Of a stretch of 64,000 nucleotides of DNA, positions 1-64,000 are shown in pieces. The notes below the pieces were generated by a model that saw only the letters and a list, made by a program, of their open reading frames with translations, was not told where the DNA came from and made no database searches. Within the stretch, counting starts at the first letter, position 1. Each line of letters starts with the position of its first letter. A program made the translations under genes and the position numbers. Source of the DNA: an uncultured Pseudomonas sp. (GTDB lineage Bacteria; Pseudomonadota; Gammaproteobacteria; Pseudomonadales; Pseudomonadaceae); the NCBI GenBank assembly GCA_963518285.1, contig CAUQIJ010000008.1, positions 125,269 to 189,268 on the forward strand. The letters run 5' to 3'.

Positions 1-1
1 G

Positions 2-304
2 ATCGGCATCATCATCCGCAACTCGGTGATCCTGGTCACCCAGATCGACGAATTCGAGGCGCAGGGCCTGTCGCCCTGGGCGGCGGTGCTGGAGGCGACC
101 AACCATCGCCGCCGGCCGATCCTGCTCACCGCCGCGGCGGCCAGCCTGGGCATGATCCCGATTGCCCGCGAAGTGTTCTGGGGGCCGATGGCCTACGCCA
201 TGATCGGCGGCATCATCAGTGCAACGCTGCTGACGCTGTTGTTCCTGCCGGCGTTGTACGTGGCCTGGTACAAGATTCGCGAGCCAGAGCAGTCATCCAG
301 CTAA
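2..304 (+). CDS. RND efflux permease (AcrB/AcrD/AcrF family), 3' end only
   Basis: C-terminal motifs RRRPILLTAAAASLGMIP and PMAYAMIGG; frame is open to the window edge. Confidence 0.85.
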   Translation: MGIIIRNSVILVTQIDEFEAQGLSPWAAVLEATNHRRRPILLTAAAASLGMIPIAREVFWGPMAYAMIGGIISATLLTLLFLPALYVAWYKIREPEQSSS

Positions 305-321
305 CACCATGCACTGTTCAG

Positions 322-358
322 AAAAGGCCATTGCCCAGCGCAATGGCCTTTCTGTTTT
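322..358 (+). terminator. Rho-independent terminator
   Basis: AAAGGCCATTGC/GCAATGGCCTTT stem followed by a T-rich tail. Confidence 0.75.
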
Positions 359-360
359 CG

Positions 361-400
361 GTTATATAAACATTCTTAAATAGTATTTTTAAGAATATCC
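361..400 (+). promoter_or_regulatory. AT-rich upstream region of oscA-sbp-cysTWA, probable CysB-type site
   Basis: Strongly AT-rich block in GC-rich DNA upstream of a sulfate ABC operon; regulator identity is inferred. Confidence 0.45.
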
Positions 401-481
401 GCGCATCACTATCATCAGCCTCAAGCCAGGCGCAAATCCCCTTCAAACCCTGCCCGGCACTTCACTCACAGGAGAACGAGC

Positions 482-664
482 ATGAGTGCATCCCTGCGTA
501 GCATCGACGGTCAGGACGAAGCGACCATTTTGCGTGAGATCCAGGCCGCCCTGCGCGACCTGCGCTTCGGCGCGGTAGAGATCACCGTGCACAACGCTCA
601 GGTCGTGCAGATCGAGCGCAAGGAGAAGTTCCGCCTGCAGCAGCCCGGCAACAAGACCGGCTGA
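482..664 (+). CDS. oscA: Sulfur starvation protein OscA (DUF2292/YezD family)
   Basis: 60 aa with LRFGAVEITVHNAQVVQIERKEK motif; AGGAG RBS; directly upstream of sbp. Confidence 0.85.
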   Translation: MSASLRSIDGQDEATILREIQAALRDLRFGAVEITVHNAQVVQIERKEKFRLQQPGNKTG

Positions 665-712
665 TCGCGCACTACCCACTAATTAGAAAAATGCCAATTC
701 GGGAGCTTCACC

Positions 713-1720
713 ATGTCCATCCGCCGTTATGCGCTCGCCGCTCTGGCCAGCGCCGTGTTTGCCGGTTCCGCCATCGCCAAGGACTACGAACTGCTCAACG
801 TGTCCTACGACCCAACCCGTGAGCTGTACCAGCAGTACAACGCCGAGTTCATCAAGCACTGGCAGCAAGCGCACCCGGATGACAAGGTCAAGATCCAGCA
901 ATCCCATGGCGGCTCGGGCAAGCAAGGCCGCGCGGTGATCGACGGCCTGCGCGCCGACGTGGTGACCCTGGCCCTGGCCGGCGACATCGACGAAATCGCC
1001 AAGCTCGGCAAGACCCTGCCAGAGAACTGGCAGACCCGCCTGCCAGACGCCAGCACGCCGTACACCTCGACCATCGTCTTCCTGGTGCGCAAGGGCAACC
1101 CGAAAGGCATCAAGGACTGGGGCGACCTGGTCAAGAATGACGTGTCGGTGATCACTCCCAACCCGAAAACCTCCGGCGGCGCCCGCTGGAACTTCCTCGC
1201 CGCCTGGGCCTATGGCCTGAAGGCCGGCGGCAGTGAGGCCAAGGCTCAGGAATACGTGCAGCAGCTGTTCAAGCACGTGCCTGTACTGGACACCGGCGCC
1301 CGCGGTTCGACCATCACCTTCGTCAACAACGGTCAGGGCGATGTGCTGCTGGCGTGGGAAAACGAAGCGTTCCTGGCCTTGAAGGAAGATGGCGGCACCG
1401 ACAAGTTTGAAATCGTCGTGCCTTCGCTGTCGATCCTCGCCGAGCCGCCAGTGGCCGTGGTCGACAAGAACGCGCAGAAGAAAGGCAACGAGCAGATCGC
1501 CGAGGAATACCTCAAGCACCTGTACAGCCCGGCCGGGCAGAAAATCGCCGCCGAGAACTTCTACCGCCCGCGTGACCAGAAGGTGGCTGCCGAATACGGC
1601 AAGCAATTCCCCAAACTTGACCTGGTGACCATCGACAAGGACTTCGGCGGCTGGAAAACTGCACAGCCGAAATTCTTCAACGATGGCGGTGTGTTCGACC
1701 AGATCTACCAGGCGCAGTAA
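713..1720 (+). CDS. sbp: Sulfate ABC transporter substrate-binding protein
   Basis: Signal peptide; [22 protein letters not shown] and [10 protein letters not shown] motifs. Confidence 0.95.
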
Positions 1721-1764
1721 CGCGGCAGTACAGTGCCGCACTGGAGCTTCAGTAGCCTGCATGG

Positions 1765-1784
1765 GCCCGGGACTTGTCCCGGGC
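1765..1784. repeat. Intercistronic stem-loop between sbp and cysT
   Basis: GCCCGGGAC-TT-GTCCCGGGC palindrome. Confidence 0.6.
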
Positions 1785-1809
1785 TTGATGCGTTAAACCA
1801 GGGACCTTT

Positions 1810-2628
1810 ATGTCACGTCGTATATCCCCCGTCATACCCGGCTTCGGGCTGACTCTGGGCTACACCTTGGTGTACCTCAGCCTGATCGTGCTGATACCGC
1901 TGGCGGCCATGTTCGTGCATGCCTCGCAGCTGACCTGGGAGCAGTTCTGGAACATCATCAGCGCCCCGCGAGTGATCGCCGCGCTGAAGCTGAGTTTCGG
2001 CACTGCCCTGTTCGCCGCCATCATCAACGGCATTATCGGCACCCTGCTGGCCTGGGTGCTGGTGCGCTATACCTTCCCGGGGCGCAAGATCATCGACGCG
2101 ATGATCGACCTGCCGTTCGCCTTGCCCACGGCAGTCGCCGGCATCGCCCTGACCGCGCTGTACGCGCCTTCCGGCTGGGTCGGGCAGTTCGCCACCGACC
2201 TCGGTTTCAAGATCGCCTACACGCCACTGGGTATCACCCTGGCGCTGACCTTCGTCACCCTGCCGTTCGTGGTGCGCACGGTGCAGCCGGTGCTGGCGGA
2301 CATCCCCCGTGAAGTCGAAGAAGCGGCGGCCTGCCTGGGCGCTAAACCGTTGCAGGTGTTCCGCCATGTACTTGTGCCGGCGCTGCTGCCGGCCTGGTTG
2401 ACCGGCTTTGCCCTGGCCTTTGCTCGCGGTGTCGGCGAGTACGGCTCGGTGATCTTCATTGCCGGCAACATGCCGATGAAGACCGAAATCCTGCCGTTGC
2501 TGATCATGGTCAAGCTCGACCAGTACGACTACACCGGCGCTACTGCCATCGGCGTCTTGATGCTGGTGGTTTCCTTCATCCTGCTGCTGCTGATCAACTT
2601 GCTTCAGCGGCGCATCGAAACCCCTTGA
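1810..2628 (+). CDS. cysT: Sulfate ABC permease CysT (CysU)
   Basis: [15 protein letters not shown] loop, [11 protein letters not shown]. Confidence 0.95.
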
Positions 2629-2641
2629 AGGAGGACCGCCC

Positions 2642-3514
2642 ATGTCTGGTTCAACTCTAGGCGCAACGGCCGCCGCCAACGCCGCCCGGCGCGGCAGCGC
2701 CACTTCACGGCGGGTGCTGATCATCTCGGCCTGGCTGGTGTTTGCGCTGTTTTTGCTGTTGCCGTTGGTGATCGTGGTTTCCCAAGCGCTGAAGAACGGC
2801 TTCGGTACATTCTTCGAGGCTATCTTCGAGCCCGATGCACTGTCGGCGCTCAGGCTGACCTTGCTCGCGGTGGCCATTTCGGTGCCGCTGAACCTGCTGT
2901 TCGGGGTCAGTGCGGCGTGGTGCGTGAGCAAGTACAACTTTGCCGGCAAGAGCATCCTGGTGACCCTGATCGACCTGCCGTTTTCGGTGTCGCCGGTAAT
3001 CGCCGGTCTGGTCTATGTGCTGATGTTCGGCGCGCAGGGCTTTTTCGGGCCGTGGCTGCAGGATCACGACATCCAGATCGTGTTCGCCTTGCCGGGTATC
3101 GTCCTGGCGACCATCTTCGTCACCGTGCCGTTCGTGGCCCGAGAGCTGATCCCGCTGATGCAGGAGCAGGGCACTCAAGAGGAAGAGGCCGCGCGCCTGC
3201 TTGGCGCCAATGGCTGGCAGATGTTCTGGCACGTGACCCTGCCCAACATCAAATGGGGCCTGATCTACGGCGTGGTGCTGTGTACTGCGCGGGCGATGGG
3301 CGAGTTTGGTGCGGTGTCGGTGGTGTCCGGGCATATCCGCGGGGTTACCAACACCTTGCCGCTGCACGTCGAAATCCTCTACAACGAATACAACCACGTC
3401 GCGGCGTTCAGCGTGGCGAGCTTGCTGCTGATCCTGGCGCTCTTCATCCTGCTGCTCAAGCAGTGGAGCGAGAACCGTATTAACCGTCTGCGCCAAAGCG
3501 CAGCGGAGGAATAA
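2642..3514 (+). CDS. cysW: Sulfate ABC permease CysW
   Basis: [27 protein letters not shown]. Confidence 0.95.
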
Positions 3515-3517
3515 TTC

Positions 3518-4507
<990 letters not shown>

Positions 4508-4516
4508 TCCATTTTT

Positions 4517-4557
4517 GGGGCCGCTTTGCGGCCCAATCGCGACACAAGGCCGCTCCT
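4517..4557. repeat. Left part of a REP doublet (REPIN) interrupted by the IS110 element
   Basis: GGGGCCGCTTTGCGGCCCAATCGCGACACAAGGCCGCTCCT nearly identical to intact copy at 21867; breaks at CT. Confidence 0.9.
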
Positions 4558-4571
4558 TGTATGTTCTCTAC

Positions 4572-4795
4572 ACGCCCCAAGAGAGTCGTTATGCTTGCGG
4601 GTGCGTCATCAAAGAGATGTGTTCTGGGGGAGGCCGATCGCTCCTGAAGGCAGGACTTGCTCCTGACCTTGTCTGTAGAGAGGCTCCCCCGCCTCATTGC
4701 CCACCACGTAGAGTATCGAGAAGCCGACAAGTCGGACTTCGCATTACAAGGTTGCAGCGGCATGAAGTTCGAGGTCAGGGGAACCAGAGCCATCA
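4572..4795 (+). ncRNA. Bridge RNA (IS110 guide RNA) with target- and donor-binding loops; ends approximate
   Basis: Guides CGCTCCT (4639-4645), CTGTAG (4673-4678), AGAGTATC (4710-4717) and TACAAG (4745-4750) match the REP target and the circle-junction donor and lie in internal loops of predicted stems. Confidence 0.88.
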
Positions 4796-4822
4796 TCACC
4801 TAATTTTTGTGGAGATGAAACC

Positions 4823-5818
4823 ATGGCTGTGCATGTCGGCCTGGATGTGGGCTCACGCTCGACAGCGATGAGCTGGCGCGAAAAAGGCCGTGCGGTTGGC
4901 TCATGGGAAATTCTTCAAACGCCCAAAAGCCGCAAGGCCGCGGTCAAAAAGCTGGTAGCCCTTAAGCCCATCAGCGTCGTCATGGAAGCTACCGGGATCT
5001 ACTATCTGGACTTGGCCATTGAGCTGCATGCTGCAGGTTTGCCTGTCTCGGTTATCAATCCTAAAAGCTCTCGTAATTTCGCCAAGCTCATGCTCCAGAA
5101 CAGCAAGACTGATGCAATTGATGCTCAATTGCTGGCTGAGTACGGTGAGCGCATGACGCCTCGTCCATGGAGCCCGCCAAGCCCCGCACAGCTTGAGCTG
5201 CGGGCTATTGGGCGACACCTCAACCGCCTGATTGGACATCGCACCCGGGCCAAGAATGAGCTGCATGCGCTCAAAGCAACGCAAACGTCCTCGCTGATGT
5301 TGATCGAGGATGAAGAGGAGGCCATCTCCTCGTTCGATAAGCGTATTGAGCGTTTTCGCCAAGCTGGCCGAGACCTGATTGCCAGCTGTCCGACTCTACA
5401 AGCTCAGTTTGAGCACATGCAGGCCGCGCCTGGTATGGGAGAGGTTTCGACATTGGCAGCACTGGCGGAGATGACTGCGCTTCCCACCTTCTTGAAAGCT
5501 GCGCAAGTGAGCCGGCATGCTGGGTTGGACGTGCGGCTAACGCAGTCTGGAACGAGCATCGACAAGCCTGGCAGGCTGAGTAAATGCGGCAACGCCTACT
5601 TACGTTCCTCTCTTTTCATGCCAGCAATGTCAGCGATCAGATGTGATCCGCTGGTGAAAGCCTTCTTTGAGGGCTTGGTGGCGAGGGGAAAGAGAAAAAT
5701 GCAGGCCATCTGTGCAGTGATGCGCAAATACCTGACCGGGCTATGGGCGTGCATGCAGACCGGCCTACCATTCGATACGGCCAAGCTTTTTAGCGAGAAA
5801 CACCTGCTAAAAGCTTGA
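4823..5818 (+). CDS. IS110-family DEDD recombinase/transposase
   Basis: VGLDVG (D8), VMEATG (E55), KTDAID (D97/D100), QSGTS (S242), CGNAYLRSSLF; GGAG RBS at 4811-4814. Confidence 0.95.
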   Translation: MAVHVGLDVGSRSTAMSWREKGRAVGSWEILQTPKSRKAAVKKLVALKPISVVMEATGIYYLDLAIELHAAGLPVSVINPKSSRNFAKLMLQNSKTDAIDAQLLAEYGERMTPRPWSPPSPAQLELRAIGRHLNRLIGHRTRAKNELHALKATQTSSLMLIEDEEEAISSFDKRIERFRQAGRDLIASCPTLQAQFEHMQAAPGMGEVSTLAALAEMTALPTFLKAAQVSRHAGLDVRLTQSGTSIDKPGRLSKCGNAYLRSSLFMPAMSAIRCDPLVKAFFEGLVARGKRKMQAICAVMRKYLTGLWACMQTGLPFDTAKLFSEKHLLKA

Positions 5819-5820
5819 CC
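5815..5820 (+). promoter_or_regulatory. -35 hexamer TTGACC of the circle-junction promoter (pairs with -10 TATGTT at 4560-4565 after excision)
   Basis: Joining 5835 to 4558 gives TTGACC-17 nt-TATGTT. Confidence 0.8.
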
Positions 5821-5835
5821 ATGAACAGAGTATCT

Positions 5836-5915
5836 ACAGGGACCGCGCCGCACCTGACACGGCGCGGTCCCTGTAGGAGCGGCCTTGTGTCGCGATTGGG
5901 CTGCGCAGCAGCCCC
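5836..5915. repeat. Right remainder of the REP doublet (spacer palindrome plus second REP arm)
   Basis: ACAGGGACCGCGCCG/CGGCGCGGTCCCTGT followed by AGGAGCGGCCTTGTGTCGCGA...GCAGCCCC. Confidence 0.9.
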
Positions 5916-6134
5916 ATCCCCCGCCAGACCAATGCCTCCCGTGAATATTTAATATGCCGCCCAGGCATCAAAATCCCCGCCCTCCCGGCCAGCCCAACAA
6001 CCACGCGGCCTGCGGCTCTCACCCCAATACCAATATTCAATAAAGTTCTAACTTTACGTTTAAACATTACTTTCAGAGATAAGCGTCTGGCGCCGATGAT
6101 TCAGCCATGAATCGAGACCCCAGGAGTTTGATCA

Positions 6135-6932
6135 ATGGGTAATGTCCATACGGCCGTCAGGGCCTACGACCAGCCATGGCGCCCGGCCCCGGGCGACCTG
6201 GTCGAGCTTGGACGCACGCTTCGCCTGCCGCTCGGCCAGCTGCGCCTGCAACGCACGCCGGTCAGCGGCCTCAAGCGCCGCGACAAATGGGCCTTGGCCC
6301 TGCTGGTAGTGGCGCTGCATGGCGCGGCCGCGTACTGGATCAGCCAGAGCCCGACGCCACCGTTGCCAGTCGTGCCACCGCAGATCCCGCCCATGACCAT
6401 CGAGTTTGCCGCCCCGGCCCCGCCCGTGGTCGAGCCGCCACCGCCTGCACCAGCGCCCCCGGTAGTCGAGCCACCGCCGCCGCCGGTAGTCGATGAGCTG
6501 GCGGCCAAACCTGCGCCCAAACCAAAACCCAAGCCGGTACCCAAGCCTGTCGTCAAGCCTGTGGCCAAGCCCGTGCCGAAACCGGTGGAAGCCCCGCCGC
6601 CGCCAGTCGCTGCACCTGCGCCAACGCCAGCTCCACCAGCGCCAGCGCCTGTAACGCCGCCGTCGGCCAACGCTGCCTACCTGAAGAACCCGGCGCCGGA
6701 ATACCCGCAGATGGCCCAGCGCCGCGGCTGGGAAGGCACCGTGCTGCTGCGGGTCGAGGTCATGGCCAGCGGCAAGCCTGGCCAGATCCAGATTCAGAAG
6801 AGCAGTGGCCGCCCGGCCCTCGACGACGCCGCACTGGCCGCCGTCAAGCGCTGGAGCTTTGTCCCGGCCAAGCAGGGCGATGTTGCCCAGTCCGGCTGGG
6901 TAAGTGTGCCGATCGACTTCAAGCTGCGCTGA
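6135..6932 (+). CDS. tonB: Energy transducer TonB (TonB2-like, sulfur-associated)
   Basis: TM segment with LH motif, Pro/Lys-rich linker, C-terminal YP..A.RRGWEGTV..SSG...LD.AAL domain. Confidence 0.92.
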   Translation: MGNVHTAVRAYDQPWRPAPGDLVELGRTLRLPLGQLRLQRTPVSGLKRRDKWALALLVVALHGAAAYWISQSPTPPLPVVPPQIPPMTIEFAAPAPPVVEPPPPAPAPPVVEPPPPPVVDELAAKPAPKPKPKPVPKPVVKPVAKPVPKPVEAPPPPVAAPAPTPAPPAPAPVTPPSANAAYLKNPAPEYPQMAQRRGWEGTVLLRVEVMASGKPGQIQIQKSSGRPALDDAALAAVKRWSFVPAKQGDVAQSGWVSVPIDFKLR

Positions 6933-6990
6933 TTACACCCCCGAACATGCACCTGAACCGTATACCGACCGAACATAGGAAGACTTCATC

Positions 6991-7719
6991 ATGAGCCTGC
7001 TGGCATCCGCATCTCCCCTCGAGTCCGTTGAAGTAGCCGTGATCTGGCTGCTGGTTGTGTTCTCTGTCGCCACCTGGGGCCTGGCGCTGATCAAGGCCGT
7101 CCAGTTCGTGCGCCTGAAGAACCAGGACAAACGCTTCCACAAGCAGTTCTGGGCCGCCTCCAGTCTCGATTCGGCGGCTGAGCTTAGCCATGAACTGCCA
7201 GGCCCGGCCGCCCGTGTGGCGCAGTCCGGGTATGCCGCCATCGCCGTCGGTGAGCCTGGCCATGCCAGCGACCTTAGCCAGTCGATCAACCACCAGGACC
7301 GCCTCGAGCGTGCCCTGCGCCAGCAGATCGTGCGTGAGCGGCGCTCGCTGGAAACCGGCCTGGCAGTCGTTGCCAGTATCGGCAGCACCTCGCCCTTCAT
7401 CGGCCTGTTCGGCACCGTGTGGGGCATCATGGAAGCGCTCAAGGGCATCAGTGCGGCAGGTTCGGCCAGCCTCGAAACCGTGGCCGGGCCGATCGGTGCG
7501 GCACTGGTTGCAACCGGTGTCGGTATTGCCGTCGCGGTGCCGGCGGTGCTGGTCTACAACTACTTCCTGCGCCGGCTCAAGCTGACTGCTGCCGACCTCG
7601 ATGACTTTGCCCATGACTTCTACAGCCTGGCCCAGAAGAGCGCCTTCCGCGTGCTGGTCCACCCGACCGCACACAAGCCTCAGACCGGCTTCACCCAGCC
7701 CGTGAAAGAGGCGTCCTGA
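6991..7719 (+). CDS. exbB: ExbB/MotA/TolQ proton channel
   Basis: SPFIGLFGTVWGIM and ALVATGVGIAVAVPA motifs. Confidence 0.92.
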   Translation: MSLLASASPLESVEVAVIWLLVVFSVATWGLALIKAVQFVRLKNQDKRFHKQFWAASSLDSAAELSHELPGPAARVAQSGYAAIAVGEPGHASDLSQSINHQDRLERALRQQIVRERRSLETGLAVVASIGSTSPFIGLFGTVWGIMEALKGISAAGSASLETVAGPIGAALVATGVGIAVAVPAVLVYNYFLRRLKLTAADLDDFAHDFYSLAQKSAFRVLVHPTAHKPQTGFTQPVKEAS

Positions 7720-7720
7720 T

Positions 7721-8122
7721 ATGGCCTTTTCAACCCAGGACAACGACGAAGTCCTCAGCGAAATCAACGTCACGCCCCTGGTCGACGTCATGCTGGTGCT
7801 GCTGGTGGTGTTCATCGTCACCGCCCCGCTGCTGACCAACGCGATCCCGATCAACCTGCCCAAGACCGAAGCCGTAGCCCCGGTCGAGCAAAAAGACCCG
7901 CTGGTGGTCAGTATCGATGGTGGCGGCAAGCTGTTCATCAACAAGGACGAGATTCAGCCAGACCTGCTCGAAAGCAACCTCAAGGCGGCCAAGCTCAAGG
8001 ACGCCGAGGTGCGCGTGCAGCTGCAGGCCGACGACGGCGTCAATTACGGCGAAGTGGCCCGCGCCATGGCGGCCATCGAACGCGCCGGGATCACCAAGCT
8101 GGCGGTGATAACCGCACGCTAG
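7721..8122 (+). CDS. exbD: ExbD/TolR
   Basis: EINVTPLVDVMLVLL motif. Confidence 0.92.
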   Translation: MAFSTQDNDEVLSEINVTPLVDVMLVLLVVFIVTAPLLTNAIPINLPKTEAVAPVEQKDPLVVSIDGGGKLFINKDEIQPDLLESNLKAAKLKDAEVRVQLQADDGVNYGEVARAMAAIERAGITKLAVITAR

Positions 8123-8154
8123 AGCCCGTCATACCCTCTTCAGGCAAGTGCTTC

Positions 8155-8193
8155 AGGGCCGTACCTCTTGGCAGGGGGATGGCCCTTTTTTTT
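8155..8193 (+). terminator. Rho-independent terminator after exbD
   Basis: AGGGCC...GGCCCT stem followed by a long T run. Confidence 0.75.
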
Positions 8194-8302
8194 ATCTGCG
8201 CAAATTAAATCGGTTATAAATACATAGCTTCTTATTCCTTTACGGATATATCTCGCCCTTTATACTGGTCAGCAAGCACGCAAACTTCCTGGAGGCGTCC
8301 CC

Positions 8303-8884
8303 ATGCGCAATGAGTCGATTCGTTACCTGATTGTGCCGGGCTGGCAAGGATCGCCAGACAATCATTGGCAAAGCCACTGGCAGCGCAGCCTGCCCAACAG
8401 CGCTCGGGTCGAGCAGGCCGACTGGCTGACGCCGCAGCGGCGCGATTGGGTGCAGGCGCTGGAGCAGGCGATTGCCGCCGACAGCACGCCGGTAATCCTG
8501 ATTGCCCACAGCCTGGGCTGCATCACTGTTGCCCATTGGGCCGCAGCAGCCAGCCCGGCCTTGCTCGCGCGGGTACGTGGCGCCTTGCTGGTGGCACCGG
8601 CGGATGTCGAACGGCCAACCTGCGCACCGGCGCTGCGCAACTTCGCGCCGATCCCGCTGCAGGCATTGCCGTTTGCCAGCCAGGTGGTGAGCTCGGACAA
8701 CGACCCGGCGGTCAGCGTGCCGCGGGCGCTGTACCTGGCTCAGGAATGGGCTGCCGAGGCGGGCCTGCTGGCCAATGCCGGGCACATCAACGTCAAGTCC
8801 GGGCATGAGCGCTGGGAGCAGGGCTTTGCCTACCTGTACCGCCTGCAAAGCCGGATCGAGCAGCGCACGCTACGGCGCGCCTGA
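8303..8884 (+). CDS. RBBP9/YdeN-family alpha/beta hydrolase
   Basis: IVPGW, AHSLG nucleophile elbow, SDNDP, GHIN. Confidence 0.88.
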   Translation: MRNESIRYLIVPGWQGSPDNHWQSHWQRSLPNSARVEQADWLTPQRRDWVQALEQAIAADSTPVILIAHSLGCITVAHWAAAASPALLARVRGALLVAPADVERPTCAPALRNFAPIPLQALPFASQVVSSDNDPAVSVPRALYLAQEWAAEAGLLANAGHINVKSGHERWEQGFAYLYRLQSRIEQRTLRRA

Positions 8885-8947
8885 CCCGGCAGTTATCCAC
8901 AGAATGCCTGAGACGCCCGGCTGCTGATGGCCCGGCGGGAGTTTGTC

Positions 8948-9883
8948 ATGACCTTGCACGCCCCTTTCGGCCAGCCGCTGCTGACCTTCCCCGAGCTGGA
9001 TAAAAGCCCGCTGAGCATTCGCGCCAAGGCGCTGGTGTTTGTCGACCCGCGCTCGCAGCAGTTGCGCCGGGACCTGGAGCGCCTGGCAGTGCAGCCGCTG
9101 CCGGTGCTGATCCGTGGCGAAACCGGCACCGGCAAGGAGTTGCTGGCGCGGCAGATCCATCGTGCCAGCGACCGCGCCGGGCTGTTTGTTTCGGTCAACT
9201 GCGCCGCCATCAGCCATACCTACGCCGATGCCGAACTGTTCGGCTACAGCGCCGGCAGCCACGGCGGCACCGCCAGCAGCCGGGCCGGCTGGTTTGGCTC
9301 GGCCAATGGCGGCACGCTGTACCTGGATGAAATTGCCGACCTGCCGTTGGCGATTCAGGCCAAGTTGCTCGCCGCGCTGGAAAACCGCGAAGTGACCCGG
9401 GTCGGTGCGCAGCAACCGCAGCCGGTCGACGTGCGCCTGGTTGCTGCTTCCAGCATCGATCTGGCCCTGGCCGTAGCGGCAGGGCGCTTCAACGAGCGGT
9501 TGTACCTGTACCTGCACGAAGGCGAACTGGAGCTGCCGGCATTGCGCGAGCGGGTCGGCGACATCCTGCCGCTGGCCGAGTACTTCGTCGGTATCTACAG
9601 CGCACGGCTGGAGCGGCCGGTGCCGTTGATCAGCGACCTGGCCCAGCAAGCGCTGGAGGCGCATACCTGGCCGGGCAATACCCGCGAGCTGGAAAACGTC
9701 ATCCATTTCGCCCTTCTGGTGAGCGATGGCGACGAGATCCTCGCTGAGCAACTCGACCTGCCCGACACCGCACCGCTGGCCAGCCTGGCGGCGCGATTGA
9801 GCCAGCTCGGTCATAGCCGTGAGCCGCACACCAGCGCTGCCCTGCGCCAGTTGCTCGAGTCAGCTCTGGCGGCGCTCAAGTAG
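8948..9883 (+). CDS. SfnR-like sigma-54-activator AAA+ domain protein, degenerate (no GAFTGA, no obvious HTH)
   Basis: GETGTGKE, YLDEI, WPGNTRELEN; loop-1 reads GSHGGT; ATG 8948 preceded by GGGAG. Confidence 0.8.
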   Translation: MTLHAPFGQPLLTFPELDKSPLSIRAKALVFVDPRSQQLRRDLERLAVQPLPVLIRGETGTGKELLARQIHRASDRAGLFVSVNCAAISHTYADAELFGYSAGSHGGTASSRAGWFGSANGGTLYLDEIADLPLAIQAKLLAALENREVTRVGAQQPQPVDVRLVAASSIDLALAVAAGRFNERLYLYLHEGELELPALRERVGDILPLAEYFVGIYSARLERPVPLISDLAQQALEAHTWPGNTRELENVIHFALLVSDGDEILAEQLDLPDTAPLASLAARLSQLGHSREPHTSAALRQLLESALAALK

Positions 9884-10063
9884 TCCGTCATGCGGCTAAT
9901 AAGCGAAGTCGATGATGGCCAATTCTTTTTGATATAAGCAGCTAATCAAAAGATATTGTTCCGGAATATAAAATCCCGGTATCGTCCGCTTCACGCCCAG
10001 CGCTGCTAGCGCCGGGCACCCCGTATTGCCGTCGCCGATGGCTCAGCTTATTTAAGGATCACC

Positions 10064-10849
10064 ATGAAGAAATCCCTGCTGACTGCGGCCCTGGCTGCTG
10101 CCCTGGCGCTGACCGGCGTTGCCCACGCCGCCGAGAAACTGGTTGTCGCTGCCACCCCGGTACCGCACGCCGAGATCCTCGAGCTGATCAAGCCGACCCT
10201 GGCCAAGGAAGGTGTCGACCTGGAGATCAAGGTCTTCACCGACTACGTGCAACCGAACGTGCAGGTCGATCAGAAGCGCCTGGATGCCAACTACTTCCAG
10301 ACCCTGCCGTACCTGAAGAGCTTCAACGAAGGCAAAGGCACCAACCTGGTCACCGTGATCGGTGTGCACGTTGAACCCTTCGGCGGCTACTCGAAGAAGA
10401 TCAAGCACCTCAGCGAGCTGAAAGACGGCGCCACCGTTGCCATCCCCAACGAAGGCAGCAACAGCGGCCGCGCCCTGATCCTGCTGCAGAAGGCTGGCCT
10501 GATCACCCTGAAAGACCCGAAAAACGCCCTGGCCACGCCGAAAGACATCGCCGAGAACCCGAAGAACCTCAAGTTCAAGGAACTCGAATCGGCCATGCTG
10601 GCGCGCGTGCTGGACCAGGTTGACCTGGACATGATCAACACCAACTACGCGCTGGAAGCTGGCCTGAACCCGGCTAAAGATGCCTTGGTTATCGAAGGCA
10701 GCGACTCGCCATACGTCAACTTCCTGGTGGCTCGCCCGGACAACAAGGACAGCGATGCCATGCAGAAACTGGCCAAAGCGCTGACCAGCCCTGAAGTGAA
10801 AGCCTTCATCGCCAAGAAATACAGCGGTGCGGTACTGCCAGCGTTCTGA
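10064..10849 (+). CDS. MetQ/NlpA-family ABC substrate-binding protein
   Basis: ATPVPHAEIL, FTDYVQPN, DANYFQ, IPNEGSNSGRAL. Confidence 0.92.
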   Translation: MKKSLLTAALAAALALTGVAHAAEKLVVAATPVPHAEILELIKPTLAKEGVDLEIKVFTDYVQPNVQVDQKRLDANYFQTLPYLKSFNEGKGTNLVTVIGVHVEPFGGYSKKIKHLSELKDGATVAIPNEGSNSGRALILLQKAGLITLKDPKNALATPKDIAENPKNLKFKELESAMLARVLDQVDLDMINTNYALEAGLNPAKDALVIEGSDSPYVNFLVARPDNKDSDAMQKLAKALTSPEVKAFIAKKYSGAVLPAF

Positions 10850-10872
10850 TTGACGCACGCTGACCGCCCTGT

Positions 10873-10908
10873 AAAAACGCCGACGCATTTGCGTCGGCGT
10901 TTTTTTTT
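10873..10908 (+). terminator. Rho-independent terminator (possibly bidirectional)
   Basis: AAAAACGCCGACGC/GCGTCGGCGTTTTT stem plus T run. Confidence 0.9.
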
Positions 10909-11109
10909 GCGACGCGATTTGCCCAGTGTTTCCAGTGATATAGATATTCTATAAAGATATTTAATAAAGTATTTTTATAGCTGTAGAGTCTAACCAGAGT
11001 GTCCACCGGCACGATCCGACTGACCGCTACAACGACGCCGAGCGACCCTCGCGCCGATCTGGGAATGACCTATGTCGCAGCTTCGCCCCCGCCTGCCGAG
11101 GCGCCTGTC

Positions 11110-11775
11110 ATGAATTTCGACAGCGCATTCATGCTAAGCACCTTGCCCACTTTCTTCCAGGCCGTAGGGGTCACCTTGCAGGTCGGCCTGATCGCCATCG
11201 CCAGCTCGTTGCTGGTTGCATTGCTCAATGCTTCGATTCTGGTCATGCGCACGCCCTACCTGTGGCGTGCAGTGCAGGCCTACGTCGAACTGGCGCGCAA
11301 CACCCCGCTGCTGATCCAGTTATTTTTCATCTACTTCGCCTTGCCTACGCTGGGGATCAAGGTCTCTGGCTTCGCTGCCGCGATCATCACCATGACGTTC
11401 ATGGGCGGCGCTTACTTGACTGAGGTGCTGCGCGCTGGGGTCGAGGCTGTGCCACGGGCGCAGCTGGAATCCGGGCGCTCGATCGGCCTTTCAGAAGGCC
11501 AACTGCTGCGCCATGTGATCTTGCCGCAGGCCAGCATCCTCAGCCTGCCAGCGCTGTTCGCCAATTTCATCTTCCTGCTCAAAGAGACCACCGTGGTCTC
11601 GGCAGTGGCAGTGCCAGAGATTCTCTACACCACCAAGAACTACATCGCCTTGTACTACAAAACCTATGAAATGCTGACCGTGCTGACACTGCTCTGCGTG
11701 CTGCTGTTCCTGCCGCTGTCGCTGCTGCTGCGTTACCTGGAAAGGAGGCTGCAACATGGCCAGTTCGGCTCCTGA
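11110..11775 (+). CDS. Polar amino-acid ABC permease (cysteine/S-compound type)
   Basis: RNTPLLIQLFF, AYLTEVLRAG, EAA-like loop; start chosen at ATG 11110. Confidence 0.88.
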   Translation: MNFDSAFMLSTLPTFFQAVGVTLQVGLIAIASSLLVALLNASILVMRTPYLWRAVQAYVELARNTPLLIQLFFIYFALPTLGIKVSGFAAAIITMTFMGGAYLTEVLRAGVEAVPRAQLESGRSIGLSEGQLLRHVILPQASILSLPALFANFIFLLKETTVVSAVAVPEILYTTKNYIALYYKTYEMLTVLTLLCVLLFLPLSLLLRYLERRLQHGQFGS

Positions 11776-12415
11776 GCTCCTGCTGATTTCGCTCCCGCAA
11801 CTCGCGGCGGGCGCTGCACAGACCTTGAGCATATCCGCGCTGAGTATCCTCCTGGCCACTGCCGGCGGCCTGCTCTATGGGGTGCTGGCGACCCTCGGCA
11901 ACCGCCTGATCAATGTGCTCTTGCTGGTCTATCTGGAGCTGTTTCGGGCGATCCCGGTACTGGTCTGGCTGTATCTGCTGTTCTTCGGCCTGCCGATCTT
12001 TTTCGCGCTGAGCATCCCAAGCTTCTGGTGCGCGGTGCTGGTGTTGAGTTTGTGGGGCGCCAGCGAAGTCGGTGAGGTGGCCCGCGGCGCCTTGCAGTCG
12101 TTGCCCCGTGGCCAGCGCGAAGCCGGCTTGTCGATTGGCCTCGCTGGCTGGCAGCTGTATGGCTATGTGTTGCTGCCCCAGGCGCTCAAACGCATGACTC
12201 CACCCACCATCAACATCTACACGCGGATCATCAAGACCAGTTCGCTGGCGGTGCTGATCGGCGTGGTCGAGGTGATCAAGGCTGGCCAGCAGATTATCGA
12301 GCGCACTTACGAGTCGGTACTGATCTATGGCGCGCTGTTGCTGTTTTTCTTCTTTGTTTGCTATCCACTTTCGGCCGCCTCGCGGGTGCTGGAACGGCGC
12401 TGGGCTCACGCATGA
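11756..12415 (+). CDS. Polar amino-acid ABC permease
   Basis: FRAIPVLV, GQREAGLSIG, IKTSSL. Confidence 0.88.
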   Translation: MASSAPELLLISLPQLAAGAAQTLSISALSILLATAGGLLYGVLATLGNRLINVLLLVYLELFRAIPVLVWLYLLFFGLPIFFALSIPSFWCAVLVLSLWGASEVGEVARGALQSLPRGQREAGLSIGLAGWQLYGYVLLPQALKRMTPPTINIYTRIIKTSSLAVLIGVVEVIKAGQQIIERTYESVLIYGALLLFFFFVCYPLSAASRVLERRWAHA

Positions 12416-13185
12416 ACGCACTGATCGAATTCAACCGCTTCAACAAATTCTTCGGCGAGCAGCAGGTGCTCAACGAGGTGGATCTACAGGTGCAGGCTGG
12501 CGAAGTGGTGGTCATCCTCGGCCCCAGTGGCTGTGGCAAGAGCACCCTGTTGCGCTGCCTCAATGGCCTGGAGCAGGCCCACAGTGGTCACCTGCGGCTG
12601 GACGGTGAGGAGCTGCTTGACGCTGGCACCGACTGGCGCCAGGTGCGTCAGCGCGTGGGCATGGTATTCCAGAGCTATCACCTGTTCGGCCATATGAGCG
12701 TTATCGACAACCTGCTGCTCGGCCCGCTCAAGGTGCAGAAGCGCCAGCGCGCCGAGGCACTGGCACAGGCCGAAGCGCTGTTGGCCCGGGTTGGCTTGCT
12801 GGACAAGCGTGACGCCTTTCCCCGGCAGTTGTCCGGTGGTCAGCAGCAGCGGATCGCTATCGTGCGCTCACTGTGCATGAAGCCGCAGGTGATGCTGTTT
12901 GACGAAGTCACCGCGGCCCTCGACCCGGAGATGGTCAAGGAAGTCCTGCAGGTCATCCAGGGCCTCGCCCGCGACGGCATGACCCTGCTCATCGTTACCC
13001 ACGAAATGGCCTTTGCTCGTGCAGTGGCCGACCGCATCGTGTTCATGGAGGCCGGCAGGATCCTTGAGCAAAGCGACCCCGAGAGCTTTTTCACGCAACC
13101 GCGAAGCGCACGCGCGCAGCAGTTCCTGGAGAAATTCTCCTTTGTCGAAAGCCTGCCGAAGACACTAGAAAAGGAACTGTCATGA
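12412..13185 (+). CDS. Polar amino-acid ABC ATPase
   Basis: GPSGCGKS, LSGGQQQR, FDEVTAALDPE; ATGA overlap with the upstream gene. Confidence 0.92.
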   Translation: MNALIEFNRFNKFFGEQQVLNEVDLQVQAGEVVVILGPSGCGKSTLLRCLNGLEQAHSGHLRLDGEELLDAGTDWRQVRQRVGMVFQSYHLFGHMSVIDNLLLGPLKVQKRQRAEALAQAEALLARVGLLDKRDAFPRQLSGGQQQRIAIVRSLCMKPQVMLFDEVTAALDPEMVKEVLQVIQGLARDGMTLLIVTHEMAFARAVADRIVFMEAGRILEQSDPESFFTQPRSARAQQFLEKFSFVESLPKTLEKELS

Positions 13186-14060
13186 AAACTGCCGCCCTTA
13201 CCAAACTGCTCGCACCGTTGTTCGGCCTAGCCTTGCTGGCCGGTTGCAACAAGGCTGAAGAGCCGCCTGAACCGACCACTTCAGCTGCCAGCCCGGCTAC
13301 CAGCTACCTGGAAGTGATCAAAGCCCGCGACAAGTTGATCGTGGGCGTTTTCACCGACAAGCCGCCGTTCGGTTTCGTCGACGAGACAGGCCGCTACGTC
13401 GGCTTCGACACTGACATCGGCCGGCGCCTGGCCAAGGATCTGCTGGGTGACGAAAACAAGGTGGAGTTTGTCGCAGTCGAACCGGCCAGCCGTATACCGT
13501 TTCTGCAAAGCGACAAGGTCGATCTGATCCTGGCCAACATGACCGTTACCCCTGAGCGCAAGGAAGCGGTGGAATTCACCAACCCCAACCTGCGCGTCGC
13601 CGTGCAAGCCATCGTCGCCGACGGCAGCCCGGTGCAAAAGCTCGACGAGCTGGCAGACAAGACCATCATCGTCACCACCGGCACCACGGCTGATATCTGG
13701 CTGACCAAGAACCATCCGGACTGGAAGCTGCTCAAGTTCGAGAAGAACAGTGAGTCGCTGCAAGCCCTGGCCAACGGTCGTGGGGATGCCTATGCGCAGG
13801 ACAACCTGATCCTGTTCAGCTGGGCCAAGCAGAACCCAGGCTACCGTGTGCTGCCAGAGCTGCTGGGTGAGGAGGCGCCGATTGCGCCGGCAGTAAAGAA
13901 GGGCAATATCGAGTTGCGTGACTGGGTCAATGCCGAGCTGGCCAAGCTGGGTGAAGAGAAGTTCCTGCTCAAGCTGTATGACCAGTACGTGCGCAAGGAA
14001 CTGTCGGACGACACCAAGCCTGAAAGCGTGATCGTCGAAGGCGGCAAGTGGCAGGGCTGA
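13182..14060 (+). CDS. Amino-acid ABC substrate-binding lipoprotein (likely cysteine-type)
   Basis: Lipobox LAGC; DKPPFG, RIPFLQS, ANMTVTPER. Confidence 0.88.
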   Translation: MKTAALTKLLAPLFGLALLAGCNKAEEPPEPTTSAASPATSYLEVIKARDKLIVGVFTDKPPFGFVDETGRYVGFDTDIGRRLAKDLLGDENKVEFVAVEPASRIPFLQSDKVDLILANMTVTPERKEAVEFTNPNLRVAVQAIVADGSPVQKLDELADKTIIVTTGTTADIWLTKNHPDWKLLKFEKNSESLQALANGRGDAYAQDNLILFSWAKQNPGYRVLPELLGEEAPIAPAVKKGNIELRDWVNAELAKLGEEKFLLKLYDQYVRKELSDDTKPESVIVEGGKWQG

Positions 14061-14079
14061 TCTGCCACACGCTGCCAGG

Positions 14080-16443
14080 TCAATCGGCGGGCATCAGGCG
14101 CAAGCTACTGCGCGCCGGGATCACGCCCAGTTGCGCCCGCTGATAACGGCCTTCGATGTAGTCCTCGGCCTGATCGCGATAGTGTCGGTCGAACGGCACG
14201 CCGCTCTGGCCGAGCGGGTTGATGCTCAGCGCCTGGGCGGGGTCGGCGAAGTCGATTATTCGCCGGGTCGAAGGCCCATAGGTGACCGGCCAGGGCGCCG
14301 GGCCGATCTTGGCCGATAGGTTGTTCGGCGCTTCGTGGGTCCCCGGTGCGGCAAACGGGCCGACGTTGAACAGCAGGTTGAGCGGCTTCTGCACGCCCAG
14401 CGGATGGTTATGGGTCAGGGTATGCGCCTTGCCCCATTGCCAGTTGGCCGGGTCGGCGCCAAAGGTTTCGCCCAGGTGCGCCAAGGTCTTGCGCCAGGCC
14501 TGGCGCACCACCGCACTGCGACCGGCAGGTTCAGTGGCGCCGCGCTGGCTCCACCAGGGTGATTCCGGGTCAGCTGCAAGTCGGGGCAGGGCGGCATCGA
14601 TGGCGCGGGTGTTGAGCAGCATCGTGAACCAGGTGTCGCCCAGTTCATCGTGCAGTGCGGCATGGGCCAGCTCGTACAGGAACTGGTTGAACACGGTCGC
14701 ACTGGTCGAATCCAGCGGGTAGTCACCGCGCCAGGCAGCGAGCTGCTCGACCAACTCCTGCTCTTGCATGCCCTCGGCCGCTTCGCGCAAGGTCGCCAGC
14801 AATGGCGCGAGCAGGCGTGGGCCGTAGTCGCTGGCGGTGTCCAGTTGCAGCGCCTGGCTGTTGCTCATGTCCCACTTGATCTGCGGGTTGGCCAGTTGCC
14901 GGTCAAGCTGGCGGCCACGGTCGGCCAGATTGTAGTAGCCCGGCACCGGGATCGTAGCCGGTGGCTGAAAGTTGGCCGAGACGATGTAACCGCTGGCTGG
15001 ATTTTCCTGCTGCGGGTTGAGGCTGAAGGGGTAGAAGCCAAGCTTGTCAGCCTGGCCGTTGCTGCCGTCGAGAATGAACGCCGGGTTGACCCCTTCCGGG
15101 CGAATCGGCAACTGCGCCGCCGCCCACCAGCCTATATCGCCACTGGCATTGGCCCACACCAGATTCAGCCCGGGCGACTGAATCTTCACCGCCGCCAGGC
15201 GCATCTTGTTCAGGCTGTCGGCGCGGTTGAGCTGGTAAAAACCTTCAAGGATCGGGTTTTCGGTTTGCAGAAACGCCCACCACATGGCAATCGGCGTGGG
15301 TCCCGCCGTTTCGCCGAGCACGCTGTTGACGATCGGCCCGTGGGACGAGCTGCGCAAGGTGATCTCGACCGGCGCTGCGTCCTTCACCGCGATCTGCTGC
15401 TGGCTGCGCTGCAGCGTTTGCCACTCCCCGTCGATCATCACCTGCTCGGGATTGGCCGGGTTGCTGCGCTCGGCAATCAGGTCGACGTCGTCGTTCTGGA
15501 ACATGGTCAGGCTCCAGCCGAAATCGCGGTTGTGGCCGAGCAGGGCAAACGGGTTGAGTGCCTGGAAGTAGCCATACAGCTCAAAACCCGGCGCCGACAG
15601 CTCAGCCTCGTACCACACCGCCGGCACGGCAAAGCCGATATGCGGATCGCCGGCCAGCAGCGGGCGGCCGCTAAGGGTGCGGCTGGCTGATACGGCCCAC
15701 GCATTGCTGCCCTCGAACTGCGGCAGGCCGGCGGCGGCCAGGGCGTCCTGGCTGGCGCTGGCCAGTTGCTCGAGGCTGCGCCAGTCAGCGGCTGCCAGGC
15801 GCGGGGCGAGGGCGCCTTCGGGCTGCCAGTCGAGGTCGAAGATGTTCAGGTAATCGGCGCCAAGCTGATCGCGGATATACGTCAGCGCCGGTTCAGTGCG
15901 AAACGCAGCGGCAAAGCTGTAGGCCAGGTAGCCGGCAATGCTCAGGGTATCTTCGGCGCTGAAGGGGCGTGGGGTGATGCCGAGCAGGTCGAACTCGACC
16001 GGCTTGGGGTGGCTGGCCTGCCATTGGTTGACCCCATCCAGATAAGCCTGCAAACCCTGCCAGGCGGGACCTTGCCGATCCTGACGCTGGACCATCCGTG
16101 CGGCCTGTTCGCGGATGCGCAGGCTGCGGAACAGGGTGTCGGTGGCGACCAGCTTGCTGCCGAGCACTTCGGCCAGCTCGCCACGGGCCAGGCGGCGCAT
16201 GATCTCCATCTGGAACAGCCGGTCCTGGGCGTGCACATAGCCCAGCGCACGGTACAAGTCGGCTTCGCTCTGCGCCTGGATATGTGGCACGCCGCGCTCG
16301 TCGTAACGCACATTGACCGGCGCCTGCAGGCCGCGCAGGCTCAGCTCGCCATCGCGTTGTGGCTGTTTGCTGTGGACATACCAGTAACCGCCGGCAGCGG
16401 CCACGGCAATCAGCACGGCCAGTACGGACAAGCTGCGTTTCAT
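14080..16443 (-). CDS. Penicillin acylase-family Ntn hydrolase (possible AHL acylase)
   Basis: GVPHI, GYVHAQDRLFQM, GSNAW, GDPH, GQSG motifs. Confidence 0.9.
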   Translation of the reverse strand: MKRSLSVLAVLIAVAAAGGYWYVHSKQPQRDGELSLRGLQAPVNVRYDERGVPHIQAQSEADLYRALGYVHAQDRLFQMEIMRRLARGELAEVLGSKLVATDTLFRSLRIREQAARMVQRQDRQGPAWQGLQAYLDGVNQWQASHPKPVEFDLLGITPRPFSAEDTLSIAGYLAYSFAAAFRTEPALTYIRDQLGADYLNIFDLDWQPEGALAPRLAAADWRSLEQLASASQDALAAAGLPQFEGSNAWAVSASRTLSGRPLLAGDPHIGFAVPAVWYEAELSAPGFELYGYFQALNPFALLGHNRDFGWSLTMFQNDDVDLIAERSNPANPEQVMIDGEWQTLQRSQQQIAVKDAAPVEITLRSSSHGPIVNSVLGETAGPTPIAMWWAFLQTENPILEGFYQLNRADSLNKMRLAAVKIQSPGLNLVWANASGDIGWWAAAQLPIRPEGVNPAFILDGSNGQADKLGFYPFSLNPQQENPASGYIVSANFQPPATIPVPGYYNLADRGRQLDRQLANPQIKWDMSNSQALQLDTASDYGPRLLAPLLATLREAAEGMQEQELVEQLAAWRGDYPLDSTSATVFNQFLYELAHAALHDELGDTWFTMLLNTRAIDAALPRLAADPESPWWSQRGATEPAGRSAVVRQAWRKTLAHLGETFGADPANWQWGKAHTLTHNHPLGVQKPLNLLFNVGPFAAPGTHEAPNNLSAKIGPAPWPVTYGPSTRRIIDFADPAQALSINPLGQSGVPFDRHYRDQAEDYIEGRYQRAQLGVIPARSSLRLMPAD

Positions 16444-16529
16444 CAGGACTCCTTGTGCATATCAACGCAAACGGTTGTCAGATCATTGACCGAATCGCGC
16501 CACCCGCATAGCCCCCAAAAGGAGTCTGC

Positions 16530-17096
16530 ATGTCACTCAGCGAAAAACAGAAGATGCTCAGCGGCCAGCTCTATCACGCTGGCTGCCCCGAGTTGCAGGC
16601 TGAGCAGCACGCCAACAAGCAGTGGATGGATCGCTACAACGGCAGCGACGAGCAGCTCAAGGTTGGCCGCCATACGCTGCTGGCCGAGCATCTTGCCACC
16701 GTCGGCGAGGGCGTGATCATCCGCCCGCCGTTCTATTGCGACTATGGCTACAACATCAGTATCGGTGCCAACACCTTCATCAACTTCAGCTGCGTGATCC
16801 TCGACGTACTGCCGGTGCACATTGGCCACGACTGTCAAATAGCGCCGTCGGTGCAGATCTACACCGCCGATCACCCACTCGACCCGGACGTACGCCGCAC
16901 CGGCCTGGAGAGCGGGCGGCCGGTGCACATCGGCAACAACGTCTGGATCGGAGGCGGTGCGATCATTCTGCCGGGGGTCACCATCGGTGATGACGCGGTG
17001 ATCGGCGCCGGCAGCGTGGTGACCCGCGATGTCGCTGCCGGCGCGGTGGTGGTGGGCAATCCGGCCCGCGAGCGTCAGCCCGCCCAGGGGCAGTAG
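16530..17096 (+). CDS. maa: Sugar (maltose/galactoside) O-acetyltransferase
   Basis: [11 protein letters not shown], hexapeptide repeats, VVGNPAR. Confidence 0.85.
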
Positions 17097-17629
17097 CAGC
17101 CGACCGCGAGGGTGTTGGAGGCGCTCACCTGGCGGTCTTCAAGCAAGGCTTTGAGGATTGGTTCGATGAAGCTGTTACTTGAGTTGCACACCGCACCCTC
17201 GCTGTACGGGCCGAAGTAGGCCAGCCGGCCCTGGCGGTCCCAGATGGCCACGGCGGGGCTGGCCGGCAGGCTGGCACTGCCGGGCAGTTCGTGCAGAAGC
17301 TTGAGCGCGACCAGGTTGGCCGGCAGCGCGCCATGGCTGGCGGGCTTTTGCAGCAAATAGAAACTCACCCCCTGCGGCGTGAACTGCTCGACCAGCTCGC
17401 TCAGATGCTGCTGGTTGCCGACGTTGCACGGGCAGGCCGGGTCCCAGAAATGCACCACACGGATAGCCCCGGGGCCGGCAAGCTCGGCGGGCAGGCGTAA
17501 CTGGCTGCCATCGAACAGCGTGGCCTGGTCGGCAAACGGGCGCAGGTAGCGTGACTGGAAACTGTCGTAGGCCCACCAGAGCACAGCAGCGCAGAGCAGG
17601 GTAATGGCCAGGGTCGACAGCTTCTTCAT
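17075..17629 (-). CDS. Thioredoxin-fold membrane-anchored protein (DUF6436-like)
   Basis: N-terminal [24 protein letters not shown]; start at ATG 17629. Confidence 0.7.
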
Positions 17630-17744
17630 GGTGGCCCGCAGCTGCGGTACTCGCTTTTGGCAATGAGTTGGAGGGCGCCCAGCTTGCCATGCGCCGCGCT
17701 TGAGCTGAATATCCCAGATCAATACTTGTTCGCGGATTTTGCCG

Positions 17745-18668
17745 ATGCCTGCTCCTTTCAACATCGACCTGCGCAGCGGCCTTGCGCCGTTGTCGAGCCG
17801 CCAGCCGTTATCTGCCGAGGCGCTTGCGTACCAGCACTTCTATGGCCTGGATCTGCCCGTGCAGCGTTTGCTCGGCAGCTTCGAGGCGGGCGGTTTCGAG
17901 CTGGTCGGCCAGGCATGGCTGCCGCCGCAGCCAGTGGCGACGCTGTTTGTGCTGCACGGCTACTACGACCATATGGGGCTGTATCGGCATGTCATCGAGT
18001 GGGCGCTGAGCAAGGGCTTCGCGGTGATCAGCTGCGACTTGCCCGGGCATGGCCTGTCCAGCGGCGAGCGGGCCAGCATCAGTGACTTCGGGCTTTATCA
18101 GCAGACGCTGGTGGCGCTGTTCAGCCAGGCTCGCGAGCTGGAACTGCCTCGCCCGTGGCACCTGTGCGGGCAGAGCACCGGTGGGGCGATTGCGGTCGAT
18201 CATGTGCTGCATGCCGGCGAGCACAGCCCGGTCGATGGTGAGCTGATTCTGCTGGCACCGCTGGTGCGGCCGCGGGCGTGGCATTGGTCCAAGCTCAGCT
18301 ATCGGCTGCTGCGCCACTTCGTCAACGGCATCCAGCGCCAGTTCAGCGAGAACAGCAACGACCCGGCGTTTCTGCCGTTTCTGCAGGCCGACCCGCTACA
18401 ACCACGGCGTCTGCCGACTGCCTGGGTGGGGGCGCTGATGAGCTGGGTCAAACGTATCGAGGCGGCGCCGCCGAGCACGCGCAGGCCGTTGATTGTGCAG
18501 GGCGAGGCCGATGGCACGGTCGACTGGCGTTACAACCTCAAGGTACTCAAGGCCAAGTTCGCTGATCCGCAGATACTGCTGCTGCCAGAGGCGCGCCACC
18601 ACCTGGCCAATGAACTGCCGGCGACGCGTCAGCGTTACCTCGAGTTCATCAACCAACGGCTGAGCTGA
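17745..18668 (+). CDS. Alpha/beta hydrolase (lysophospholipase-like)
   Basis: HGYYDH, DLPGHGLS, GQSTGG. Confidence 0.85.
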   Translation: MPAPFNIDLRSGLAPLSSRQPLSAEALAYQHFYGLDLPVQRLLGSFEAGGFELVGQAWLPPQPVATLFVLHGYYDHMGLYRHVIEWALSKGFAVISCDLPGHGLSSGERASISDFGLYQQTLVALFSQARELELPRPWHLCGQSTGGAIAVDHVLHAGEHSPVDGELILLAPLVRPRAWHWSKLSYRLLRHFVNGIQRQFSENSNDPAFLPFLQADPLQPRRLPTAWVGALMSWVKRIEAAPPSTRRPLIVQGEADGTVDWRYNLKVLKAKFADPQILLLPEARHHLANELPATRQRYLEFINQRLS

Positions 18669-19421
18669 TTACTTGAGCTGGTTGCCGTTCTGGCCGACCG
18701 CAAGCCCTGCCCGCACTGCCGCCAGCGCCGCCTGGTAATAAGCCTGGCCGTCGGCTGACTCGGCGAAGTTGGCGAATTCTTCGAGCTCGGCGTCGCTGAG
18801 CTCACGGTAGACGTAGAGCAAGGTGTTGTTGAGGTCTTCGCCGATCTGGTTCATCAGGCGCTGGCGCTGGCCGTCGAGCAGGCCTTGCGCCTGACCGCCA
18901 CCAAACAGCCCGGGGATCATCGAGCTGAGGCTGTCGGCAGCCACGCCGGCGATCGCCAGGCTGACTTCGGCGCCGGCTTCACGCGCGGGCAGAGCCTGGG
19001 CCAGATGGCCCATGATCAGTTGGCGGGTATCGCTGACCTGCAACTTGGGCAGGCCTTTGGCGTTCTTGGCCAGTTGGTCCTTGCGCGTGGCGAGCAACTC
19101 GGCGGCCACCACCTTGCGCCCCAGCGGCGAATTGAAGAACGCCAACGCCGGCGCCGGGTTGGCCAGCGTGCTGCGCAGCTGTGCCTGCGCGCGCTGGTCC
19201 ATGGCCTGGGCCTGGAAGCGTTGGTTGCTGTTGCTCACCAGCGCCTGGTAAACCGCAGGCGGCAGGCTGTTGCGGTAGCGCTGCTGGGCAGCGCTCACGG
19301 CATCATTGAAGTGGGCGCGCTGGTCGGGCCAGCCGGCGGCCTTGTACAGCTGATCGAGGCTGTCTGCCCAGACAGGCATGGTGCAGATCATCAGCAACAG
19401 CAGGGTAAACAAACGGCGCAT
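18669..19421 (-). CDS. Exported DUF2059-domain protein
   Basis: Signal peptide; FFNSPLGRKV and LSDAELEEFANFAES motifs. Confidence 0.7.
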   Translation of the reverse strand: MRRLFTLLLLMICTMPVWADSLDQLYKAAGWPDQRAHFNDAVSAAQQRYRNSLPPAVYQALVSNSNQRFQAQAMDQRAQAQLRSTLANPAPALAFFNSPLGRKVVAAELLATRKDQLAKNAKGLPKLQVSDTRQLIMGHLAQALPAREAGAEVSLAIAGVAADSLSSMIPGLFGGGQAQGLLDGQRQRLMNQIGEDLNNTLLYVYRELSDAELEEFANFAESADGQAYYQAALAAVRAGLAVGQNGNQLK

Positions 19422-19541
19422 TCAGGACTCCTGTCGGCAGTGGGCTATTGTCCGTGGCGCAGTGGGAGTTTGTCGAGACGCAATGACGCCGGTCAGCCAA
19501 GTGGCGCTGGAGGGGGCCTGGGCGAATGGCTATGATGCGCC

Positions 19542-20165
19542 ATGCAGATTACTTCCGATGTTTCCAAGCTGTCCGCGATTGTCGATGACCTGGCCAGCCA
19601 GGGCTGGTCGCAGCAGGCCGACTTTTTGCCGGCCGAGCTGGTCAGCGCGCTGGCCGCCGAATGCCGCCGGCGTGCCGGCGATGGCCAGCTCAACCCGGCC
19701 GGGGTTGGCCGTGGCGGCACGCTTGAAGTTCGCGAGGCGATCCGAGGCGATCATATCCGCTGGCTGGAGCCTGGCGAGTCGAGCGCTTGCGACCGTTACC
19801 TGGACGCCATGGACGCGCTGCGTCAGGCAATCAATCAGGGCCTGTTCATCGGCCTTGAGGACTACGAATGCCACTTCGCCCTGTACCCGCCAGGGGCGTT
19901 CTACCGGCGCCATCTGGACCGCTTTCGCGATGACGACCGCCGCGCCGTGTCGGCTGTGTTCTACCTCAATCAGGACTGGCAGCCCGGGGACGGCGGTGAA
20001 TTGCGCATGTTCCTCGATGACCAGCGCGTGCATGACGTCGCGCCCACGGCCGGCACCTTGGTGGTATTTCTGTCTGGCGATGTGCCCCATGAAGTGCTGG
20101 CGGCCGGGCGTGAGCGCTTGTCGCTGACTGGCTGGTTCCGCAGGCGTGGCAATGAGCCGTTCTGA
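19542..20165 (+). CDS. 2OG-Fe(II) oxygenase, PHD-like prolyl hydroxylase (PPHD)
   Basis: RGDHI, YRRHLD (HxD), PHEV, RLSLTGWF. Confidence 0.88.
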   Translation: MQITSDVSKLSAIVDDLASQGWSQQADFLPAELVSALAAECRRRAGDGQLNPAGVGRGGTLEVREAIRGDHIRWLEPGESSACDRYLDAMDALRQAINQGLFIGLEDYECHFALYPPGAFYRRHLDRFRDDDRRAVSAVFYLNQDWQPGDGGELRMFLDDQRVHDVAPTAGTLVVFLSGDVPHEVLAAGRERLSLTGWFRRRGNEPF

Positions 20166-20655
20166 ATTGCCGCGGGTTCTGGTCAGTGCATGCCTGCTGG
20201 GCCAGCCGGTGCGCTATGACGGGCGCGCCAGTGGCCATCCGGACGTGCTGCAAGGCTGGCAGGCCGAGGGCCGTGTTGTAGCGCTGTGCCCGGAGGTGGC
20301 CGGCGGTTTGCCGACCCCGCGGCCACCGGCGGAGATCCCCGGCGGGCAGGGCGCGCAGGTGCTCGACGGGCAGGCGCAGGTGATTGCAGTGTCGGGCGAG
20401 GATGTCAGTGCAGCATTTGTGGCGGGTGCGCAGATCGCCCTGGCGCTGGTGCGCCGGCACGGCATTCGGGTCGCCGTACTCAAGTCCGGCAGCCCCTCCT
20501 GCGGCAACCAACTGACCTACGATGGCAGCTTCAGTGGGGTCAAAGTCGCGGGGCAGGGCGTGACTACCGCGCTGCTGCGCCGCGAAGGTGTGCAGGTGTT
20601 CAGCGAGCTGCAGTTGGCCGAGGCGCAGGAAGCGCTGGCAGCCCTCGAGCGCTGA
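20152..20655 (+). CDS. DUF523 / 2-thiouracil desulfurase-family protein
   Basis: VSACLLG..VRYDG, CPEV.GGL.TPRPP, KSGSPSCG. Confidence 0.88.
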   Translation: MSRSELPRVLVSACLLGQPVRYDGRASGHPDVLQGWQAEGRVVALCPEVAGGLPTPRPPAEIPGGQGAQVLDGQAQVIAVSGEDVSAAFVAGAQIALALVRRHGIRVAVLKSGSPSCGNQLTYDGSFSGVKVAGQGVTTALLRREGVQVFSELQLAEAQEALAALER

Positions 20656-20670
20656 GGCGTTGCCTGCAGG

Positions 20671-21156
20671 TCATTGGCCAGCGGTAGGTTGCTCGCCTTT
20701 GAGCCACTTCTTCTCAAGGTCGGCCAGTCGGCCGTCGTCCTTGATCCGCTGCAGGGCGTTGTTCACTGCGCTCTCGAAGGCTGGGTTGTCTTTCTGGAAT
20801 GGGATCACCAGCTTGTCGCTGCCGAAGGGCTGGCTGACATCCAGTGCCGCGTCGACCTTCTGCGCGGCCCGCAGCTGGCTCAGGGCAATGTCGATCTTGC
20901 CGCTTTCGACTTCGGGCAATACCTGGTCGGCGGGGGTTTCGATGAATGCGGCGCGCAGGTCCAGCTCTTTGGCCAAGGCCTGACCCAGCTCGACATCGAA
21001 GCCCGCCAGGTGTTCTTCCTGCTTGAAGGCATAAGGCGGTGTATCGGCTTGCACGGCAATGCGCAGTTCGCCCCGGTCGTTGATTTCGTCTATCAGCTCG
21101 GCCTGGGCCAACGGACTGATCAGTACTGTCAGCAGTACGCCAATGGTCAAACGCAT
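20671..21156 (-). CDS. Short family-3 substrate-binding-domain protein
   Basis: Signal peptide, GELRIA..PPY..GFDVELG, C-terminal VNNAL..IKDDG.L..LEKKW; only 161 aa. Confidence 0.75.
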   Translation of the reverse strand: MRLTIGVLLTVLISPLAQAELIDEINDRGELRIAVQADTPPYAFKQEEHLAGFDVELGQALAKELDLRAAFIETPADQVLPEVESGKIDIALSQLRAAQKVDAALDVSQPFGSDKLVIPFQKDNPAFESAVNNALQRIKDDGRLADLEKKWLKGEQPTAGQ

Positions 21157-21381
21157 GAGTATCCCTTCTTGTTCAGCAGGTGAATTTCATTCGCCGCGGC
21201 TTTATTTGTGGTGGCGGTCGAACGCTGGCTATGACCGTGGGTCTCTCCTAATGTTTAAACCGCTGATAAATTATTTATGACAGCGGGCCCAGACACCTCG
21301 GGCCACATTTGGACTATGTTGATGCTCCGCTGCCGTTCGTTACCTGGCGGCGGTCAATGAAGTGAATCACAGGAGAAGTGA

Positions 21382-21858
21382 ATGAACAGCCTATTTTCGC
21401 GTGCTGCCGTTGCCGGTCTGCTCATGGGGGCGTCGGTACTCGCCAGTGCGGCGGATGCCCTGCAAAGCCAGGAGCCACCGAAGGATGCCAAGGTCTTCAT
21501 TGTTTCCCCGGCCGATGGTGCCACGGTCGACAAGACCTTCACGGTCAAATTTGCCATCGAAGGCATGGCGCTGAAACCCGCTGGCGACCAGACCCCGCAC
21601 AGCGGCCACCACCACTTGCTGGTGGATGTCGACAAGCAGCCGTTGAGCGATACACCACTGCCGACCAGCCTGATGCCAGAGAACAATGCGCCGCTGCCGG
21701 CTGGGCCGCAGGTGCTGCATTTTGGCAAGGCGCAGACCGAAGCGACCATCACCCTGACACCGGGCAAGCACACCCTGCAGCTGGTGCTGGGTGACAAGTA
21801 TCACGTGCCGTTCAAGCCTAGCGTTGAATCGCAGAAGATTACCGTTACCGTTAAGTGA
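21382..21858 (+). CDS. DUF4399-domain exported protein
   Basis: Signal peptide, SGHHHLLVD, HFGKAQTE, PGKHTLQL. Confidence 0.85.
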   Translation: MNSLFSRAAVAGLLMGASVLASAADALQSQEPPKDAKVFIVSPADGATVDKTFTVKFAIEGMALKPAGDQTPHSGHHHLLVDVDKQPLSDTPLPTSLMPENNAPLPAGPQVLHFGKAQTEATITLTPGKHTLQLVLGDKYHVPFKPSVESQKITVTVK

Positions 21859-21866
21859 CAGTAATT

Positions 21867-21972
21867 GGGGCCGCGTTGCGGCCCAATCGCGACACAAGGC
21901 CGCTCCTACAGGCGTTACGCAATCTCCTGTAGGAGCGGCCTTGTGTCGCGAAAAGGGCTGCAAAGCAGCCCC
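21867..21972. repeat. Intact REP doublet (REPIN, GTAG family)
   Basis: Inverted pair TCGCGACACAAGGCCGCTCCTACAGG / CCTGTAGGAGCGGCCTTGTGTCGCGA between convergent genes. Confidence 0.92.
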
Positions 21973-21996
21973 AATAATCTCAGCCAGCAATCAAGC

Positions 21997-23226
21997 TCAG
22001 AACAGTACGCGCGAGCGGATAGTGCCCTTGACGTGCTGCAGTTTTTCCTGAGCCAGGTCCGAGTACTCGGCATCGACGTCGATCACTACGTAACCGACTT
22101 TCTCGTCGGTCTGCAGGAACTGACCGGAGATGTTGATCCCGTTTTCGGCAAAGACCTTGTTGATCTCGCTGAGCACGCCCGGGATGTTTTCGTGGATGTG
22201 CAGCAGGCGGTGCTTGCCTGGGTGGGCTGGCAGGGCCACTTCCGGGAAGTTGACCGACGACACCGAAGTACCGTTGTCGCTGTACTTGACCAGCTTCTCG
22301 GCGACTTCCAGGCCAATGTTGGCCTGCGCTTCGGCAGTCGAACCGCCGATGTGCGGGGTCAGGATGACGTTGTCCAGGCCACGCAGCGGGCTTTCGAACT
22401 CGTCATCGTTGGAGCGCGGTTCGACCGGGAACACGTCGATGGCGGCGCCGATCAGGTGCTTGTCCTTGATCGCGTTGGCCAGGCTTTCCAGCTCGACCAC
22501 GGTACCGCGGGCGGCGTTGATCAGGATCGAGCCCTTTTTCATCGCGCGGATTTCTTTCTCGCCGATCATCCACTGGGTAGATGGCAGCTCGGGCACGTGC
22601 AGCGAAACGATGTCGGCCAGGCCCAGCAGTTCGTTGAGGCTAGCCACCTGCGTGGCGTTGCCCAGCGGCAGCTTGGTCAGCGGGTCATAGAAGTACACCT
22701 GCATGCCGACGCTTTCAGCCAGTACCGACAGCTGGGTGCCGATCGAGCCGTAGCCGACGATGCCGAGCTTCTTGCCGCGAATCTCGAACGAGTTGGCCGC
22801 GCTCTTGATCCAGCCGCCACGGTGGCAGGCTGCGTTTTTCTCGGGGATGCCGCGCAGCAGCAGGATCGCTTCGGCCAGGACCAGCTCGGCCACCGAACGG
22901 GTGTTCGAGTACGGCGCGTTGAACACGGCGATGCCGCGCTCGCGAGCAGCGCCGAGGTCGACCTGGTTGGTGCCGATGCAGAAACAACCTACCGCCACCA
23001 GCTTCTTCGCGCAGTCGAAGATTTCTTCGGTCAGTTGGGTCCGCGAGCGGATACCAATGAAGTGCGCGTCGGCGATCTTTTCCTTGAGCTCGGCTTCGGG
23101 TACTGAACCGGTCAGGTACTCGATGTTGGTGTAGCCGGCAGCCTTGAGGGTATCGACCGCGTTCTGGTGCACACCTTCAAGAAGAAGGAACCGGATCTTG
23201 CTCTTGTCGAGAGAAGTCTTGCTCAT
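21997..23226 (-). CDS. serA: D-3-phosphoglycerate dehydrogenase
   Basis: GIRSRT, FCIGTNQVD, GYGSIG, TPHIGGST, C-terminal ACT domain. Confidence 0.97.
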   Translation of the reverse strand: MSKTSLDKSKIRFLLLEGVHQNAVDTLKAAGYTNIEYLTGSVPEAELKEKIADAHFIGIRSRTQLTEEIFDCAKKLVAVGCFCIGTNQVDLGAARERGIAVFNAPYSNTRSVAELVLAEAILLLRGIPEKNAACHRGGWIKSAANSFEIRGKKLGIVGYGSIGTQLSVLAESVGMQVYFYDPLTKLPLGNATQVASLNELLGLADIVSLHVPELPSTQWMIGEKEIRAMKKGSILINAARGTVVELESLANAIKDKHLIGAAIDVFPVEPRSNDDEFESPLRGLDNVILTPHIGGSTAEAQANIGLEVAEKLVKYSDNGTSVSSVNFPEVALPAHPGKHRLLHIHENIPGVLSEINKVFAENGINISGQFLQTDEKVGYVVIDVDAEYSDLAQEKLQHVKGTIRSRVLF

Positions 23227-23396
23227 CTGCGTAAACCTGTATCCCGGAGAAATAATGGCGAGGAGGTGAAGCGGCGCGGCGTCGGCCTTAGCACGAACAG
23301 CGGGAGGGCTATGCTAGCATACGCGACACAATCTGAGCTCCCACCGACAGGTGAAGAGTGCTCAGGGTGACTATGAATAAGTCGAGAGTTCCGGCG

Positions 23397-24794
23397 ATGA
23401 CCCACCCTGCGGTAATTGAAGAGCTGCTGACCTTGGTCGACCCTGGCAAGGTGCTTACCGACCCTGCTTCGCTTGAGGCCTACGGCAAGGACTGGACCAA
23501 ACATTACCCGCCCGCGCCAAGCGCGATTGTGCTGCCCAAGACCATCGAACAAGTGCAGGCCATCGTCGCCTGGGCCAATCGCCATCAAGTGGCGCTGGTG
23601 CCCTCCGGTGGTCGCACGGGCCTGTCCGCCGGGGCCGTGGCCGCCAACGGTGAAGTGGTGGTGGCGTTCGACGCCATGAACCAGGTGCTCGCCTTCAATG
23701 AGTTTGACCGCACGGTGGTCTGCCAGCCTGGCGTGATCACTCGCCAGTTGCAGCAGTTGGCCGAAGAGCACGGCCTGTATTACCCGGTCGACTTTGCTTC
23801 GTCGGGCTCCAGCCAGATTGGCGGCAACATCGGCACCAATGCCGGTGGGATCAAGGTGATTCGCTATGGCATGACCCGCAACTGGGTGGCCGGCATCAAG
23901 GTCGTCACCGGCAAGGGCGAGCTGCTCGAGCTGAACAAGGACCTGATCAAGAACGCCACCGGCTATGACCTGCGCCAGCTGTTCATCGGCGCCGAGGGCA
24001 CCCTGGGGTTTGTCGTCGAGGCGACCATGCGCCTGGATCGGGCGCCACGCAACCTCACCGCGATGGTCCTTGGCACCGCTGATTTCGACTCGATCATGCC
24101 GGTGCTGCACGCGTTTCAGGGCCGGCTGGACCTGACCGCTTTCGAGTTCTTCTCCGACAAGGCGCTGGCCAAGGTCATGGGTCGCGGCGATGTCCCGCCG
24201 CCGTTCGCCACCGCCTGCCCGTTCTATGCATTGCTGGAGTTCGAAGCCAGCAACGAGGATGTGGCCAATGACGCCCTTGCCACCTTCGAGCACTGCGTCG
24301 AGCAGGGTTGGGTGCTGGATGGGGTGATGAGCCAGAGCGAGACCCAGCTGAAAAACCTGTGGAAGCTGCGCGAGTACATCTCCGAAACCATCTCGCACTG
24401 GACGCCGTACAAGAACGATATCTCGGTCACGGTCTCCAAGGTGCCGGCCTTCCTGCGCGAGATCGATGCCGTCGTTGGCGAGCACTACCCGGACTATGAA
24501 GTGGTCTGGTATGGCCATATCGGCGACGGCAACCTGCACCTGAACATCCTCAAGCCCGCTGACATGAGCAAGGATGACTTCTTTGCTTCCTGCGCCAGGG
24601 TCAACAAGTGGGTGTTCGAGATCGTTCAGCGCTACAACGGCTCGATCTCGGCCGAGCATGGCGTTGGCATGACCAAACGTGACTACCTCGGTTACAGCCG
24701 CTCAGCGGAAGAAATCGCCTGCATGAAGGCAATCAAGGCCGTTTTCGACCCTAACGGCATCATGAATCCGGGTAAGATCTTCGCTCCTGAATAA
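23397..24794 (+). CDS. FAD-binding D-2-hydroxyglutarate dehydrogenase
   Basis: PSGGRTGL, GAEGTLG, GHIGDGNLH, SAEHGVG, DPNGIMNPGK; divergent from serA. Confidence 0.88.
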   Translation: MTHPAVIEELLTLVDPGKVLTDPASLEAYGKDWTKHYPPAPSAIVLPKTIEQVQAIVAWANRHQVALVPSGGRTGLSAGAVAANGEVVVAFDAMNQVLAFNEFDRTVVCQPGVITRQLQQLAEEHGLYYPVDFASSGSSQIGGNIGTNAGGIKVIRYGMTRNWVAGIKVVTGKGELLELNKDLIKNATGYDLRQLFIGAEGTLGFVVEATMRLDRAPRNLTAMVLGTADFDSIMPVLHAFQGRLDLTAFEFFSDKALAKVMGRGDVPPPFATACPFYALLEFEASNEDVANDALATFEHCVEQGWVLDGVMSQSETQLKNLWKLREYISETISHWTPYKNDISVTVSKVPAFLREIDAVVGEHYPDYEVVWYGHIGDGNLHLNILKPADMSKDDFFASCARVNKWVFEIVQRYNGSISAEHGVGMTKRDYLGYSRSAEEIACMKAIKAVFDPNGIMNPGKIFAPE

Positions 24795-24819
24795 AAGCAG
24801 CCAGCACAAGGAATCGGCC

Positions 24820-25485
24820 ATGAGTTACCAGCACCAGTACGTAGACGGCACGCGCATCCACTTCCCGCTGGGCAAAGTGGTCTGCATTGGGCGCAATTAT
24901 GCCGAGCACGCCAAGGAACTGGACAACCCCATCCCGAGCGAGCCACTGCTGTTCATCAAGCCTGGCAGCTGCGTGGTCCCGCTGGCAGGCGGCTTCAAGA
25001 TCCCGAGCGATCGTGGTGCGGTGCACTATGAAGCCGAAATCGCCGTGCTGCTGGGCAAGTCCCTTTCGGCCAAGCCTTCGGTAGAAGAAGTGCTCGACGC
25101 CATCTCCGGCTTCGCTCCGGCGCTGGACCTGACCCTGCGTGACGTGCAGGCCAAACTCAAGGAAAAGGGCCTGCCGTGGGAGCTGAGCAAGAGCTTCGAT
25201 GGCGCCTGCGTACTGCCGCCGTTCGTGGCCGCCAGCACATTTGCCGACCTCACCGACATCCCGGTACGCCTGACCATCAATGGTGCCGTGCGTCAGGACG
25301 GCAGCAGCGCGCTGATGCTCAACCCGATCGTGCCGATGATCCAGCACATGGCCGCGCAGTTTTCGTTGCAGGCTGGTGATGTGATTCTGACTGGCACTCC
25401 GGCTGGGGTTGGCCCGTTTGAAGCCGGTGATGAGCTGGTGCTGGAGTTGCCTGGGGTTTGCCGGTTTGAGAGCAAGGTGCTCTGA
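24820..25485 (+). CDS. Fumarylacetoacetate hydrolase-family protein (YcgM/FAHD1-like)
   Basis: KVVCIGRNYAEH, HYEAE, DLTLRD, GDVILTGTP. Confidence 0.9.
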   Translation: MSYQHQYVDGTRIHFPLGKVVCIGRNYAEHAKELDNPIPSEPLLFIKPGSCVVPLAGGFKIPSDRGAVHYEAEIAVLLGKSLSAKPSVEEVLDAISGFAPALDLTLRDVQAKLKEKGLPWELSKSFDGACVLPPFVAASTFADLTDIPVRLTINGAVRQDGSSALMLNPIVPMIQHMAAQFSLQAGDVILTGTPAGVGPFEAGDELVLELPGVCRFESKVL

Positions 25486-25500
25486 GCATTCGATAATGCC

Positions 25501-25636
25501 GGGGGGCGCTTTGCGCCCCTTTCGCGACACAAGGCCGCTCCTACAGAAGAGCCGCAAGGCTTACTAGCGCCGCTGTCTGTAGGAGCGGCCTTGCCGGGGC
25601 GCCGGACCGGTCGGAAAGGGCTGCAAAGCAGCCCCC
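25501..25636. repeat. REP doublet (REPIN) with a variant right arm
   Basis: TCGCGACACAAGGCCGCTCCTACAG ... CTGTAGGAGCGGCCTTG; right arm has CCGGGGCGCCGGACCGGTCGG in place of TGTCGCG. Confidence 0.88.
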
Positions 25637-25661
25637 GACGCACTCAACCCAAACGCAATGC

Positions 25662-25677
25662 TTGTCATTTTTTTCAC
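25662..25677 (+). promoter_or_regulatory. ColR-box-like site
   Basis: TTGTCATTTTTTTCAC fits the ColR consensus YYNASNNYTTTTTSAC (recalled from memory) with one mismatch; -10-like GATAAT at 25688-25693. Confidence 0.6.
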
Positions 25678-25758
25678 AAACGATCTGGATAATGCGGCTT
25701 CCCGAAAGCCCATCTGCCACAGGCAAGCCCTGCTCGGCGGCCTCAGGAATCTCCTGCC

Positions 25759-26682
25759 ATGATGTCATCCAGCGCTTCAATTCCACCGTCCCGCAAGCGC
25801 CGCCTGTTCCTGCGCTGGCCTTTTTTGCTGGGTGTCGCGGCGGTGATCGGCTATGGCGTGGTGTTCGCCATGCACTGGGATGATCGTGGCCTGCTCTGGA
25901 TCAAAGAGCGCTTCGAGAGCAAATTCGAGCGCAGCGAAAGCATCTGGCTGCCCGATTACACGGCCGACATCGATGCCAAGGTGCTGCCCGGCATGAACGA
26001 TGACGAAGCCTCGGACCTCGCCTACAACCCCCGGACCAAAACCCTGTTTGCGGTGATGGGCAAGAACCCGTTTCTGGTCGAGCTGACGCTGGACGGTGAC
26101 GTTCTGCGCAAGATGCCTTTGCATGGCTGGTCGAACCCGGAAGGCGTGGCGGTGCTTGAAGGTGACCAGCTCGCCATCGTCGATGAGCGCAGCCACGATC
26201 TCACCTTGGTTACGGTCGGGCCGGACACCCGCGAACTGAATCGCAAGGATTTTCACAGCTACGATCTGGGCGAGTCGGCTGATAGCAACAAGGGCTTCGA
26301 AGCCGTCGCCTGGGACCCGCTGCGTCAGCGGCTGTTGATCGGCGAGGAGCGCCCGCCGCGCTTGTTCACCTGGGCTACCGATGGCCGCAGCCCGCTGACC
26401 GGAGCCAAGCAGCCGGTGCCCAGCGATGAACTCGACCTGCGTAACCTGTCGGCCCTGAGCATCGACCCACGTACCGGCCACACCCTGCTGCTGTCGGCTG
26501 ATTCCAACATGCTGCTGGAGCTGGATGAAACCGGTGAGCAAGTCAGCTTCATGACCTTGCTCGGTGGCTTCAACGGCCTCAAGGACCGTATCCCCCGCGC
26601 CGAAGGCGTGGCCATGGATGAGCACGGCACTTTGTACATCGTCAGCGAGCCAGATCTGTTCTACCGCTTCAAGAAGAAATAA
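25759..26682 (+). CDS. SdiA-regulated (YjiK-like) beta-propeller protein, paralog 1
   Basis: NPEGVA, NKGFEA, DLRNLSAL, RAEGVAMD, VSEPDLFY. Confidence 0.85.
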   Translation: MMSSSASIPPSRKRRLFLRWPFLLGVAAVIGYGVVFAMHWDDRGLLWIKERFESKFERSESIWLPDYTADIDAKVLPGMNDDEASDLAYNPRTKTLFAVMGKNPFLVELTLDGDVLRKMPLHGWSNPEGVAVLEGDQLAIVDERSHDLTLVTVGPDTRELNRKDFHSYDLGESADSNKGFEAVAWDPLRQRLLIGEERPPRLFTWATDGRSPLTGAKQPVPSDELDLRNLSALSIDPRTGHTLLLSADSNMLLELDETGEQVSFMTLLGGFNGLKDRIPRAEGVAMDEHGTLYIVSEPDLFYRFKKK

Positions 26683-26702
26683 CGTCAGCGGCAATGATGG
26701 CA

Positions 26703-26718
26703 TTAAGCTTGTCTTCAG
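26703..26718 (+). promoter_or_regulatory. BqsR/CarR (PmrA-type) direct-repeat box
   Basis: TTAAG-N6-TTCAG about 45 nt upstream of the start codon. Confidence 0.5.
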
Positions 26719-26762
26719 CTGATCGTGATTAGCTTCGCCTTCCATTCACCGAGTTTGCCTCC

Positions 26763-27674
26763 ATGCGCCGTTATCTTCGTTTGCCTGTGCTGTTGCTGCT
26801 GTCTGCTGTTGTCGTGTTACTGGTGATCGGCGTGAAGAGTTATGAATCGCGACTGTTCGAGCGCGGTTGGTTCAACCTCAAGACCTGGTGGCAGCCGGCC
26901 GAGCAGAGCATCGGCCTGGACCGCTACCAAGTGGTGCTTGAAGGCCAGGTCATCGAAGGCCTGGATGACGATGTATCGGCGCTGACCTTCGACCCTGATC
27001 GTAAAACCCTGTTTACCGTCACCAATAAACGCTCCGAGCTGATCGAGCTGTCGCTGGACGGGCGCATTCTGCGCCGCGTGCCGTTGACCGGTTTCGGTGA
27101 TCCAGAGGCAGTCGAGTACATCGGCCCCAACAGCTACGTGATTACCGACGAGCGCCTGCAACGCTTGATCCGGGTGCGCCTGGATGACAACACGCGCTTT
27201 CTCGACGCCAACGACGCCGAGCAGCTCAGCCTGGGCATCGGCCTGAACGGCAACAAGGGCTTCGAGGGGCTGGCCTACGACTCGGCTGGCAAGCGCCTGT
27301 TCGTGGCCAAGGAGCGCGACCCGATGGTGATCTACGAAGTGCGCGGCTTCCCCCACGATGATCCCGAGCAGCCTTATTCAGTACAGGTCGACCAGGACCG
27401 CAAGCGCGATTCGCGGTTGTTCGTGAAGGACTTGTCGAGCCTGCAGTTCGATGAGCGCAGCGGCCATCTGCTGGCGCTGTCGGACGAATCACGGCTGGTG
27501 GTGGAGCTGGATGTGAAGGGCAAGCCGCTGAGTACGCTGTCGCTGCGCAAGGGTTCGCAAGGCCTGCAGAAGACCGTGCCGCAGGCGGAGGGGATTGCCA
27601 TGGATGACGCCGGTACGATCTATCTGGTCAGCGAGCCGAACCTGTTCTACGTGTTCAAGCAGCCAGCTGACTGA
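26763..27674 (+). CDS. SdiA-regulated (YjiK/CarP-like) beta-propeller protein, paralog 2
   Basis: DPEAVE, NKGFEGLA, DLSSL, QAEGIAMD, VSEPNLFY. Confidence 0.85.
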   Translation: MRRYLRLPVLLLLSAVVVLLVIGVKSYESRLFERGWFNLKTWWQPAEQSIGLDRYQVVLEGQVIEGLDDDVSALTFDPDRKTLFTVTNKRSELIELSLDGRILRRVPLTGFGDPEAVEYIGPNSYVITDERLQRLIRVRLDDNTRFLDANDAEQLSLGIGLNGNKGFEGLAYDSAGKRLFVAKERDPMVIYEVRGFPHDDPEQPYSVQVDQDRKRDSRLFVKDLSSLQFDERSGHLLALSDESRLVVELDVKGKPLSTLSLRKGSQGLQKTVPQAEGIAMDDAGTIYLVSEPNLFYVFKQPAD

Positions 27675-27682
27675 TACCCGCA

Positions 27683-27714
27683 GCCCGCGGCCACCCTGAA
27701 CAGGGGCCGCGGGC
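27683..27714. terminator. Stem-loop between convergent genes
   Basis: GCCCGCGGCC...GGCCGCGGGC. Confidence 0.6.
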
Positions 27715-27724
27715 GCGTCACTGT

Positions 27725-28399
27725 TTACTCGGCCGTGAGGGTCTTGACCCCTTCGGCGGTGCCGAGCAGCAGCACATCAGCTGGACGCGCGGCGAACAGG
27801 CCGTTGGTGACCACGCCGACGATGGCGTTGATCTGCCGCTCGAGCTCGACCGGGTTGGTGATCTGCATGTTGTGCACATCCAGAATCACGTTGCCGTTAT
27901 CGGTCAGCACGCCTTCGCGGTAGACCGGGTCGCCGCCCAGCTTGACCAGCTCGCGGGCAACGTGGCTGCGCGCCATCGGGATCACCTCGACCGGCAACGG
28001 GAATTCGCCCAGTACCGGCACCAGCTTGCTGCCGTCGGCGATGCAGATAAAGGTCTTGGCCACGGCGGCGACGATCTTCTCGCGGGTCAGTGCGGCACCG
28101 CCGCCCTTGATCAGGTTCAGGTGCGCGTCGCTCTCGTCGGCGCCGTCCACGTAGAACTCAAGCTCGCTGACGCTGTTCAGCTCGTACACCGGGATGCCGT
28201 GGCCCTTGAGGCGCTGGGCAGTGGCCTCGGAGCTGGCGACCGCGCCATCGAAGGCGCCTTTGTGCTGAGCCAGGGCGTCGATGAAGAAGTTGGCAGTCGA
28301 ACCGGTGCCGACGCCAACGACGCTCTTGTCGTCCAGCTTGGGCAGAATGAGATCGACAGCGGCCTGGGCGACGGCCTGTTTCAGTTGGTCCTGGGTCAT
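27725..28399 (-). CDS. rpiA: Ribose-5-phosphate isomerase A
   Basis: [23 protein letters not shown]; start MTQDQLK. Confidence 0.97.
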
Positions 28400-28544
28400 G
28401 CGGGCTCCGAGTGGGGCTGGGGAGTTTCGAGAGGCGCACAGTATAGCGGCAAGTGCCGGCAAAACCTCGGCTTTGCTGTGGTCCGCCGACGTGGCGCTGG
28501 GGTAGACTCGCAGGCCTTGTCCCGCGGCCAGTGATGCTTTCCCG

Positions 28545-30059
28545 ATGCTCGAACAGTACGTCAAGATGATCCTCACCTCGCGCGTCTACGACATTGCCGT
28601 CGAAACGCCGCTGCACAGTGCCGGCCAGCTGAGCAAGCGCCTGAACAATCAGGTGCTGCTCAAGCGTGAGGACCTGCAACCGGTGTTCTCGTTCAAGATC
28701 CGCGGGGCCTACAACAAGCTGGCGCAACTGACTGCCGAAGAGCTGGCCCGTGGCGTGGTCACTGCCTCCGCCGGCAACCATGCCCAAGGCCTGGCTCTGG
28801 CGGCGCGCGAGTTGGGCATCAAAGCCACCATCGTGATGCCCAAGACCACCCCGGAAATCAAGATCGAAGGCGTGCGCTCGCGTGGCGGCAAGGTCGTTCT
28901 GCACGGTGACTCGTTCCCCGAGGCGCTGGCCTATTCGCTCAAGCTGGTCGATGAAAAGGGCTTCGTCTATATCCACCCCTACGATGACCCGCACACCATC
29001 GCCGGCCAGGGCACCGTGGCCATGGAAATCCTGCGTCAGCACCCGGGCCGCCTCGACGCGATCTTCGTGCCGGTTGGCGGCGGCGGTTTGATCGCCGGCA
29101 TCGCGGCCTACGTCAAATACCTGCGCCCGGAGATCAAGGTGATCGGCGTCGAGCCGGACGATTCCAACTGCCTGCAGGCAGCCATGGCTGCTGGCGAACG
29201 GGTGGTGTTACCGCAAGTGGGGCTGTTCGCCGATGGCGTGGCGGTGGCGCAGATCGGCCAGCACACCTTTGATATCTGCAAGCTGCACGTGGATGAGGTG
29301 ATCACGGTCAGTACCGATGAAATCTGCGCTGCGATCAAGGACATTTACGACGATACCCGCTCGATCACAGAGCCTGCCGGTGCTTTAGGCGTTGCCGGGA
29401 TCAAGAAGTACGTGGAGATGACCGGCGTCAATGGCCACACCCTGGTCGCCATCGACTCCGGCGCCAACGTCAACTTCGATCGCCTGCGCCATGTCGCCGA
29501 GCGTGCCGAGTTGGGCGAGAAGCGCGAAGCGATCATTGCCGTGACCATCCCCGAGCGGCCAGGCAGCTTCAAGGCCTTCTGCGAGGCCATCGGCAAACGC
29601 CAGATCACCGAATTCAACTACCGCAAGCACACCTCGGACGAGGCGCACATCTTTGTCGGTGTGCAGACCCATCCCGAAACCGATCCGCGCGCCGCGCTGG
29701 TGCAGCAGCTGATCGATCAGGGCTTCCCGGTTACCGACCTGACCGACAACGAGCTGGCCAAGCTGCACATCCGCCATATGGTCGGCGGCCATTCAGCGCG
29801 GGCCCACGACGAGATCGTGCTGCGCTTCGAATTCCCCGAGCGGCCAGGGGCGTTGTTCAACTTCCTGACCAAGCTGGGCGGGCGCTGGAATATCTCGATG
29901 TTCCACTACCGCAATCATGGCGCCGCAGACGGGCGCGTGGTGGCCGGCTTGCAGGTGCCCGAAGACGAGCGCCATCTGGTGCCGGCAGCGTTGGCCAAGA
30001 TCGGCTACCCGTACTGGGATGAAAGCGAAAACCCGGCCTACCGGCTGTTTTTGGGTTGA
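28545..30059 (+). CDS. ilvA: Threonine ammonia-lyase, biosynthetic
   Basis: [15 protein letters not shown], two C-terminal ACT-like PERPG repeats. Confidence 0.97.
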
Positions 30060-30150
30060 GGGGCTAAGCTAGACCTCGAGAGGCTTCTCGGCGCGGCTCT
30101 GCATCAGCCAGCCGCGCCAGGGCCCGCACGCGCAACCCAAGGATCTGCAC

Positions 30151-30576
30151 ATGGAATACCTGACTACCCTGAAGACCGTGCACGTTGTCGCCACCGTGCT
30201 GCTGCTCGCCTGCGCCCTGGGCCTGGCCATCTACACTTGGCGGCTGCGCCAGCGCAGTGATGCGGCGGTTTATGGCAAGCTGTTGCGGCGCCCGCTGCTG
30301 TTTGTCTGGCTGTTGCTGGGCGTGTGCATGGTGAGCATGCCATTCACTGGCTGGTGGCTGGTGCACCTGGTCGGCTGGCCGCTGGGACAGACCTGGCTGT
30401 TGGCCTCGAGCGTGATCTACACCGTCGGCGCGCTGAGTGTCTGGTGGCTGCTGATCCGCCTCAATCGTTTGCGCCGGGCTGAGCCTGGCAGCCTGCGCCT
30501 GACCTTGGCGCTGGCCGTGTTCAGTGCGGTGTGTTTTGTCTCGATTGCGGGCCTGATGGGCGCCAAACCGGTCTGA
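30151..30576 (+). CDS. DUF2269-family membrane protein
   Basis: Four TM segments, LKTVH, P.TG.WL, LMGAKP end. Confidence 0.75.
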   Translation: MEYLTTLKTVHVVATVLLLACALGLAIYTWRLRQRSDAAVYGKLLRRPLLFVWLLLGVCMVSMPFTGWWLVHLVGWPLGQTWLLASSVIYTVGALSVWWLLIRLNRLRRAEPGSLRLTLALAVFSAVCFVSIAGLMGAKPV

Positions 30577-30702
30577 GGTAGCCCGCGACAACCCCATTTC
30601 ACAGGGAATTTCACCTGTCTGCACATAAGCATGGCGGGCGCGTTGCTGCGCTTGTGAGCTTTGTGGAACAATGCGGCAATATGCGTTTTCGAGGTTGCTG
30701 CC

Positions 30703-31182
30703 GTGATCGACCCGGATGGATTTCGCCCCAACGTCGGTATCATTCTCACCAATGATGCTGGACAGGTGCTTTGGGCTCGACGGATCAACCAGGATGCCTG
30801 GCAATTTCCCCAGGGCGGTATCAACCCTGATGAGACGCCGGAAGATGCCCTGTACCGCGAGCTGAATGAAGAAGTCGGCCTGGAGCGTGACGATGTGCAA
30901 ATTCTTGCCTGCACCCGCGGCTGGTTGCGTTATCGTCTACCCCAGCGGCTGGTGCGCACGCACAGCCAGCCATTGTGTATCGGCCAGAAACAGAAGTGGT
31001 TCCTGCTACGCCTGGTGAGCAACGAGCAACGGGTGCGTATGGACCTGACCGGCAAACCGGAATTCGACGGCTGGCGCTGGGTCAGCTATTGGTATCCGCT
31101 GGGCCAGGTCGTGACATTCAAGCGCGAGGTCTACCGCCGCGCCCTGAAAGAGCTAGCCCCGCGCCTGCTGACGCGCGACTGA
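30703..31182 (+). CDS. rppH: RNA pyrophosphohydrolase
   Basis: GTG start, [12 protein letters not shown], Nudix box PQGG...RELNEEVGL. Confidence 0.95.
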
Positions 31183-31204
31183 CGACGGAGTTCGACCCCG
31201 AGCC

Positions 31205-33484
31205 ATGCTCAATACGCTGCGCAAGATCGTCCAGGAAGTGAACTCCGCCAAAGATCTCAAGACGGCGTTGGGGATCATTGTCTTGCGCGTCAAGGAAGCC
31301 ATGGGCAGCCATGTCTGCTCGGTTTACCTGCTTGACCCAGAAACCAACCGCTTCGTGCTGATGGCCTCCGAAGGCCTCAACAAACGCTCGATCGGCAAGG
31401 TCAGCATGGCCCCCAACGAAGGCCTGGTCGGCCTGGTCGGTACCCGGGAAGAGCCGCTGAACCTGGAAAACGCCGCCGATCACCCGCGCTATCGCTACTT
31501 TGCCGAAACCGGCGAAGAGCGCTACGCGTCGTTTCTCGGCGCGCCGATCATCCACCACCGCCGCGTGGTCGGGGTGTTGGTCATCCAGCAAAAGGAGCGG
31601 CGCCAGTTCGACGAGGGCGAAGAAGCCTTCCTGGTCACCATGAGCGCGCAGCTGGCGGGGGTTATCGCCCATGCCGAAGCAACCGGTTCGATCCGTGGCC
31701 TGGGCCGCCAGGGCAAAGGCATTCAGGAAGCGCGCTTTGTCGGCGTACCAGGGTCGCCTGGCGCTGCGGTAGGCCGCGCGGTGGTAATGCTGCCGCCCGC
31801 CGATCTGGAAGTGGTGCCGGACAAGACCGTCGATGACATCGAAGCCGAACTGAAACTGTTCAACAACGCCCTCGAAGGCGTGCGCGCCGACATGCGCAAG
31901 CTGTCTGCCAAGCTTGCCACCCAGCTGCGCCCGGAAGAGCGGGCACTGTTCGACGTCTACCTGATGATGCTCGAAGACGCTGCCCTCGGTGGCGAAGTGG
32001 TCGAAGTGATCAAGACCGGCCAGTGGGCCCAGGGTGCCTTGCGCCAGGTGGTCGGTGAGCACGTCAAACGCTTCGAGCTGATGGACGACGACTACCTGCG
32101 CGAGCGCGCCTCCGACGTCAAGGACCTTGGCCGGCGGCTGTTGGCCTACTTGCAGGAAGCCCGTTCGCAGACCCTGGTCTACGCCGAAAACACCATTCTG
32201 GTCAGTGAAGAACTGACCCCGGCCATGCTTGGCGAGGTGCCTGAGGGCAAGCTTGCCGGTCTGATTTCGGTGCTTGGCTCGGGTAACTCGCATGTAGCCA
32301 TTCTGGCGCGGGCGATGGGTATTCCGACGGTGATGGGCCTGGTCGACCTGCCGTATTCCAAGGTCGACGGCATCGAAATGATCGTCGACGGCTACAAAGG
32401 CGAAGTCTTCACCAACCCCAGCGATGTGCTGCGCAAGCAGTACAAGGAAGTGGTCGAAGAAGAGCGCGAACTGGCCAAGGGCCTGGACGCGCTGCGTGAA
32501 CTGCCCTGCGTAACCCCGGACGGCCATCGCATGCCACTGTGGGTGAACACCGGCCTGCTCGCCGACGTCGCCCGGGCACAGCAACGCGGCGCCGAGGGCG
32601 TTGGCCTGTACCGCACCGAAGTGCCGTTCATGATCCAGCAGCGGTTCCCCAGCGAAAAGGAACAGCTGGCGATCTACCGCGAGCAGCTCGCGGCCTTCCA
32701 CCCGCTGCCGGTGACCATGCGTACCCTGGACATTGGCGGTGACAAGGCGCTGTCGTACTTCCCGATCAAGGAAGAAAACCCGTTTCTCGGCTGGCGCGGT
32801 ATTCGCGTCACCCTCGACCACCCGGAAATCTTCCTGGTGCAGACCCGCGCCATGCTCAAGGCCAGCGAGGGCTTGAACAACCTGCGCATCCTGTTGCCGA
32901 TGATCTCCGGTATCCATGAGCTGGAAGAAGCCCTGCACCTGATCCACCGTGCCTGGGGCGAAGTGCGCGACGAAGGCACCGACGTGCCGATGCCGCCGGT
33001 GGGGGTGATGGTCGAAATCCCGGCAGCGGTGTACCAGACCAAAGAGCTGGCGCGTCAGGTCGACTTCCTTTCGGTCGGCTCCAATGACCTGACCCAGTAT
33101 CTGCTGGCGGTCGACCGCAACAACCCACGGGTCGCCGACCTGTATGACTACCTGCACCCGGCAGTGCTGCAAGCTGTACAGACCGTGGTGCGCGATGCCC
33201 ATGCCGAAGGCAAGCCGGTAAGTATCTGCGGCGAGATGGCCGGTGACCCGGCGGCTGCGATCCTGCTGATGGCGATGGGCTTTGACAGCCTGTCGATGAA
33301 CGCCACCAACCTGCCCAAGGTCAAGTGGATGCTGCGCCAGGTCAACATGAGCAAGGCCAAGGAACTGCTGGCCGACGCCATGAGCCACGACAACCCGCAA
33401 GTTATCCACAGTTCGCTGCAGCTGGCGCTGAAGAATCTCGGCCTGGCGCGGATGATCGGCCCTGGCGCGAACAAGACCCTCTAA
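31205..33484 (+). CDS. ptsP: PTS(Ntr) enzyme I
   Basis: N-terminal GAF domain, SHVAIL, GLYRTE, DIGGDK, GSNDLTQY. Confidence 0.97.
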   Translation: MLNTLRKIVQEVNSAKDLKTALGIIVLRVKEAMGSHVCSVYLLDPETNRFVLMASEGLNKRSIGKVSMAPNEGLVGLVGTREEPLNLENAADHPRYRYFAETGEERYASFLGAPIIHHRRVVGVLVIQQKERRQFDEGEEAFLVTMSAQLAGVIAHAEATGSIRGLGRQGKGIQEARFVGVPGSPGAAVGRAVVMLPPADLEVVPDKTVDDIEAELKLFNNALEGVRADMRKLSAKLATQLRPEERALFDVYLMMLEDAALGGEVVEVIKTGQWAQGALRQVVGEHVKRFELMDDDYLRERASDVKDLGRRLLAYLQEARSQTLVYAENTILVSEELTPAMLGEVPEGKLAGLISVLGSGNSHVAILARAMGIPTVMGLVDLPYSKVDGIEMIVDGYKGEVFTNPSDVLRKQYKEVVEEERELAKGLDALRELPCVTPDGHRMPLWVNTGLLADVARAQQRGAEGVGLYRTEVPFMIQQRFPSEKEQLAIYREQLAAFHPLPVTMRTLDIGGDKALSYFPIKEENPFLGWRGIRVTLDHPEIFLVQTRAMLKASEGLNNLRILLPMISGIHELEEALHLIHRAWGEVRDEGTDVPMPPVGVMVEIPAAVYQTKELARQVDFLSVGSNDLTQYLLAVDRNNPRVADLYDYLHPAVLQAVQTVVRDAHAEGKPVSICGEMAGDPAAAILLMAMGFDSLSMNATNLPKVKWMLRQVNMSKAKELLADAMSHDNPQVIHSSLQLALKNLGLARMIGPGANKTL

Positions 33485-33508
33485 GCCATAGGATGCTGGT
33501 GGCTCTGC

Positions 33509-34255
33509 TCAGACCACCAGCTCGACCTCACCCAGATGCCCGCCGTAGGGACCAAAGCTGCGTTCGACCATGCGCCGCTGCCCCGACTTGTGCACAAGCA
33601 GCACCGTGCTGGCGCGGGTGCCGTAGTTCTGGCTGGCGATGAATGCGCTCGACAGCAACCGCTCGGTGGCCAGGCCGACACCGGTGTCCGGCAAATCGGC
33701 GTCCGGCGCAGGCTGAGCGTTGCCAAGCAAACCCAGCAGCCGCTGCGGGTCGGCCTCGTCGAGCAGCTCGCGCAGGCCGTGGCGGGTCTGCACCAGCTTC
33801 GGCCACGGCGTATCCAGGCTTGCATTGGACAGTCCGTAGATGCCCGGCTCAAGCAGTTGCGGCGCGGCATCCGGGGCGTGCAGATAGCCCAACCGATGCT
33901 CATCGCCAATCAACAGATTGAAGCCTGAGTAATCGCTGCTGCGGCGGGCGACCTGCTCAAGGTATTGCTCGACGCCAAGCTCGCCGCGCAGGTACCCAGC
34001 CACCAGTTCACCGCGTGAGCGCAGGCCTTGTGGCTGGCGCGGGTCGCGGATATTGGTCAGCGCCGCGAAGCGCCCGTTCGGGCCGATCCCGAGCCAGCTG
34101 CCGCCGGCCTCAAGGTCGCGCCCGGCGTACACTCCCGGCGCGTCGTCCCACGCGCCCAGCGCCTGGCTGGGGCGGGCATAGAACTCGTCACGGTTGGCCG
34201 CAACGATCAGCGGCAGGGCATGCCCCGGCCGCCAGGCAAACACGATCAGGCACAT
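33509..34255 (-). CDS. NRDE/TANGO2-family protein
   Basis: MCL...ANRDE, YGTRAST. Confidence 0.9.
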   Translation of the reverse strand: MCLIVFAWRPGHALPLIVAANRDEFYARPSQALGAWDDAPGVYAGRDLEAGGSWLGIGPNGRFAALTNIRDPRQPQGLRSRGELVAGYLRGELGVEQYLEQVARRSSDYSGFNLLIGDEHRLGYLHAPDAAPQLLEPGIYGLSNASLDTPWPKLVQTRHGLRELLDEADPQRLLGLLGNAQPAPDADLPDTGVGLATERLLSSAFIASQNYGTRASTVLLVHKSGQRRMVERSFGPYGGHLGEVELVV

Positions 34256-34386
34256 GGCGTGGCCTCTGCTTTTTGCTCACTCTACCCACTGCGCCGGGCG
34301 CTGGCCATCAGCTGACACAGACTTCACTAGAGCGACGAGGCCAGCTTCCGTTACCATGCCGGACTGAATTGTCATGGGGTCGACGA

Positions 34387-35169
34387 ATGGAGTTCGTACT
34401 CTACCTGCTGTTGGGCGCCTGCGCCGGCGTCCTGGCCGGGCTATTCGGCGTGGGCGGCGGGATCATCATCGTGCCGGTGCTGGTGTTCAGCTTCACCTTG
34501 CAGGGCTTCGAGCCCTCGGTGCTGACCCACCTGGCCGTCGGCACCTCGCTGGCGACCATCATCTTCACATCGATCAACGCCGTGCGTGAGCACCAGCGCA
34601 AGGGCGCGGTGCAATGGCCGATCTTTGTCTGGATGACCGTCGGCATCCTGATCGGTGCGGGTATCGGCGCCAAAACCGCTTCATTGATCCAGGGCCCGAT
34701 GCTGCAGAAGATCATCGGCGTGTTTGCCTTGGTGATCGCCGCGCAGATGGCCCTCGACCTCAAACCCAAGGCCAGCCGTGGCATTCCTGGCAAGCCTGGG
34801 TTGTCGGCTGCCGGCGTGGTAATCGGCTGGGCCTCGGCAATCTTCGGCATCGGCGGCGGCTCGCTGACCGTACCGTTCCTGACCTGGCGCAGCCTGCCGA
34901 TGCAGCAGGCGGTGGCGACCTCATCGGCCTGCGGCTTGCCCATCGCCCTGGCCAGCGCCCTGAGCTTCATGCTGCTGGGCTGGGACGACAGCCAGCTGCC
35001 CCCGCACAGCCTGGGTTACGTGTACCTGCCGGCACTGCTTGGCATTGCCCTCACCAGCATGTTTTTTGCCCGTTATGGCGCGCGCCTGGCGCACAAGCTG
35101 TCGCCGCGCCTGCTCAAACGTCTGTTCGCCGCGTTGCTGTTCTGCGTCGGCCTGAGTTTTTTGATTTAG
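34387..35169 (+). CDS. Sulfite exporter TauE/SafE family
   Basis: Repeated GLFGVGGG..VP / AIFGIGGG..VP motifs; start ATG 34387. Confidence 0.9.
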   Translation: MEFVLYLLLGACAGVLAGLFGVGGGIIIVPVLVFSFTLQGFEPSVLTHLAVGTSLATIIFTSINAVREHQRKGAVQWPIFVWMTVGILIGAGIGAKTASLIQGPMLQKIIGVFALVIAAQMALDLKPKASRGIPGKPGLSAAGVVIGWASAIFGIGGGSLTVPFLTWRSLPMQQAVATSSACGLPIALASALSFMLLGWDDSQLPPHSLGYVYLPALLGIALTSMFFARYGARLAHKLSPRLLKRLFAALLFCVGLSFLI

Positions 35170-35197
35170 CTGCCTGATTTGATCGAGAGGAATCACC

Positions 35198-36007
35198 ATG
35201 CTGCCTTACCCGCAGATCGACCCCGTGGCCCTGGCCATCGGGCCGCTGAAAATTCACTGGTACGGCCTGATGTACCTGATCGGCATCGGCGGTGCCTGGC
35301 TGCTGGCCTCGCGCCGGCTGAACCGCTTTGACCCGACCTGGAGCCGCGAGAAGCTCTCTGACCTGGTGTTCTGGCTGTCGATGGGGGTGATTGTCGGCGG
35401 GCGCTTGGGTTATGTGCTGTTCTATGACCTGCACGCCTACCTGGCCAACCCGACGCTGATCTTCGAAGTGTGGAAGGGCGGCATGTCGTTCCACGGCGGC
35501 TTTATCGGCGTGATGCTGGCCGCGCTGTGGTTCGGCAAGCGCAACAACAAGTCGTTCTTCGAACTGATGGACTTCGTGGCGCCGCTGGTGCCGATCGGCC
35601 TGGGCGCCGGGCGCATCGGCAACTTCATCAACGCCGAGCTGTGGGGCAAGGCGACCGACGTGCCGTGGGCGATGGTCTTTCCGCCGTTCAGCGACCCGGC
35701 GCAGCTGCCGCGTCACCCGTCGCAGCTATATCAGTTTGCCCTCGAAGGTGTGGCATTATTCCTGATCCTTTGGCTGTACTCGCGCAAGCCGCGCCCGACC
35801 ATGGCCGTGTCCGGCATGTTCGCGCTGTTCTATGGCATCTTCCGCTTCATCGTCGAGTTCGTGCGCGTGCCTGATGCCCAGCTTGGCTATATCGCCTTTG
35901 GCTGGTTGACCATGGGTCAGTTGCTCTGCCTGCCGATGATCATCGGTGGCATCTTCCTGATCTGGCTGGCATACAACCGCAAACCCACGGCCAACGCCGC
36001 GGTCTGA
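35198..36007 (+). CDS. lgt: Prolipoprotein diacylglyceryl transferase
   Basis: [30 protein letters not shown]. Confidence 0.97.
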
Positions 36008-36055
36008 TTTTCATGGCAGGGGCGATCCCCCTGCCGTTCTCGTTACAGGTAAGTC

Positions 36056-37027
36056 ATGAAACAGTATCTAGATCTGGTCCGCGACGTCATCGACAACGGC
36101 ACTCTGCAGAGCAACCGCACCGGCGTGCGCACCATCAGCCTGCCCGGCGCCATGCTGCGCTTCGACCTGCAGAAAGGCTTCCCCGCCGTGACCACCCGCC
36201 GCCTGGCATTCAAGTCGGCCATCGGCGAGATGGTCGGTTTTCTGCGTGGGGTGAAAAACGCCGGCGAGTTCCGCGAGCTGGGCTGCAAGGTCTGGGACCA
36301 GAACGCCAACGAAAACGCCCAGTGGCTGGCCAACCCGTTCCGCCAGGGGCATGACGACCTCGGCGAAATCTACGGCGTGCAATGGCGCCAGTGGCCAGGC
36401 TACAAGCGCGTGCCGCTGAGCAACCCGGCAGCCATCGCCATGGCCGAGCAACAGGGCTTTCGCCAGATCGCCCAGGACGAAGAACACGGCCAGGCCTTCG
36501 TCATCCTCTACAAGGCTATCGACCAGGTCCGCCAGTGCCTCGACACCATCGCCAACGACCCGGGCAGCCGACGCATCCTGTTCCACGGCTGGAACTGCGC
36601 CCAGCTCGATGAAATGGCCCTGCCGCCGTGTCACCTGCTGTACCAGTTCCACCCCAATGTAGAGACCAAGGAAATCTCCCTGACCCTCTACATTCGCTCC
36701 AATGACCTCGGCCTGGGCACGCCATTCAACCTCACCGAAGGCGCTGCGCTGCTGTCGCTGTTCGGTCGCCTGACCGGCTACACCCCGCGCTGGTTCACCT
36801 ACTTCATCGGCGACGCCCATGTGTACGAGAACCACCTGGACATGCTCAACGAGCAGTTCACCCGCGAGCCATTGCCGGCCCCAAAACTGGTGATCAGCGA
36901 CCGCGTGCCTGAGTTTGCCAAGACTGGGGTGTATGAGCCGGAGTGGCTTGAGAAGATCGAGCCGAGCGACTTCAGCCTGGAAGGCTACGAGCACCACCCG
37001 CCACTGACGGCGCCGATGGCGGTTTGA
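36056..37027 (+). CDS. thyA: Thymidylate synthase
   Basis: YGVQWR, SRR, MALPPCH, RSND..LG.PFN, PMAV end. Confidence 0.97.
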
Positions 37028-37064
37028 TTTGGATTGGTCGCGGGGCCGGGTGCCATGCGATGTC

Positions 37065-37123
37065 TTTGCTATACCCAGGGATTGCTCTCGGCTCTGCTGA
37101 GTCGAGAATCTGGGTGAGGCAAA
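37065..37123 (+). repeat. Long imperfect hairpin downstream of thyA
   Basis: ACCCAG..GATT..CTCGGCTC / GAGTCGAG..AATC..TGGGT; a G-U pair favours the + strand. Confidence 0.55.
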
Positions 37124-37176
37124 TTGTAAGAAGGGTGCTACGGGTGCGGGAGGGCCAGATGCGTCAGGACTTCCCA

Positions 37177-37206
37177 GAAACGAAAACCCCGACTCGAGGC
37201 CGGGGT
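37177..37206 (-). terminator. Rho-independent terminator of the candidate sRNA
   Basis: Minus strand ACCCCGGCCTCGAGTCGGGGTTTTCGTTTC. Confidence 0.7.
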
Positions 37207-37271
37207 AGGTGTTTCGTGGTCTTTGCAAAGAGTCGTAAGCTTTCGCTCATTGGAGCTCAGTGCCAACCTGT
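37177..37271 (-). ncRNA. Candidate ~95-nt small RNA divergent from the Abi/HEPN gene
   Basis: Minus-strand TTGACA-17-TAGCAT promoter, UGAGC-GAAA-GCUUA hairpin, terminator CCCCGGC/GUCGGGG plus UUUUCGUUU. Confidence 0.6.
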
Positions 37272-37277
37272 GCGTCA

Positions 37278-37306
37278 ATGCTACGAGCGGCTGACACCCA
37301 TGTCAA
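37278..37306 (-). promoter_or_regulatory. Sigma70 promoter on the minus strand
   Basis: -35 TTGACA (37306-37301), 17-nt spacer, -10 TAGCAT (37283-37278). Confidence 0.65.
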
Positions 37307-37347
37307 CCTGCACTAAGCAAAGCGCGTTGTTGAAAAGGAAACCGAGC

Positions 37348-38256
37348 ATGCCCCACAGCGTCCAGTACCGACCCGTGCTGATCGATCAACTTATCAGCAG
37401 CCACAGAATCGCCAGCTATAGCAAGGTCTTCTCCACTACCAGCGACACTGAGCTTGTCGGCGCCTACCTCTGGAACTCTCACGTTTGTGCGTCTCTCTAT
37501 CCGCTGCTCAGTGCGGTCGAGATTACTCTTCGCAATGCTATTGACTCTGCTCTGACTACCGATTTGGGGAAGTTCTGGTGGAAGACGAACACGTTACGAT
37601 ACAAAAGCTTCGCCTCGGCAGCGTCCCCGCCGCACGCAGTGCAGTGCCTGACCAATAACTTCACGTCGGCCTATAAGATCGCCAAGAGGGAAGGGAGCAA
37701 GCGACGAGGTGCGCGCGATGCACCTGCCCACCAGGAAGTCGTCTCTCAGACCGAGTTTTCCACATGGGAATTCATCCTCGATGGTGAATACATGGGCAAC
37801 AACCTGATCTGGCCAAAGAACCTGGGTCGGGTCTTCAGGGGCCCTTGGCCTAGAAGTGCCAATATGCTCCAGCATTGCAGGGAGCGCGTATCGTTGGTAA
37901 GGAATTTCCGTAATCGAGTTTTCCACCATGAGCCTGCCTGGAAACGATTCAATGTCACTGATGAGCAGCAGGCTGTTGCTCATTTGCACGACAAAATCAG
38001 CAAAATCATAGAGCTGATCACGTGGGTCTCGCCTGAGAAGATCGACCTGTTGGAAAAGAGCGGTGTCATCAGATCTGCCTATCGCGCCTGTTCACTCGCA
38101 GAGATTGATAGGTTCAAATACAAGTCAAAGACGAGCACGGTCGACAGCATGACCAAACTCATCGAGGTCGCGGAATCTGCCAGTACCAGCGACGAAGTGT
38201 TGCAAATCGAGGTTCATGGCAAGCCGAACGCCGTCTACATCCTTCATGCCGGTTGA
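37348..38256 (+). CDS. Abi-like (Abi_2/AbiD-AbiF superfamily) HEPN-type RNase
   Basis: YLWN, EITLRN, FSTW, RNRVFHHEP (RxxxxH); AAGGA RBS; atypical codon usage. Confidence 0.8.
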   Translation: MPHSVQYRPVLIDQLISSHRIASYSKVFSTTSDTELVGAYLWNSHVCASLYPLLSAVEITLRNAIDSALTTDLGKFWWKTNTLRYKSFASAASPPHAVQCLTNNFTSAYKIAKREGSKRRGARDAPAHQEVVSQTEFSTWEFILDGEYMGNNLIWPKNLGRVFRGPWPRSANMLQHCRERVSLVRNFRNRVFHHEPAWKRFNVTDEQQAVAHLHDKISKIIELITWVSPEKIDLLEKSGVIRSAYRACSLAEIDRFKYKSKTSTVDSMTKLIEVAESASTSDEVLQIEVHGKPNAVYILHAG

Positions 38257-38314
38257 TGGCTGCTTTGCACCTCGCCACTTAGGTGGCTAAATGACCCGGC
38301 CTGCATTGGCTTCA

Positions 38315-38758
38315 TCAATGTCCATGACTCCTCCCCACATGCGAGTGCTCGGTCTCTGGCACCGACACCGCACCATTCACCTCCAGCTGCTGCAGAATCG
38401 CGCATTCCGCCCCGGGTGCGGTGCAGCGTTGGCGCAGGTCGACCAGTTGCTCTTGCAGTGCCAGCAGGCCGTCGATGCGGGCCTGGACGTGGTCGATGTG
38501 CTCGTCGATCAGCGCGTTGACGCTGCCGCACTGGCCCTCCGGGCTGTCGCGCAGGCGCAGCAGGCTGCGGATCTCGTCCAGGGTCATGTCCAGCGTGCGG
38601 CAGTTGCGGATGAAGGTCAGGCGCTCGACGTGGGCCTGCGTGTACAGTCGGTAGTTGCCGTCACTCCGGTCGGGCTCGGGCAGCAGTTGCTCGCGCTCGT
38701 AGTAGCGGATGGTTTCGACGGCGCAGTCAGTGGCTTTGGCCAGTTCTCCGATTTTCAT
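38315..38758 (-). CDS. cadR: Cd(II)/Pb(II)-responsive MerR regulator
   Basis: MKIGELA, ETIRYYE, metal-binding Cys residues, His-rich tail. Confidence 0.95.
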
Positions 38759-38779
38759 CACGAATCCTCTGCAGATGGC

Positions 38780-38810
38780 TTGACCCTATAGTGGCTACAG
38801 GGTGTTCACT
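38780..38810 (+). promoter_or_regulatory. CadR-regulated cadA promoter with MerR dyad
   Basis: TTGACC-19 nt-TTCACT with dyad ACCCTATAG-TGG-CTACAGGGT. Confidence 0.9.
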
Positions 38811-38892
38811 TGGCAATAACTACCCTGTAACCGAGCGTCTTTGCCGCGCAAAGCCTGCTCAAGGGATCGGCGCATCAGCTAAGGACGACTCC

Positions 38893-41154
38893 ATGAACCA
38901 GCCTGTCAGCCATGACCACGCGCATGACCATGACGCCCATGACCACGGCCATGCGCATACTGCCAATAGCGCCTGCCAAGACACCAAGGCCCACAGCTGC
39001 TGTGGCGGCGAGCCTGCGCCTGCGCTGGTGCAACTGACCGAGCAGGCCAGCAGCGATGCGCAGCTCAGCCGTTTTCGCATCCAGGCCATGGACTGCCCGA
39101 CCGAGCAAGGTCTGATCCAGGACAAGCTGGGCAAGATGGCCGGTATCGAGCAGCTTGAATTCAACCTGATCAACCGTGTGCTCGGTGTGCGCCATACGCT
39201 GCAAGGCACAGACGCTATCGAGCGGGCGATCGACAGCCTGGGCATGCGTGCCGAGCCGCTGACCGACGAGGAGGGCAGCGCCGCTGCGCCCGCCGCCAAG
39301 ACCAGGTGGTGGCCGCTGGCATGGTCGGCGGTTGCAGCGATTGCCGCCGAAATTGTGCACTTCAGCGTGCTGGCGCCGGAGTGGGTGGTGGCCTTGCTGG
39401 CGTTGGCAGCCATCCTTGGCTGCGGTCTGGGCACCTACAAAAAGGGCTGGATCGCCCTGAAAAACCGCAACCTCAACATCAACGCGCTGATGAGCATCGC
39501 CGTGACCGGCGCCGTATTGATCGGCCAATGGCCCGAGGCGGCCATGGTCATGGTGCTGTTCACCGTTGCCGAGTTGATCGAAGCGCGCTCGCTGGACCGC
39601 GCACGCAACGCCATTGGTGGTTTGATGCAGCTGACCCCGGACATGGCCACCGTGCAGCAGGCCGATGGCCAGTGGCGTGAGGTGGAAGTGCGTGGTGTGG
39701 CGCTCGGCGCTTCGGTGCGGGTGCGTCCTGGCGAGCGCATCGGCCTCGACGGGGAAGTGCTCAGCGGGCAATCGAGTGTCGATCAGGCGCCGATCACCGG
39801 CGAAAGCCTGCCCGTGGAGAAGGTTGTCGGCGACAAACTGTTCGCGGGCACCATCAACCAGGAAGGCGCGCTGGAGTACAAAGTCACCGCCCTTGCCGGC
39901 CAGTCAACCCTGGCGCGGATCATCAAGGCTGTAGAAGAAGCGCAGGGCGCGCGTGCGCCGACCCAGCGCTTTGTCGATCAGTTCTCGCGCATCTATACCC
40001 CGGTGGTGTTCGCCCTGGCCCTGGCCGTGGCGCTTCTGCCGCCGCTGCTGATGGGCGGCGTCTGGTTTGACTGGATCTACCGCGCGCTGGTCCTGCTGGT
40101 CGTGGCGTGCCCATGTGCACTGGTGATTTCGACCCCGGTGACGATTGTCAGTGGTCTTGCCGCAGCGGCGCGCAAGGGCATTCTGATCAAGGGTGGGGTG
40201 TATCTGGAGGGCGGGCGCAAGCTGGACTTCCTGGCCCTGGACAAGACCGGCACGATCACTCATGGCAAGCCGGTGCAGACCGACTTCAGCGTACTCGATC
40301 CGCTCTTTGCCGACCGCGCCCAGGCGCTGGCCGCAAGCCTCGGCGAGCGCTCCGACCACCCGGTATCGCGGGCCATCGCGCAGTTTGCCAAGGCGCAGCA
40401 GCTGGCGCTGAGCGAAGTCAGCGACTTTGCTGCGCTGTCCGGGCGCGGTGTGCGTGGCGAGATCGACGGCCAGCTATACCACTTGGGCAACCACCGCCTG
40501 GTCGAAGAGCTGGGCCTGTGCTCGCCGCAACTGGAAGCGCAGCTCGATGCCCTTGAGCGCCAAGGCAAGACCGTGGTCCTGCTGCTCGATCGCAGCGGCC
40601 CGCTGGCGCTGTTTGCCGTGGCCGATACGGTCAAGGACAGCAGCCGCCAGGCAATTGCCGAGCTGCACGAGCTGGGTATCAAAACGGTCATGCTGACCGG
40701 TGATAATCCGCACACCGCGCAGGCGATCGCTGCCCAGGTAGGTATCGACCGGGCCGAGGGCAACCTGCTGCCAAGCGACAAGCTGAAAACCATCGAAGCG
40801 CTCTACGCTCAAGGTCACCGAGTCGGCATGGTCGGCGACGGCATCAACGATGCACCGGCGCTGGCCCGCGCTGAAATCGGCTTCGCCATGGCGGCGGCAG
40901 GGACTGACACGGCGATCGAAACCGCCGATGTGGCCCTGATGGATGACGACTTGCGGAAAATTCCGGCATTCGTCAGGCTTTCCCGCGATAGCGCCGACAT
41001 CCTGACCCAGAACATAGTGCTGGCGCTGGGGATCAAGGCGGTCTTCCTGGCAGTTACTTTTACCGGTATGGCGACGTTGTGGATGGCGGTCTTCGCCGAC
41101 ATGGGCGTGAGCCTGCTGGTGGTGTTCAACGGTCTGCGCCTGCTGCGCAAATAA
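38893..41154 (+). CDS. cadA: Heavy-metal P1B-type ATPase
   Basis: His-rich N terminus, [28 protein letters not shown]. Confidence 0.95.
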
Positions 41155-41163
41155 GGGATCTGC

Positions 41164-42033
41164 ATGCTGAGTTCCGAGCTCAAGGCCTTCTACATGGTTG
41201 CCCGCCTGGGCAGCATCACCCAGGCCGCGAAGAAGCTCGGGCTCAGCCAGCCCACCGTGACCACGCAGATTCGCCAGTTGGAAAGCCACTACGCGTTAGA
41301 GCTGTTCTACCGCGGTGGGCGCCGGCTGGTGTTGAGCGAGAGCGGTGCGCGCTTGCTGCCGATGGTCAAGACCTTGCTGCAGCAGGAAGCCGACATCGAG
41401 TTCGAGCTGCGTAACAGCGGCCAGGCCCAGGGCAGCCTGCGCATCGCCGCCACCGCGCCTTATTACATTCTCGACCTGGTGAAAATCTTTCGCGAACGCC
41501 TGCCGCAGGTGGACGTGGCGGTGGAAATCGGCAACTCCCAGCAGGTGCTGGAAATGCTCGAAGAGTACCGCGTGGATGTCGCTGCATCCTCGCAACTGGT
41601 CGAGGATGCGCGGCTGGTGCGGCGCGTGCTGGGCACGGACCCGCTGGTGGTGGCCGTGCACCGCAGCCATCCGCTGGCGCAACGGCAGACGCTGGCCATC
41701 GATGCCCTGGCCGGGCATTGCCTGCTGATGCGCGAACAGGGTTCGACCACGCGGCTGATGACCGAACAGATGCTTGCCGGGCGTGGGGTCAAGGTCGGTA
41801 CCTTGCTCGAGATCGGCAGCCGCGAGTCGATCCGCGAGGCCGTGTTGCGCAATATCGGCATCAGCATCATCGCCCGCCACGAGGTACCGCATAACCCCGA
41901 ACTGGCCGTGCTCACCCTGGAAGGTGCGCCGGTCATGCACGAGTATCTGTACTGCCTCAAGGAGCGGCGTCAAGCGCGTCTGCCCGCTGCGTTTCTTGGC
42001 GTTGCCCAAGAAGTGGCGGGGATTCAGCTGTGA
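41164..42033 (+). CDS. LysR regulator associated with phosphonate (AEP) uptake
   Basis: LysR HTH (SITQAAKKLGLSQPTVT); adjacent to the AEP ABC genes. Confidence 0.85.
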   Translation: MLSSELKAFYMVARLGSITQAAKKLGLSQPTVTTQIRQLESHYALELFYRGGRRLVLSESGARLLPMVKTLLQQEADIEFELRNSGQAQGSLRIAATAPYYILDLVKIFRERLPQVDVAVEIGNSQQVLEMLEEYRVDVAASSQLVEDARLVRRVLGTDPLVVAVHRSHPLAQRQTLAIDALAGHCLLMREQGSTTRLMTEQMLAGRGVKVGTLLEIGSRESIREAVLRNIGISIIARHEVPHNPELAVLTLEGAPVMHEYLYCLKERRQARLPAAFLGVAQEVAGIQL

Positions 42034-42178
42034 TTGCTGCGCCAGGCTTCCTTGCACAAAGGCCAGCACTGCCACTACCAAATCTGCCTATACCACTATC
42101 GCCAGCTTTGCTCTGAACGCCACAGAACCTTCGCATTGCCCTTCTAGCATGGCCTCTACCTGATCACGAGGCCTGGCC

Positions 42179-43243
42179 ATGACCCACGCTACCACTACCC
42201 CCGGCGCACCGGTAAACGTGCGCGGTATCGACAAACGCTTCGGCGCCTTCGCTGCGCTGAACAACGTGTCCCTGGATATCGGTGCCGGCGAGCTGGTGTG
42301 CCTGCTCGGCCCGTCCGGCTGCGGCAAGACCACCCTGCTGCGCTGCATCGCCGGCCTTGAGCGGCAGGACCGTGGCGAGCTGTATCTGGGCGAGCGCGAC
42401 ATCTCCGAGCTGCCGCCGCAGGCCCGCGACTACGGCATCCTGTTCCAGTCCTATGCGCTGTTCCCCAACCTCACCGTCGAGGCCAACATTGCCTACGGCC
42501 TGAACGCCAGCAGCCGTGACCAAGCCCGCCAGCGGGTGGGGCAGATGCTTGAGCTGGTCGGCCTGCTTGGCAGCGAGAAAAAATACCCCGGCCAGTTGTC
42601 CGGTGGTCAGCAGCAGCGGGTAGCGCTGGCCCGTGCCCTGGCCCCGGCGCCGTCGTTGTTGCTGCTCGATGAGCCGATGTCGGCGCTGGATGCGCGGGTG
42701 CGTGAGCACCTGTGTGGCGAGCTGCGCCAACTGCAGCGCCAGCTCGGTATCACCACCTTGATGGTCACGCACAATCAGGACGAAGCCATGTTGATGGCCG
42801 ACCGCATTGCCGTGATGAACAACGGCCAGGTCGAGCAGTACGACACCCCGCAAGCCATCTACGACCGCCCCGCCACGCCATTCGTGGCCGAGTTCGTTGG
42901 CCAGGGCAACTGGCTGCCGTTCCAGCGCAACAGTGCCAGCCACGCCCAGGTCGGCGGGATGAACCTGCGCCTGGCCGCCAATGCCGGCGCGGCCAGCAGC
43001 GGTCGGCTGTTTTGCCGCCCGGAGGCGATCACGGTCAACCCGCCCGTGCATGAAGAGAACCTGTTCCCGGCCAAGGTGCGCGAAATCACCTTCCTCGGTA
43101 ACCGCTGCCGCATGGCCTTTGAGCTGCAGAATCTGCCGGGGCACACCCTGCTTGCCGAACTGGCGCCCGAGGCCATGCCGCGCCTGGGCTCGCAGGACAT
43201 CTGGGTAGCGCTGCCGCCGCAGAGCCTGCAGGTGTTTGCCTGA
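42179..43243 (+). CDS. Putative 2-aminoethylphosphonate ABC ATPase
   Basis: [23 protein letters not shown]. Confidence 0.85.
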   Translation: MTHATTTPGAPVNVRGIDKRFGAFAALNNVSLDIGAGELVCLLGPSGCGKTTLLRCIAGLERQDRGELYLGERDISELPPQARDYGILFQSYALFPNLTVEANIAYGLNASSRDQARQRVGQMLELVGLLGSEKKYPGQLSGGQQQRVALARALAPAPSLLLLDEPMSALDARVREHLCGELRQLQRQLGITTLMVTHNQDEAMLMADRIAVMNNGQVEQYDTPQAIYDRPATPFVAEFVGQGNWLPFQRNSASHAQVGGMNLRLAANAGAASSGRLFCRPEAITVNPPVHEENLFPAKVREITFLGNRCRMAFELQNLPGHTLLAELAPEAMPRLGSQDIWVALPPQSLQVFA

Positions 43244-43244
43244 G

Positions 43245-44969
43245 ATGGCCGGGCCAATCTCCATGCCCTTGAGCCTGGCCAAGGCGGACCGAGGCAACGG
43301 CGTTGCGCTGGCCGACCGCATCTTTGTGCTCGGCGGCAAAAGCCTGCTGCTGGTGTTGCTGATCGTGGCGGTGCTGCTGCCGCTGCTGGCGATCTTCTGG
43401 CGCGGCTTCAGCGGCGACGCTGGCCAGGGCGGTGGCCTGCTGGCAGCACGGGAGCTGTTTGCCAGCACCAACTTCCGCTGGCTGCTGGGTAACAGCCTGG
43501 CAGTCGCCTTCACCGTGGCCGCTATCGTCATACCGCTGGCGTACCTGTTTGCCTATGCGCTGCAGCGCACGCTGATCCCGGCCAAGCCTCTGTGGCGGGG
43601 GATTTCCCTGCTGCCGTTATTGGCCCCGTCGATGCTGCCGGCGATTGCGCTGGTCTATCTGTTCGGCAATCAGGGCCTGCTGCGCAGCCTGCTCGACGAC
43701 AACATCTACGGCTTCTGGGGCATCGTTGTCGGTGAGGCCATCTACACCTTCCCGCATGCCTTGATGATTCTGCTGTCGGCGCTGTCGCTGGCCGATGCGC
43801 GGCTGTTCGAAGCGGCGTCGAGCATGGGCGCGGGGCCAGTGCGGGCATTCTTCAGCGTGACCTGGCCGGCGACCCGCCAGGCCGTGTTTGCCGCGTTCTG
43901 CCTGGTGTTCACCCTGACCATTACCGACTTCGGTGTGCCGGTGGTGGTGGGCGGTGACTATCAGGTGCTGGCACTTGAAGCCTACAAAGCCGTGGTAGGG
44001 CAGCAGCAGTTTGGCCGCGGTGCACTGATCGGCATGGTCCTGCTGCTGCCGGCGTTGTTCAGTTTTGCTGTCGATGCCTGGCTGCGTCGGCGCCAGGGCC
44101 AGGCCATGAGTGGCCGGGCGCAGGTGTTCAAGCCCAAGCCGTCGCGCCGCCGCGATGGCGTGTTTCTCACGGTGGTGGTGCTGGTGTGCAGCGTGTTGCT
44201 GGCGGTGGTGGGCATGGCGGTGTACTCGTCGCTGGTCACGTTCTGGCCTTACAACCTGTCGCTGTCGCTCAAGCACTACCTGTTCGAGGACACCGCTGGC
44301 GGTGGCTGGCTCGCCTATCGCAACAGCGTCAGCATGGCGCTGTGCACCGCCTTGATCGGCAGCCTGGTGATCTTCGTCGGCGCCTACCTGATGGAAAAAA
44401 CCCAGGGCCAACGCCTGCTCAACCAGTCGCTGCGTCTGCTCAGCTTCATTCCGATGGCAGTGCCGGGGCTGGTGTTGGGCCTGGGTTACGTCTTCTTCTT
44501 CAACCTCGCCAGCAACCCGCTGCATGTGTTCTACGGCAGCATGACCCTGCTGGTGGTGTGCACCATTGCGCACTATCTGACCACCGCCCAGATGACCGCG
44601 ACCACCGCTCTGCGCCAGCTCGACGGCGAATTCGAAGCCGCAGCGCTGTCGCTCAAGGCGCCGCTGTACCGGCATTTTCTGCGGGTCAGCCTGCCGATCT
44701 GCCTGCCGGCCTTGCTCGACATCATCCGCTATCTGTTTGTCTCGGCGATGACCACGGTGTCGGCGGCGATCTTCCTCTACAGCCCCGACACCATCCTCGC
44801 GGCCGTAGCGGTGTTGAACATGGACGATGCCGGCAACGTTGGCGGCGCTGCGGCGATGTCGACGCTGATCCTGCTCACCAGTGCTACTGCCTCATTGCTG
44901 CTGGCTGCCGCTTCGCGTGGCCTGCTGCGTCGCTCCCAGGCCTGGCGCCAAACCGCGCCCGGCCATTGA
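43245..44969 (+). CDS. Putative 2-aminoethylphosphonate ABC permease (fused double domain)
   Basis: Two EAA loops; PSMLPAI, TDFGVP, MTTVSA. Confidence 0.85.
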   Translation: MAGPISMPLSLAKADRGNGVALADRIFVLGGKSLLLVLLIVAVLLPLLAIFWRGFSGDAGQGGGLLAARELFASTNFRWLLGNSLAVAFTVAAIVIPLAYLFAYALQRTLIPAKPLWRGISLLPLLAPSMLPAIALVYLFGNQGLLRSLLDDNIYGFWGIVVGEAIYTFPHALMILLSALSLADARLFEAASSMGAGPVRAFFSVTWPATRQAVFAAFCLVFTLTITDFGVPVVVGGDYQVLALEAYKAVVGQQQFGRGALIGMVLLLPALFSFAVDAWLRRRQGQAMSGRAQVFKPKPSRRRDGVFLTVVVLVCSVLLAVVGMAVYSSLVTFWPYNLSLSLKHYLFEDTAGGGWLAYRNSVSMALCTALIGSLVIFVGAYLMEKTQGQRLLNQSLRLLSFIPMAVPGLVLGLGYVFFFNLASNPLHVFYGSMTLLVVCTIAHYLTTAQMTATTALRQLDGEFEAAALSLKAPLYRHFLRVSLPICLPALLDIIRYLFVSAMTTVSAAIFLYSPDTILAAVAVLNMDDAGNVGGAAAMSTLILLTSATASLLLAAASRGLLRRSQAWRQTAPGH

Positions 44970-44999
44970 CTGCCTGCCCATCCTGAAAGGAACCGCACC

Positions 45000-46025
45000 A
45001 TGTTCAAGCCAGTTGCCCTTGCTGCTGCCATCAGCGCCATTTTCAGCCTGCAGGCGTCAGCCGCAGAGACTCAGCTGACGGTCTACACCGCGCTCGAAGC
45101 CGAGCAGCTGAAGACCTACAAGCAGGCCTTTGAAAAGGCCAACCCGGACATCGAGATCAAGTGGGTGCGCGACTCCACCGGGATCATCACCGCCAAGCTG
45201 CTGGCCGAAAAAGACCGCCCGCAGGCTGATGCAGTGTGGGGGCTGGCGGCCTCCAGCCTGGCCATTCTCGACCAGCAGAAAATGCTCGAAGCCTATGCGC
45301 CGAAGGACCTGGCGACGATTTCGAAGAACTACCGCGACGCGGCCAATCCGCCGGCCTGGGTGGGCATGGATGTGTGGGCTGCGACCATTTGCTTCAATAC
45401 CGTCGAGGCCGAGAAACAGGGCCTGAGCAAGCCGCTCAGCTGGCAGGACCTGACCAAACCCGAGTACAAGGGCAAGATCGTCATGCCCAACCCGGCCTCA
45501 TCGGGCACCGGTTTCCTCGACGTCAGCGCCTGGCTGCAGACCTTTGGCGAGCCGCAGGGCTGGGCTTACATGGACGGCCTGCACCAGAATATCGGCCAGT
45601 ACGTTCACTCCGGCTCCAAGCCGTGCAAGCTGGCGGCATCGGGTGAATTCCCGATTGGCATTTCCTTCGAGTACCCGGCTGTGCAGCTCAAGCGCCAGGG
45701 CGCGCCACTGGATATCATCCTGCCCAAGGAAGGCCTGGGCTGGGAAATTGAAGCCACTGCAGTGATCAAGGGCACGACCAAGGCCGAGGCCGCCAGGCGC
45801 CTGGCAGACTTCTCGGCCAGCGCTGCGGCGATGGACCTGTACAAGGAGAATTTCGCCGTGCTTGCCGCCCCGGGCATTGCCAAGCCGCAAACCGAGTTGC
45901 CGGCAGACTATGAGCAGCGCCTGATCAAAAACGACTTCGCCTGGGCATCGCAGAACCGCGACAAGATCCTTGCCGAGTGGCGCAAGCGCTACGACGGCAA
46001 GTCGGAGAAGGTCGCTCAGCAGTAG
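45000..46025 (+). CDS. Putative 2-aminoethylphosphonate ABC substrate-binding protein (AepX-like)
   Basis: TVYTALE, WVRDSTG, MPNPASSGTG, HSGSKPC. Confidence 0.82.
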   Translation: MFKPVALAAAISAIFSLQASAAETQLTVYTALEAEQLKTYKQAFEKANPDIEIKWVRDSTGIITAKLLAEKDRPQADAVWGLAASSLAILDQQKMLEAYAPKDLATISKNYRDAANPPAWVGMDVWAATICFNTVEAEKQGLSKPLSWQDLTKPEYKGKIVMPNPASSGTGFLDVSAWLQTFGEPQGWAYMDGLHQNIGQYVHSGSKPCKLAASGEFPIGISFEYPAVQLKRQGAPLDIILPKEGLGWEIEATAVIKGTTKAEAARRLADFSASAAAMDLYKENFAVLAAPGIAKPQTELPADYEQRLIKNDFAWASQNRDKILAEWRKRYDGKSEKVAQQ

Positions 46026-46026
46026 T

Positions 46027-47391
46027 TCACAACTGCCCGAGCAACAGCTCCAGTTGTTCCTGGCGCTCGGCCTGATTGAGCCGTGCGCCAGGGTTGAGCG
46101 ACGACCACTGCGGGTGCGCCCGGGCCTTGTGCAGGGCTTCGGGCAGCTTGCCCTCGCGCCAGGCCTTGTCATCCCCCGCCTGCAGCTGAATGCTCTGCTG
46201 CGCCGCATGGCCGCGGCTGTCCAGGGCCTTGAGAAGCTGCTGCTGCCGCAACGCCAGCAGCCGCAGTACAGCATCATCTACGGTCAATTCACGCTGGCCC
46301 TTGAGCTTGCCGAGCAAACGCGAACCGTAGCTGCGTGCGGTTTGCAGCGCGCCGCCGGCGATTGCCCCGGCCAGCGCAGCGGCGCCCAGGGTCAGCCCGC
46401 CGACCAGCAGATCAACGCCGGCGCCCGCGGCTGCACCGGCGGCGACACCGCTGCCCAGGCGCACGCCGAGCAGTTTCAAGGTTTCCGGGTTGAACAGGTC
46501 ATCGCCCCAGCGCCCATCCAGCAACGGCAGGTCGCCCGCGCTGGCGTCTTCGCGGCGGAATGCATACAGCTTGAGCAATCCTTCGACACAGCGCTGCTCG
46601 CGCTGGCGCACCGCTTGGCGCAGGGCTTCGATCGCCTGCGCTTCGGCCGCAGGTTGAGCCTCGACGCTGCGCCGGCAGGCAGCGCAGTCGAGCAACAGTT
46701 CGGCGATCAGGCGCTTGGCGCTATGTTGACGGGCCAGGCGCTGCGCCTGCTGGTCATCGATCAGCCGTTGCAGGGCGGGGCGTGACTCTTCCAGCAGCAG
46801 CGCCAGGCTTTCATACAAGCGGCGCTCGCCGTCCTCCGGCGGGGCCACGCTGTCAAACCGCACCAGCGCATGCAGGCCCAGCCTTGCCAGCGCTTCGCGC
46901 CATTCCGGCTCGCGGTGCTCGCTGCTGGCGACGAAGTTGAGCACCGGCAGCAATGGCCGGCCGCAGCTGGCCAGTACTTCCAGTTCATCGCGATATTTGG
47001 CCAGTACCGGCTCACGGGCATCGATCACGTACAGCCCGGCATTGCTGGCGAGCAACTGGCGCAGCACCTTGGCTTCCTGTTCGAAACGCTGACGGGCTTC
47101 GCTGCCTTGCAGAAAGCGCTCTAGCCGGGCCGGGCCGTCCAGGCGTTCGCCGGGTCGTTCGAGGCGTTCGAGGTAATCGAGCAGGGCGATGGCATCTTCC
47201 AGCCCTGGGGTGTCGAACAGGTCCAGCAACGGCTCGCCATCCACCGACAACCGTGCGCCTTCAACATGGCGGGTAGTGCTGGGGCGGTGCGAGACTTCGC
47301 CGAAACCGACGTCACGGGTCAGCGTGCGCAGCAGCGAGGTCTTGCCGACATTGGTGTGGCCGACCACGGCCAGTTTCAGCGGCTCAGTCAT
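46027..47391 (-). CDS. GTPase with DUF3482 domain
   Basis: GHTNVGKTS, STT, DTPG; C-terminal Gly-rich hydrophobic hairpin. Confidence 0.85.
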   Translation of the reverse strand: MTEPLKLAVVGHTNVGKTSLLRTLTRDVGFGEVSHRPSTTRHVEGARLSVDGEPLLDLFDTPGLEDAIALLDYLERLERPGERLDGPARLERFLQGSEARQRFEQEAKVLRQLLASNAGLYVIDAREPVLAKYRDELEVLASCGRPLLPVLNFVASSEHREPEWREALARLGLHALVRFDSVAPPEDGERRLYESLALLLEESRPALQRLIDDQQAQRLARQHSAKRLIAELLLDCAACRRSVEAQPAAEAQAIEALRQAVRQREQRCVEGLLKLYAFRREDASAGDLPLLDGRWGDDLFNPETLKLLGVRLGSGVAAGAAAGAGVDLLVGGLTLGAAALAGAIAGGALQTARSYGSRLLGKLKGQRELTVDDAVLRLLALRQQQLLKALDSRGHAAQQSIQLQAGDDKAWREGKLPEALHKARAHPQWSSLNPGARLNQAERQEQLELLLGQL

Positions 47392-48763
47392 GGCCTTGCT
47401 CCAACCAGTTCAAAGGGGCGCTGTCGGCATAGGGCAGGCCGAGGCGGTCGAGGGCTTCGTGCCAGTCGCTCAGGCGCGCGCTGTCCAGGCTTTGCCCGGC
47501 AAGTGCCGGCAGCAGCCAGATCCGCGTAGCACCGGCATTGCGCGCGAGCTCGGCGAGCAGCGCCAGGCTGCCACGGTCTGGCGAGCGGCGTGGGTCGCAG
47601 GCGATGGCCAGGCGGGCCGGCGGGAAGCGGCTGAGTTGCTCAAGCAACTTGTTGCGCGACTCGCGGCTGTCGAGCAGGCCGGCGTCGCTCACCCCTGCCG
47701 GCAACGCTGGCGGCCAGGGGCGCTGATCATCCAGCTCAAGGCCCACCATCAAGGCACCGCTGGCGCTGGCGTCCAGTTGCCCGGCGTGAAACTCCGGCAG
47801 TAATTGCGGTGCTGCGTCCTGTACGCCCAGCCGTTCGCTGCTGGGCATCAGCGCATCGCGCAAGTGCGCATAGCCGGGCAGGCTCACGTCCAGTTGCAGG
47901 CGGTCGCGGCCCTGGCGCCAGCGCCACAGGCACAGCAGCGCCAGCAGCAGGCGCGGCAGCAAGCCATACACCAGCACCACCCCAAGCAGCCAGCTGGCCC
48001 AGGCCTGGCGCGCCATATCCAGTGCCGGCAGGGTCGCGCCGCTGGCGCGGATCATTGCTTCGTCTGGCACGGCAAAGCCCAGCAGCGAGGGCAGGGCGCC
48101 AAGGGTGTGGGTCAGGGTAATGAACGGCTCGGCAGCGAGCAGGGTGGTTTCCCAGACAAAGCCGTAGCGACGGGTTGCCAGCAATGCCAGCAGCATGACC
48201 ACGGCGGCAATCATCGCCAACAGCCACAGGCCATGCACCAGGGCACCGAGCAACCAGCGATTGAGGCGCTTGCGTTGCAGCAGCACCACCAGCGCCGGCG
48301 CCAGGTGCGCGGCCTTGGCGTCGCGGGCGAAGCGCTCGCTCAGCCACAGCCACAGTCGGCCCAGGGTTGCCCCTTGCTCACCGGCCAACAGCAGGCCGCC
48401 GGCCCAGCCGATCAGCATCAGCAGATTGAGCCCGAGCAGGCTGCCCAGGGCCCAGAACACATTGACCGGGCGCTGGCCATCGCCGAGCGCAGCCAGGCCG
48501 AGGCCGGCGCCGCTGACCAGCGCCAGAATCATCATTGCCAGCAGCGCCAGCCGTGCGCCTTGTTTCCAGTGGCGCAACGCTTCTGCCAGGCCATCGCGTT
48601 CGGCCAGCCACAGGGCGCGGGTTTCGATCCTCGCAGCAAGGTCGCCGCCTTGCTGGCGGGCGCGACGGTTGGCTTCCTGATCTTCCAGAGGGCCGGCGTG
48701 GTCCTCGCGCAGGCGTACCGCTTCGGTGAGCCAGCGCTTGTCGAGTGGAGTCGGTGCAGTCAC
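47384..48763 (-). CDS. DUF2868-domain membrane protein
   Basis: Multiple TM segments, YGFVWETTLL, YGLLPRL; overlaps the GTPase start. Confidence 0.82.
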   Translation of the reverse strand: MTAPTPLDKRWLTEAVRLREDHAGPLEDQEANRRARQQGGDLAARIETRALWLAERDGLAEALRHWKQGARLALLAMMILALVSGAGLGLAALGDGQRPVNVFWALGSLLGLNLLMLIGWAGGLLLAGEQGATLGRLWLWLSERFARDAKAAHLAPALVVLLQRKRLNRWLLGALVHGLWLLAMIAAVVMLLALLATRRYGFVWETTLLAAEPFITLTHTLGALPSLLGFAVPDEAMIRASGATLPALDMARQAWASWLLGVVLVYGLLPRLLLALLCLWRWRQGRDRLQLDVSLPGYAHLRDALMPSSERLGVQDAAPQLLPEFHAGQLDASASGALMVGLELDDQRPWPPALPAGVSDAGLLDSRESRNKLLEQLSRFPPARLAIACDPRRSPDRGSLALLAELARNAGATRIWLLPALAGQSLDSARLSDWHEALDRLGLPYADSAPLNWLEQGHD

Positions 48764-48829
48764 AGGGTCTTCCAATGCACAGGTCAGTGCACAAGCTTAA
48801 CCCAGCTGCGGTTTGCTATCCTCGTCGGC

Positions 48830-49345
48830 ATGAAGACATCTCTCCCCCTCAGCCTGATCGCGGCCTGCGCCAGCAACCGCGTGATCGGCATCGACAACTC
48901 CATGCCCTGGCACTTGCCGGGGGACTTCAAATACTTCAAGGCGACCACCCTCGGCAAGCCGATCATCATGGGCCGCAAGACCTGGGATTCACTGGGCCGG
49001 CCGCTGCCGGGGCGGCTGAACATCGTCGTCAGCCGTCAGCCTGGCTTACAGCTGGAGGGCGCCGAGGTGTTCCCCTCGCTGGAGCAGGCGCTGGCCCGCG
49101 CCGAGCAATGGGCGCACGAGCAGGGCGTCGATGAGCTGATGCTGATTGGCGGCGCGCAGTTGTATGCGCTGGCGCTGGAGCAAGGACTGGTCAGCCGCAT
49201 GTACCTGACCCGGGTCGAGCTGTCGCCGCAAGGCGATGCGTGGTTCCCGGAGTTCGATGCTGAGCAGTGGACACTTGATTCGAGTGATGCCCAGGCGGAG
49301 CCAGGCAAGCCTGGCTACCACTTCGAGGTGTGGAACAAACGTTGA
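48830..49345 (+). CDS. folA: Dihydrofolate reductase
   Basis: IG.DNSMPWHLPGD, MGRKTW.S, LPGR.N, IGG, GDAWFP. Confidence 0.97.
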   Translation: MKTSLPLSLIAACASNRVIGIDNSMPWHLPGDFKYFKATTLGKPIIMGRKTWDSLGRPLPGRLNIVVSRQPGLQLEGAEVFPSLEQALARAEQWAHEQGVDELMLIGGAQLYALALEQGLVSRMYLTRVELSPQGDAWFPEFDAEQWTLDSSDAQAEPGKPGYHFEVWNKR

Positions 49346-49347
49346 TA

Positions 49348-49374
49348 AACAAGGGCCGCGATGCGGCCCTTGTT
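49348..49374. terminator. Bidirectional terminator between folA and tcyP
   Basis: AACAAGGGCCGC-GAT-GCGGCCCTTGTT. Confidence 0.8.
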
Positions 49375-49378
49375 CATT

Positions 49379-50770
49379 TTAGGTATGGCTCAGCTCAGCG
49401 TGCTGGTCATCGTCCAGCACTGCTTTGTCGGTGCTCTTGAGCAACTGGCTGGTGACCACGCCGGCGGTCATCGAACCATTCACGTTCAAAGCCGTGCGGC
49501 CCATGTCGATCAGCGGCTCGACCGAGATCAACAGCGCCACCAGCTCGACCGGCAAGCCCATTGCCGGCAGCACGATCAATGCAGCAAAGGTCGCGCCGCC
49601 ACCCACGCCAGCAACACCCGCCGAGCTCAAGGTGACGATGGCGATCAAGGTGGCAATCCACAGCGGGTCGAAGGTATCGATGCCCACCGCTGGCGCCACC
49701 ATCACCGCCAACATGGCCGGATAGAGGCCGGCGCAGCCGTTCTGGCCGATGGTCGCGCCGAACGATGCGCTGAAGCTGGCGATCGACTGCGGCACGCCTA
49801 GGCGCCGGGTCTGCGCTTCGATATTGAGCGGGATGCTCGCCGCACTGGAGCGGCTGGTGAAGGCGAAGGTCAGCACCGGCCAGACCTTGCGCAAAAAGCG
49901 CAGCGGGCTGACCCCTGTGGCTGCCAGGATCAGGCCGTGGACCACGAACATCAGGCCCAGGCCGAGGTACGACACCAGCACGAAGCTGCCTAGCTTGAGA
50001 ATGTCTTCGATGTTCGAGCTGGCGACCACCTTGGTCATCAACGCCAGTACGCCGTAGGGGGTCAGCTTCATCACCAGGCGCACCAGGCGCATGACCCAGG
50101 CTTGCAGGGTGTCGATGGCCGACAGCGCGCGTTCGCCTTTTTCGCGGTCGTCCTTGATCAGCTGCAGCGCCGCCAGGCCAACGAACACGGCGAAGATCAC
50201 CACGCTGATGATCGAGGTCGGCTTGGCCCGGGCCAGATCGGCAACCGGGTTGCTCGGCACGAACGACAGCAGCAGCTGCGGGATATTCAGGTCGGCGACC
50301 TTGCCGGCATAGTCGCTCTGGATCGCCTGCAGCCGCGCCGCCTCGGGGATGCCCGCGACCAGGCCTTCGGCGCTGAGGCCAAACAGGTTGGTCAGGAATA
50401 CACCGATCAAGGCAGCGATAGCGGTGGTCAGCAGCAACGTGCCGATGCTCAGCACACTGATCCGGCCCAGCGCCGAGGCGTTGTGCAGGCGCGCTACCGC
50501 GCTCAGGATCGAGGCAAAGATCAGCGGCATGACGATCATCTGCAACAGCCCGACATAGCCATTGCCGACCAGATCGAGCCAACCGATGGTGGCCTTGAGC
50601 ACCGGATGCCCCGCGCCGTAAATCGTGTGCAGGGTCAGGCCGAACCCTACGCCCATTACCAATCCGAGCAGGACCTTCTTGGCCAGGCTCCAGTCGGTAC
50701 GGCTCGTTTGCGCCAGGCCCAGCAGCAGGGCCAGAAACGCCAGCAGATTAAGTGACAACGGCAGGTTCAT
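49379..50770 (-). CDS. tcyP: L-cystine transporter (DAACS family)
   Basis: [28 protein letters not shown]; start ATG 50770. Confidence 0.9.
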
Positions 50771-50968
50771 TACAGCTCCGGGATCGAAGAAGGGGCGTCG
50801 CGTCTGGGCGCGATTGCGAACGTAAATGCTAACAGCTTGAAAACAAACGAATTTATATCTGAATGGAATGTGCTTAGGTCGGTATGGAATAACAATCCAT
50901 TGGACGTCGCAATAAACAAGCCGTTTCACCTGATGAGCGCTGCCTGAGCGGGCAGGCTAGCAGCAGGC

Positions 50969-51026
50969 AAAAAAAACCGGCGCACCAGGCGCCGGTCTGT
51001 TTTTGCTGAAAAGCCTTACAGCCCGT
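50969..51026. repeat. Direct repeat copy A: duplicated ilvD 3' end and terminator
   Basis: Identical to 53229-53285 except for one extra T. Confidence 0.95.
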
Positions 51027-51044
51027 GGAGGTGTAAGCGCCTTA

Positions 51045-51485
51045 GGAGCGCGAGTGCAGCAGCTAGCGCAGTTTGTCCCCTTTCATTGGTTCGCAAAAAA
51101 TCCTTTCGATGGTAGGGTCTATCGGGACAGGCCTGATGAGGAATTCGTTCTCATCGCAGTGAAACGCACCCACGCGAGTCAAAACAATTGGCGAATTTTT
51201 CCTCGACACCCGCTAGCGGGCGGAGATTTTGAGCTGCTGGACTACCAGGTAGGTGTAGACAGGATTGATTGGGATACCATGGAGCTTCGGGATTATCTCA
51301 TCCCGCAGTGCAAGCTCACCTGCATGGCTGAGTGCTTGTCTCCGGACCCGGTAGCCCCGAGCAGCTTTGCCAAAATTTACACCCCTTCACCCGAAATTGA
51401 CCAATTCGTCACGCAACGCGCTCAGCAGAGCGGATTGGGTCGCCTCTGGATAGATCACAACCCCAACATGTTTCCGAATAGATGA
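51045..51485 (+). pseudogene. 5'-truncated DarT-like (DUF4433) ADP-ribosyltransferase
   Basis: FVPFHWF..NPF, IDW, CMAECL motifs; no convincing start codon or RBS; the N-terminal motif region is missing at the repeat boundary. Confidence 0.65.
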
Positions 51486-52123
51486 TTTACAAGAACCTGA
51501 ATCCAGGCAAAGCCCTGATCTGGCGCATCGTGCACCGGGACAATCTTGCCTGGCTGCTGGACAACGGATTGTGCGCATCAGGTTCAGAAAAACTGGCGAG
51601 CAATTATGTTGGCATCGGAAACCCGGACCTGATCAGCAGACGATCGCAGCGTGAGGTGCCCATCGAACCTGGGGGGACCTTGGCTGACTATGTGCCGTTC
51701 TATTTCACCCCATTCTCGGTGATGATGAAAAATATCCACTCAGGCTGGGGGGTTCAGAAGCGGAGCAATGACGAAATCGTGATCTTGGTCTCAAGCCTGT
51801 ACCATATCGAATCCTTGGGTTTGCGCTTCATTTTCACTGACGCACACGCCTACCCCAACTGGACGGGCTACTACAGCGATTTGAGCAGCCTTGATCAGAT
51901 TGACTGGGAGGTGCTGCAGCATAGGGACTTCAAGCGGGACCCCGAAGACCCGCGTAAGATGGAGCGGTATCAGGCAGATGCATTGGTTCATGGGCACCTT
52001 CCACCCAGTGGTCTTCTTGGGATTATCTGCTACAACGAAACGTTGAAGTGTCGTGTTGAGGAGGAGGTCCAGAAACGGCGGTTGGACATTCCCGTTCACG
52101 CTCGGCCTGGATGGTATTTCTGA
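51482..52123 (+). CDS. darT: DarT DNA ADP-ribosyltransferase toxin (catalytic position reads Asp)
   Basis: [35 protein letters not shown]. Confidence 0.88.
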
Positions 52124-53217
52124 TGATTAGTTTCACACAAGGTAACCTGCTTGAGGCAAAGTCTGAAGCATTGGTGAACACCGTGAATACGGTCGGTGTG
52201 ATGGGCAAGGGCATAGCGCTGATGTTCAAGGAGCGCTTTTCTCAGAACTATCGCCTGTATGCGGCTGCCTGTAAGGCCAAGGAAGTTCGTACTGGTAAAA
52301 TGTTCGTCACCGAGGTGGCGGAACTTGATGGGCCTCGCTGGATAGTGAATTTTCCTACAAAGCAACACTGGAGATCACCTTCCCAGATTGCTTGGATAAC
52401 CGAAGGCCTGGTTGATCTACGGAATTTCATCATTGAAAAAGGTATAAGGTCTATTGCAATACCGCCCCTTGGCGCAGGGAATGGCGGGCTGCCTTGGCCA
52501 GAGGTAAAAGAGCAAATCGAAACTGTTTTGGGTGGTCTGGAAACAGAGATTAATGTTTTTGAACCCACCGGCCAGTATCAAAACGTTGCCAAACGTGGCG
52601 GCGTGGAAGCACTAACGCCTGCGCGTGCTTTGATTGCGGAATTGATCCGCCGTTATTGGGTGCTGGGGATGGAGTGCAGCCTGATTGAAGTTCAGAAGCT
52701 GGCGTGGTTCCTGGAGAGATCCATAAGTCGGATGTCACTGGATAATCCTTTGGATCTTAAGTTCAAGGCCCACATTTATGGGCCGTACGCGAACAGGCTG
52801 CAGCACCTGCTGAATAATCTCGATGGAAGCTATCTGCATTGTGCTAAGCGCCTTAGTGATGCCGAGCCTCTTGATGTGATTTGGTTTGATGAAAGCCGAA
52901 AATCTTTTATTCAGGCGTACCTGCACAGTGAGGCCAAGGACTACTTGCCTGCGCTTGAGTTTACGGCTGATCTAATTGACGGTTTCGAGTCGCCTTATGG
53001 CATGGAGTTGCTTGCTACTGTCGACTGGCTGCTGACGTGTGACGGAGTCGAACCGACTGTTCAGGGTGTGCGTGAAGGACTTCAGGCTTGGAATGGCGGC
53101 AAGGAATCAGCAGCCCGCAAAGGCCGAATATTTGATGACGAATCCTTACAGATTGCCTTGCTTAGACTGACTTCTAAAAGCATGGATATATCAGGCCCGA
53201 TCTCCAACAGAATTTAG
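52123..53217 (+). CDS. darG: DarG macrodomain antitoxin
   Basis: [61 protein letters not shown] coupling to darT. Confidence 0.92.
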
Positions 53218-53228
53218 TTCGCATGGCG

Positions 53229-53285
53229 AAAAAAAACCGGCGCACCAGGCGCCGGTCTGTTTTGCTGAAAAGCCTTACAGCCCGT
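53229..53285. repeat. Direct repeat copy B: ilvD stop codon and terminator
   Basis: A8-CCGGCGC..GCGCCGG hairpin and the ilvD TAA. Confidence 0.95.
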
Positions 53286-55116
53286 CGAGCAGCGCCTTGT
53301 CGCGCACAGCACCTTTGTCGGCACTGGTTGCCAGCAACGCGTAGGCCTTCAACGCCGTGGTGACTTTGCGCGGACGCACTTCCACCGGCTTCCAGCCTTT
53401 CTTGTCCTGCTCGGCGCGGCGGGTGGCCAGCTCCTCATCGCTGACCAACAGGTTGATCGAGCGGTTGGGGATGTCGATCAACACCTTGTCGCCATCGCGC
53501 ACCAGGCCAATCGCGCCACCGGCTGCGGCTTCAGGCGAAGCGTGGCCGATCGACAGGCCCGAGGTACCGCCAGAGAAACGGCCATCGGTGAGCAGGGCGC
53601 AGGCTTTGCCCAGGCCTTTGGACTTGAGGTACGAGGTCGGGTAGAGCATCTCTTGCATGCCCGGGCCGCCTTTCGGGCCTTCGTAACGGATGATCACGAT
53701 ATCGCCGGCCTGCACTTCGTCGGCCAGAATGCCGCGCACGGCGCTGTCCTGGCTTTCGAAGATCTTCGCGTTGCCTTCGAACACATGGATCGACTCGTCG
53801 ACACCGGCAGTTTTCACCACGCAGCCATCGAGGGCGATGTTGCCGTACAGCACGGCGAGGCCGCCTTCTTGCGAATAGGCGTGCTCGAAGCTGCGGATGC
53901 AGCCGTTTTCACGGTCGTCATCGAGGGTTTCCCAACGGGTCGACTGACTGAACGCGGTCTGCGTCGGGATGCCACCAGGGCCGGCCTTGAAGAAGGTGTG
54001 CACGGCTTCATCGTCGGTCTGGGTGATGTCCCACTTGGCAATGGCTTCTTCCATGCTCGGGCTGTGCACGGTCGGCAGGTCGGTGTGCAGCAGGCCGCCA
54101 CGGGCCAGCGAGCCGAGGATGCTGAAGATGCCGCCGGCGCGGTGGACGTCTTCCATGTGGTACTTCTGGATGTTCGGCGCCACCTTGCACAGCTGCGGCA
54201 CCTTGCGCGACAGCCGGTCGATATCACGCAGGTCGAACTGGACCTCACCTTCCTGGGCTGCAGCGAGCAGGTGCAGGATGGTGTTGGTCGAGCCGCCCAT
54301 GGCGATGTCGAGCATCATGGCGTTTTCGAACGCCTTGAAGTTGGCGATGTTGCGCGGCAGCACCGAGGCGTCGTTGTCGCCGTAGTAGCGTTTGCACAGC
54401 TCGACGATGGTGCGGCCAGCCGTGAGGAACAGCTGCTCACGGTCAGAGTGAGTGGCCAGGGTCGAACCGTTGCCAGGCAGGGCCAGGCCGAGTGCTTCGG
54501 TCAGGCAGTTCATCGAGTTGGCGGTGAACATGCCGGAGCACGAGCCACAGGTCGGGCAGGCGCTGCGCTCGTACTCGGCGACTTTTTCATCGCTGGCGGT
54601 GGAGTCGGCGGCGATGACCATGGCGTCGACCAGGTCCAGGCCGTGGCTGGCGAGTTTGGTCTTGCCGGCTTCCATCGGCCCGCCGGAGACGAAGATCACC
54701 GGGATGTTCAGGCGCAGTGCAGCCATGAGCATGCCAGGGGTGATCTTGTCGCAGTTGGAGATGCACACGATGGCGTCGGCGCAGTGGGCGTTGACCATGT
54801 ACTCGACCGAGTCGGCGATGATCTCGCGGCTGGGCAGCGAATAGAGCATGCCGTCGTGGCCCATGGCGATGCCATCGTCGACCGCAATGGTGTTGAACTC
54901 TTTGGCCACGCCACCGGCGCGCTCGATCTCGCGGGCGACCAACTGGCCCAGGTCCTTGAGGTGCACATGCCCCGGGACGAACTGGGTGAACGAGTTGGCG
55001 ATGGCGATGATCGGTTTCTTGAAGTCTTCATCCTTCATCCCGGTTGCGCGCCACAGGGCACGGGCACCGGCCATGTTGCGGCCGTGGGTGGAAGTCTTGG
55101 AACGATAATCAGGCAT
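53275..55116 (-). CDS. ilvD: Dihydroxy-acid dehydratase
   Basis: [35 protein letters not shown]. Confidence 0.97.
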
Positions 55117-55404
55117 GAAGCACTCCTGGCGGCTGAATCAGGTCAGAAAAAAGGGAAGTGAGCTTCTCTTGTCCTTTGCACCGCAGGCCGGTTGCCACTG
55201 GCACGGATGAGGTCGAAAACACTACGGGATCGCCGCAAGCTCGACCAGAGCTCATAAACCCGCCGGGGATGACTGGCGATGAATAGGCCGATTCTACACC
55301 GCTGCGGCCGTGAAGGGAGGCCGATGTGCCGGGTGGATATCGGCTAGGGGGTGGCCGAACTGCCGTAGGCGCTTCCCAAATGGGTACAACCGGGCAATTG
55401 CATA

Positions 55405-55452
55405 CTGAGCGCAGCGATGACAGCGACCGGGCGTCGCTGTCATCGCGCTCAG
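55405..55452. repeat. Long inverted repeat downstream of the methyltransferase
   Basis: GCGATGACAGCGAC / GTCGCTGTCATCGC plus flanking CTGAGC/GCTCAG. Confidence 0.7.
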
Positions 55453-55461
55453 CGGGGCGAC

Positions 55462-56658
55462 TTAGCTGTTGGGCAGCAAGCGACAGGTGATGCTCTTGAT
55501 GTAGCGGGTTTCAGGAATCGCCGGGTGCACCGGGTGGTCCGGGCCCTGGCCGCCGCGCTCGAGCAACTGCAGGTTGCGGTCGAGGTGACGGGCGCTGGTC
55601 AGCAAGATGTTGTTGAGGTCGTCTTCGGGCAAGTGCATCGAGCACGAAGCGCTGACCAGAATGCCGTCCTTGTTGAGCAGGCGCATGGCTTGCTCGTTCA
55701 GGCGACGGTAGGCGCCTTCGCCGTTTTTCAGGTCTTTCTTGCGTTTGATGAAGGCGGGTGGGTCGGCGATGATCACGTCGAAGCGCTCTTCAGCGGCCTT
55801 CAGCTCGCGCAGTGCCTCGAACACGTCGCCTTCGATGCAGGTCAGCTTGTCGCCGATGCCATTGAGTGCCGCGTTGCGCTCGACGCCGTCGAGAGCAAAG
55901 CTGGAGGCATCCACGCAGAACACTTCGCTGGCGCCGAACACGCCGGCCTGCACGCCCCAGCCACCGATATAGCTGAACAGGTCGAGCACGCGCTTGCCTT
56001 TGGCATATGGCGCCAAGCGGGCACGGTTCATGCGGTGGTCGTAGAACCAGCCGGTCTTCTGCCCTTCACGCACCGGGGCTTCGAACTTGACGCCGTTCTC
56101 TTCCAGGGCGACCCAGTCCGGCACTTCACCGTAGACGGTTTCGACGTAACGCTGCAGGCCTTCGGCATCGCGCGCGGCGGAGTCGTTCTTGAACAGGATG
56201 CCGCTTGGCTTGAGCACCTGCACCAGGGCGGCGATCACGTCGTCCTTGTGCTGTTCCATGGTCGCCGAGGCCAACTGCACCACGAGGATGTCGAAGAAAC
56301 GATCGACCACCAGCCCCGGCAGCAGGTCGGAGTCGCCGTAGACCAGGCGATAGCACGGCTTGTCGAACAGGCGCTCACGCAGCGACAGGGCCACGTTGAG
56401 GCGGTGCACCAGCAGCGATTTGTCCAGTGGTAGCTTGATGTCACGCGACAGCAGGCGCGCGCAGATCAGGTTGTTCGGGCTCAGCGCGACGATGCCCAGC
56501 GGTTTGCCATTGGCGGCCTCGAGCACAGCCTGCTGGCCGGCTTGCAGGCCTTGCAGTGGGGTTGCGGCAACATCGATTTCGTTGCTGTAGACCCACAGAT
56601 GGCCGGCGCGCAGGCGGCGATCGGCATTGGCTTTGAGACGTAGGCTGGGCAGGGACAT
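55462..56658 (-). CDS. RlmI-type SAM-dependent rRNA methyltransferase
   Basis: PUA GHLWVYSNE, GQKTGWFYD, VLDLFSY.GG, DPPAF. Confidence 0.88.
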   Translation of the reverse strand: MSLPSLRLKANADRRLRAGHLWVYSNEIDVAATPLQGLQAGQQAVLEAANGKPLGIVALSPNNLICARLLSRDIKLPLDKSLLVHRLNVALSLRERLFDKPCYRLVYGDSDLLPGLVVDRFFDILVVQLASATMEQHKDDVIAALVQVLKPSGILFKNDSAARDAEGLQRYVETVYGEVPDWVALEENGVKFEAPVREGQKTGWFYDHRMNRARLAPYAKGKRVLDLFSYIGGWGVQAGVFGASEVFCVDASSFALDGVERNAALNGIGDKLTCIEGDVFEALRELKAAEERFDVIIADPPAFIKRKKDLKNGEGAYRRLNEQAMRLLNKDGILVSASCSMHLPEDDLNNILLTSARHLDRNLQLLERGGQGPDHPVHPAIPETRYIKSITCRLLPNS

Positions 56659-56856
56659 GACGTCGCTCCGGAAAAAAGAGCGGGATTATAGCCTGTTGCC
56701 CGCCCCGCCGCTGCGGTGGATGACGAAGCGCTGCGCGGGCCGCAGCTGGCGCTGACACCTCGGGTAGCAATCCTGGCAAGCGCTGCAAGCATGCAGCGGT
56801 TGGTGCGTTGGGGGTCGCCGGGGTTAGAATCGGCCGACCTTATCGAGTGTGTATGT

Positions 56857-57729
56857 ATGTCTCAGGAACTCACCGCCGAACAGATCCAGCACGCCTTGCA
56901 GGGCATTACCATACCGCCGCAGCCGCAGATCATGGTCGACCTGCAGTTCGAGCAGTACATGCCCGACCCCGACCTGGAAACCATCGCCAAGCTGATCGCG
57001 CAGGATCCAGGGCTGTCGGGCGCCTTGCTCAAGCTGGTCAATTCGCCGCATTTTGGCCTGAGCAACAAAATCGGCTCGATCCAGCGCGCGGTCAACCTGC
57101 TCGGCAGCCGCTCGATCATCAACCTGATCAACGCGCAGTCGATCAAGGGCGAGATGAGCGATGAGACCATCGTTACCCTCAACCGTTTCTGGGACACCGC
57201 CCAGGACGTCGCGATGACCTGCCTGACTCTGGCCAAGCGAGTCGGCATTCAGGCGGCTGATGAAGCCTACACGCTGGGCCTGTTCCACGATTGCGGCGTG
57301 CCGTTGATGCTCAAGCGCTTCCCCAGCTATATGGAAGTGCTCGAAGAGGGCTATGCGAAAGCCGATGATCAGACCCGCGTGGTCGACACCGAGAACCGTG
57401 CGTTCAACACCAATCACTCGGTGGTGGGTTACTTCACCGCCAAGTCCTGGCGCCTGCCCGAGCACATCAGCGCGGCCATCGCCAACCACCACAACGCGCT
57501 GGCGGTGTTCCGCGACGATACCTCGCGCAACACCCAGAGCCAGCTGAAGAACCTGCTGGCAGTGCTGAAGATGGCCGAGCATATCTGCTCGTCGTACAAG
57601 GTGCTGGGCAACCAGTCGGTCGACCACGAGTGGCACGCGATCAGCGCGCTGGTGCTCGATTACATCGGCCTGTCCGACTACGACTTCGAGAACCTCAAAC
57701 AGACCATTCGCGAACTGGGTGGGCGCTGA
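56857..57729 (+). CDS. HDOD-domain protein
   Basis: IPPQP, QDPGLS..LLK..NS, GLFHDCG, W.LP...IANHH. Confidence 0.85.
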   Translation: MSQELTAEQIQHALQGITIPPQPQIMVDLQFEQYMPDPDLETIAKLIAQDPGLSGALLKLVNSPHFGLSNKIGSIQRAVNLLGSRSIINLINAQSIKGEMSDETIVTLNRFWDTAQDVAMTCLTLAKRVGIQAADEAYTLGLFHDCGVPLMLKRFPSYMEVLEEGYAKADDQTRVVDTENRAFNTNHSVVGYFTAKSWRLPEHISAAIANHHNALAVFRDDTSRNTQSQLKNLLAVLKMAEHICSSYKVLGNQSVDHEWHAISALVLDYIGLSDYDFENLKQTIRELGGR

Positions 57730-57732
57730 CCG

Positions 57733-58545
57733 ATGCCTGAATTACCAGAAGTCGAAACCACCCGCCGGGGGATTGCGCCGTATCTCGAGGGGCAGCGTGT
57801 CAGCCGCGTGGTCGTGCGCGAGCGACGCCTGCGCTGGCCGATTCCGGAAGACCTCGATGTGCGCTTGTCCGGGCAGCGCATCATCAGCGTCGAGCGGCGG
57901 GCCAAATACCTGTTGATCAACGCCGAGGTCGGCACGCTGATCAGCCATCTGGGCATGTCAGGTAACCTGAGGCTAGTCGAACTGGGTTTGCCAGCGTCTC
58001 GCCATGAGCACGTCGATATCGAACTCGAATCCGGGCTGGCGCTGCGCTACACCGACCCGCGTCGCTTTGGCGCGATGCTCTGGTCGCTTGATCCGCTCAA
58101 GCATGAGCTACTGCTGCGGCTGGGTCCGGAGCCACTGACCGAGCTGTTTGACGGTGATCGGCTGTTCAAGCTGTCCCGTGGGCGGGTAATGGCGGTCAAG
58201 CCGTTCATCATGGACAACGCCATCGTGGTCGGGGTGGGCAATATCTACGCCACCGAAGCGCTGTTCGCCGCCGGCATCGATCCCCGCCGCGAGGCGGGTG
58301 GGATCTCCCGTGGGCGTTATCTGAAGCTGGCGCTGGAGATCAAACGGGTGCTGGCGGCGGCCATCGAGCGTGGCGGTACCACCTTGCGCGACTTTGTTGG
58401 CGGCGATGGCCAGCCGGGTTATTTCCAGCAGGAGCTGTTTGTCTATGGTCGCGGCGGCATGCCCTGCAAGGTGTGTGGCACGGATTTGCGCGAGCTCAAG
58501 CTGGGCCAGCGGGCCAGTGTGTATTGCCCGCGCTGCCAGCGCTGA
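57733..58545 (+). CDS. mutM: Formamidopyrimidine-DNA glycosylase
   Basis: [24 protein letters not shown]4 zinc finger. Confidence 0.97.
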
Positions 58546-58551
58546 CGCCGC

Positions 58552-60233
58552 TCAGGGCAGGACCAGTGCCTGGCCAACCCCACGCGGATCACTGGCAGCT
58601 TCGAGGCTGCCAGCCTGCTTGTTCCAGTACAGCACCTGCTGGTTGCCATAGCTGCGACCAAGATCCTTCAGGCGATAGCCGCGCGCTTCCAGCTGGGCTT
58701 GCTCGGCAGCACTGAACGCGCCCGGCTCGTGCTCGACCACATCGGGCAGGTACTGATGGTGATAGCGCGCAGTGGCCGGCCAATCCTGCACCGGTTGGCC
58801 CTGTAGAAAGCCCATCATCGACAACAGCACCATGCTCGGAATGCGGCTGCCGCCCGGTGTGCCGAAGCTGGCGAACTGGGTCGGACTCTCGATGAAGCTT
58901 GGGCTCATGCTCGATAACGGCCGCTTGCCCGCCGCCACGGCGTTGGCCTGGCTACCGGCCAGGCCGTAGCTGTTGCTGCCAGCTGGGTCGGCGGCAAAGT
59001 CGTCCATTTCATTGTTCAGCACAACGCCGGTTCCAGCCACGGTGAACGCTGCACCAAACGGCAGGTTGACCGAGAGAGTCGCAGCCAGGGCATTACCCTC
59101 GGCATCGATCACTGCGAAATGCGTGGTGTGATCGCCCTCGCGCCAGGCGGGCGCGGGCGGCAGGGCGCTGCTTGGGGTGGCTTGGTAGACGTCGATGCCG
59201 TCGGCCAGACCGGTCAGGTAATTACGTGCCAGGAGCTTGTTGATCGGGTTGCTGACGTAGTCAGGGTCACCCAGCAGGCCGCGGTCGCGATAGGCGCGGC
59301 GCAACACCTCCAACACATAGTGGCTGCGCTGGACCGGCTCGGCGCTCTGCCACGGCAGGCGCTGGAGCATCGCCAGGCTTTGCGCCAGGGCAACGCCGCC
59401 GGCCGAGGGCGGTGGGCTGCTGATCAGCTCGCGCTGGTCGGCCAGCTTGAAGCGCAAAGGTTCGCGCCAGACGCTGCGATAGCTGGCCAGGTCGTCCAGG
59501 CTCCAGATACCGCCCGCCTGACGTACACCGGCCACCAGCTGCTGCGCCAGCTGGCCGCGATAGAAACCGTCGCGGCCGTGCTTGGCAAGCTGTTGCAGAG
59601 TAGCGGCCAATTCAGGCTGGCGGATCAGCGTGCCCAGTGCTGGCACCTGATTGTCACGCAGGAACAGCCGCGCGCTCTGCGCATCCTCACGCAACGCAGC
59701 GAGGCGCATCTGTGCACGGTCGCGGTACACCCGGTCAACGGCAAAACCTTCGTTGGCGAGGCGAATGGCCGGCGCCAGGCTGTCCTTGAGTGGCAGTTTG
59801 CCGTGGGCGCTGGCCAGATCAGCCAGGGCTTGCGGCAGGCCAGGGATGGCAGCGGCCAATGGGCCGTTGATCGACAGGCTCGGGCTGAGCTTGCCATCTT
59901 TCAGGTACATGTCAGCGGTTGCGGCGCCCGGTGCACGCTCGCGGGCATCGAGAAAACGGTAGCGGGGCGTCTCGCCAGCTTCACGCAGCAGGAAGAAGCC
60001 ACCACCGCCCAGCCCCGAACCATACGGCTCGACCACGGCCAGCGCAGCGCTGACGGCAATCGCGGCATCGAAGGCGTTGCCGCCCTGTTCGAGGATCAAG
60101 CGGGCGGCAGCGGTCGCTTCAGCGTGCGGGCTGGCAATCGCGGCGCGGCCAGGCGCCTGGGCCAGGGCGGCCGTCGCCAGCAGTGCGACAACGGCGCCAA
60201 GTGCCGCCTGGCGTAAACCGCGCGGGCTGATCA

Positions 60234-60234
<1 letters not shown>
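58552..60234 (-). CDS. ggt: Gamma-glutamyltransferase
   Basis: GGNAFDAA, SGLGGGGF, HTTHF, LNNEMDDF, PLSSMSP. Confidence 0.92.
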
Positions 60235-60521
<287 letters not shown>

Positions 60522-60595
60522 TCAGACCTAATGGCCGCAATTGTGCCGCAATCGCGCCCGCAGTGCACGCGGGCGCGACGTTCAGGCGCTGCAGA

Positions 60596-61186
<591 letters not shown>

Positions 61187-61201
61187 TCATGCGCGCGCGA
61201 G

Positions 61202-62632
61202 TCAGCGAATGAACAGCTTGTAGACCAGCCGTTGCAGTGCTTTGCCGTACGGCGGATAGATCAGCCGGGCCAGATTGAGCCGCTGTTTGCTCAGTACTGC
61301 CCTGGCGTTGCTGAAGGTCAGGAAGCCGTCGTGGCCGTGATAGCGGCCCATGCCCGAGGGCCCTACGCCGCCGAAGGGCAGGTCATCCTGGGCAACATGC
61401 AGCAGGGTGTCGTTGATGCATACCCCGCCCGAGTGACTGTGCTGCAGTACCAACTGCTGCTGCGCGCGGTCCTGGCCGAAGAAGTACAGGGCCAGTGGCC
61501 GCGGCCGCTGATTGATGTAGGCAAGCGCATCGTTCAGCGTGTCGTAGGGCACCAGCGGCAGCAGCGGGCCGAAGATTTCGTCCTGCATGACCTGCATGTC
61601 ATCGCTCACATCCAGCAGCAGGTGCGGTGGCAGGCGGCGGCCTTCGCGGCTTTCATGTGAATACAGATCAAGCACCTGGGCGCCTTTGTCGCTGGCATCC
61701 GCGAGCAAGCGCTCGAGCCGCTGCAGTTGTTGCGGGTTGATGATCGCGCTGTAGTCGCGGTTGCCCGCGATGCTTGGGTACAGGCGCCGTGCGGCCTGTC
61801 GATAAGCGTCGGCAAACGCGCCGACACGATCCCGCGGTACCAGCACGTAGTCGGGCGCGACGCAGGTCTGGCCGGCATTGAGCAGTTTGCCGAAGGCGAT
61901 GCGCTCGGCGGCACTGGCCAGGGCCGCGCTGGACGAAACGATGACCGGCGATTTGCCACCCAGCTCCAGCGTGACCGGAGTCAGGTTGTTGGCCGCCGCC
62001 AGCATCACCCGCCGGCCGATGCTGGTGGCACCGGTAAACAACAGGTGGTCGAACGGCAGGCGGGCAAACGCCTGGCCGACCTCGACCTCGCCCAGCACCA
62101 CGCTGACCAGGTCTTCGGGAAACACCCGCGCCAGCAGCGCTTGCAGCGCAAGGCCGCTGGCCGGAGTGGCCTCACTGAGTTTGAGCATGACCCGGTTACC
62201 CGCCGCCAGCGCCCCGGTCAACGGGCCAATGGCCAGAAACAGCGGGTAGTTCCACGGCACGATGATGCCGACCACACCCAGGGGCTGGTACTCCACCCGC
62301 GCACTGGCCGGTTGAAAGGCCAGGCCGACCTTGCGCCGCGAGGGCCGCATCCAGCGCTGCAGCTGGCGCTCGGCATCGCGCAGGCCTTGCACCGTGGGCA
62401 ATAGCTCGGCCAGCAGGGTCTCGTCGGCACTACGGCCGGCAAAGTCGGCGTCGATCGCATCGATCAAGCGCTGCTGGTCTGCCAGCAATGCTTCGCGCAG
62501 GCTCTTCAGCCATTGCCGGCGCTGCGCGGCAGGTGGCGACGGGTTGGCCGCGAACGCCTGTCGCTGCAGGGCGAACGTCGCTTGCAGGTCGAGGTCGGAA
62601 TGCACAGGAGGCGCGCTCAGGGTTGAAGACAT
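61202..62632 (-). CDS. Coniferyl-aldehyde dehydrogenase-like ALDH
   Basis: PWNYP, FTGA, LELGGKSP, NAGQTCVAPDY, EIFGP. Confidence 0.85.
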   Translation of the reverse strand: MSSTLSAPPVHSDLDLQATFALQRQAFAANPSPPAAQRRQWLKSLREALLADQQRLIDAIDADFAGRSADETLLAELLPTVQGLRDAERQLQRWMRPSRRKVGLAFQPASARVEYQPLGVVGIIVPWNYPLFLAIGPLTGALAAGNRVMLKLSEATPASGLALQALLARVFPEDLVSVVLGEVEVGQAFARLPFDHLLFTGATSIGRRVMLAAANNLTPVTLELGGKSPVIVSSSAALASAAERIAFGKLLNAGQTCVAPDYVLVPRDRVGAFADAYRQAARRLYPSIAGNRDYSAIINPQQLQRLERLLADASDKGAQVLDLYSHESREGRRLPPHLLLDVSDDMQVMQDEIFGPLLPLVPYDTLNDALAYINQRPRPLALYFFGQDRAQQQLVLQHSHSGGVCINDTLLHVAQDDLPFGGVGPSGMGRYHGHDGFLTFSNARAVLSKQRLNLARLIYPPYGKALQRLVYKLFIR

Positions 62633-62778
62633 CACAGGCTCCGCGAGGCCGGACAGGTGCTAGAGCTTGTACTCTAATTCGATCAGGATTTCGACCCGTG
62701 AGCGGTTTTCAATCGTGCAACCGTGGCTGGATTGACCGTAAGATGCGGTATCGAACTGCCCGTAACCTGGAGCTGAGC

Positions 62779-63444
62779 ATGGCCCCACGCATCAATACCC
62801 GTGAGCGCATCGTGCAGAACAGCCTGGAGCTGTTCAATCAGCAGGGCGAGCGCAGCGTCAGCACCAATCACATCGCCGCGCATATGGAAATGTCGCCCGG
62901 CAACCTGTACTACCACTTCCCCAACAAGCAGGCGATCATCGCCGTGCTGTTCAGTCAGTACGAAGAGCTGGTCGACAGCTTTCTGCGCCCGCCCCAGGGC
63001 CGGGCGGCGACCGTCGAAGACAAACGCTTCTATCTCAAGGCACTGCTCGCGGCGATGTGGAACTTCCGCTTCCTGCATCGTGACCTTGAGCATTTGCTCG
63101 AAAGCGACCTGGAGCTGGCCGCCCGCTACCGGCGCTTTTCCCAGCGCTGCCTGCTGCAGGGCCAGGCGATCTACCGCGGCTTTGTCGAGGCCGGCATCCT
63201 CGCCATGGCGCCTGCGCAGATCGAGTCGCTGACCATCAATGCCTGGATCGTGCTGACGTCATGGGTACGTTTTCTCAGCACCACCCGCGAACATTCGGCG
63301 CATCTGGGTGAAGAAGCCTTCAAGCGCGGCGTCTATCAAGTGCTGGTGCTGGAGCTCGGCTTTGTCACGGCCGATGCGCGCGCTGCCGTCGACGCCTTGT
63401 GCGATGAATTTCACATACCTTTCAATCAGGCCTTGGCGCACTGA
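62779..63444 (+). CDS. TetR/AcrR-family regulator
   Basis: HTH STNHIAAHMEMSPGNLYYHF; start ATG 62779. Confidence 0.9.
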   Translation: MAPRINTRERIVQNSLELFNQQGERSVSTNHIAAHMEMSPGNLYYHFPNKQAIIAVLFSQYEELVDSFLRPPQGRAATVEDKRFYLKALLAAMWNFRFLHRDLEHLLESDLELAARYRRFSQRCLLQGQAIYRGFVEAGILAMAPAQIESLTINAWIVLTSWVRFLSTTREHSAHLGEEAFKRGVYQVLVLELGFVTADARAAVDALCDEFHIPFNQALAH

Positions 63445-63475
63445 CGCCTTGCTGCCATTCGATCAGGAGATTGTC

Positions 63476-64000
63476 ATGCCCCTCGCGCAGTTGATCACCC
63501 CACAGCAGTTGGCCGAGCGTCTGGGCTCGCCTCAGTTGGTGATTCTGGACTGTCGTTTTGCTCTGGAAGACGTTGACTACGGCCAGCGCAGCTATGCCGA
63601 AGGGCATATCGCCGGCGCACATTTTGCCGATCTGGAGCGCGACTTGAGTGGCAAGGTGGTCAAGGGCGAGACCGGCCGCCATCCGTTGCCGGACCCGCAC
63701 AGGCTGATAGAGCGCCTGCGCGATTGGGGTGTGGATAACCACAGTGAGGTGGTGCTGTATGACGACGGCACCGGTGCCTTCGCCGCGCGCGCCTGGTGGC
63801 TGCTGGCCTGGTTGGGCAAGCGCGACGGTGTGTCGATTCTTGATGGCGGGCTCAAGGCCTGGCATGCGGCGCAACTGCCGTTGAGCCTGGATTCGCCGGT
63901 CAAGCGCGAGGGCAGCTTCAGCGGTGAAGCCGACATGCAGTTGTTGGTCGATGCCGAGCAGTTGCTGGCCGAGCTGGGCAAGCCCGAGCTGACCTTGCTC
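63476..64000 (+). CDS. Rhodanese/3-mercaptopyruvate sulfurtransferase (SseA-like), runs off the window
   Basis: Manual translation MPLAQLITP...LDCRF...GHIAGA...GRHPLP...VVLYD...AARAWW...LDGG; AGGAG RBS; absent from the ORF track because it has no stop in the window. Confidence 0.88.
   Translation, partial: MPLAQLITPQQLAERLGSPQLVILDCRFALEDVDYGQRSYAEGHIAGAHFADLERDLSGKVVKGETGRHPLPDPHRLIERLRDWGVDNHSEVVLYDDGTGAFAARAWWLLAWLGKRDGVSILDGGLKAWHAAQLPLSLDSPVKREGSFSGEADMQLLVDAEQLLAELGKPELTLL

What the first reader, a model, noticed from the sequence alone, without database searches (positions are those of the whole stretch)
4558..4822. Readable bridge RNA in the IS110 left end, programmed for the host REP
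Seen: the reconstructed target is GCCGCTC-CT-ACAG (REP) and the donor (circle junction) is AGAGTAT-CT-TGTAT. Target loop: stem GGGGGAG(4626-4632)/CTCCCCC(4684-4690) encloses left guide (AT)CGCTCCT (4637-4645), inner hairpin AAGGCAGGA/TCCTG-A-CCTT and right guide CTGTAG (4673-4678, reverse complement of CTACAG). Donor loop: left guide AGAGTATC (4710-4717, identical to 5827-5834), inner hairpin GAAGCCGA/TCGG-A-CTTC and right guide TACAAG (4745-4750, reverse complement of CTTGTA). A possible long-range helix 4616-4627/4784-4794 closes both loops. Established: IS110/IS621 recombinases use such bispecific RNAs, a CT core and DEDD+Ser catalysis; all five residues are present (D8, E55, D97, D100, S242). 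Inference: an intact, natively REP-targeted, reprogrammable RNA-guided recombinase ortholog. Whether this exact IS is already named is unknown.
Basis: partly seen in the sequence, partly recalled or inferred. Interest (0 to 1): 0.9.

Follow-up and report, generated by a model that had tools for sequence, protein, structure and literature searches.

The report
REP-targeted IS110 element with bridge RNA
This is an intact-looking IS110-family jumping gene sitting in a Pseudomonas repeat (REP), and its left end encodes a bridge RNA whose two loops match the REP and the element's own ends; it is a new member of an already well-described kind.

Summary
Window 4558-5835 is a 1,278-bp IS110-family element. 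It has a 265-nt non-coding left end, a 331-aa DEDD+Ser recombinase gene (4823-5818) and a 17-nt right end. It sits at a CT core inside a REP.

Evidence from 20 related left ends:
- The two-loop fold is kept by compensatory changes: 20 of 44 pairs change on both sides, and 92.9% of cells pair against 33-54% when partners are slid.
- The target-loop guides change together with the flanking host sequence: 10 guide variants, 20 sites, and 1 of 100,000 permutations reaches the observed match.
- The donor loop is 97% conserved, while the gene is only about 70% identical at DNA level.
- The host genome carries 93 exact copies of the 13-nt target, all in one REP family.
- A sigma-70 promoter (TTGACC-17-TATGTT) forms only at the circle junction.

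Corrections:
- The target-loop base stem is a 9-bp helix with a bulged A, not 7 contiguous pairs.
- The first two bases of the left target guide do not match this host's REP.

Verdict: a new member of a known kind (IS621, ISCro4, ISPpu10). Activity and reprogrammability are inferred, not shown. Interest is modest.

The parts
4516..4557 (+). Left part of the split REP. It ends in the left target GCCGCTC plus core CT (4556-4557).
   Evidence: REP consensus from 97 sites; inverted repeat I1 with 5875-5916.
4558..4822 (+). Non-coding left end of the IS, which is the bridge-RNA template.
   Evidence: own covariance model, 288.5 bits.
4560..4565 (+). -10 hexamer TATGTT of the junction promoter.
   Evidence: Read. 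It lies 17 nt from TTGACC (5815-5820) only when the right and left ends are joined.
4571..4607 (+). 5' stem-loop (approximate limits).
   Evidence: a hairpin is predicted here in the window and in the 16 left ends of its own clade, with differing sequences.
4616..4625 (+). 5' strand of the long-range helix that closes both loops.
   Evidence: helix 1: 6 of 9 pairs change on both sides; 80.4% of cells pair.
4626..4635 (+). Target-binding-loop base stem, 5' strand, with bulged A4631.
   Evidence: helix 2 (97.3% paired, 3 covarying pairs). One search tests the rival register.
4637..4645 (+). Left target guide AUCGCUCCU, the same sense as the target top strand.
4647..4670 (+). Target-loop inner hairpin with bulged A4666.
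   Evidence: helix 3 (98.2% paired, 5 of 9 pairs covary).
4673..4678 (+). Right target guide CUGUAG, the reverse complement of CT+ACAG. It is followed by handshake positions A4679 and G4680.
4682..4690 (+). Target-loop base stem, 3' strand.
4691..4701 (+). Donor-binding-loop outer stems, 5' strands (GCCUC at 4691-4695, UGCC at 4698-4701).
   Evidence: helices 4-6.
4710..4717 (+). Left donor guide AGAGUAUC, identical to right-end positions 5827-5834.
   Evidence: D16. IS621's left donor guide is likewise 8 nt and stops at the C of the core.
4720..4740 (+). Donor-loop inner hairpin with bulged A4736.
   Evidence: helix 7.
4743..4750 (+). Right donor guide AUUACAAG. Its last 6 nt are the reverse complement of CT+TGTA. 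It is followed by handshake positions G4751 and U4752.
4759..4775 (+). Donor-loop outer stems, 3' strands (GGCA at 4759-4762, GAGGU at 4771-4775).
4786..4794 (+). 3' strand of the long-range helix.
   Evidence: helix 1.
4823..5818 (+). Recombinase gene, 331 aa, with DEDD residues D8, E55, D97, D100 and Ser242. A GGAG ribosome-binding motif lies at 4811-4814.
5815..5820 (+). -35 hexamer TTGACC of the junction promoter; it overlaps the stop codon.
   Evidence: Read.
5827..5835 (+). Right end: left donor AGAGTAT plus core CT.
   Evidence: conserved in all relatives that have a right end.
5836..5850 (+). Right part of the split REP; it begins with the right target ACAG.
   Evidence: I2.
5871..5883 (-). 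Second, unoccupied copy of the 13-nt target, in the inverted partner REP.
   Evidence: Read (I1, I2).

Best explanation
Window 4558-5835 is an IS110-family (IS621-like) insertion sequence. Most likely it moves as follows.
1. The element is excised as a circle.
2. Joining the right end to the left end creates a sigma-70 promoter (TTGACC-17-TATGTT).
3. That promoter transcribes the left end into a bridge RNA of about 220-250 nt, followed by the recombinase mRNA.
4. The RNA folds into a 5' stem-loop and two stem-loops with internal loops.
5. The first loop pairs with both strands of a REP target, GCCGCTC-CT-ACAG. The left guide pairs with the bottom strand and the right guide with the top strand.
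6. The second loop pairs in the same way with the circle junction, AGAGTAT-CT-TGTAT.
7. The DEDD/Ser recombinase, bound to the RNA, exchanges strands at the CT core.

Shown here:
- the anatomy of the element;
- the conserved, covarying fold;
- guide-target covariation among relatives;
- 93 matching targets in the host genome.

Inferred from IS621, ISCro4 and ISPpu10: transcription, RNA-protein binding, the chemistry of recombination, and reprogrammability.
For: Protein:
- Pfam DEDD_Tnp_IS110 (E 5.9e-24) and Transposase_20 (E 7.6e-17).
- The best solved relatives are the ISCro4 transposase (E 1.1e-39) and the IS621 transposase (E 9.4e-34). E55, D97, D100 and S242 lie on the IS621 catalytic residues.

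Fold, on 21 left ends:
- 44 pairs; 92.9% of 898 cells pair, against 33.1-54.2% with partners slid by 1-3 columns.
- 20 of 44 pairs change on both sides (shuffled mean 9.2; 0 of 500 shuffles reach the observed value).
- G.U pairs make the fold specific to the + strand, for example columns 140/229 with G.U in 17 of 21 sequences.

Guides:
- 10 distinct guide pairs and 20 distinct sites.
- Mean 12.78 of 15 positions matched, against 11.0 +/- 0.56 when guides are permuted among site groups.
- 1 of 100,000 permutations reaches the observed value.

Natural swaps:
- Right guide CUGUAG with CTACAG, CCGUAG with CTACGG, ACGUAG with CTACGT, AUGUAG with CTACAT, and UUGUAG with CTACAA.
- Left guide CGCUCCU, CGGUCC, CACUCCU, AUCCCUCCU (9 of 9 positions), CACGCCCU, CACAACCU and UCGCACCU, each with its own flank.

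Architecture matches the IS621 structure paper:
- an 8-nt left donor guide that stops at the core C;
- a bulged A in each of four stems;
- G-first two-base linkers before the right guides (GU in the target loop, GC in the donor loop; IS621 has G72-U73 and G155-U156);
- first handshake bases A (pairs with donor T7) and G (pairs with target C7).

Conservation: the donor loop is 97.4% identical to the window across 16 relatives, and the target loop plus long-range helix is 89.4%. The coding sequence is about 63-74% identical in the 14 usable relatives.

Host: 93 exact copies of GCCGCTCCTACAG, all within one REP consensus; about 4 copies of its 11-nt core are expected by chance.

Promoter: none is predicted in the integrated context. 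TTGACC (5815-5820) and TATGTT (4560-4565) come to 17-nt spacing only at the junction. This is the arrangement described for IS621 and ISPpu10.

Weak hint: contigs in two soil RNA libraries from different studies cover 4640-4780 and 4640-4767 of a relative that carries a right-guide variant. DNA carry-over cannot be excluded.
Against: - No RNA, circle junction or new insertion was observed for this copy.
- It is single-copy in a genome that holds 93 perfect targets.
- Left-guide positions 1-2 (AU) do not match this host's REP (GC). Two relatives match their flanks at all 9 positions.
- Some relatives show right-guide mismatches at positions 5-6: L050 has two; L051, L040 and L015 have one each.
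- The G092 variant's left guide has C opposite the core T.
- The donor guides are invariant across all relatives, so there is no covariation evidence for the donor loop.
- The minimum-free-energy fold of the single sequence is not better than shuffles (z -0.88). The proposed fold lies 5 kcal/mol above the unconstrained optimum when enforced.
- No Rfam family matches.
- The structure tested was derived from these same related sequences, which inflates both controls.
Confidence: 0.88

Rival explanations
1. The element has the full bridge-recombinase anatomy but is a silent or disabled copy. It may be a recent arrival tuned to another host's REP, and it no longer transposes here.
For: - One copy only, although 93 exact targets exist, including one 35 nt away at 5871-5883.
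- Left-guide positions 1-2 mismatch the host REP but match the flank in another Pseudomonas record (L046, ATCGCTCCT, 9 of 9).
- No promoter is predicted in the integrated state.
Against: - The reading frame is open and full length, like all close relatives, which align over residues 1-331.
- All five catalytic residues are present.
- Both ends and all four guides are intact.
- The ISPpu10 preprint reports that distal left-guide positions tolerate mismatches.
- Low copy number is common for IS110 elements whose promoter exists only in the circle.
Confidence: 0.1
2. The guide-like words are DNA sites (subterminal repeats) read by the protein, and the left end is only a structured 5' untranslated region that controls translation. 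No RNA guide is involved.
For: - The left donor guide is a direct DNA repeat of the right end (D16).
- ISPpu9 and ISPpu10 have structured 5' untranslated regions and antisense RNAs that regulate the transposase.
- 8-nt repeats are common by chance in this stretch: 20 direct-repeat families in 1.5 kb.
Against: - The target guides covary with host sequence outside the element.
- The stems keep pairing through G.U pairs that exist only on the + strand RNA.
- The guide words sit in the internal loops at the same positions as in the solved IS621 RNA.
- The loops are more conserved than the gene.
Confidence: 0.02

Closest known systems
IS621 (Escherichia coli) recombinase and bridge RNA
   Same: - RuvC-like DEDD domain plus Tnp domain with a catalytic Ser.
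- CT core.
- A bridge RNA encoded in the left end: a 5' stem-loop, a variable target loop and a conserved donor loop.
- The left guides have the sense of the top strand, and the right guides are reverse complements that include the core.
- An 8-nt left donor guide, bulged A residues, G-first two-base linkers before the right guides (GU in the target loop) and handshake bases.
- A REP target and a junction promoter.
   Different: - Only a distant protein relative: phmmer E 9.4e-34, aligned over residues 51-320.
- No DNA match to complete E. coli genomes.
- The right target guide is 6 contiguous bases here against 4 in IS621.
- One linker base precedes the left target guide, against three in IS621.
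- An extra covarying long-range helix (4616-4625 with 4786-4794) is not mentioned in the passages I read of either IS621 paper.
- A different REP family is targeted.
ISCro4 transposase (PDB 9t56)
   Same: Best solved-structure relative. It aligns over residues 5-321, including the GxDxG start of the RuvC-like domain.
   Different: Known to me here only as a PDB chain name. I did not see its RNA or its target.
ISPpu10 (Pseudomonas putida KT2440)
   Same: - A Pseudomonas IS110 element of about 1.3 kb that inserts into REPs.
- CT duplication, a junction promoter and a bridge RNA mapped by the IS621 logic.
- Its published target consensus TTCGCGGGTAAACCCGCTCCTAC shares CCGCTCCT|AC with this element's target.
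   Different: The two sequences were not compared directly.
- Among 400 sampled genomes of the genus, everything outside this element's own clade is at most 38% identical in protein.
- The three genomes richest in the ISPpu10-type REP (382, 314 and 130 copies) gave no hit at E <= 1e-20.
- Three others with that REP gave hits of 28-29% identity.

This points to a separate lineage aimed at the same REP core.
ISPpu9 (Pseudomonas putida KT2440)
   Same: IS110 family, with the same REP insertion point as ISPpu10.
   Different: ISPpu9 forms no hybrid junction promoter and carries an extra small-RNA gene. This element has a clear junction promoter and only 17 nt after the stop codon.

Membership tests
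IS110 family, IS110 group (bridge recombinase elements) | N-terminal RuvC-like DEDD domain. | tested here: met
   PF01548, E 5.9e-24, residues 5-150. E55, D97 and D100 align to the IS621 catalytic residues, and D8 aligns to the ISCro4 GIDV motif.
IS110 family, IS110 group (bridge recombinase elements) | C-terminal Tnp domain with a conserved catalytic Ser followed by Gly. | tested here: met
   PF02371, E 7.6e-17. S242-G243 aligns to IS621 S241-G242, allowing for a chain offset of +2.
IS110 family, IS110 group (bridge recombinase elements) | No terminal inverted repeats, a 2-bp core (CT) at both junctions, and a site-specific target. | tested here: met
   CT lies at 4556-4557 and 5834-5835. The same ends (TGTATG...AGAGTATCT) and CT occur at all relatives' junctions except the composite copies.
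IS110 family, IS110 group (bridge recombinase elements) | A long non-coding left end upstream of the gene and a short right end. | tested here: met
   The left end is 265 nt and the right end is 17 nt after the stop codon.
IS110 family, IS110 group (bridge recombinase elements) | A promoter reconstituted across the right-end/left-end junction. | tested here: met
   By sequence only: TTGACC at 5815-5820, a 17-nt spacer, and TATGTT at 4560-4565. No promoter is predicted in the integrated context. Transcription was not tested.
Bridge RNA | [quoted passage not shown] | tested here: met
   The donor loop is 97.4% identical and the target loop 89.4% identical across relatives. This matches the description.
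Bridge RNA | Guides in the loops pair with the target and donor on opposite strands, and each includes the core. | tested here: met
   All four guide words occur together in 1 of 200,000 shuffles.
Bridge RNA | Target guides covary with target sites across orthologues. | tested here: met
   10 guide variants and 20 sites; 1 of 100,000 permutations reaches the observed match.
Bridge RNA | Donor guides covary with the element's ends. | tested here: inconclusive
   Guides and ends are invariant in the 70-82% clade. They vary only slightly in the 38-49% relatives.
Bridge RNA | The RNA is expressed and binds its recombinase, and recombination depends on the guides. | not testable with these tools
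   The only data are contigs of a relative in two soil RNA libraries, which do not prove transcription.
ISPpu10 (as a named IS) | High sequence identity to ISPpu10. I recall that ISfinder usually asks for at least 95% DNA or 98% protein identity for an isoform; this comes from no call. | not tested
   No ISPpu10 sequence was available. Indirectly, no relative above 38% identity was found outside this element's own clade in 400 genus genomes.
Rfam families | A match to a curated covariance model. | tested here: not met
   No family matches the left end. The only hits, at E 0.3-0.9, fall on the flanking REP hairpin.

The most novel reading that the evidence does not exclude
In this Pseudomonas clade the bridge RNA may not be the IS621-type linear series of three stem-loops. 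A covarying long-range helix (4616-4625 with 4786-4794; 6 of 9 pairs compensatory) closes the target and donor arms into a junction just upstream of the ribosome-binding site. The helix could set the 3' boundary or processing of the RNA. It could hold the two loops in a fixed geometry. It could also couple RNA folding to recombinase translation. In addition, this lineage and the distantly related ISPpu9/ISPpu10 lineage appear to have arrived independently at the same REP core, CCGCTCCT|AC.
Probability: 0.3. Interest if true: 0.45.

Novelty: new member of a known kind. Interest (0 to 1): 0.3.

Why it matters
It adds a well-documented natural orthologue to the bridge-recombinase family. With it comes a ready-made natural series of guide swaps: five right-guide variants and at least seven left-guide variants, each found beside its matching flank. 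That series shows target reprogramming happening in nature among recombinases that are 70-82% identical to the window's.

It also shows a second Pseudomonas IS110 lineage aimed at the same REP core as ISPpu9 and ISPpu10.

For genome annotation, it explains a 1.3-kb interruption of a REP pair between an ABC-transporter ATPase gene and downstream genes.

It does not reveal a new mechanism.

Tried and rejected
- Rfam scan of 4300-6100: no family on the left end.
- Single-sequence fold: z -0.88, uninformative on its own.
- DNA search (blastn, 11-base words) of the whole IS against complete E. coli genomes and against plasmids: no match.
- My covariance model R1, built from the 21 left ends, found only the window copy. 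It found nothing in nine left ends of relatives at 38% identity or less, in an E. coli plasmid IS110 element, or in L056. It found no orphan copy in the window's own genome. The model is dominated by close relatives (effective number of sequences 2.21).
- RNA libraries: run X2 gave nothing. Runs X6 and X13 gave no cover of the 5' part of the left end (4562-4615) or of the gene. This means nothing, because the relatives' genes are too diverged to be laid at 88% likeness, and contigs cannot show RNA ends. The shared contig start at 4640 falls in the variable left guide and is probably an assembly break.
- Second handshake positions (G4680, U4752) do not pair with donor A6 or target T6. Only the first handshake positions fit.

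Full report
**What is there.** Reading 4300-6100 and listing open frames shows a 1,278-bp insert at 4558-5835 inside a repeat.
- The left flank ends ...CAAGGCCGCTC-CT and the insert starts TGTATG.
- The insert ends AGAGTAT-CT and the right flank starts ACAGGGACC.
- The only long frame that makes sense is 4823-5818 (331 aa), preceded by GGAG at 4811-4814.
- It carries Pfam DEDD_Tnp_IS110 (E 5.9e-24) and Transposase_20 (E 7.6e-17).
- Against solved structures, the best relatives are the ISCro4 transposase (9t56, E 1.1e-39) and the IS621 transposase (8wt6, E 9.4e-34).
- In that alignment E55, D97, D100 and S242 fall on the IS621 residues that the structure paper names as catalytic: E60, D102, D105 and S241, with the PDB chain offset by 2 (passages read).
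- D8 sits in VGLDVG, opposite ISCro4 IGIDVS.

**The flanks are a REP.**
- The own genome (5.33 Mb in 28 contigs, laid) holds 93 exact copies of the 13-nt reconstructed target GCCGCTCCTACAG. About 4 copies of its 11-nt core are expected by chance.
- The 97 sites that share GCTCCTACAG give one consensus, GGGGCcGCTttGCggCCCTTTCGCGACACAAGGCCGCTCCTACAGG.
- In the window, the split REP pairs with an inverted partner REP at 5860-5916 (I1 and I2). That partner still holds an intact target at 5871-5883 on the minus strand.
- The element itself is single-copy in this genome by DNA search and by my RNA model.

Every coordinate checks:

| Feature | Sequence | Coordinates |
|---|---|---|
| Left target guide | AUCGCUCCU | 4637-4645 |
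| Target-loop hairpin | | 4647-4670 |
| Right target guide | CUGUAG | 4673-4678 |
| Left donor guide | AGAGUAUC | 4710-4717 (= 5827-5834) |
| Donor-loop hairpin | | 4720-4740 |
| Right donor guide | UACAAG | 4745-4750 |
| Long-range helix | | 4616-4625 with 4786-4794 |

In 200,000 shuffles of the left end, all four guide words occurred together once.

By the rules set out for IS621, the left guides have the sense of the top strand and the right guides are reverse complements, each including the core (passages). These words are on the correct strands and in the correct order.

Finer points also match what the IS621 structure paper states:
- an 8-nt left donor guide that stops at the core C;
- one bulged A in each of the four stems (A4631, A4666 and A4736 here, plus the outer donor-loop region);
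- a G-first two-base linker before each right guide (GU in the target loop, GC in the donor loop);
- a first handshake base A after the right target guide, which can pair with donor T7;
- a first handshake base G after the right donor guide, which can pair with target C7.

The second handshake bases do not fit.

**Relatives.**
- A six-frame protein search of 400 sampled genomes of the same genus found the element's clade (70-82% protein identity) in 12 of them.
- A scan of species-representative contigs added named Pseudomonas records: P. siliginis, P. atacamensis and several Pseudomonas sp..
- The same scan found a Halomonas-labelled metagenome bin at 78% and three methanotroph or Cycloclasticus-related elements at 38%.
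- A Vibrio alginolyticus IncC plasmid carries a 49% relative.
- Outside the clade, nothing in the 400 genus genomes exceeds 38%.

From all of these I took 21 distinct left ends, the window's included.

**Fold.** On that alignment, the structure I wrote has seven helices: the long-range helix, the target-loop base stem and hairpin, three segments of donor-loop outer stem, and the donor-loop hairpin. Results:
- It pairs 92.9% of 898 cells, against 33.1-54.2% when partners are slid by 1-3 columns.
- 20 of 44 pairs show changes on both sides (shuffled mean 9.2; 0 of 500 shuffles reach the observed value).

Its A-U pair forms in 6 of 15 sequences. The bulged-A register is 97.3% paired.

The 5' region is poorly conserved in sequence (47.7% identity), yet it folds into a hairpin in the window and in the 16 left ends of its own clade.

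Caveat: the structure was derived from these same related sequences, so both controls are generous. The single-sequence fold alone is not significant.

**Guides against targets.** I kept every insertion for which both flanks were readable.
- Dropped: the four composite copies, whose right junction is not host DNA.
- Dropped: loci cut by contig ends (L013; L014, L022 and L048; L042; L043).
- That leaves 10 distinct guide pairs and 20 distinct sites.
- The cognate match averages 12.78 of 15 positions, against 11.0 +/- 0.56 when guides are permuted among site groups. One of 100,000 permutations reaches the observed value.

The clearest cases are right-guide positions 5-6:
- CU with CTACAG.
- CC with CTACGG, at 3 of 4 sites in one genome.
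- AC with CTACGT.
- AU with CTACAT.
- UU with CTACAA.

For the left guides, CGGUCC, CACUCCU, AUCCCUCCU, CACGCCCU, CACAACCU and UCGCACCU each lie next to their own flank.

Against the reading:
- L050 has two right-guide mismatches.
- L051, L040 and L015 have one each.
- The G092 variant's left guide has C opposite the core T.
- In the window itself, left-guide positions 1-2 (AU) face GC. Two relatives match at all 9 positions.
- The donor guides and the element ends never vary, so they offer no covariation.

**Constraint.** Across 16 relatives of the clade:
- The donor loop is 97.4% identical to the window (range 94.1-100).
- The target loop plus long-range helix is 89.4% identical.
- The coding DNA is about 63-74% identical in the 14 usable comparisons. 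The L003 value is an artefact of a nested copy.

A non-coding segment far better kept than its gene, with the first loop variable and the second conserved, is what Durrant et al. describe for bridge RNAs (passage).

**Expression.**
- No sigma-70 promoter is predicted in the integrated context.
- TTGACC (5815-5820, overlapping the stop codon) and TATGTT (4560-4565) come to a 17-nt spacing only when the right end is joined to the left end.
- This is the junction promoter shown experimentally for IS621 and ISPpu10.
- Two soil RNA libraries from different studies contain contigs over 4640-4780 and 4640-4767 of a relative that carries the AUGUAG right guide.
- This is only a weak hint, because DNA carry-over is possible and contigs show no ends.

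**Comparison with what is known.**
- I read passages of Durrant et al. 2024 (PMC11208160).
- I read passages and one section of Hiraizumi et al. 2024 (PMC11208158).
- I read two of the three parts of the Results and one Methods passage of the ISPpu10 preprint (10.64898/2026.03.19.712850).
- I read passages of the ISPpu9 paper (PMC12288879) and of Tobes and Pareja 2006 (PMC1525189).
- I did not see their figures or supplements. Those hold the actual IS621 and ISPpu10 RNA sequences and would allow a base-by-base comparison.

ISPpu10 is a 1.3-kb Pseudomonas IS110 element with a bridge RNA aimed at REPs. Its published target consensus, TTCGCGGGTAAACCCGCTCCTAC, shares CCGCTCCT|AC with the target here. 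The preprint already reports 268 homologous elements in Pseudomonas.

The present clade seems to be a different lineage:
- The three sampled genomes richest in that REP (382, 314 and 130 copies) gave no protein hit at E <= 1e-20.
- Three others with that REP gave hits of 28-29% identity.

The tally of 64 of 401 genomes includes two genomes flagged unpublished. No other claim rests on them.

**Verdict.** It is a new member of a known kind.

The most unusual features are the covarying helix that closes both loops and the apparent convergence of two lineages on one REP core.

I ran one literature search. I did not search specifically for the closing helix in print, so I do not claim it is undescribed.

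Noticed in passing
L004, L016, L024, L030 (one genome, G266); right junction just after the stop codon: All four copies are composites. The full element's right end reads AGAGTATC and then runs straight into a second, partial recombinase gene (residues 201-331, 81% identical to the window's protein). That partial gene is followed by a normal right end and CTACAG. A longer unit seems to move as one piece.
   Followed up: partly
L003 (G092), upstream of the left end: One copy is inserted into the first codons of another copy's recombinase gene, at ACGTCGGT-CT-ACGG. This is a near-cognate site, one base short of the usual GCCGGTC-CT-ACGG, so it looks like a natural off-target self-insertion.
   Followed up: partly
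window 5860-5916 (minus-strand target at 5871-5883): The partner REP of the inverted pair is intact and carries a perfect 13-nt target only 35 nt from the element's right end, yet it is unoccupied.
   Followed up: partly
window 4516-4557: The left-target bases GGCCGC (4548-4553) repeat the first arm of the REP's own tight hairpin, GGCCGC-TTT-GCGGCC (4519-4533). The target could therefore fold back on GCGGCC. This recalls the target stem-loop that the ISPpu10 preprint reports as a second specificity determinant.
   Followed up: no
own genome, G000:C27:414-1325: There is a second IS110-family gene, only 29% identical to this one (E 4.7e-23), on a short contig.
   Followed up: no
L059 (Vibrio alginolyticus plasmid pVb1796, IncC, conjugative): A 49% relative with the same ends lacks the 5' stem-loop region (left end 232 nt). 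It sits at ACACACTCCT|ACAAGT, and its right guide UUGUAG matches perfectly. It shows the family travelling on a conjugative plasmid.
   Followed up: partly
L036 (metagenome bin labelled Halomonas): A 78% relative lies in a bin of another genus. Its left guide AUCCCUCCU matches its flank at 9 of 9 positions. This could be horizontal transfer or mis-binning.
   Followed up: no
Read laying on window 4508-4561 and 5858-5911: The REP halves reach summed contig depths in the thousands in the two soil RNA libraries (up to about 13,700 in X6 and about 4,100 in X13), from many different contexts. REP-containing contigs are abundant there.
   Followed up: no
window 3518-4507 and 6135-8122: The frame just upstream shows ABC-ATPase motifs ([14 protein letters not shown]) in its translation. 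Downstream there is a proline-rich frame followed by two small membrane-protein-like frames. None of these was searched against any family library.
   Followed up: no

Follow-up and report, generated by a model that had tools for sequence, protein, structure and literature searches.

The window, by which we mean the whole stretch of 64,000 nucleotides of Pseudomonas DNA that was analysed, carries an accessory insert between two genes that we take, from their translations, to be thyA and cadR (Table 1). The insert holds a 302-residue gene with the motifs EITLRN and RNRVFHH and, upstream of it on the opposite strand, a predicted promoter, a structured region of about 95 nucleotides and an intrinsic terminator. 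The preliminary description had called the gene accessory, and indeed it is absent from the thyA–cadR site in all 18 same-genus genomes compared. In seven of nine loci from relatives the interval between the flanking genes is 110–193 bp, and in the other two 484 and 1001 bp. The GC content of the gene is 53.5%, versus 62.6% for the whole window.

Table 1. Features of the accessory insert, in window coordinates, with what each assignment is based on
Feature	Position	Strand	Basis or remark
Accessory insert	37028..38314		between thyA-like and cadR-like genes
PD-T4-5-family HEPN RNase gene, 302 aa, AbiF-like fold	37348..38256	+	PADLOC, motifs, fold match
Candidate antitoxin RNA gene, ~95 nt	37177..37272	-	fold, covariation, model match; ends predicted from promoter and terminator
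RNA 5' domain, long interrupted hairpin	37218..37268	-	closing stem, covarying middle stem, internal loop, variable apical hairpin
Intrinsic terminator of the RNA	37177..37206	-	stem 37206-37186 and U tract
Sigma-70-type promoter of the RNA, TTGACA-17-TAGCAT	37278..37306	-	motif scan and conservation
TTGAC-N6-GTCAG dyad over the -35 box	37291..37306		possible operator or overlapping weak plus-strand -35

Between thyA and cadR, Pseudomonas genomes have a variable insertion site (L073, L075, L053 and run X2, the last with a different cargo). Usually a short repeat-like palindrome lies there, in some cases 0.5–1.3 kb of other cargo, and L053 carries the same gene–RNA module there, with a truncated gene and an intact RNA.

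By sequence, the 302-residue protein is a member of the known PD-T4-5 defence family: the PADLOC model (PDLC04038) matches residues 1–292 over profile positions 1–299 of 309 (E = 7.4e-88). EITLRN occupies residues 58–63 and RNRVFHH residues 188–194, and E58, L61, R62, N63, R188, N189, R190 and H193 are invariant in all 99 aligned proteins, which were chosen among 120 matches listed, of 258 found. Both the R-phi-x-x-x-H motif and the upstream E-x-x-L-R-N helix that mark HEPN domains are thus present and conserved. Pfam Abi_2 (PF07751) scores 20.3 bits against a gathering cutoff of 25.6 (E = 7e-4), some relatives pass that cutoff, and sequence searches of NCBIfam and the PDB returned no match. 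Many homologs (P0004, P0011, P0016 and others) are labelled 'CAAX protease', apparently through a mix-up with another family named 'Abi'; we rejected this annotation, there being no match to such a family and a motif set that is entirely of the HEPN kind.

The AlphaFold model of the protein (pLDDT 91.6) was compared with 48,161 chains. The top match is 8VZ6, PbAbiF with its non-coding RNA (Z 12.0, rmsd 4.6, 225 aligned residues), followed by the next chain at Z 7.0, on a scale where helical bundles reach middling values by chance; Foldseek also ranks 8VZ6 first (probability 0.99, E 0.2, TM 0.48), and there is a weak relation to the HEPN domains of Cas13 (6iv8, Z 5.8). Sequence identity to PbAbiF is 10–11%, which makes the protein a distant AbiF relative, as the accessible part of Vassallo et al. 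2022 also describes PD-T4-5 (PMC9519451). We infer an AbiF-fold HEPN RNase whose activity, by analogy with HEPN and AbiF proteins, would be that of a dimer. The preliminary description had considered the locus the best candidate in the window for an undescribed system. For the protein this does not hold, given its membership in PD-T4-5; what is new lies in the RNA and in the architecture.

A promoter scan of 36500–38800 returned a single promoter-like site, on the minus strand at 37306–37278 (1 found; 0.5 in shuffles). Promoter and terminator scans by themselves are near chance; it is conservation that places the RNA unit far beyond it. The 96-nt minus strand folds at -34.7 kcal/mol (z -3.76), with 1 of 200 shuffles equally good, and the terminator region has no U tract on the plus strand. 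The earlier call of the minus strand, made from G-U pairs in two stems, is borne out by 129 G-U versus 8 A-C cells in 45 aligned sequences. The promoter and terminator of the preliminary description are both in place, and the RNA is predicted to be transcribed from this near-consensus, opposite-strand promoter of its own. Two structural details had to be revised. The closing stem, given as AGGU/ACCU, is in the window GGUU/GACC (37268–37265 with 37221–37218); an extra A-U pair on this stem occurs in 33 of the 45 aligned sequences and is absent in the window. The GAAA-tetraloop hairpin exists as part of the apical hairpin, which varies in loop sequence and length and is not a conserved feature.

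A model of the RNA scores 88 bits at the locus, its sole full match in the genome; a second match at 32 bits was set aside as an ordinary terminator. Rfam has no match at the locus, and the abiF motif (RF03085) is absent from 36500–38800 at E up to 10. Among sequencing runs recorded as RNA, none contains the locus, and two eukaryote-type poly(A) runs, which are no test of it, yielded no reads. In run X1, which is only guessed to be RNA, one 151-nt contig is identical to 37147–37272. It covers only the RNA gene, extends 30 nt beyond the terminator and has 25 foreign letters from exactly the predicted +1. One contig can show neither start nor strand, and we therefore do not count it as evidence of expression.

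How far does the RNA accompany the gene? A protein-first search gave 63 homologous loci. The divergent RNA lies 60–110 nt upstream in 49 of 49 homologs that match at least 235 residues at 43% identity or more, all from beta- and gammaproteobacteria. It is absent at four loci with gene fragments (L050, L051, L052, L054) and kept beside the truncated gene of L053. Nine more distant loci (L055–L063) carry another RNA, also conserved and provided with a promoter-like region and a terminator; 3 of its 36 predicted pairs show compensatory changes. The RNA model was built from most of the 49 loci, and three held-out loci (L049, L064, L070) score 40–71 bits. In a 45-row alignment 95.5% of cells are paired, versus 27–52% in controls with the structure slid along the alignment, and the terminator stem reaches 99.6%. 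Compensatory changes occur in 12 of 24 pairs (90 cells versus 30 in shuffles), although the shuffle counts overstate significance because the aligned sequences are related rather than independent. The prediction of the preliminary description that a conserved structure would be found beside homologs has thus come true, which confirms the minus-strand unit of ~95 nt as a genuine structured element that is conserved.

Conservation is higher in the RNA than in its surroundings. Among 10 Pseudomonas loci, identity is 93% in the RNA, 70% in the coding sequence and 51% in the flank; among 38 other loci, the corresponding values are 72%, 61% and 50%. Seven unpaired columns are identical in at least 43 of 45 sequences across classes of Proteobacteria, and these near-invariant bases lie in a G/AA bulge and in an internal loop where CAA faces C. 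A promoter of the form TTGAC-17/18-TAnnnT precedes the RNA in 42 of 43 homolog loci matched by regular expression and in 49 of 64 metagenome matches.

These 64 matches come from a metagenome search with the RNA pattern only, which yielded 41 distinct cores. In 59 of the 64 stretches the gene or a remnant lies divergently within 240 nt of the RNA, several of these genes being broken. No gene adjoins the RNA in the other five, of which two are identical and one has just 346 nt of flank. In a census of 141 same-genus genomes, with 30 candidates scored per genome, the RNA occurs in five, always adjoining the gene (three intact, two truncated), and all three intact genes of the close clade have it. 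In this clade the RNA is thus seen beside broken genes and no intact gene is seen without it, as expected of an antitoxin. Neither the RNA pattern nor a relative of the E. coli PD-T4-5 protein was found in viral contigs; five viral-contig matches of the class II RNA pattern had no homolog nearby and were treated as chance.

Two loci (L120, positions 1330–1600, and L126) have two tandem copies of the RNA gene beside one toxin gene, which is intact in L120; the first copy of the pair has its own promoter and terminator. In L133 and L142 (1501–1600), an orphan copy without a -35 box lies directly behind an Avs3-like gene fragment on the same strand (PADLOC Avs3a, E = 6.5e-31).

The family has been tested in E. 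coli. According to the accessible part of the publication, PD-T4-5 is a toxin–antitoxin-like abortive infection (Abi) gene active against T4, a single gene for which no antitoxin is named there, cloned as a 945-bp ORF with 184 bp upstream in a promoterless vector (PMC9519451). An E. coli plasmid locus (L071), whose protein is 30% identical to that of the window over 276 residues, has a 945-bp ORF; the published primers both match there, the forward one exactly 184 bp before the ORF and the reverse one behind it, so we take it to be the published allele or nearly so. Within these 184 bp, a divergent TTGACG-17-TATTGT promoter is followed by a structured region and then by a terminator, whose U tract forms the left end of the published clone, where the primer ends. 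The clone validated in 2022 evidently contained a predicted divergent promoter–RNA–terminator unit. This RNA is of another sequence class, common to eight loci with an invariant GUUCUAGU and a UUCUAGU internal motif, and the RNA model of the window class does not detect it. Single-sequence folds of the class give a similar interrupted hairpin; the fold of the alignment recovered only the terminator, which leaves the 5' structure less secure. With no promoter in the vector, the toxin promoter must lie inside the cloned 184 bp, which are taken up by the RNA gene.

Similar units accompany other branches of the family. Among 24 plasmid loci, hand-chosen from lists rather than sampled at random, an opposite-strand unit closed by a terminator lies upstream of the gene in 15, and in 12 of these it has a consensus-like promoter. 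In eight the unit is downstream and convergent (six ColE1-type plasmids and two Acinetobacter loci, the latter judged by eye), so that a position at the 5' end of the gene is not required; one locus, on an Agrobacterium pTi plasmid (L156), has no unit. In the six ColE1-type loci, RNAI fills the upstream space and the downstream unit has a TTGCTC-18-TAnnAT promoter. There the homolog lies right behind RNAI, and a conserved promoter–RNA–terminator unit of ~135 nt follows on the minus strand (L066:2219–2351, L155:2280–2424, L167:2100–2238, L173, L174, L175), that of L066 without an Rfam match. RNAI/RNAII was considered as the partner in this small-plasmid clade and set aside once the dedicated downstream unit was found.

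Among the six of eight much more distant Pseudomonas Abi-like loci that were analysed, a divergent promoter is present in four and a short terminator-ended unit, judged by eye, in five, with none at L186. Abi-like proteins of ~225 residues with RNRIAH (L192, L188, L189, L187) have an upstream minus-strand promoter, a short structured RNA and a terminator; the RNAs of L188 and L192 belong to one hairpin class with a GNRA cap. Outside the main class the RNA calls rest on pattern and eye rather than on strong covariation. Different RNA classes track different protein clades. Partner units at 25 other loci have no match in Rfam, which found only RNAI and C4 elsewhere in these loci. With 763 protein clusters matched by a profile search at E up to 1e-10, this may be a large class.

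We propose the following model. The locus is likely to be a type III toxin–antitoxin system of the abortive-infection kind whose RNA antitoxin has a free-standing gene of its own; this RNA would probably hold the nuclease off until infection. A linked, conserved, non-coding structured RNA, as found here, is one of the general features of the type. The preliminary description had suggested such a variant with a divergent, independently transcribed RNA antitoxin; the conserved structure and an RNA-bound AbiF toxin as top fold match support it, the RNA being a putative antitoxin. Transcribed from a near-consensus opposite-strand promoter of its own, the RNA would fold into the interrupted hairpin that covariation supports, and bind the HEPN nuclease dimer. 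The active site may be blocked by the conserved unpaired bases of the internal loop and bulge, in the manner of AbiFr, the RNA that inhibits PbAbiF (PMC12737573). Since no strong promoter can be recognised for the toxin gene, the RNA might be kept in excess over the toxin. Shutoff of host transcription by a phage, displacement of the RNA or loss of the element would then deplete the RNA, free the RNase, arrest the cell and abort the infection; ToxIN is the precedent for phage takeover depleting an antitoxin RNA. An Abi phenotype is published for the 30% identical E. coli protein (PMC9519451).

Could the opposite-strand unit instead act in cis? In type I-like antisense regulation or transcriptional interference, the opposite-strand transcript or occlusion of a promoter would suffice, without RNA–protein binding. 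Whether divergent or convergent, the RNA gene is oriented against the toxin gene in all architectures seen, a constancy that a pure type III model does not require. In L041 and L192 the -35 box of the RNA is at most 5 nt from the start codon, touching the predicted start in L192. This leaves no space for a separate toxin promoter, a conserved plus-strand version of which was sought across homolog promoter regions and not found. The toxin mRNA must then overlap the RNA promoter or gene, and antisense effects are possible; the position of the toxin promoter in the validated clone likewise speaks for cis control. Of 85 distinct promoter regions, 30 have a TTGAC-N6-GTCAA-type dyad with at most one mismatch over the RNA -35 box, and no conserved plus-strand -10 follows it in these 85. 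At several loci from betaproteobacteria, the box is flanked by another inverted repeat. Yet regulation in cis needs no conserved unpaired bases, it does not explain an RNA more conserved than the coding sequence and with a strand-specific G-U bias, and the unit has been relocated downstream in other clades. Pairing of the RNA with the mRNA did not exceed that of shuffles in 37279–37410 (10/60) or in the coding sequence (31/60), though the RNA may overlap a longer leader of the toxin mRNA. We consider cis action as the explanation unlikely; antitoxin and cis modes coexist in C. difficile AbiF (PMC12373285).

It is also conceivable that the RNA is a required cofactor or sensor, the assembled ribonucleoprotein (RNP) being switched on by a phage protein or RNA; loss of the RNA would then cost the cell its defence and not be toxic. 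The tight coupling of gene and RNA, conservation of the RNP type and the fold relation to AbiF and, weakly, to the Cas13 HEPN domains would all suit this. The RNA, however, has no variable guide-like segment or array, and its persistence beside broken genes, with no intact close-clade gene lacking it, is the asymmetry of an antitoxin; moreover, in the nearest relative of solved structure the RNA acts as an inhibitor (PMC12737573). This reading appears to us quite improbable. Very improbable is that the structure is an unrelated element (a repeat, a mobile-element end or an orphan sRNA) riding with the gene: 5 of 64 RNA matches do lack a gene, but there is one full copy per genome, each of the five occurrences in 141 genomes adjoins the gene, the two co-occur over 43–74% protein identity in many genomic settings, and different RNA classes follow different protein clades. 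We give next to no credence to a small peptide antitoxin read from the AUG in CCAAUG (28 codons in the window): an AUG is present in 84 of 90 distinct RNAs and 44 yield a 9-codon frame, but six have none, ORF lengths run from 2 to 80 codons, the spacing falls in all three frames (57/24/9), the AUG lies inside a covarying stem-loop, and no peptide is conserved within the 90 RNAs.

What is the relevance of a type III system of this kind? The control of PD-T4-5, validated as a toxin–antitoxin-like Abi gene without an antitoxin, has so far gone unexplained, and a conserved RNA gene lying unknowingly inside the tested clone allows a direct, cheap test in E. coli. If confirmed, the model would carry the range of HEPN type III systems beyond Bacillota and Bacteroidota to Proteobacteria and their plasmids, add an independent opposite-strand antitoxin gene as an architecture that we did not find described in the literature searched, and contribute several new RNA families absent from Rfam. 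More tentatively, at somewhat short of an even chance, we speculate that the PD-T4-5/Abi-like proteins of Proteobacteria form a large, so far unrecognised radiation of HEPN nucleases under RNA control, which runs parallel to the AbiF lineage ancestral to Cas13. Its RNAs would have free-standing genes on the opposite strand, of several unrelated sequence classes and placed upstream or downstream, and would sense the infection. On this reading, many Abi-like entries listed as 'single-gene', often named 'CAAX protease', would be two-component RNP systems. No RNA partner for PD-T4-5 was found in the literature searched, and eight supplementary files of PMC13064643 and PMC8040213, a part of what accompanies those papers, contain no Abi match; Zilberzwige-Tal et al. 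2025 (Cell) or subscription papers may already cover these clades.

How does the locus compare with known systems? With PD-T4-5 it shares a near-full-length match to the PADLOC model, and the E. coli locus L071 likewise has a divergent unit. PD-T4-5 as presented in the accessible part of Vassallo et al. 2022 is, however, a single gene without an antitoxin (PMC9519451), and the E. coli RNA is of a different class; the window copy, a putative defence gene, is chromosomal and belongs to another clade. ToxIN-type antitoxins are tandem repeats, processed by the toxin and encoded in a shared operon with it, whereas the RNA of the window forms one hairpin without repeats, has a promoter and terminator to itself and accompanies a protein with an AbiF-type fold. 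What ToxIN/AbiQ, CptIN, TenpIN and AbiV have in common with it is an RNase toxin with a non-coding RNA partner and a role in Abi, as far as the accessible part of PMC13064643 describes them. The likeness to AbiF/AbiD (PbAbiF–AbiFr, 8VZ6; C. difficile AbiF–RCd22; RF03085) goes further, to the fold family, the R-N-x-x-x-H HEPN motif, a weak Abi_2 match and an adjacent small structured RNA with an internal bulge. RCd22 in C. difficile is a same-strand leader, co-transcribed with the toxin, that attenuates it at a terminator and carries abiF motifs (PMC12373285). In the window the RNA is predicted to be a separate gene on the opposite strand, judging by its promoter, its U tract and the G-U bias; it has no RF03085 match, and the identity of its protein to PbAbiF is 10–11%. 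Lacking both the abiF motif and the same-strand leader, the system is not a canonical AbiF; it is PD-T4-5 by sequence and most likely works like AbiF.
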